Of a stretch of DNA of 64,000 nucleotides, positions 1 through 64,000 are shown piece by piece. Within the stretch, counting starts at the first letter, position 1. Every line of letters starts with the position of its first letter. The notes beneath the pieces were generated by a model, which saw nothing but the letters and a program-made list of their open reading frames with translations, did no database searches and had not been told where the DNA came from. Origin of the DNA: Microbotryum violaceum (Eukaryota); assembly GCA_001244265.2 (NCBI GenBank), contig CDLV01000005.1, positions 1,984,001-2,048,000 of the forward strand, written 5' to 3'. Position numbers and translations under genes: made by a program.

Positions 1-250
1 TCATCGACGACTTCGGAACAGACCGCTTGTATCGTGTGGTCGCTGAGCGTATTCTGGCCAGCCGTGCGGATGCCGGAATATCGCTTCCACTTGGATGTGA
101 CCATGTCGAAGAGGAACCTTGTACGCGCCACTGCAAGAATGTCGCCAAGTGTCAGCATATTCGATTATGCCATGCATCTCGCCGGGAACTAAGGATCTCA
201 CGCTTGGCGACTTTCTTGGCGCGTGCAAGGTTCCTCTTCGACATGGTCAC

Positions 251-849
251 TGTAAGGGTTTGATCCTTCAAATGTCGCGAGAGCTGCTACAATCGACTGT
301 TGACTTGTTCTGGTCGTTTCAGGTTGATCCAAATTGAAGTCCTCCCAAAAGGTCTAAAGGAAAGAAAGACTATCCAAAGGTACTGTGACAAATCTATTCA
401 AATGAGAGGAGAGCAGAGCAGAGCCTCATCAGCAACTTTACCACGCGCGCTTCAGAACAGTCTAGAGCATGCGCAGTTCAGAGCCGTTCTAGATCAATTC
501 AGGCATAAAGCGCGTAAAGCGCATTCAGCCCTGCACTGCTAGATTGCTCTAGATTCTGTCTGGAAATCCAGATATTCAGTGCGCTTCCAGAGCTTCCAGA
601 GCATTTCCAGAGCATTTCCAGTGCAATTCAGAGCATTTCCAGAGCATTTCCAGTGCCATTTCAGACCAATTATGACATATTCAGTAAGTGTTATGTGCAA
701 TGGTATGATCTCATTGCATTTACAGCCAAACCTTCGAGACTCTACGTTCTTCTAAGAGCACAAGTTAGGCATCAAACCCGAACAAAGCCGCTTCAGCGCA
801 CGTTGTCTCAGTTGTGGGCAAGGCCCGTGGGAGGGGCGCATCCCTCTCA
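251..849 (-). repeat. LTR (minus orientation) interrupted by a ~385-bp insertion
   Basis: Homologous to solo LTR 9156-9357 and to rc of 1557-1782. Adjacent inverted polypurine tract TCCTCCTTCCC at 850-860. Confidence 0.8.
416..800. repeat. Insertion inside the left LTR with degenerate tandem ~11-mer GCATTTCCAGA
   Basis: Absent from the other two LTR copies, which read ..AGCAAGTTGTCTCAG contiguously. About 7 GCATTTCCAGA-like units at ~580-665. Confidence 0.7.
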
Positions 850-1074
850 TCCTCCTTCCCAAGTCCAGAATGGACTTCATCGTCGGGGACCTTAGTACGG
901 TTCGAATCGGAACGTCTTCATGCGTTCGTTCTCAAGCTTCCTAACTTGTTGTTGGAGGTTTTCCCGGTCGAGAAGAGTGCCTCACCGACCGACACTCCTG
1001 TTGTGGCCGAGCATAGGTGCGAGCTGGAGCCCGGTCACCCCAAAGACCGCTACAAGCTCAACCCACCGAAGCCG

Positions 1075-1514
1075 CTCGCAATTCGTGGCATTCAAGAGAT
1101 GCTTGCTGAACCATTTGGCGGTATTGTCTACAAGGTCTACTTCAAAGGGCAGACCAGCAAGAAGAGTGACGGTCAGCCTCGACGCTGACCACCCGGATCT
1201 GGGCACTGTGGGATGCCTACTACGCTGGCCACAGCACTCCATTGAAATTCTGGATGACCCGGGAATACCAATGCAAGGGCGAAGGCCCGCTTTGGGAAAA
1301 ATCACGGAACCTGGACACGGAGCGACAGGCAAATGGCGCTATCAGCTTTCATACAATGCGACTCCACGAACGTGATCTCGCGGATCAGGAAGGAAAAGCT
1401 GGCGGAAGGGTCACTCACATAGCCAAAATGCGTGTCGACCGGGAAAACCTCCTGCAACAAGTCAGGAAGCTTGAGGACGAACGCATGAAGACGTTCCGAT
1501 TCAAACCGCACTAA
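1075..1514 (+). pseudogene. Degenerate 3' end of a retrotransposon ORF, possibly chromodomain-like (Ty3/gypsy)
   Basis: Broken frames (IRGIQEMLAEPFGGIVYKVYFKG; REYQCKGEGPLWEKSRNL) loosely resemble a chromodomain. The ORF stops at 1514, just before the PPT and LTR. Confidence 0.4.
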
Positions 1515-1545
1515 GGTCCACGACGATGAAGGCCATTCTGGACTT

Positions 1546-1556
1546 GGGAAGGAGGA
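1546..1556 (+). other. Polypurine tract (PPT)
   Basis: GGGAAGGAGGA immediately 5' of the TG that starts LTR 1557-1782. Mirrored at 850-860 on the minus strand. Confidence 0.75.
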
Positions 1557-1782
1557 TGTGAGGAGTGCGCCCCTCCCACGGGCCTTGCCCACAACTGAGA
1601 CAACTTGCTTTTCTCTCGTTTGAATAGATTTGTCACAGTACCTTTGGAGACTTTCTTCGAATAGTATTTCTTTCCTCTAGGCCTTTTGGAGGGGCTTCAA
1701 TTTGGATCAACATGAAACGACCAGAACACGTCAACAGTCGATTGTAGCAGTTCTCGCGACATTTGAGAGATCAACCCTTACA
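1557..1782 (+). repeat. 3' LTR (~226 bp, TGTGAGG...CCCTTACA)
   Basis: TG..CA termini with short terminal inverted repeat, preceded by a PPT, homologous to the solo LTR at 9156-9357. Confidence 0.85.
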
Positions 1783-4063
1783 GTCACATCCAAGATGAAG
1801 CGACATTCCGGCATCCGCACTGCAGGCCAGGACAACCTCAGCGACCACACGATGGAGGTGGCCTGTTCTGATGTCGTCGATGACCGCAAACCTCAGCTTT
1901 GCAAGCCGAGCAGCCGTGAGTGGCGCCCTCAGTCGACCACATACCGGACTTGGACTGACGAACGATCCCGCCGCCGGGAGCGAACACAGGACGCAGTCCA
2001 GGAGATGGGTTTTAATTCGGGAAAGGCGAGGAAGAAGAAGAAGAAGACCAAGACCACCAAAGATGAGAAGCAGATCGAGGATGGGAAACCCTAAGAAACG
2101 CGCTATCGAACAAGCTCTCTGGAGGATTCGACGTGTGCAAGGGAACTCGGGCGCGACTTGGGGTGGACCATCGGTGGGGCTTTCTCAAATTTATATAACG
2201 GGGTTTTTTAGACTTGTATTAACGTGTTTTTGGTGTTTGTAATGGGTGTTGCTTCGTGTGAAAAGTCTACAGGAGCAAGAAGAGAGCAATATGTACCTAC
2301 AGCACCTGGTCCAGCATTACTACAGCGTCCACCCTTGAATCTCGGCGGGCGTTTAGAAGCCGCAGCCGCAGGTAGTGATGAGTGATTTGAGAGGGGCCTT
2401 TGCAATAGCAGACTTGACGAAGGATCAGGTGTGTGTGGAGGGTTATGGTATAGCAAAGACCAAAGGTGATATAAGAAGATAAGGGATGAAGCATGACTAG
2501 GAGCTCCTAAGAGACCCGGAGTGAAAGTAAGGAGAGAGCGACCGCAACAACCGAGAGACTGAGGTTAGAGCAGAGCGCGGGAGAGGGCTAGAAACGAGAA
2601 ACGAGAACGAGATCGAGATCGAGACGCTGAGACTGGGGACTAGAGAACGATGCGGAAAGAGACGTGAAACACGCTGAAAATGAGACCCAGGTAGTATGCT
2701 GTATGATTCTAGATTACCTGGGAGCAAGAAGCAAACTCCTTCGAAGTGTCCTAGTCATTCGAACCGCTCCGCTCCCTTCATTCCCCTTCACCGCCTATCC
2801 GCTCATTTCAGACGCTCTTCCCGCTTTTCTTGCGTCCTGTCCGGTCTTCGGTCCGAGTCCCGCTATACTTTACCTATCATGCTTGTTGTTTCCCGAATCT
2901 CCCACGCGCCAAAGTAAAGGGCCCGTTCTTAATCGCCTCCTTTTCCTCCTGCAAGCCGCCTTTCTCCCGTCCGGCGCGGTCTTCGGTGTGCATTTCCGCC
3001 GCCTGCATTCTTGTTTATAGTTGAACTTTGAGAGATGGATTATAGAACGCACTCGGAAGCGCTTTATCGATGAGATATCTGCCAAAACCGCTGTCGTTGA
3101 CCTGATCGATCGTCGGAGGTGACTCGTCATCGAGGCGCCAAAGTCTGGAACTTACTTCCGCTACAACCCCTCCTGTCCTTGACAAATTTGAATGTCGATT
3201 TTTCAGGTGGCCCTAGTACCAGGTGGTGTAGGGTGAACCTGCTATAAACCTCCTGAAGTTGGAAAGTTTCGGCGGGCGGGGTCGGGCCGTCCCGCAAGAC
3301 GAGCACAGTTGACATTCGGGTACATCGCGAATTTGTCCGAAGCCCGACGTTTTATCGTGGGCAAGTGCATCCCGAAATCACTCACCATTTCATAAGAATT
3401 ACTACCCTCGGAACTTGGAAACAAAGCGGTGCAGGACCCGCTGGCCGAACGGCGGGAATCCCGAGGCGGTGGTCGCCGAACCGCGAGAAAGGGGCTGACA
3501 TGGGAATAGGCGGCTTCTCGCAGAAACAACGGCGATCGCGGAGACTGGTTACCGCCGAAAAGGGTTTGCCCGAACTGAAAATTTGTCGTGAGTTGAGGAG
3601 AACTAATGGAATACAAACACCGAACATGGCGGAGTCACCTGATTCGGCCCGTGAGAGGGGCCTGAGTCTAGGAATGTGGAGTATTCCAACTTTTAGGGCT
3701 CCTGTGGTTTAGTGCAAGAGCGAACCTGGACACCATTCGGGCCGGCTAAATCCTCAAATGACAAAGGTATTTCATGTTTGTCGAGCAAATTCATCAATGA
3801 TGCTTTTGCAAACGTATTCGCTCATGGTTCAGTTAGTAGTCGTCCTTGATTCCTGTTGGTCCGCATCAAGCTTCATCCAAGACATCCAAGACAAGAGCTA
3901 TTCCGCCCTGCGGCTTGAACAGATCCGAGGATCCCCTAGAGCTCGGCCGATCTCAGGAGAGCAAAAGATGGCCCGGCGAATTCGATGTATGATAAGCCAA
4001 GTGGTGTTTGCATTCTCCTGTGTCTGAGATGGCGCAAACAGATGGTATAAGGTATTTATCGGT

Positions 4064-4097
<34 letters not shown>

Positions 4098-4150
4098 CGG
4101 CACCGGTCGACCTTCGCCCCGGTCGACCTTCGCCCCGGTCGACCTTCGCC
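4064..4150. repeat. G32 homopolymer followed by 3 x 16-bp tandem repeat CCGGTCGACCTTCGCC
   Basis: Directly visible: G run 4064-4095, tandem units ~4103-4150. Confidence 0.9.
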
Positions 4151-4404
4151 ACGGAAGATGGTCCTACCCGCGCGCGTGAGCCGACATCTTCCGCGCCCCT
4201 AACCGCGGGAGATGATTGGTGCTCCGAGGGACATTCATTTTCTGCGCGGCCTGGGGGACTCGTTGAGAGTGGCACGGACTATGCTGACCTATTTGTTCTT
4301 GGAGTTGTGTTTTTGCCTCACTGAACAGCTTTCTTTCTTCCTCCCTCTCTTTCCACCTGTGCAAGTTCACCTCAACCCCGCTGCTAATGTGCCGCAGCTC
4401 CAAC

Positions 4405-4997
4405 ATGGCTCGCCCCGGTATGTTGATACTCGCTCTTATTACCACCGTCGCTCCGATTGCTATCGCTTTGACGCATGTTGAGAATGCATGCGCCAAAGAA
4501 GCTGTGCTGCACAACGACCTTTCGGACGGAGCAAAGGTCAGTCTACATATCAAGGTCGGAGCAAGACCCTTAGGATCTTTTTCAACTGACCGAGTTGATG
4601 TTGTGTAACTCAGTGCAAGAGTATCACCGATTTGGGTTGCGTCTGTAGCGAAAGCACCGGTGACGCATTCCTACGATCCTTGGGGGACTACGTCAAAGAC
4701 GGTGAGCTTCCAGCTACTAAGTTCCCGTACCCTGTAGAGTCCAATCGTTCTGACCGAAACCCTTGCTGGCAAGGTCGGGGCAGGTGCCGAGAGCAATATT
4801 TCGCCAACATCCAAGCGTATGCGTGTGCGTATTGTCTTTTCAAAGACTTGGTGCCACCCCAATGTACGTGAGAGGGAGCAACATGGCGTGGAGGATTATG
4901 CTGAATGCTTGAAGCCCATCCACTTTGTCGCATGCACGTTCCAGCTTGTGGCAAGGCTTCCGTCAGCACGGTTCCTACAGAGTCGGATGTTCAATAA
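4405..4997 (+). CDS. Small secreted 8-Cys protein, CFEM-like (candidate effector A)
   Basis: Signal-peptide-like MARPGMLILALITTVAPIAIA. Exons ~4405-4536, 4614-4701, 4774-4863, 4945-4997. Motif CKSITDLGCVC; 8 Cys in the mature part. Confidence 0.75.
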
Positions 4998-5210
4998 AGA
5001 TGTGTCGTGGAAGATGTAAAGTCGGAGGGCCTGAGCCGTTTCTGCACATCCCCAGGCAAGAGTGTGTCGCTTATGCTCACAAGTCGGGCCAATTGTGCAA
5101 TCGAGCGTGTCAATTTCACACCATGACTCTGATATGAGATCACTTCAACAACATCGCGCGGCCCAGCTTTGATTGCAGATAATCGTCCTCTGAAGGGCTC
5201 TCTATCGATC

Positions 5211-7280
5211 TCACTCACACCCTACCAACGGCCCCACAACTCGATCCCAATTTTCTTGCCACGTACACCACTCTTCCCCCTCATCACCATATCGCATATC
5301 TTTGATCCCCTTGCGATATCGCTCTATTTCTGTCCTTTGCGGGTCTTTGAAGAGCTCCTGTACAATCGAGAACGATACATCCATCAGCAGATCCCCTTCC
5401 ATCAGTTTGGGTTAAGCAAAGCGACTCACCACGAGCAGGTCTGCGAGCCCTAGAGCATCGTCGAATACCCTCCCGTTCTTCCTGTCCATCACCAGCTCAT
5501 CGATACATTCAAACCCCAAGGCTAAAACGGGGAGATCGCAACCAAACATGTCGACGATTTTCATAGGCAGGTCAGCGCCGGATGAAGACATGTGGAGGGA
5601 GATGCCTAGGTCCGCTGAACCTGCGCACGTGAGCGAGCATGAGCACGAACCCAATGATCAGTACAAAGGTCCCCTCTGTGATCCGGGAAGACACTGACAT
5701 ACCTAACAACCTCGGGTAACCCTCCAGCGCCAACCAACTGGTCCGTACCCTCACAAAGTCCCACCCTTTCTCCAAACGCTCGACTTCGCTCTCGAACGCC
5801 TTCTTGCCTGCTCCTTTCCCCGTGATCATCACCAACAGCTTCGGCAATACCGTCCCATTCTTCGCAAAAGATGTCAAAGTATCCTCTGGTAATCCACCTT
5901 TACCCTGGGCATACGTCTGAGCGGCTTTCTCGTATACTTGCAAGGCACTAAGTAGAATGGAGAAATCTTCATCTGCGGTCCAAGAGGTCGCTGAAACGAG
6001 GAGGGCCGGTCGTTGGGAGGTCGGTAAAAAGGTAGGGTCGAGTTCGTCGTCTTTTGTGAACACCGTGGGTGAAGGCGAGCGGTAGAAATCTTGCAGTGAT
6101 GCGAGGAAGGGAATGCGCTTGAACAGCTGTATGTGATATAGAGTTTCAGAGTCCTGACCGGATCTTGAACAACCATAACAAGTTCCTGCGTACCGAATTG
6201 GCTTCCTGCCCTGTCTGTCGGCGGAAATGGTTCGGTGGTCGATCGTGAAAGACGGCGACTTTTCCCCTGTGATCAGAGAGGAATCCAGCAAGTCAACGCG
6301 TTGCTCGATGATGTTTTTGTTTAGATGAAGCAATACTTACTGTAGTGATATCTCTCTGGTGAGCTTCTTTCGCATCGCCTCGGTGACGCAAAGGTGAGCA
6401 AACGCCTTGCTGCCCCAGAAGGACTCGATCCTGCGGGTCGGTAATGTGGGGCCCCAAAGTCGCATCAGCAGTGGGCAGGCCGGTCGTGCAGGGGACAGGT
6501 GATCATGATCAGGCTCTGGCGTACCATTTCGCCAATTTGACGAGCGGACTCTGGCCCCCCAGCCTGAGTGCTAGGATCGAGGAACCGGTGTTGTGCCAAT
6601 CGATGATGAGGCGGGATTGTGGACAGACGAGTAGAGCGAGTTTGACGATGGGCAGCGTTGGGATAGACGGTGGGTTCTGACAGAGGAACAAGAACCGGGG
6701 ACGTCAAATTGAGACCAGAAGCAAAGGTTTCCAAGGCTTTCTTTCGACGATCACGTACTTGTACGAGTATGTACTCGGGGGTATGATCGAGCGTGAAGAC
6801 GAGTGCCGAGAACAGGGCCCACGCGCCGGCGAGGACTTTGAACGGGCTCAGCGCGATGAACAACGGCCGTGGCAAGGCGCTGACGAAGGCGAGTGGGGTC
6901 GACAGATGCACGAATTCGACCCGGTCCGAATTGGTCAATGCTTTGGGCGGGTTGGACCCTGGATAGATGAGAGACGCGTGTGAGGATGAGCTGCTTGAAT
7001 GCAGCTTCGGTTTACGCGGTCACGTGTTTCCTGGAAGTCGAAGCGAGCACAATGGCGCGTGGCGCGTACCTTTGTAAGCGACGATGGTGGTGTGGAATCC
7101 ATGGTCGACCAGGGATTGGGCATGGTAGAGCATCCGAGGGCTGTGGCCAATATCGCCAAGCACGACCACCGCGATTGAACGTGGCTTTACGCGACGACGG
7201 GAACGGCTGAGCAAGGGTAGGGAGAGCAGTACCAAGGGCACCGTTGGCAAGAGGGCCAGTCCCAGTAGTATGCCCGTCAT
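5211..7280 (-). CDS. ALG1: Chitobiosyldiphosphodolichol beta-1,4-mannosyltransferase (multi-exon)
   Basis: N-terminal TM helix; motifs [62 protein letters not shown]. Confidence 0.95.
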
Positions 7281-7627
7281 TCCCGGGAACCTAACGACGG
7301 TCAAAATCAAGAGCGATCGAGACAGAATGGAGTAAAGAATGCGGGGGAGTCAGGACAGAGGAAGAGTTGTCTTCGCGCGATCGTCTCCTTGCCTCTGTGA
7401 CTGACTCGACCGAGCTCGACCGTGACTCGATCGAACACACAATCCACCAACAGCACCCGAGTCATCCACAGCGCACTTTTATCTCACCCCTGTATTCACA
7501 CCTTCCAAAGTGAGTCGTTTGATCGCGTAAACTCAGCCTTGACCCTACGATCAGCCATCTCGCTGACATCATAAAACCCGTGCTCGACCTCCGCGCTTCG
7601 CAGCCCCACTTCCTCTCGTTTGACGCC
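7281..7627. promoter_or_regulatory. Short divergent (probably bidirectional) promoter region between ALG1 and SDO1
   Basis: Head-to-head start codons ~350 bp apart; GACTCGA/GAGCTCGA repeats at ~7403-7430. Confidence 0.5.
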
Positions 7628-8708
7628 ATGTTCAAGCAACCGGGAACACAGATCAAGTGTGGCACACCGTTCACGATGCTCGGAGTAGCATCGAATCTCT
7701 CAACCCGTTGTCTTGCTCGTCCCACAGGCTGACAAATGTCTCGATCGTGAGGCTTAAGAAGGCCGGCAAACGCTTCGAGGTACGTGCCGACTTCATCTAA
7801 TCTTCCCATTCGAAGCGGGAATCCGCCTCTTAATCTATGTTTGCCTATTCCTTAGATCGCATGCTACAAAAACACCGTCAAGGCTTACCGATCGGGTGCC
7901 CAAACCGATCTGTCTGAAGTGATCCAGATCGACAACGTCTTCACCAACGTTTCCAAGGGGCAGGTCGCACCTTCGGATGACCTCCAAAAAGCGTTCAACA
8001 CCACCGAGGTGCAGAAAATCATGATGGAGATTTTGGACAAGGGCGAATTGCAGGTTGGGGAGAAGGAACGCGCGGCCGAACTGGACGACCTGAGGAGGGA
8101 GATTTGCTCCGAGGTTGCAGCGAGGTGTGTCGATCCTGGTACGCAAAGACCACATACGACGGGGATGATTGAGAAGGCCATGAACGAGGTCGGCTACAGC
8201 GTCAAGAGTCACAAGAATGCCAAGGTTCAGGTAAGCCTCTCTCTCCCTTCTCTCCGACGACGAGTGCTCTGATGCCAAGCCGGTCATCTTTTCACCTAGG
8301 CCCTGGATTTGATCAAGGTGTTGCAAGCCAACAAGACATTACCGATCGCACGGGCCCGGATGAGGGTCAGGGTCACCATGCCAGCGAAAGAGGGCAAGAA
8401 GATCAAGGACAAGGTCTTGGCGCTCGTCGCTAAAGTCGAAGATGACGAATGGAACGACGAGTGGGAGCTTGCAAGTCTATTCATCAGCCTTTCTTTTCTA
8501 GAAAGACGAACGCTTACTGACTTTTGCTGTTGCTGTGCTTTTATGTTGCTGTGTCCGACGCCCATAGATCGCCTTGATTGACCCTGGATCGTTCAAGCTG
8601 ATCGACGAACTGCTGCATTCTGAAGTCAAGGCAGGCAAAGGGTGTGCTTCGGCGAAAATTGAGATGATCAGTTTCAGCGCCGTTGAAGGGGAGGAGAGGA
8701 TCGAATAG
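7628..8708 (+). CDS. SDO1: Ribosome maturation protein SDO1/SBDS (multi-exon)
   Basis: [62 protein letters not shown]; stop TAG 8706-8708. Confidence 0.95.
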
Positions 8709-9155
8709 CTTTCTGTAGGATTTCATGACGGGAATCGAGACGGCTGTACAACCGCGATCGCCCATGGCTTCGGCGTGTCTCTTTCTGTTGATCCTGCCGC
8801 TGGATAAACAACGGACGACATTGCCCAATGAGTGGACAATGTAATGCATGGCAGGCGAAGTACCAGGTTCTGCCAGTCTTGAATCTCGCCCAAACTAATC
8901 CACTTCGTATCATGACCTTGTATAGGGGAAACCGGGCGACCCTTACGCTGCAGTGCGGCTCACTGCACTAGATGCCCCTGTGAATGCGGTGGACAGGGCA
9001 ACACTACAGACTGCCCAGCAGCGCACGATGAGATCGGGCGTGGACGTCTGATCGTGTTATTCAAATTGAGTCAGCGGTACACTGATCAAGTCCAGCTTTG
9101 TCTCAACACCGCAAGGCCAAAGTCGAAAGCGACTATCGTCATCAGAGACAGGAGC

Positions 9156-9357
9156 TGTAAGGGTTTGATCCCTCAAAGGTCGCAAGAACTGCTACAATTG
9201 ACTGTTGACGTGTTCGGTTTGTTCCAGGTTGATCTTGTCTAAGTCGACTCAAGGAAAGAAAGACTATCCAAAGGTACTTGACAAATCTATTCAAACGAGA
9301 GGAGAGCAAGTTGTCTCAGTTGTGGGCAAGGCCCGTGGGAGGGGCGCATCCCTCACA
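9156..9357 (-). mobile_element. Solo LTR (202 bp) with 5-bp TSD GGAGC
   Basis: TGTAAGGG...CCCTCACA flanked by GGAGC at 9151-9155 and 9358-9362. Same family as the LTRs at 251-849 and 1557-1782. Confidence 0.9.
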
Positions 9358-10080
9358 GGAGCTAATTCTCAAAGGTGAGACTGGCGGGCGGTGCTGCCCG
9401 GATCATCAGGGGCTTCGTAGATGGCCACTTGCCGTAGTGGGCAACGGGGGAACAAGTAATGATTGCAAGCATACCAGCATCAAACATGTCTGGCCTATCC
9501 TAACTTGGATGCCAAATTGTTTGACACCGAACACGGCAAGAACCGTGCACCAGGTTAGGGGGACATCGGACTGGCTTACCTTGACGCAGCATCGCCGAGG
9601 CCGAACTCAGATGGGGCCTGAGGGTCCGGGTAGAGTGAGAAGCTACAGAAGCAAGCTTTTGGTAGAACGACAGTGCTAGCTTGATCGGGCAAGCGGTGCA
9701 TGAATGTCTCTAAACTCCACTTAGAAGGCGCGAGGTATTGAAACTGAACAGCGATGTGCTGAACGAGTTGGCGGCAGGGACGAGCCAATGAGTTCGTAAT
9801 CAAGTGAAGAAGAGGAGACAAAGACACGAATCGCGCGCGCGACTAATATAAAGTGGAGACGCGCGTAGTGCGGATTTAAGGCAAGAGTAATTTACTTCAA
9901 CACGAGGCTCGGCTGCAACAGCGCCATGTCAAACCGAGACAGCTGAATCAAATTTGAGGTCTCACTGGAACGGACTGAAACGGGACGAGATTGTGATGTG
10001 AGGGTGGAAAAACGGACCCACCTTCTTTCTCTTCATCTTTTGCTCTTCTCCTCTCCACATCGCAGCTTTCCAAGTCCAAC

Positions 10081-10823
10081 ATGGTTCGCTTCGGTCTCGT
10101 CGCCCTCACCTGCGCCTTCGCGACACTCGCCGCGGCCAAGAACGACCCTGAGAAGAATAAACACCATGATCTTACCCCCCCCACAGGAGGAGCAGGACGG
10201 TACTCCTGAGCGCTGTTTCGCCAGGAGCCTGAAAGATGTTATGAATTCGTGGGAACCGGTAAGTGTCAGGGCATGCCGACGTCAGGGTAAGGACTTCGGT
10301 GTGCTTCAGCAAAAACTGACTCCCCACGCACTGAGACATCCGGTAGTGCCCGGAACACGCCGAAAGCCCCAAGTTGAACGTGTCGAGGTTCCTCAAGTGT
10401 GCATGCACCAACGAAAATCCCTACGGCAATGGTACCTATGTCGACAAGTATTTTAACTGGCTGGCCAGTCGTGCTAGTCACCGTCAGTAGTCTCACCCGT
10501 GAAAAGCCATTGGACAGACGCTCACATATTCGCAATAACCTCTGATTTCTTGTTCACAACAGATTGCGTGGACAAAATTGGGGACGTGGTCGACCTTGGA
10601 TGCAAACACAGGGACTGCGACGCTAAGAAAGCAAAGAGTATGTCAATTGGCCCTTTGCCAGGGACTGCACCAGCATTCCTCGCCCGACCCAGTGCTTAGG
10701 CGCTCCGGCAAACAATAGTGTACACGACTGATGTCAGAGGTGCACGGCGTTATCTTGACAACAGTGTGCCAACCACCTCCGCCCCCTTCGGTCGCCTCCA
10801 AGAGGGAAACGGTTCACCTCTGA
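10081..10823 (+). pseudogene. Secreted 8-Cys CFEM-like protein B with a +1 frameshift (pseudogene, slippage allele or sequencing error)
   Basis: Signal peptide MVRFGLVALTCAFATLAAA. Exons ~10081-10258, 10347-10482, 10563-10637, 10765-10823. Exon 1 is one base too long (C8 run at 10175-10182), giving a stop at 10207. Confidence 0.7.
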
Positions 10824-11810
10824 TTATTCCCTCGACCCTCGTCATGCGTTGGGAAGAGCTCAAGCCGTTTATCATCGCCGATCCTGGGGTCCAAACTCGC
10901 TCACGCCACGCGTCTCCTCGTTCCGTTCCGTTGGAGCTCTCCCTGGGTAGTCTGTTCCCCTCCCCTCTCTCGTCGATTTGGATAGTCGCGTCTTCTCCTC
11001 TTGCGAGTGCAACGCTTGATTTCCTCGGTCGACTTTCCATGGCAATATGGGTCAAACAGCCACGCAGGATAGACAGGCTGTGTCCGAGTTATTGCTGCGC
11101 CACTGCACGGGGCCTGAGACAGGGGTTCGCTCTCGCCAGGTGCGGAATAGTAGGCGTATCCCCGTCGGCGATGACGATCCTCAGTATGACACATAGTGGT
11201 AAAGGCTTCAAGTCACTCTCTCGTCATTCGCGGCACTTCTATCAATCCGGTTTGCTCGACGGAGATGGGCCCGATATGTTAGAGATCCGGACTCTGCCCC
11301 AGAATATACTACTAGGGTAACCTCGGTGTTGAAAGATCGACTCAGACGGAAGCAAACTCCCACGTCGTTGCATTTTCATGAGATATAAGACATCTTGGAT
11401 CCGTATCGGTAACCTGCAAGGACGCTGCTGCCAGCGAAATACCGGGCAGGCAGGGCGCCCGGGCCGACCTCAATCTCACGCTCAAAGCCTGAGGCCGGCT
11501 TCAAGGGCTCGAAAGTGGACGACGTCGACGGTCATCGAGACGAAAGCAGTTGACTCTGTGTGTGCTCGTGCTCAAATAAATGGGATCCACCTGCTACCCA
11601 GTGCGTTTATCGGAAAATGTGGACCAACAATCGACCGCATTGATGAATTGTCCGAGTGAATGCGCCTCTAATTTGGCTTCGATTCGCCGTGCCTGGCGGT
11701 TCGCTCACTGTCGAAGACGTGCATTTAGCTCGCGCCGACGCCGTCTTCGTTCTCCCTCCAACTGCCTCAACTCCCGATCGCCTCGGCTCTTGACGACGAC
11801 GGCGACCACG

Positions 11811-11846
11811 ACCACCACCACCACCACCACCACCACCACCACCACC
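11811..11846. repeat. (ACC)12 microsatellite upstream of PSR1
   Basis: Directly visible. Confidence 0.9.
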
Positions 11847-12005
11847 CGCACCACACGCCAGTGCGAGTGCTCAGCCTCGTCCCTCGCTCACTCCGCTCAG
11901 CCGACGCGTGACGAACTAGGGCTTGGCTTGACCACACCAGTAACCACCGCAGCATCAACCGGGAGCGCACGATCTTGACCAGAAACCACAGCTCGATCAC
12001 TCGCC

Positions 12006-14276
12006 ATGACTTCCACGACGACCGCGCCAGCTTCCTCGGCGCAGGGGACCGCCACTGTGAGTCTTGCCGCCTTGAATTATGTGGAGGCTGCGTGTGGTGG
12101 CCAAGGGATGGTCTAGGTGGAGTGTGGTGATCTGTGTGTAGGGCGATGCATGGGTGCAACGGGCAACTCTCGCCTTCGCCTGACCCCTCCCGCCCCGAGT
12201 CCCCACACGCGCTTCCGCCTGGCGCGCGCTGCCTAAGCCAAACCACACCCACTGCACCCACCGCACCCACCACTCAACCCCGCCAGCCAACTTGTTGAGC
12301 CAGCGACCGAGCAACTAGGCGCGCACGCACCACCCAACGGGTTGGCTCGCCAGCTCGGCCAGCTACGTCCTACCTCCACAACACTGACCCCTGTCACTTC
12401 ATTATGCACAGCCTTCTGAAAAGACAAGACCAACACAGCAGGCTCCGAACAAGACCAAGCCGCAAGCCAAGAAGAAGCGCGCCGGTCTGTTCGCCTGTTT
12501 TGGCTGTGGTGCCGCCAGCGCTTTTGGCGACGACGACCACCACAACAAGGACGCCAACCGTCGCTCCAACGCGCCACGGACATCGACACGGCCGAATCAG
12601 ACCACTCGACCGACTCCAACCACATCATCGTCCGCGACCCCGATCGACTCCTCCGAAAAGGACAAGGATGGTTTGAATGCACCAGCCCTACTCGCGTTGA
12701 ATGAGAAGGCGGAGCTGCCGAGCTCCCACGTCACTGCCACCGGCGCTGGAGTCGCCGTCGTAGGCGGGACATCTCTGACCGGCATGGCCGCTCTGAGCGG
12801 TGCCAGTAAAGATTCGTCGACGGCCACCTCAACCGCGGTCAACACCGTCTCGACCGAGCCTTCGACCGAGCCTTCGGCCGGCGCACTTAGCGACTCGCAA
12901 GATGCGGCTCTCGCCCTCGCGCCGCCCACTTCGTCCCCGTCCCCGCAGGGCATCACTTTACCCCCCGATGAGACAGAAGGTGTACTCTCGGGTGCCGTCA
13001 TGGCCCCAGGTAAGGACATCACCCCGACGCCGACCAAAACCAGCGCAGGCGGAGGAGGAGGTCGAAGAAGACGGAAAGGCGCCGCACCGGCGAGCGAGAG
13101 CATCATCACCCAAGTGCCCGAACCGGGGCAACTACGGCATGCAATGCTCGTCCAGTCGACCGACTCGGACGACGATTTGGACGAGTCGGATGAGGACTAT
13201 GAGGATGATATCGAGGAAGAGGACGAGGAGCAGAGCCTGATCGCCCGAGGTGGGGTCGGCATTCCGATCGGAGAGGTGAGACAAATCGAAATTGCGTATG
13301 ACGCGGAGTGCAGATTGTTGTATGCGATTTGCTGATTGTGAGGTCGTTGTTCGGTTTGGACAGGACGGTCTCCCACACCCGCTATTGGACCCGCTGGCCG
13401 AAGACCTCAAGGGGCGGAAATGCTTGGTGCTCGATCTGGATGAAACACTCGTTCATTCGTCCTTCAAGGTGGGTGAAACGTCGAGGGTTAATAACTGAAC
13501 GGCATACAGTCAACTGATGGTGCAGCATAACTTTCACAGATGGTTCACCAAGCTGATTACGTCGTCCCCGTCGAGATCGAGAATCAATATCATAACGTTT
13601 ACGTCATCAAACGGCCAGGAGTCGACGGTGAGTACTGGCTATGAAGTATTCCATGGACCTGGGTGCTAAAATTGCTGACGTTTGTTCTTTGATCGAATAG
13701 CGTTCCTCAAAGCCATGGGCGAAATCTACGAAATCGTCATCTTTACCGCGTCGCTGTCGAAATACGCCGACCCGGTTTTGGATCAGCTCGATATTCATCG
13801 GGTGGTCCAACACCGGCTGTTCCGAGAGAGCTGCTACAACAACAAAGGCAACTATGTCAAGGTCAGTGGCTGCCGCTCTGCTATGCACTTGTTGGACGGA
13901 CTGCCACGTACTGATGCGCGACCTGGCTTGATGGGGCACCTTTCACTAGGATCTGTCGCAGCTCGGGCGGCCGATGGGCGAATGCATCATCATCGACAAC
14001 TCACCTGCATCATATGTCTTCCACGTCAACAACGCTGTACCTATCTCTTCCTGGTTCAATGACCCGTAAGCCCGGAGACTGGAATTTCATTTTTCTGCGG
14101 GCGTGACTGATCAGTGCGAGCTGCCCGTTCAACACAGACACGACACCGAGTTGACAGACCTCGTGCCCTTCCTGACCGACCTCGGCCAAGTAGACGACAT
14201 CCGATCCGTTCTAGATGCAGGATTATACCAACACTTGCAGTCGTCGACCGAGGGTGAATCGTTTGCACTTGCGTGA
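12006..14276 (+). CDS. PSR1: FCP1/SCP (NIF) family HAD phosphatase, Psr1/Psr2-like
   Basis: [51 protein letters not shown]-terminal GLFACFGC (palmitoylation-like). First exon 12006-12056 is inferred. Confidence 0.9.
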
Positions 14277-15904
14277 ACGACCGACGGACCCTTTCCGCAT
14301 TTACATTTCCTTTCGGCACCTCGCTCGCCCCTCGGTTGGGTCCGATTCTTCGGGACCCGATTTCTCTCCTCGCCTTCCTGCCGGCGAAGGCTATATTCTG
14401 GGTGGACCCCCTTCTTCCGAATCCTCCTTTCCTTCATTTTCCTTGTGTTCCCTCTCACCCTCTCTGATTACTATATAAGAGCATCCGTTCGCTCTCGATT
14501 TAACCCTCGTTACCCAACCTTCTTCCCTTCCACTTTTATGATGTCAAGCCCCCACTGTTTCTCTATTCTCTTCGTCTTCTCTATACTCTATACATCGTCT
14601 CATTCACGAAACGTAATCATGCCGAGGCGGTTGTAATCGATTCCGCCCATCTCCCCTACTCCTCGAATGGTCCAGTCGGACGTCCTAACTCAGGGGCCCG
14701 CGTCTTTCCCGAGACAAGCTGGAAAGCTGTGGCATGATGCGAACCCGAGGTCAATTTGAAGAAGGCTAGTGGTATTCTTGGGTAAAGCTGACGATGCCGA
14801 TTATAGGATCGATATAGAAGTTCCGAATCAGCTAAGGCCTCGACGCGTGGATCAGACGTTCGATCGGACCCTGGTCAGCTCGCACGATGGCGGGTACGGG
14901 CTCAGGCCGGGGACTGCACCCACCCTGAGCTATGGTATCATATCACAATCTCATTCGTCTGATTTGACATGCAATGCACTCGCTAGCGCTATCGTAATTC
15001 CCCCCGGACTCTCGGCGCGGATTTCACCTCAGCTTCAAGTTCAGCATCAAAAATATCGCGTAGCTGGTTTGGACAGTGCAAGTAGTCCTCAAAATATCTA
15101 TGTGTGTATTTATTTATTACTACCCGGCATCTGATGTAAAGTAGAGGAATCCTCTTCTTCGGAAATTCTCTTTTCCTTGTTGAAATAAGGCGCGGTATTG
15201 CGCCGCTGCGGTTGAACAAAAAGTGAATTGAAGGTTCTTACCCACATAAATGAATTTGAGCAAGAATGGCGGCAGAGGAGGTGGTGTGTATATACACGTG
15301 AAATGTTGAAGGAAATGTTGAAAAGGGTAGTCCATCCCAATTTACGCATTCACCAACTGCAGGCATTGTGAGAGATCCCGAGAGCTTGGACGCTGAAACT
15401 TTACGCTGCACACCATCTAATACAGTGATTTCTGTCCCTTGCATCGTTTACAGGATTTAGCTTCGTGCTCCTTTTTCAGAGAGAGTCTTGAATAAGACAC
15501 GCGACAGAGAAAGAACGACTCAAGACGACGGTCGAATCGATATTGAACGGCGCACTTTTGAATCCCTTCCAGCCGCCCCTCGCCGCCTTCCTGGCCGTGA
15601 CTCGTGGAGTCGCTCGGCGAGAGCTCTGACTCGCACAGGCCAAAGTTGGTCTACTGCAATATAATTGTCCATAACCGAATAAATAAAAATTTACCCCAAG
15701 GAAGGTATACTGTGCTAAGAATGGCCAATAGTGGAAACGAACAACACGGAGGAAAAACTTCATAATGGTGGGAACAAAACAACGCGCAAGTTCTCCGAGT
15801 CCCTTCGTGTAAGAAGATGGCAAAAGAGACGGGAGGAGGTAGAGGGGGGAAGAAAGTCGAAAACTAATCTCTATGAGGTTCGTAAGATGGCTGCGTAGTG
15901 TCCT

Positions 15905-18357
15905 TTAGAACGCCGGTTGAGGGCATGCCACGGCCGGTAAAGTCGAAGGAGGGGTTCGACCGGTGGCCCGGTAGTAAAATTGGACCACCTGAAGAATGCG
16001 CGCTTGGTCGGCGGCACTGTTGCCATTGGGGTAGTACATTGAGTAACCGTCGGAGTGAGGCACGAAAGCGCAGCATTGCGAGTCGTGGCCTTGAATCGAC
16101 CAGGAAAGCACTCCCACTGCACATCAGGATAATCCGAACAGTCAGTGCCATGAGCGCTTGGATGAGGGAGGACGGGTGGAACCGAACTAACTGTAGGTTT
16201 GCGCCAAAACGGCGTTGAGGTAGGTCGCCAAATCGTCACCGCCAAAGCTATTGGTCCAATCGAACTCGCCCAGCAAGAAGCCCTTGTTGTACTTCTGCAC
16301 GATGGGGATTTCAGCGTTGAGCAAAGCGACGTTGCGCGGGTAGCCATGATCCGACATGAGGTCGATGTTGGTCACGTTCAGACCCGGGGCCAGAGCCTTG
16401 GTCGTGTAGTTGTAGAAACCATCGGAACCGTCGATGATGAGCGACTTGGGGGACAAGCCCCTGATCAAGGACGCGACTCTGTTGGTCCAGTATTCGGGAG
16501 GGTAGTTCTCCTTGCCGATGTAGCCTCCGAGCTCATTTCCTGTTTCAGGTCAGAGTGAAAACCCGGAGAGATGAGCTGGCATCTACCACCTGGGTTTGAC
16601 GGAGAACAAACGTACCAGTCTCCCATGCCATGATCGTGGGGTCGTTTTTGTAAGCGAGTCCGTTGTAGGGGTTGACGCGGTTCATGACGAAGTTGACGTA
16701 ATCTCGAAAAGGCGCGTAGACGGTGTTGGTGTTGAGGAAGCTCGCACCATAGTTGGCCACGCTCGCCCCGACGAAGCGGATGTAAGAGTACTTGCCACCG
16801 TGGTAGAAATCGCTGCAAACAAGGCAAAAAAATCAAAATTAGCGTCAAGGTCAAGAATGAATTTGTGAAGAGATCCGCGGGCGTACTAGTTGTCGGTCAA
16901 GGGCATGACGATGCGTAGACCGTATTGCCCTGCAGCGTAGATGACGTAATCGTGAATGTCGAGTTGCGCCGCGCCACCAAAGACCTGGTACGACGGGTTC
17001 ATCGCTGCAGAATATGGCGGACCTTTGAAGTTAGCCGAGAAACACAACTGGAGGCTCGTACAACCGTGCACGAGCATTGAGAACCTACCTTGGGCGTAAG
17101 CGACACTGGTACCGCACGAGGTCAATCGGATGGTGTTGGCACCCATGGCCACGGCGATGGCAAGAGCTTCGCGGACTCGGGTTTTATCGGTGGGCGTCCC
17201 TTTGGAGACACCGGCAATGTTTTCACTGAGGAAAAAAGGGGTTCATCTGTCAGGCCAGGATAGGGTTCAGACGTTGTCTCCGCCGGGTCTTACTCGTTGC
17301 AAAGCCCTATATGAAGCAGCAAACGAAAAGAAGCGAACAGGGTGAGCCACCAGAGTGTAGACATGAGTGCGCCAGATTCGTTCCGGCTCACAGTAGATGT
17401 TGGTGCCCACGATCCTGTAGGTCGCCCCGTCAAGGGTCAAGCCCTGGCCCGAAGACGCACGCTTGACGTAACTTGTGGCCTTGGGGAGGGTGCCAGTGCC
17501 AGAGATGGTTGTGCCACCGGCAGTGTAAGCTGGGGCGCAGGTTCCTGCAGAAGTTGTCGAAGCGGTCGTCGTGGAAGTCGTCGTGGGGTTTTTACTAGGA
17601 GTCGTTGTAGCCGTCGTGGTCCTCGAGGCTTGCAGTGGCCAGAAAACGCGCAAGGTCAGCACCGAGAGCGCCAGATGTAAATTCAGACAGTCCGCCTTGC
17701 AAAAAAAAAAAAAAAAACTGTGCTGTAAATTACGGAAACAAGCACTTACCCGTGGTAAAAACCGTGGTCGTGGTGGAGGCCGTACTGAGCCACAATGAAA
17801 TGAGCCAAGCTGAAGGTCAGTTCCCGGCATGCTCTGCCATTGGCATCGCTCGCTCGCCACCCCTGAGGATGCACTCACGTCTTAGATGCTGCTGCCGCCG
17901 ATACCGCCGCTGCCCTGGACGCCACAGCTGCGGCTCTTTCGCTGTTTTTAGCAGCTTGAGCAGCCGCTCGGGACTCGGCTGGCGTGAGGGGTGCGCGTTT
18001 GGCGATCTTCAACACCCCCTTTGGGGCCGAGTCTTCGCTCGGAGTCGCAAAGTAGAAGGCCGCCCGGGCCTCGATCTCGTCCAAGGGGGTCACACCGTCC
18101 CATCCTTCGTCGGCGGGATGAGCGAGAAGATATCGTCGCACTTCGGCCTCTCGTTTCTCTGCCGTCGCTCGGCGCACCACGGAGTTGTTGTTGACGACGA
18201 CCATGGTATGGACGGCCCGCGCATGCGCGGCACGCGCTCGCACGCGCTTGGGGACCGCGAGATCCCAGGTCGGGATCGACGAGGCAACATTGCCGGTCGG
18301 CTCGGCCACGACTGTCGAGGCGGCGACCGAAAGGCACACTAGTACTTGGAGCAACAT
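15905..18357 (-). CDS. Secreted glycoside hydrolase family 5, endo-beta-1,4-mannanase-like
   Basis: Signal peptide; Thr-rich linker; IVGTNIY, AMGANTIR, YGLRIVMPLTDN, YKNDPTIMAWETGNE (acid/base), HGYP, FLLGEF (nucleophile). Confidence 0.9.
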
Positions 18358-19450
18358 GGTGTCGCCGAGTCAAAAAATTTGGTTTCGGGCAGAGGTGGGA
18401 GCGGAGATCTGAGGCGATGAGGACCGTCGTCAGGGCTATTGATCGGAGTCCGCGAGACGATTTGAGACTCGGGGCGCGCTTCCGCAGCTCCAGATCTTCG
18501 GATCTGAGATCGAGTTCGAGAGGATCGTCGGATCACCGAGGACTGTGTGGTACAGAGAATTGAAAGAGGGGTAAGACTCTTCGATGAAATGAAGCAGCTG
18601 TCGCAAGAAGGACCTACGCAGGATGGAGTGTGTGAAGGATTAAAAAGAAAGCTGCATCGGAGCCAAGCCAGCGAGACGGACTCGGAATCACGACCGGAGG
18701 TCCAGGCTGGACCATCGGGCGACGAGGGCCAGTGCTGGAGCCCGACGAGCCCGGCGGGTGCGAGCGCGCGAACTCGTCCAGGTTTCACCCTGAGCTGCGG
18801 GTGAGGGCGGCCACTCATCCAGAATCTCCGGCTCTGCTCCGTGGCTGTTGGCTCTTGTGCCCGTCTGTGCGAGACCATCGTGAGCACCCGCAGCAAAGCC
18901 CCGGGCCCCGGAGTCTGCAAAAAACCACGAGTGGGGGACTCACATCATTTCTCAATTTTTGGCGGCGACAGTCCGGGTTTTTAACCCTGCAGTGCTCGAA
19001 TCGGCCAAGTAGAAAATACTGCTTGTGACGCATCCCGAACCTTCGGCTACCAGACACGAAAAGGCACCCAGTATCCGAGTCTTGCGATGATGGTTGCCCG
19101 ATTTCGAATCGGTGACACAGCTTTGCAACATTTAAGGAACATGACCGTGGGTGGTACTCCCTGATTCCTACGTCTCTTTCCCAGAGGTGTGAAAGGTAGA
19201 GGGAATAACACCATGATCGGTATGTCGGCAAAGTCTTCGGAGCTGCCGCGCGATCGAACGGCGACTGCGGATGGAAGCCGCGATAAGAGGTCCGTGCGAG
19301 GAAGCCGAGCCCAAGGTAATCCCGTGCGCTGGGCCTGACGCGGCTTGAAAGCGAGCGATCACCAAGAAGCGATTGAGCTGCCTCCCAGGTGCTTTCAACT
19401 CGCACTTTGCCCCACCCACCCTCTACCAGCTTGTTCCGATCTCGACCAAG

Positions 19451-21178
19451 ATGCAGTTCAAAGATCGAACGAACGAGTTCCGTTCGTGCGTCGAGTCGGC
19501 GGCGGTGCGAGTGACCGGCAACGGCAGTGACGTGCGCCGACCGCTGCTCAAGAACGGCTCGCGCGACGACAAGAAGGGACAGCGCTCCGAGTTCGCCAGG
19601 ATGGCCGCCAAGATCGGCAAGGACATCCAGGGGACCACTTTCAAGCTCGAGAAGCTCGCCCAATGCAAGTCGACCTCGGAGTCGAGCTGTGACTCGACGG
19701 GGATCGCGGTCGACGAGGCTGGCTCGTCCACGTCTCGCGCTCGTCTCATCAAATGCATGTGAACACCAAAGCTGACATAAGCATATACCATATTCTTTCA
19801 CAGTGGCAAAGCGCAAGACCTTGTTCGACGATCGGCCAGTGGAAATCAGCGTCAGTGGGAATGACCGGACACGTCGCGTCGGGATCGAGCATCAGCGAGA
19901 CTCAGGAGGTACTGACACAGACCTCGTACATCGTAATACCATCAGGAATTGACCTTCATCATCAAACAAGACATCGCCGCACTCAACCAGCAAATTTTAC
20001 AACTGCAGCAGTTCACCAAGAACACGCTCAACGCCGCCGGCATGTCGAAACAGATCTCGGAGCACAACAACAACGTCGTCATGATGCTCCAGAGCAAACT
20101 CGCCGACACAAGTATCGGATTCAAGGACGTGCTCGAGATCAGGACCCAGGTGAGGAAGCATCGTTGTGGCAGCCATAGCCGGACCTTAGCTGTCTGGAGT
20201 GATCGTCCCGCCGCGGCCCTTGACTGACTCGAAATCAACTCTTCGCAGAACATGAAAGCATCGCGGGACCGGACAGAGCAGTTCATGTACACGGGGAACA
20301 ACGCACCGGCGGGGCCAGCGTCCGGTAAGTCTTGAGCTGCATAGCACTGTGCATAGGTGCCCGGAGGACCGTGTGGTCGAGCCGGACCGACCTGACGACC
20401 TGATCACTTACCAAAAGTCCTCCGCTCACGCAACCCGCATGGTGGGAATGGTGCCGCCGAACCCGATCTTCGTTCAGACTCGCCCCTGTACCGACAACCG
20501 ACACCGAGTAGCAAAGGCAAAGGGCGAGATCTCGGGCCAGGCAATACTCCTGGCGGTGGGCAAGCCGACTTTCTCGCGTTGGACTTTGGGAACTCGCAGG
20601 CGGGGACAGGGATGCCAGAGCAAGGATTCATGCAGCAGGAGCTGGCGTTGCAGCAAGGCGATGTGAATGCTGTCCCGTCTCTTTGGAGATCACGCTGACG
20701 GGGACGAGGGCTAATGTGTTGTTCTTGGCGCCACAGGAGCAATATATGAATCAACGAAGCACAGCGATCGAGACCATCGAATCAACGGTCGCAGAGCTAG
20801 GTCAGATCTTTTCGCAGTTGGCAACAATGGTTGCAATCCAAGGCGAGGTCGTCACTCGGATCGACGCAGACACGGAGGAGATCGCAACAAACGTTAGCGG
20901 CGCACAATCGTAGGTTACGAACAAACAGGGATGCCAGAGCGTTTGATTGGCATTGTAATACTGAATCTATTGGTTGCGGCAACGCAGTGAACTGCTCAAG
21001 TACTACGCTTCCGTCTCGTCGAATCGCTGGCTGATGCTCAAGGTGAGTGGTGCTGGCGGTGCGCTAGTCTGGCCCTCCTGAACCAAGAGCTTATGATACT
21101 GACGAGCGCTTTTGCGAATGTGAACAGGTGTTTGGCGTTTTGATTGTCTTTTTCCTCATTTTCGTTCTCGTCTCGTAA
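19451..21178 (+). CDS. SED5: cis-Golgi t-SNARE syntaxin-5
   Basis: N-peptide KDRTNEF; LAKRKTLFDDRPVEI; SNARE motif RSTAIETIESTVAELGQIFSQLA; C-terminal TM helix (VFGVLIVFFLIFVLVS). Confidence 0.95.
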
Positions 21179-22394
21179 CGCATTGTGTCAGTAATGAGCA
21201 TCCATCTTCTACTCCAACAACGTTGGGACCTCGGCTCATCGCCAACTTTGGAGAACGTCGCGCGATCGGCCGCCCGGTGTACCTCCGTCTGAGGCACCTC
21301 CTCGTCTCGTGCGTCAGTGTCAACCCCGGCAGCACGGTGGAAAAGGGAGCAAGCATGCACGTGCTAGCCATACGACCTTCGACTTGAGGAACAGCGCATG
21401 CGCACCCCGTGCTGCCGATGCGCAATTTTCTCAGCAGGTGCTAGTCGAGGAGGAGGTGCAGGAGGAACTAAGCCTTTGAGGTGATCCAAGAAGTTCTCGA
21501 CTCCGGATTCCCCGTACTTGGTCTGGAGCTTCATCATTGGCGTCCTTTCGCCACCACGTTCCGATCCCTGATCGCCCTCGTGAAAATGAGGAGTTCCGTG
21601 CGTAGGCAGCAAGTAAGGCACGGCTTGGAGGAAGAGGCAGGGTTCGATCGGTAACGCCGCGCAGACAGACGACTGGGCATCGACCGAGCCGGCGCCGTCG
21701 AAGCGGGAACTGAACGTGTTCACTCATTGGGCTGGAATGCAATCGCTTGAAATAAGGTCTAATGGCTGATGGGGAAAAGCAGAAGCTTGTTCGCGCTCTG
21801 ATGGGTGAGATCGGACTCCGACCTTTCGGGCTAGATCGAGCGCCGAGCCAGAGGAAGCTTGCCAGGCAGGCAGCTTTCATGCACACTCGTGACTGGTGTC
21901 CAATTGAGCATCGCACCCCCAATTTCAAATCACCGAATCGTTTTCACTGAAGTGCATCTTGTCGCCGGCGTGCCGGGCCCCGGCGAAGGCTTGCGCGCGC
22001 GCGCAAGGTCACAGTGCCAAGCCATTCGTCTTGGCGCCAGGCCAAGCCCAAGTTCCGACCTCAGTGTCGATGTCCAATCACGGCCATGCCTGGTAACGGA
22101 ACGTGCTGGCTCGATAGGAGATGTGCAGCTCTTGCGAACGTCAAGGATGGTGAGCTGAAATTACACGCGACTGGATTCTCGAATTGAGCACGTGCGAGGC
22201 TTCGTACGCTAAAGGCGTATCATGGCGCGCATGGAGCAAGCCGTCGTCGGGCGGATCACTCACGTCGGGTCGCCCTCAATTTCATCCTCGATCCCGCCGG
22301 TCAACCTTCGAAAGCGTGCCTCTCGCAACTTTCTCCTTTCCACCTTCTCCATCCAACCTTATCAAGTAACAAAACCCCACGAAGACCATTTGAA

Positions 22395-24508
22395 ATGACT
22401 AACTTTGCTGAAGTCTGGCGGTCGTTCACGCACGAGGAGAAGCGCAACATCGGTCAGTGCTCTTTCGACTTTGGCCGGACACCCAGTGGCTGCTTGGATG
22501 CGGGCGGAGAGAGCTGACATGCGTCGGGGATACATTCTCACATGCGCTCTCCATAGCATGGTACATTCTCGGTATCATGATGTACGCTGCCGTTTGATAA
22601 CAAAGCTTCCACTTACTTTCGAGTGCACCACTGACTCGGGATCTTCCTTCCGTCCTAACTTTGTTGAATGGCCACCGCGCTCCGTGCCATGCCCCCGCCC
22701 GCCATCACTTCACCTCAAACTCCTCTCGGGCGCGGTTCTTTGAAATTTGGGCAGGTACAAGCTCGGTCTCGAATTCTTCAACGGTTCCATCACCACCCTT
22801 GCCACCGATCGTTTCCGTGCTGCCAACACTTTCACCAAGCTCGGCGCGGCCCAAGGTGTCAACCAGGCTATGCAATGCGTCGGCGCCATCCTCATCGCCC
22901 CTCTCGTCAAGGCTCTCCCGACCCGTACCGTCCTCGCGGGCGCGGTCACCTTCTTCGCTTTGATGACTACGCTATTGCTCATCATCGATGCCGCCACCGG
23001 TGGTTCGATCAAGCGTGCCGGCGCGACCAAACCTGATTACGGCTCGTGGAACCCCAACTTGATCTTTGTCATTTGGTCCTTGTCCGGTATCGCTTGTATG
23101 TCGGCAGTGACGGAGCCTTACGAGCGGCCTGGGCTCAGACGTGATCTGTTTTTTTTTTGTGACCCTTTGCCTACGACAGACGGTATGGTCGAACTTATTC
23201 GACGTGTCATCCCCGCCGATGTCGTTGGCGGCAACGTATCCAAGCTCCGTCGCATGGATGCCACCGTCCACGTCCTCGTGAGTCGGCTTGATGGGCTCAA
23301 TTTCCAGTAGTAACCGTGTGCTAACGGAACGTTAGTCAAACCATTAATCATCTCACAGTACGAAGTTGCTGGTACTTCGGGTGCATTCGCCTCGTCCGCG
23401 GCCATCACTCGCCTCGGCAACAACTATTCCTTCCTGGTCTCCCCTATCTTCTTCGTCCTCGCCGCTGTTGCGTGGTCGTTCGTCGGCGCCCTCCGCACGA
23501 ACCATAATGAAGCGGATGGCGACGAGCCTGCTCTTGCCGCAGTTGATAAGGATGGCAAGAGGAAGAACTACTTTGCCGCTGTGGGCAACGGCGCTTACCT
23601 CTTCTGCAAGTCGGTCGGTCTCGGTGCCTGGATCGTCATGTCGCACCGTCGCTTCATCTGGCTGTTCCCTGGTTGTGCGTATATTTTTGATAAATAAACT
23701 TCATTTCGAGTTTGTAACTGACTTTTTGAATACGCCTCGCCTCCATGCAGACGCCGTTGCCCTCTACCTTCATCGCTTCCTCGAGTCGTCGCTTGCGCCG
23801 GCTTTCGCGCGCCGCGTTTTGAAGGTCTCGGCCTACTCACAAATCATCGTCGGCGGTTCCAACTTTGGTGAACTCCTCGGTGCCGCGACCGTCTTCCTCT
23901 TGTCCGACTACGTCCCCACCCCTTTGCCTTGGCTCCGACTCGACGCTCTCGCGCTCAACATCGTCTGGATCCTCCCTCGCTTCTCGCAAATCGCCCAACC
24001 CCGCCAGGTCCGATGGGCATGGTACATCGCCGCCTGCTTCATCCCCATCTCGTTTGGATGGGCTGCAGGTGACGTTTCCCTCGCGGCCTACATTCAATCG
24101 TCGCTCACGACGATGGACTTTGCCGCCGCCAAGGACGTCTCGGCCCTCGGTGCGGTCATGGCCTTCTTGTACTCGACCTACATCGTATTCAACGCCGTCC
24201 TTTCCTCGGTCTTGGGTCGCGTCATCGATCAAGACTTTACGCGCACGGGCACGATCTACAAGGCTTTACAACAAGTCGGTGGGATTCAATTCAGTGTCGC
24301 ATCGGCTTTGATCTTGCTCGCGACTCTGATCCCGATGGGAGCGTTCGCATTCAACCCCAAAATGCTCAACTCGATGCCTTTGGAAGGCGATGTTGCCCAT
24401 GAGGAGGCATTGGATGCCGAATACGTCGCCAAGGGCGCTGATAGCACCTCCGGTAGCGACTCGGACTCGGTCGAGAGGGAGAAGAAGCTCGCTGCCATTT
24501 CGGCATGA
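22395..24508 (+). CDS. Multi-pass membrane protein, MFS-like transporter
   Basis: Spliced N-terminus EKRNIAWYILGIMMYKLGLEFFNGSI (25-nt micro-exon 22557-22581); GMVELIRRVIPADVVGG; many hydrophobic segments. Confidence 0.8.
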
Positions 24509-25132
24509 ACGCCACGAGTGGTATGACCTCCGTATATCGCTATCCTAATGCCTTTGGACTTGAAGTGAAAAATTCCACTCTTTATCATGAACATAGACAG
24601 ACGCTGTATTCTTGTAGATTGCCAGTGCCAAAGAGGTGGCTTGTTTTCACTATACTAAAGCGCCTTCACAAAATCAAACATTCAGTCGAAAAAGACATTT
24701 CTCGGCCTGAGCCCGGGTACACCCCGCGACGTTTTCCGGGGGAATAGGAGCTCAACCCGGCCCGCCCACGCTCTTTGCCTGGCCTATATAAGCAAGACGG
24801 GTCTTGTTTGAGTTCTGCAGCACCGATGCGACATTATATAGCTTAAACTGGGGACAGAGGGTCTCGGTGCCGAATTCTGTGCATATTGCGGCTCTGGAGT
24901 TTGAAAAGGCCGATCCCAAAACGGCAAAGTGAGCTGCAAGCCGTGGCTCTCCTACCCCCGGCTGCCGTCCGCGCGCGCTAGCACGGCGACTGCAGGCTGG
25001 CTGCAACGACGGCGGAGATGCAGCTCTCACCCACACGCAATCACCTCGACCCGTCGTTGCCGCGCACTCCGCTTGCCTTTGACTTCGTGTTCGCCCTCGC
25101 CGTCGTTGCTGGGCCGTGGCCGTTGCCTCGTC

Positions 25133-53000: not shown

Positions 53001-53922
53001 CGTCGTCAAATCAGCCAAAAATCTGACCATCCTCGGGGACGTCGCGAGGCGAGATCTCAACGTAGCCATAGGTAAGCAATTTCAAATCCGTCACTACCCT
53101 CTTTCGCTAGCCCTAATGAACCCTCCCCCTGTTCGACTCTTTCGAGCTCGGTAGAAAAAGCCGAGCTATCGGATATCGTCGACCCGGACGCGCAATGCAT
53201 TTTCGCCCTTGACCTTGCAGACGGTGACGAATCGATCGATCCGGAATTGGGAGGCGAGTCGCCGTCTTTGTTGAGTCCGTTGGATAATGATGAAGGGGCG
53301 ATCGACTTTACTTCATTCGTTAATCAGGTGAGTGTGGGTTGAGGTTCGTTTTGAGGTGATTTGATCTCAGTGCGTGTGATTGCTGATGAGAGACCTCTGG
53401 TGGGTGATTTAAAAAGACTCCATTGACGGTCTCGCCTAAACAACCTCTCGAATTCGTCATGCAATTGTTTCAACGCATGGGGTGAGTTCTTTTCCCATCC
53501 CAACACTCCTCCACCCAACTCACTAATAATAATAAAACCTCCGTCTTTTATTTTCTCGCAGTCCAAGAGCGATCCTCATCGAACGTGAAGGTCATCTAAC
53601 GGGTCTCATCACCGTTAAGGATTGTTTAAAAGTAGTGCTCGCGCATGAAGCAGCGCACGAAAGGAATAAAGATGAGAGGACCGATGATGAGTTGGAACAG
53701 ACGTTGGAGGAGGTGAAGTTGTGGTTTGGGGAAACGAAGGGGTGGATTGGGAATTGGGTATTGGGGAGGAAGCGAGGGAGAGGGGAGGGGAGAAGGGCGA
53801 GTAGGGTCAGGTTGCCTAGGGAGGTTGAGGAGGAGGAGGAAGAGGAGGAGGAGATGGCCGGGGAGGGAGAAGGGGAAGGAGAGGAGGACGATATCGGGAG
53901 TAAAGGGACGGGGATGAGATGA
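50026..53922 (+). CDS. GEF1: CLC chloride channel / Cl-/H+ antiporter, Gef1/ClC-3-like, with CBS domains
   Basis: [25 protein letters not shown] (gating Glu), GGVLFSLEE (proton Glu), GIFVPS, CBS-type GFPVV; many short introns. Confidence 0.9.
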
Positions 53923-54170
53923 TGTGGACAAAGTTTGTAGTTTCCTAGACAAACTAGACTATCGTAATCATCTTTCTGTGCATTCCCATCAGGAGGCCGT
54001 CAAGTCGTAAAATTCGGGCATTACCGTTCAATGGGTGTTCAATTCGGCTCAGAGCCTTGCACTGCTGAAGCGCCACCAGCGGCTCGCCTGGCTCGCTCTC
54101 CTCCCACATCCCTCTTCCTAATTATCTACAGTCGGTGAACTCCGGGCCCACTGTACAAAATCGTTTACCG

Positions 54171-55770
54171 ATGAGTGGTATCAACAACCCGTTTGCACCC
54201 ACCCCAGCTTCGGTCGTACAGTCTACCGCGAACCGCTTCCCGGACATCAGCAACGACCCAGCCTTTCAACCGCAACAACAGCAGCAGTCGCAGTATGGTC
54301 AACAGCAACAGGGGTACTATCCCCAGCAACAGCAAGCGCCGCAACAGCAGCAGCAACTAGGTTACTTGCAGACGCAACAAACGGGTTACGTGTCGCAGCC
54401 TCCTTCGGGCGGCGCTTACCCCACGTCATCGATGCCGGCTTCCCCATTCGGAGGGGCGTCATCCCAAGGCGCGTACAACAATCAAGCACAGGCGCAGTAC
54501 GGTGGATATCCTTCTCAGCAGCAACAGCCTCAACAGCAACAACAATACTCGTCCGCGCCCCCGGTCTCCTTCTCCGTCTCCGACCTCGACCCCTATTCCC
54601 ACCTCGGCACACTGCATCAATCCCAACTATCCCAACCACCTTCTTCCTATTCGTCACAACAACAGCAACAAGGGGGTATGATGGGTCAGGATGGGAGCCA
54701 GGCTTTGCCGAGCCATTTGGTTAACGTGCAACAGGTGCAGACTCATCCGAGGCAGTATGTGCAGGAGAATAAAGCTATAGTCAGTCCATCCGAATTTCGA
54801 AGCGGGATGACCGAAAAGACTAACCTAATTTCCCTCTCCGTGATAGTTGATGACATGGAATGACTCGGCTGTAAGCCTGTGTCGCAAAAAATCAACAAGG
54901 CGATCCCCGAGCTGACCTCTCATACTCGATCTCCGTGCAGTGGGCCCAACTCCTCGCTCGATTTGATGTACGTCAAGGATCGCAGCGGGTACCAACCCGC
55001 TCAAATGATCGGACACTGACTATTAGAGTGGTGTCGCTTGTGCTTACAGACATTGCGAGAGGCATGGGAGGCCCGAAAGTCGGCGGTCAAGCAAGTTGCC
55101 CTTCAAGGCGCGGACCCAAGCGCCGTCGAGAGACTGACCAAAGATGCGGATACCAATATTGGTGAGTTGAACATGCGGATCGTGTATATGAATGATTTAA
55201 CTGATAACCGTCATGCGAGTGCGATTGGGTAGATTCGATTCACGCTTCCAAGTTCCAACTCGCCGAAGTCAAGGATACGTGGCGACATTCCGCCGACGCT
55301 GCATCGCAAGTCCTCCCAAGGTCCCGTCTCACTCCGCACACCCTCATGCTAACACTTCGACCGAACACTCTACAGAAAAGCTCGTGTGCGTGAAGCGCTC
55401 AACGCAGGGCTCAACTCACTTCCAGGTAAGCGACCAGCGTACCGATCGGTTCGCGAAATCCGTTACTGACCCGTCCATCCGAACTGCAGAATACCCCGCG
55501 CCGTTATCACCCGAACAAGTCGGCGGTGCCTTTTACCGACGGGCCGCAGAAGAATACCGTAAACAAAATATTATGTCGGGGTATCAACAACCTCAAATGA
55601 CAGGACACCCTCAGCAACAAATGCAACCGCAGCAATATGGGATTCAAGCTCAGCCGACGGGGTATTATCCCCCTCAACAACAGCAACAACAAGGAGGGTA
55701 TTTGCAGACGCAACAGACTGGGTTTTATGGTGGAGGTGGTGGAGGGGGCTACCAACAAGGGTACTATTGA
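54171..55770 (+). CDS. Gln-rich hypothetical protein with NPF and LQTQQTG/AQPTG motifs
   Basis: MSGINNPF; repeated YLQTQQTG and QPTG; small helical core (HPRQYVQENK..W..) split over micro-exons. Confidence 0.7.
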
Positions 55771-56198
55771 TTGTGATGGTGTGGATTCGTACTGTGAGGA
55801 CGTGTTGTAATCTACAGAGGGGCGACCCTCTTGTCTCGTGGACGCAGCGACCCAGCAATACGGTGCCTCCAGGTGCCTCCCATGAGCAAAACGACGCGAC
55901 GGTGATGAAGCACGTTTTTGGACGCGTTTGATCTAGCGACAGAAAAGGACCGAGCTTTGGTTGGGTGCACAGACCCTTTCTCCCCTAATCGCGCAGGTGC
56001 GGATTCCCGTTGGTTTCGACGACGCGCGGCGCGGCGCAGCGCGAACGACGCGGTCATCGCGAACGGTTCTCATTCCGAGCTTGAATGGACGCCAACGATT
56101 CGCTGGACTCACGAAGGTTCGTTTCCTTCTCTTGCCTTCTAGTCACTTCTTTGTAGATCCTACCTTCCCAACTTCACCCGCCTGCTCCGCTCAGAAGT

Positions 56199-57094
56199 AT
56201 GGTCACTTCTCCCGCCCCTACACGAAGCCACTACCTTCCGACGCCCCTACCCCCCCTCGCGCTCCTGCCTCCTTTCCCCATCAACGCGCACGCGAACCGA
56301 CGTTCTTCTACCTCGACGACGCGTTCGAATAGGACCACATCCGCCTCCACGTCCAAATCCCGCTCGCCAACCCCTGACTTGTTGCCACGTTCAACGGATG
56401 TAATGATGACGTGCATCGACGGTCGAGCAAGACTCCTATTCCGTCACGCGACGGTCGCGAAAGGCGCCATCGGGCCAGTAGTCCGACTCGACTCGGCCGA
56501 AACGACGACGGCACGTGAGTTGGACGAACCGCACGGACCTATCAATCGCTTCTCGTGGTCGTCGTCAAGTTCGAGAACGACAACCGAGCCTTCGACTCGA
56601 TCTTCGAGTCGTTCACGTTCGACGACGGCGAGTGGTGATGATGAGAACGATCAAATCACGCCCAGGAAGCGAACGGATCTACATCCGAACGAGACGGGCC
56701 TCGATTTATCGTCCGATCCGATTTATTTCAGTCCGAGTCCGAGTCCGAGTGCGCAAAGTAGTAGGATCGGTAAAAAGGCAAGGGTCGCAAGGAGCATTTC
56801 GGAGTCGTTAATAGAGAGGCAGGAAGCGAAGGTTGGACCAAGAGTTGAAAGCTCTCATCCCTCTTCGTGAAGGCACAAAAACTGACCCCCTCCCCTTTTC
56901 CTGCTCCCTTTTTTCAAAAAGAGCTTCCACCTCGACTCCCGAAAATCCAAGATAGGGAACCCCTTTCCATCAACGAACAAGACCCTCTCCGACCTGTCCT
57001 TCCTGCTCTACCATTCGGATCGTTTACCGGAGGCTTGGTTGACGATGCTGGATGTTTTGGTCGAGGAGGGGAAGATGCATCTACAGGCTGCTGA
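56199..57094 (+). CDS. Hypothetical Ser/Thr/Pro-rich protein
   Basis: 223-aa ORF plus a downstream exon-like ORF. No recognisable domain. Confidence 0.45.
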
Positions 57095-57913
57095 GAGGGA
57101 GGAGGAAAAGCGAGGTACTGAGGATGGATTGGGTATTAGGACGCTGTAAGAATGTTGAAGGGGGGGGGGGGGGCATAAAGAATAATATGGGTGGAGGAAG
57201 CTGATGCCGACATGAGTACTACGGACGGGAGGAACGATGGCCGAGCGGAAAGAACCCCGCGAAACAGGTGTTTCGGAGCAGGAGAGTTAGGACACAGTTT
57301 TTTGGTGCATGGAAAAGTTTAGTTGGCACAATGTATAAGGCCGCCTCGATTGGGACTTGGTATCCGAAAAGTCTGCCGGCGCCAGAAGGAGCGTTCGGGT
57401 CCATTCGTCGATCCGAGTTTATCGAAACCTTGACGTCGAAGCGAGCTTTCGGTACCCGAGGCCAGTCTCGGGTCTGGTGTGCTGCATCAATGTTCAACTT
57501 TCAACGTTAAAATTGGCTCTACTACTCTTTCATGCCTCAGCGAGACACGACGCGACTGCACGAGCTGGCACCCGTCGAACGTCACTGCATTCTTGCTCGT
57601 TCGCCCCCCACCGCCGCATTTGCGTGTGCTTCTACAACCGGGTGTTCCATGTCGCAATCTGCTGGATCACAGTGGACCAGAATGCTTTTTGTCGGCGGTC
57701 TTTTCGGAAATTCGTTCACATGTGAAACCCCAACTCTGTCGTACGTCGGTCGGTCCTACGTCGTTAATCGAGCAAGCCGCCCGCCGAGTATGGCCCGAGA
57801 TGGAGGTCCGTGCGGGTCATCTTGGCCGCGTGAGATGCTTGGCGCGGGCTGTCCCGTCCGGTCCGGCTGCGCTCCTCTCCAACGCACCACCACCACACAC
57901 TCGCGACAGCAGC

Positions 57914-58396
57914 ATGAAGGGCGCACTCAAGTCGATCAAGCGAGGTAGGTCGTCTCGAATGTTTTGTACTTGCTTGTACTTTGTAGCTGAGCCGCTGCTG
58001 ATACACGCTTCCTGTTCCCTGCGGCGTCACCCCCCTTCACCGCCTGCGCCTGTCCACCACTCGCTCACCACCACCTACCACCGGTCTCGACCCGCACGAT
58101 CACTGTCCGGCTCGACATGGTATAGCTCCCCACCTGCTCACCTCCAAGGTGGGAATGACGACGAGTAAGTCGTGATGGACCGCAGGCTGGGAGGTCAGCG
58201 CCGCGCGTGGTCGTCGATGACGCTCCGAGCTTTCCGGCCCCTTCCGTGGGGGTTACTCGTCCGCCTCATCTCACCGGACACGCCGTGTTGACTCTTTCTA
58301 ATCACTCTCACAGAATCATCCGATGCTGAAACGGACGAGCTCGTGCGCAAGTTCACTGGTCTCGAGGGTAAGTCTCACTCGCAGGTGGTGCAGCCG

Positions 58397-58433
<37 letters not shown>

Positions 58434-60216
58434 TTGGAGCTGGAGCTGGATAGCAGCGCCGACTCAACCGCTGACGTCCACCGACTTGCTCTCGCATAGA
58501 ATACACGGCCAACTTATTGAAGGACACCACTACGTTCCGGGACAACATCTCGAGTTAGTTCCGCGCAACACCGAGTCCTCACACACAATTTTCATCTCGC
58601 TGACTCTCGTCCTCACACACGATGTTCATCTCGCTGATCCTCGTCCTCATCCCGTGGATCAGTCATGCTCACCTCCGGAGCCGGGTTTGCCACCGCATTC
58701 GCGACCTTGTTCCAACCCATCAACGACGAAGCCTCTCTGACGGTCAAGCACCCCGAAGCCGCCACGACCCTGCGCAACATCTCGAGCTACCAAGAGCTCA
58801 TGGCCGAACTGAGGGACACGATCCAGCCTGAACTCGAGTTGATTGACTCGAGGGTGATCGCGCCCCTGAGGGAGTACCAGGACTTGCTCAAGAAGATCCG
58901 CAAGACCATTACGAAGCGAGAACACAAGGTGCGTTGGCCCAGTCGAGGGTAGGTACAGCTGTTTGAACAACGGATCTGACCCTTGGACCGGCAACTCGAT
59001 GCACTAGCTCGTCGACTATGACCGCTTCAACAACTCGTACAAGAAGCAGTCTGACAAGAAGGAAAAGTCACTTTCGGACGAGAAGAACCTGTTCAAGCTC
59101 GAACAAGACCTCGAGCAAGCCACTCAGGAATACGAGCACTACAACGGGTGAGCAAGGGGAGCTCTGCCGCAGACGTGCCGAACCACGCTCATCCGCGAGC
59201 TCTGCCTTTTCATTTTCTTTCTACATAGCATGCTCAAGAATGATATCCCTCACTTTTTGAGGCTCACGACGGCTTTCATCTCGCCCATCTTCCAGACGTT
59301 TTACTTTATCAAAGTCGGTATTCTCTGTGAGTCGAATTGCCGCATACAACGAACGAGCCTAGACTCATCTGTCAGCCTTGCGACCGCCTCACAGATACGA
59401 TGCTGGACAAGATGCAATCCTGGGGTTCGCAACACTACGGCGACATGTCGATCCAGGGCATCGAGTCGATGCACTACGAGCGACTTGGTGACGCCGTGGA
59501 ACGACTTGAAGCACTGACCATCACCAAGCGCTACGTGGGAAGCGGTGCGTAGAGGAATTTGCTTCTGGCGTTGTCGAGCTCATGAGAGCTGAAGTATGTT
59601 CCCCGCCCTACAGCTCGCATGATGCAACAACACCGAGAAACCTCGGGATCCGATACCGCCTCGACTTACTCACGCACATTCCGAACCGGATCCGTCGCGC
59701 CATCGTCCTACGCTTCCAAGCCACCCGTTCGAGCCGGGTCGTACGGTACACCCAATGCGACGGCCGAGGATCCTGCTCCGCCTTATACCGCCGGAGGAGC
59801 GAGTAGCGTCGTAGCGGGTAAAAGGGCCGCGCCTCCACCACCTGCGCCGAAGAGACCGGGTGGACCGGCGGTCACTTATGTTACAGCGTTGTATGATTAT
59901 GCAGCTACGGTCAGTTCATTTCCTAGGCATTTGGACAGAGCTCACTCCGAGATCGTGATCGCTGACTCGAGTGAGGAGAGGATTGAATGATCATAGGCCG
60001 AAGGGGATCTTTCGTTCAGTGCGGGGGATCGTATCGAGTTGGTGACCAAGACCGCAAGCACAGAGGATTGGTGGACGGGTAAGGTCCATGGACAGCAAGG
60101 TGTCTTTCCTGGGTAAGTCGAATTTCTTGGGTCTCGGCATACGAAGAGAAGAGAGATGGCTGACATCCCCAATCCGACGATCTGGTCTTTCATGCAGTAA
60201 TTACGTCCAGCTTTGA
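57914..60216 (+). CDS. RVS167: N-BAR plus SH3 amphiphysin, Rvs167/Hob1-like
   Basis: MKGALKSIKR-APH amphipathic helix; IRKTITKREHKLVDYDR; SH3 ALYDY..EGDLSF..DWWTG..GVFPGNYV. Confidence 0.9.
58396..58432. repeat. (GAGCCC)n microsatellite in an RVS167 intron
   Basis: Directly visible. Confidence 0.85.
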
Positions 60217-60438
60217 GTCTAGGGCGTGCTCGAGTAGTCGTTGTCTTTGTTCAACTAGGGGAAATTTTGAGTCTTGGAACATTGTGTTTGAATCACCTAT
60301 CTAGATGGAAACGTGACCCGAGATACCAGTCCCACACGAACTCTCCGACGCTCTTTGAACCTCGAGGATCGTGAAAATCAACTCGTATTGCACAACAAAC
60401 CTTGGAAAGCAACCGCACGGGTCGGTGTACGGGTACAT

Positions 60439-61107
60439 CTACTGCGTCGTAACAGGACCATCGGGCTCGACGTACCTAGAATACGGTTCGAACGACGAGA
60501 TCAGCCATCGGTGCGGATCGAGATCGATCGCTCGATCGAACTTGAGCACTTACTTGATCGCAGGATTGGCCTCGAACTCGTCCTTGAGCGCATCGGGCAT
60601 CGTCGCGGCGAAACCTCGCATCGTTCTTGAACTGTACACGTGCTTGATCCTGAAAACGAACCAATTCGAATAAAGAATGAGCGCTCCGTTCGGACCCGAA
60701 CAAGCGCGCTCGCTCCAAGGAAGGACCCCGGTGAGCAAGTGGGGCACCGCCCGCCCCGCCCCACCCCCCGACTCGATTGGTTCATTGGAGATGTAGCATC
60801 GCCTAGTGAAGAAGACTGACTCTCCACCTTGATGTTCGACCCTCTTGGACAATTCGGAAATATGATCGTCGGTTGCGGTAGGGTGATCTTCCGGTTTCTT
60901 GAAGGCGACCTGTTGGGCGTAATCCCAAATTTGGAGGAAGCGTTGGTCCGATGACGACGATGACGACGGTTGGTTGATTCGATTGATTCGGGTTTCGGGC
61001 GGTGTGGATGGGTGATGAGCAAGGGCAGAAGAGGTTGGGGGGTCAGCATACATGGTGTAGGTACTCAGTCCAATCCTGAATCAGGTACTGACGATGTAAG
61101 CATTCAT
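60439..61107 (-). CDS. Peptidase inhibitor I9 (subtilisin propeptide-like; Pbi2/POIA-like), ~80 aa, 4 exons
   Basis: MNAYI-VAFKK..VEHQG-GRIKHVYSSRTMRGFAATM..K-YVEPDGPVTTQ*. Confidence 0.85.
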
Positions 61108-61409
61108 GATGGTGCTGTCTGAGGAGGGGGGGTGGAGGTGGGGTGCAAGGAGCAAATGAGTCGATTCAGCGCGCGCTCGACTGAGTCTGATCGGGCTGAC
61201 CGAATTTCGGGTTACAGATCGCTTGCTATTCGCTTCACTATTTACATCGGCGCACGAGAATTATGGCACCCTCAAGGTATCCATAAGGCTCCCATGCGGT
61301 ATACCACCTTGCTGCAGTGTGCGAGCAGCGGGACGATAGATCATGGTGTGGACCTACTGTAGAGGTATGAAGGCAATGTGGTACACGTAAGGTATCAATG
61401 AGGAGACCA

Positions 61410-62633
61410 GGTGGACGCTGCAGTAACGCTGGACCAGGTGCTGTAGGTACGTATAACTCTCTTCTTGCTCCCGTAGACTTATTACGCGCTTTGTGAAGCA
61501 ACACACTTGCAAACGCTAAGAACATAATTATACAAGTCTTAGAAGTCTAAGAAAATCCCGGGGTTATACAAGTCTGAGAAAACCCTTACACTGTGAGCCG
61601 TCCTCCGAATTGGACTCCATTTCCGGGACTGCGTCGTGATCGCTCCGTGGAACGTTCGTCAGTCCAAGTTCGGCATGTGGTCGACTGAGGGCGCCGCCAC
61701 TCACGGCTACTCGGCTTGCAAAGCTGAGCTTGTTGGCGGGATCATCGAGGACTCAGAACAGACCGCCTGCATCGTGTGGTCGCTGAGCCTGTTCTGGCCA
61801 CTGCAGCCGTGCGGATGTCGGAATGTCGCTTCATCCTGGATGTGACCATGTCGAAGAGGAACCTTGCACGCGCCAAGAAAGTCGCCAAGGGTGAGATCCT
61901 TAGTTCCCGGCGAGATGCATGGCATAATCGAATATGCTGACACTTGGCGACATTCTTGCAGTGGCGCGTACAAGGTTCCTCTTCGACATGGTCACATCCA
62001 AGTGGAAGCGATATTCCGGCATCCGCACGGCTGGCCAGAATACGCTCAGCGACCACACGATACAAGCGGTCTGTTCCGAAGTCGTCGATGATCCCGCCAA
62101 CAAGCTCAGCTTTGCAAGCCGAGTAGCCTTGAGTGGCGCCCTCAGTCGACCACATGCTGAACTTGGACTGGCGAACGATCCACGGAGAGAACACAGGACG
62201 CAGTCCAGGAGATGAGTTATAATTCGGGAAAGGCGAGGAAGAAGAAGAAGAAGAAGACGAAGACGAACAAAGAGTTGTGCAGTTCTGCCGGAGAGGAGAC
62301 GATGTCCGTGCGCGCTGTGACCACGAGCGAAAAGGGGACGGTGCGTCGAGCGGCCGCAAGTCCGACAACCGGGGAGATCATTAGATCGACGACAGTCCGC
62401 TACTTGCGATCTATGGAGATTGGTCTTGAGGTTTGGTGTGCAACCAAGTCTCGTGGCGTGACCGTCGTAGCGATCCTTGAGTAGCAGATCGAGGACGGCT
62501 CATGTAAGCAACGCGCTATCGAACAAGCTCAGTCTGGAGGATTCGACGTGCGCAAGGGGACGCGGGCGCGACTTGGGGTTGAAACGGAGTGGACCACCCA
62601 TCGGTGGGTTTTTTTCAAACTTGTATAACCCGG
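61410..62633. mobile_element. Foldback/palindromic repeat element, copy B (uninterrupted centre)
   Basis: Arms ~61600-61895 and ~61937-62230 are inverted repeats around a ~40-nt loop. Outer IR GGTTATACAAGT (61562) / ACTTGTATAACC (62619). Homologous to 1-2333 in opposite orientation. Confidence 0.8.
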
Positions 62634-62724
62634 ACTCCCGTAAATTGCCATACGGGCTCATAGGGCAAAGGCTCCCCCTTATGCTTTTCATAATCGGAAT
62701 TAGGTTAATCCCGCGAATAGCAGG

Positions 62725-62869
62725 GCACTTTGGTTCCGAAAATGGCAACTCTGGTCCCAATCGGAGGCGACTCTGGTCCCACATCGGAGGCGACTTTGGG
62801 ATCACATCGGAGCGGACTTTGGACATCCGAGGTCATTCTTGTACCACGTTCATGGGGACTTTGGTACCA
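62725..62869. repeat. Six spaced ACTYTGG-core repeats (~22-bp period)
   Basis: GCACTTTGGTTCC, GCAACTCTGGTCCC, GCGACTCTGGTCCC, GCGACTTTGGGATC, GGACTTTGGACA, GGACTTTGGTACC. Confidence 0.7.
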
Positions 62870-63397
62870 CATAGTATAGACGCCTGTATCTCTTGCAATG
62901 TGTGATGTATCACTTTGGGAACAGTAGTTTGATGCATGTATAGGTCTATAGTACTTCTGGCCGGTGAGACGAAGCGGACGAAGCAGTAGCTACTACATCG
63001 ATATTCTGCCCCGCCTGGCCTCTCCGCGCCCGTGGTGTCAGCGGTCCGGCGCCCGAACCGCCAAGGCCGACACTCCCGAACGTGATTGCGCCGACTCGGA
63101 TTAGACCAGAATTGGCACCGGTCCCTCGCTTCTCTCATCCATGAAGAACAATTCATAGAGATCGAACGAAGATACAGATTCTACTAAGTCACGCTTCGAC
63201 ATCGGAGGACTTTTGCTTGTATGATCATTGCAGTTGAACGATATTTAAACGTATTCACATGTAAAAACTTGGCTCGCTTTACCTCTCCTTTTCTTAGTGC
63301 AGCTGCTCAAAGTGAACAAACCAGTTGTCAGCTCTTTCTTGGTATGATGAAACACTAGACTGTACCTACTTCGAGCATGGATGACCTAGATCACACT

Positions 63398-64000
63398 TCA
63401 ACTTTCGGTCTCGACATTGCGAGCAAGCTTTCCGCCGACTGGAGCTCGGGTCACGCTTTCCGCTGCCGAATGACGCCGCTTGCTGGGAGTAACAACAGCG
63501 GAAGGGCTACTCTCTTGAGGAACCGCAGAGTACTTGCATTTCTTTGGTAGGTGTTCGATATCGCGCGTGGCGAATACTGGCGAAAATGAAGGAAAGGCGA
63601 GCGTTGGTCGGTTTAGGGGCGAATCGGATTGGTCCGATGCAAGACGAGTTCGTGCTGTCGACATGTTGTTTCCTTGTACAGATCCCACGTGTGACAAACC
63701 GCCAGGTTGTGGGTGCTGGATAATGACTGTGTCAGCAGAGGACGAAACATTTCTTGCAAGTCTCGACCCCTCGAAAGTTACGGATCTCGTAGACACAGGG
63801 GTGGAAACTAGAGCGGCGCAGACACGAAGAGAGGAAGGATCATTGAGTGACAATCTGGAATCAAGGGCACGAGCAAAGCCAAGAAGTTGCTTTTTCTGTC
63901 CTGGAACTTACTGTGATGTTGTGAGACTTCTTCCGCGTCGTCACTGCTGTAGCCTGCGCACGAAACAATGGCCGGGTGATGAGATCAGGGGTGAGTCATT
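63398..64000 (-). CDS. 3' exons of a hypothetical gene continuing beyond the window
   Basis: 151-aa Ser-rich ORF preceded by a GTAAGT..CAG intron (~63855-63911). Confidence 0.45.

Follow-up and report, generated by a model that had tools for sequence, protein, structure and literature searches.

An LTR retrotransposon insert with U5 at both tips inside one target site duplication in Microbotryum violaceum

A stretch of 64,000 nucleotides from Microbotryum violaceum (hereafter the window; contig C3 of a 33-Mb, 20-contig genome) carries at positions 251-1782 an insert in which what appears to be the 3' end of an LTR retrotransposon is joined to an inverted copy of its own last part, with the same pentamer on both flanks. 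The structure is confirmed as real. It was probably generated by a template switch during reverse transcription, which gave a U5-U5 cDNA that was then inserted by integrase, and what stands in the window today is an old, dead, single-copy insert and very probably not a mobile unit.

Anatomy of the insert and its target site

Direct reading places GTCAC on both sides of the element, at 246-250 and 1783-1787 (both on the + strand), and the outer tips immediately inside, with TGTAAGGG at 251 and CCCTTACA ending at 1782. Self-comparison of the window showed inverted homology between 798-971 and 1435-1608 (174 nt, 93% identity), the two arms being separated by 463 nt. Over 338 aligned positions the arms show 26 differences (7.7%), and the left arm has 8 differences from 1435-1556 in 122 nt, the tracts counted in. 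When pairs of boundaries were drawn at random from the window, 236 of 200,000 pairs had matching 5-mers by chance. An earlier note, made from the letters of the window, had described the GTCAC pair, the tips, the tracts, the inverted homology reaching 971 and 1435 and the core, all of which are present, with the core measuring 463 bp; its claim of two U5-type ends inside a true target duplication was likewise borne out by direct reading.

The left LTR, inverted (- strand) with U5 outward, occupies 251-849 and consists of ~214 bp of LTR plus a later insert of ~385 bp at ~417-800 (borders uncertain by a few bases), which appears as a gap in the arm alignment and belongs to another dispersed repeat with matches at other places in the genome, such as L002-L008 and L029. 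It is followed by a polypurine tract at 850-860 (- strand), the same tract that precedes the 3' LTR of the full-length element L071, and by an inverted copy of the putative parent's last internal bases at 861-971 (- strand), recognised by its likeness to 1435-1556. The unique core, 972-1434 (+ strand), probably corresponds to the part of the parental pol tail that follows integrase, and is open over 970-1188 in one frame and over 1170-1514 in another. Beyond it lie the presumed last internal bases of the parent at 1435-1545, the right-arm polypurine tract at 1546-1556 and the right LTR at 1557-1782 (226 bp, TG...CA, U5 outward), all on the + strand.

The stretch 972-1782 (811 bp) can be read as the natural 3' end of one Ty3/gypsy-type element, comprising pol tail, polypurine tract and LTR. 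To its left, the final 122 internal bases, the tract among them, and the LTR are repeated in inverted orientation, which places U5 at both tips. Only one new joint is present, at 971/972, where the left arm ends in the self-complementary word TCGA (968-971; mirrored at 1435-1438). The core is not a neutral spacer, since an open frame on the + strand (1170-1514) continues from it across the border of the right arm and closes at 1514, not far ahead of the tract; its counterpart in the left arm ends a few codons past the joint and spans 29 codons only.

The anatomy leaves no primer-binding site, because both LTRs have a polypurine tract on their inner side and host DNA beyond U5. Self-comparison further showed that the LTRs are inverted and not in direct orientation, and that the insert contains just two arms and no internal complementary region. 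No Pfam family was found in any of six frames, be it tyrosine recombinase, reverse transcriptase or GIY-YIG. Terminal inverted repeats and a target duplication are both present. Because the arms form an inverted repeat, 798-1608 is predicted to fold into a strong hairpin (-489 kcal/mol, z -27.6), a value that is uninformative on transcription.

The host is a dispersed repeat, present as a head-to-head pair of copies here and again at 61530-62630. Its left part covers 1-250 and extends to about -603, and its right part, 1783-2333 (+ strand), continues in register after the duplication. GTCAC is single in the three other arms, at 97-101 (minus), 61842-61846 (minus) and 61991-61995, and among ten dispersed copies of the host repeat the site is single in the six where a motif search found it (five GTCAC, one GTCGC) and was not found in four. 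The earlier note named 61842-61846, which lies in the second pair, as the empty site: the pentamer is indeed single there, but the flanks are uneven. From -558 to 250, right up to the insertion, the left flank shares ~99% identity with 61842-62631 in reverse orientation, whereas the right flank is only 82-87% alike to the other arms. This pattern suggests a later conversion or duplication of the left flank that halted at the insertion, so the left GTCAC may have been refreshed by homogenisation, with the register of the duplication kept.

Assembly support, relatives and recurrence

Part of the stretch is contained in 20 of 23 listed sequencing runs from six studies, and four runs were compared as contigs (X3, X5, X12 and X15, representing four studies and four species labels; one may be the source of the assembly). 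Single contigs of X15 and X3 cross 817-1594 without a difference, in X12 both inner joints are crossed, with 171 bp of the core deleted, six other changed letters and one gap, and a contig of X5 (830-1410) covers the left inner joint only. An assembly join, which the earlier note had named as a possible undoing of its reading, does not account for these single-contig bridges. The left tip, 250/251, is bridged in X3 and X12 (by 48 and 41 letters on the left, respectively) and in X5 by 30 letters, below the bar set; X15 has no bridge there, and none of the four runs has a contig across the right tip at 1782/1783, among the pieces listed. In X3 the bin 1791-1942 has no cover, which is a hole in the filtered contigs. 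Core depth equals that of the single-copy flank in all four runs, and a genome search located the inner part, 850-1556, at one place.

A search of the genome with the LTR gave 36 matches, nearly all solo or partial LTRs; the window holds one solo LTR of the family at 9156-9357 (- strand) with its own duplication, GGAGC. Twenty-three regions of the family besides the insert were inspected, with no like-ended copy among them. Both LTR ends are retained in 10, of which six have an exact 5-bp duplication, three agree at 3/5 bases and one shows no agreement. In a tree of 15 LTR copies (columns filled in two or fewer rows dropped, fragmentary copies excluded), the left and right LTRs pair against the 13 others with support of 95.4/97, sharing a 2-3-base gap and neighbouring changes. 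Much of this signal comes from one cluster of neighbouring changes, so the apparent pairing shows one template or one subfamily, and no more.

The nearest complete relative, L071 (contig C14), shares the tract and the LTR start with the insert (77% over 61 nt, E 7e-8) and has the domain order zinc knuckle, protease, reverse transcriptase, RNase H, integrase and SH3, several of these Pfam hits lying below curated cut-offs. Its post-integrase tail matches 1170-1511 over 17 residues only, 11 of them identical (E 1e-6), and 973-1185 gave no significant match. The core matches no Pfam family; a chromodomain likeness is by eye only, with no Pfam chromo family in the core or in the L071 tail. A TG...CA LTR after a polypurine tract, together with a 5-bp duplication, is as in a Ty3/gypsy derivative, and the probable Ty3/gypsy assignment is indirect, made through the likeness to L071, as the insert retains no enzyme domain. 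DNA and protein searches of the genome revealed no full-length parent, and a search of 973-1185 against longer proteins gave three candidates, none significant. With 1170-1511 as query, 1.84 billion representatives yielded one protein of 1043 residues; its seven stretches were weak, it has no Pfam family and it was set aside. Copia elements L034 and L039-L042 hold a 72-75% alike LTR-like piece in long repeats but have no tract or core match, and were rejected as parents.

Like-ended insertions were found in an unrelated miniature LTR family (509 bp) of the same genome, of which 39 regions, many of them fragments, were examined and 40 of 54 candidates scored. L128, 367 bp long and also on C3, is U5-U5 within the duplication CTCCT, its LTR being preceded by an inverted copy of the last 163 bases; L133 (615 bp) has U5 at both tips within TGCGA; and L129 (716 bp) has U3 at both tips within ACCTT. 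All three have 100% identical arms and exact 5-bp duplications, and their inner joints are all different: that of L128 falls exactly at the LTR start, that of L133 is made of short templated scraps of tract, interior and U5, and each of these two occurs once. In the miniature family, nine regions combine intact ends with an exact 5-bp duplication, comprising three normal elements, three solo LTRs and the three like-ended insertions, a like-ended share of 3/9, or 2/8 when L128, the starting case, is left out. End microhomology in L128, L133 and L129 is low (4, 6 and 6 of 13, respectively), and a repair switch at the tips therefore does not explain them. In a further copy, L165, the fold-back lies at the LTR hairpin also used by L129, but a second end is lacking.

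In the sister gypsy family, L105 consists of head-to-head 3' ends with the left LTR cut after ~20 bases and no duplication, and L121 has U3 at both tips and no exact duplication. The accident class recurs in the genome across families, though the insert at 251-1782 is itself unique: where the earlier note asked for several copies with the same inverted architecture, a single copy was found, making this particular structure a one-off.

Origin of the two U5 ends

In the replication of LTR retrotransposons, minus-strand synthesis starts at U5 and proceeds through U3, the tract and the interior. In the origin that we favour, minus-strand synthesis in a now extinct Ty3/gypsy family would have copied U5, U3, the tract and 585 internal bases before switching onto a minus strand as template. 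That template would have been either the growing strand itself, folded back, or the one made on the second packaged RNA, the two 3' ends coming together at a few self-complementary bases such as TCGA. Copying back out through 122 bases, the tract and the LTR would give a linear DNA with U5 at both tips, and the integrase of the family would join both tips to one target, leaving the usual 5-bp duplication. The 7.7% arm divergence, the insert in the left LTR and the homogenisation between the left flank and its counterpart at 61842-62631 would all be later. The anatomy, the duplication, the single copy, the sister LTRs and the repeated occurrence of like-ended insertions are established by the data. 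Four elements of this account we infer: that the switch occurred during reverse transcription, which minus strand was used, that TCGA played a part and whose integrase acted. Insertion by an LTR integrase, as the earlier note had proposed, is supported and most likely.

This cDNA origin is favoured because one new joint suffices, because the LTRs are sisters and because the recurrent cases fit; it is further supported by the 5-bp duplications that the LTR family makes, exact in six of 10 other copies that keep their two ends, by the tract and LTR start shared with L071 and by the contigs that cross the inner joints. Several observations count against it. With a tip microhomology of 11/13, a switch after insertion could produce an identical sequence, the searches recovered no copy of the parent, and the left duplication lies at the end of a homogenised tract. 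The right tip is unbridged among the pieces listed, L105 and L121 have no exact duplication, and the recurrent cases belong to another family.

The main rival, unlikely though not to be neglected, is that a normal full-length element was inserted and that two template switches in repair or replication later replaced its 5' part by an inverted 3' end. Such switches would rely on the near-palindromic target and on the terminal inverted repeat of the LTR to form the left tip, with a short word serving for the inner joint. A normal left junction and the reversed right junction would agree at 11 of 13 positions (10 of 13 if the start of the right LTR is taken instead), sister LTRs are predicted, as observed, and the locus sits in a head-to-head repeat that has itself been rearranged or converted. 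However, this course requires two new joints instead of one, the like-ended cases of the miniature family arose without comparable microhomology (4-6 of 13), and a normal 5' LTR at the site was seen in none of the four runs among the rows listed, though all four runs may postdate the event.

Two-donor concerted integration occurs in vitro, and two cDNAs, each inserted by its U5 end by one integrase complex, with the free ends trimmed and joined by the host, would yield one duplication and two U5 tips, and would permit arms, now 7.7% apart, that were unlike from the start. We regard this origin as quite improbable: the arms are the closest relatives of each other among the 15 copies, and the joints of L128 and L133 resemble polymerase switches.

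The earlier note had proposed a mobile, non-autonomous element with LTR-derived, TIR-like ends, which would move in one piece, a proposal to which the integrase-type ends at both tips within an exact duplication lend some credit. It is very improbable, given that 850-1556 occupies one place in the genome at single-copy depth in 4/4 runs, that a primer-binding site is lacking, that the arms are 7.7% apart, that X12 has the same locus with ~1% change and that no inner joint is shared between like-ended insertions in the miniature family. Lacking gag, pol and a primer-binding site, 251-1782 cannot be copied again, and we know of no case of excision by an LTR integrase.

The chance of an assembly artefact is negligible: the left flank is near-identical to a place 61.6 kb away and the right tip is unbridged among the pieces listed, but the inner joints are bridged in runs of four studies and four species labels (one possibly the source), the left tip is bridged in 2/4, and the arms differ by 7.7%. 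Two independent opposite insertions at the same five bases were rejected on the sister relationship of the LTRs. A simple fold-back of the right flank with conversion afterwards was also rejected, since it would require a 149-bp patch ending exactly on the mirror pentamer.

Relation to known systems

The insert resembles Ty3/gypsy elements (Metaviridae), of which L071 is the nearest, in its TG...CA LTR, tract, LTR start, 5-bp duplication and weak match to the post-integrase tail, and is unlike them in having inverted LTRs, two tracts, U5 at both tips and neither gag, reverse transcriptase, integrase nor primer-binding site. For DIRS elements we know of no target duplication. DIRS-1 is, like the insert, a retroelement with inverted terminal repeats, but in the portion of the literature cited here these are non-identical and accompanied by an internal complementary region and a tyrosine recombinase (PMC7192593).

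Penelope-like elements also carry inverted terminal copies (pseudo-LTRs) within one target duplication, and for their inverted joints the authors invoke self-priming; as given in the excerpts drawn on, they differ from the insert, whose ends and tract are of LTR type, in their GIY-YIG endonuclease, target-primed insertion, duplications of 8-10 bp, absence of a tract and a layout that is regular, that of the insert being rare (PMC3846280). Ginger1 and Ginger2-Tdd resemble it in having Gypsy-like termini as inverted repeats of 40-270 bp and a 4-5-bp duplication, and 'reverse evolution' from a Gypsy element is one scenario offered for them. According to the part of that source used here, Ginger has a transposase or families with shared ends (PMC2836005), whereas the insert has neither and is single-copy. 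MITE and Ginger families are recognised by sets of copies that share an interior and lie at different targets, and neither the genome search nor the four runs showed such a set for 251-1782.

The proposed origin has its closest parallel in defective HIV-1 proviruses, in which faulty reverse transcripts become integrated (PMC9278108). The sections of that study consulted report 2 inversions among 78 distinct proviruses (two classes, 1.3% each) and LTR asymmetry in 26/88, attributed to switches between the two packaged copies; the cases described there are inversions and deleted LTRs, and not two like ends in one duplication (PMC9278108). Another paper considered as a precedent was set aside, 'U5-U5' in the passages seen denoting RNA pairing (PMC12789967).

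In the open-access literature, most subscription papers being outside the scope of the search, we found no description of like-ended LTR insertions within one duplication. Tentatively, like-ended cDNAs (U5-U5 and U3-U3) might be a regular, so far undescribed product of LTR retrotransposition in this fungus, which could supply the missing step from LTR to Ginger-type elements, give rise to hairpin-RNA loci directed against their own families and, as the boldest extension, in some cases undergo excision and renewed insertion by an integrase-like enzyme. The interest lies in the recurrence across families and not in the copy at 251-1782, an old relic with no shown function. The finding points to insertion by LTR integrases, in living cells, of DNA that carries one kind of end twice, and to faulty reverse transcription as a single-step way of making an element with inverted termini; like-ended pieces are, moreover, open to mis-annotation as MITEs. 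The insert works like a defective provirus, looks like a Ginger element or a MITE and, by the criteria tested, belongs to neither, and with it the proposed route from Gypsy elements to Ginger-type DNA transposons becomes testable.

Inverted flank repeats and the block between them

Two inverted repeats of ~800 bp, 99% alike, lie at window positions -558 to 250 (the outer part taken from the extracted region L031) and 61842-62631, enclosing a block of 61.6 kb and stopping exactly where the like-ended insertion (251-1782) begins. The block's assembled orientation is provisional, and recombination between the flanking repeats could invert it. The window also contains, at 32018-38686, three paralogous genes in tandem, spaced ~2.8 kb apart and 65-80% alike.

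The miniature LTR family and its like-ended insertions

Copies of the unrelated 509-bp miniature LTR family, exemplified by L131:1501-2009 (C2:1548636-1549144), are near-identical and carry 5-bp duplications, with LTR termini of AGT...AATT rather than TG...CA; the duplication around the L139 copy is 13 bp long. The U5-U5 insertion L133:1095-1709 (C1:2132290-2132904), enclosed by a TGCGA duplication, consists of a complete miniature element plus an additional, inverted U5 end, and its joint holds scraps of tract, interior and U5. The family is also represented by a U3-U3 insertion, L129:1294-2009 (C7:288554-289269), with an ACCTT duplication, and L165:792-1066 folds back, as L129 does, on a natural hairpin that lies close to where the LTR begins.

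Relatives of the insertion's LTR and other rearranged repeats

Copia elements L034 and L039-L042 (contigs C1 and C2), which extend 3-4 kb beyond pol, contain within a long repeat of their own a copy 72-75% alike to the LTR of the insertion. At L037:3515-4579 (C10), an LTR belonging to the insertion's family is split by an inversion, the breaks of which carry a 42-bp perfect inverted duplication. In the sister gypsy family, duplications that fold back or are inverted lie close to the 3' end or the LTR at L105:1008-2210, L121:1156-1739 and L125:2798-3298, with a small palindromic insert also present within L121. A 558-bp inverted repeat, 99% alike and with arms ~2 kb apart, overlaps a copia RT frame at L072:5289-8459 (C2), and a truncated gypsy copy lies downstream of it. 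Directly past the window, region L033 (window-equivalent 66207-71600) combines a 708-bp inverted repeat (99%) with 336-bp direct repeats 5 kb apart that include internal 62-bp repeats, a layout resembling that of an LTR element with a fold-back.
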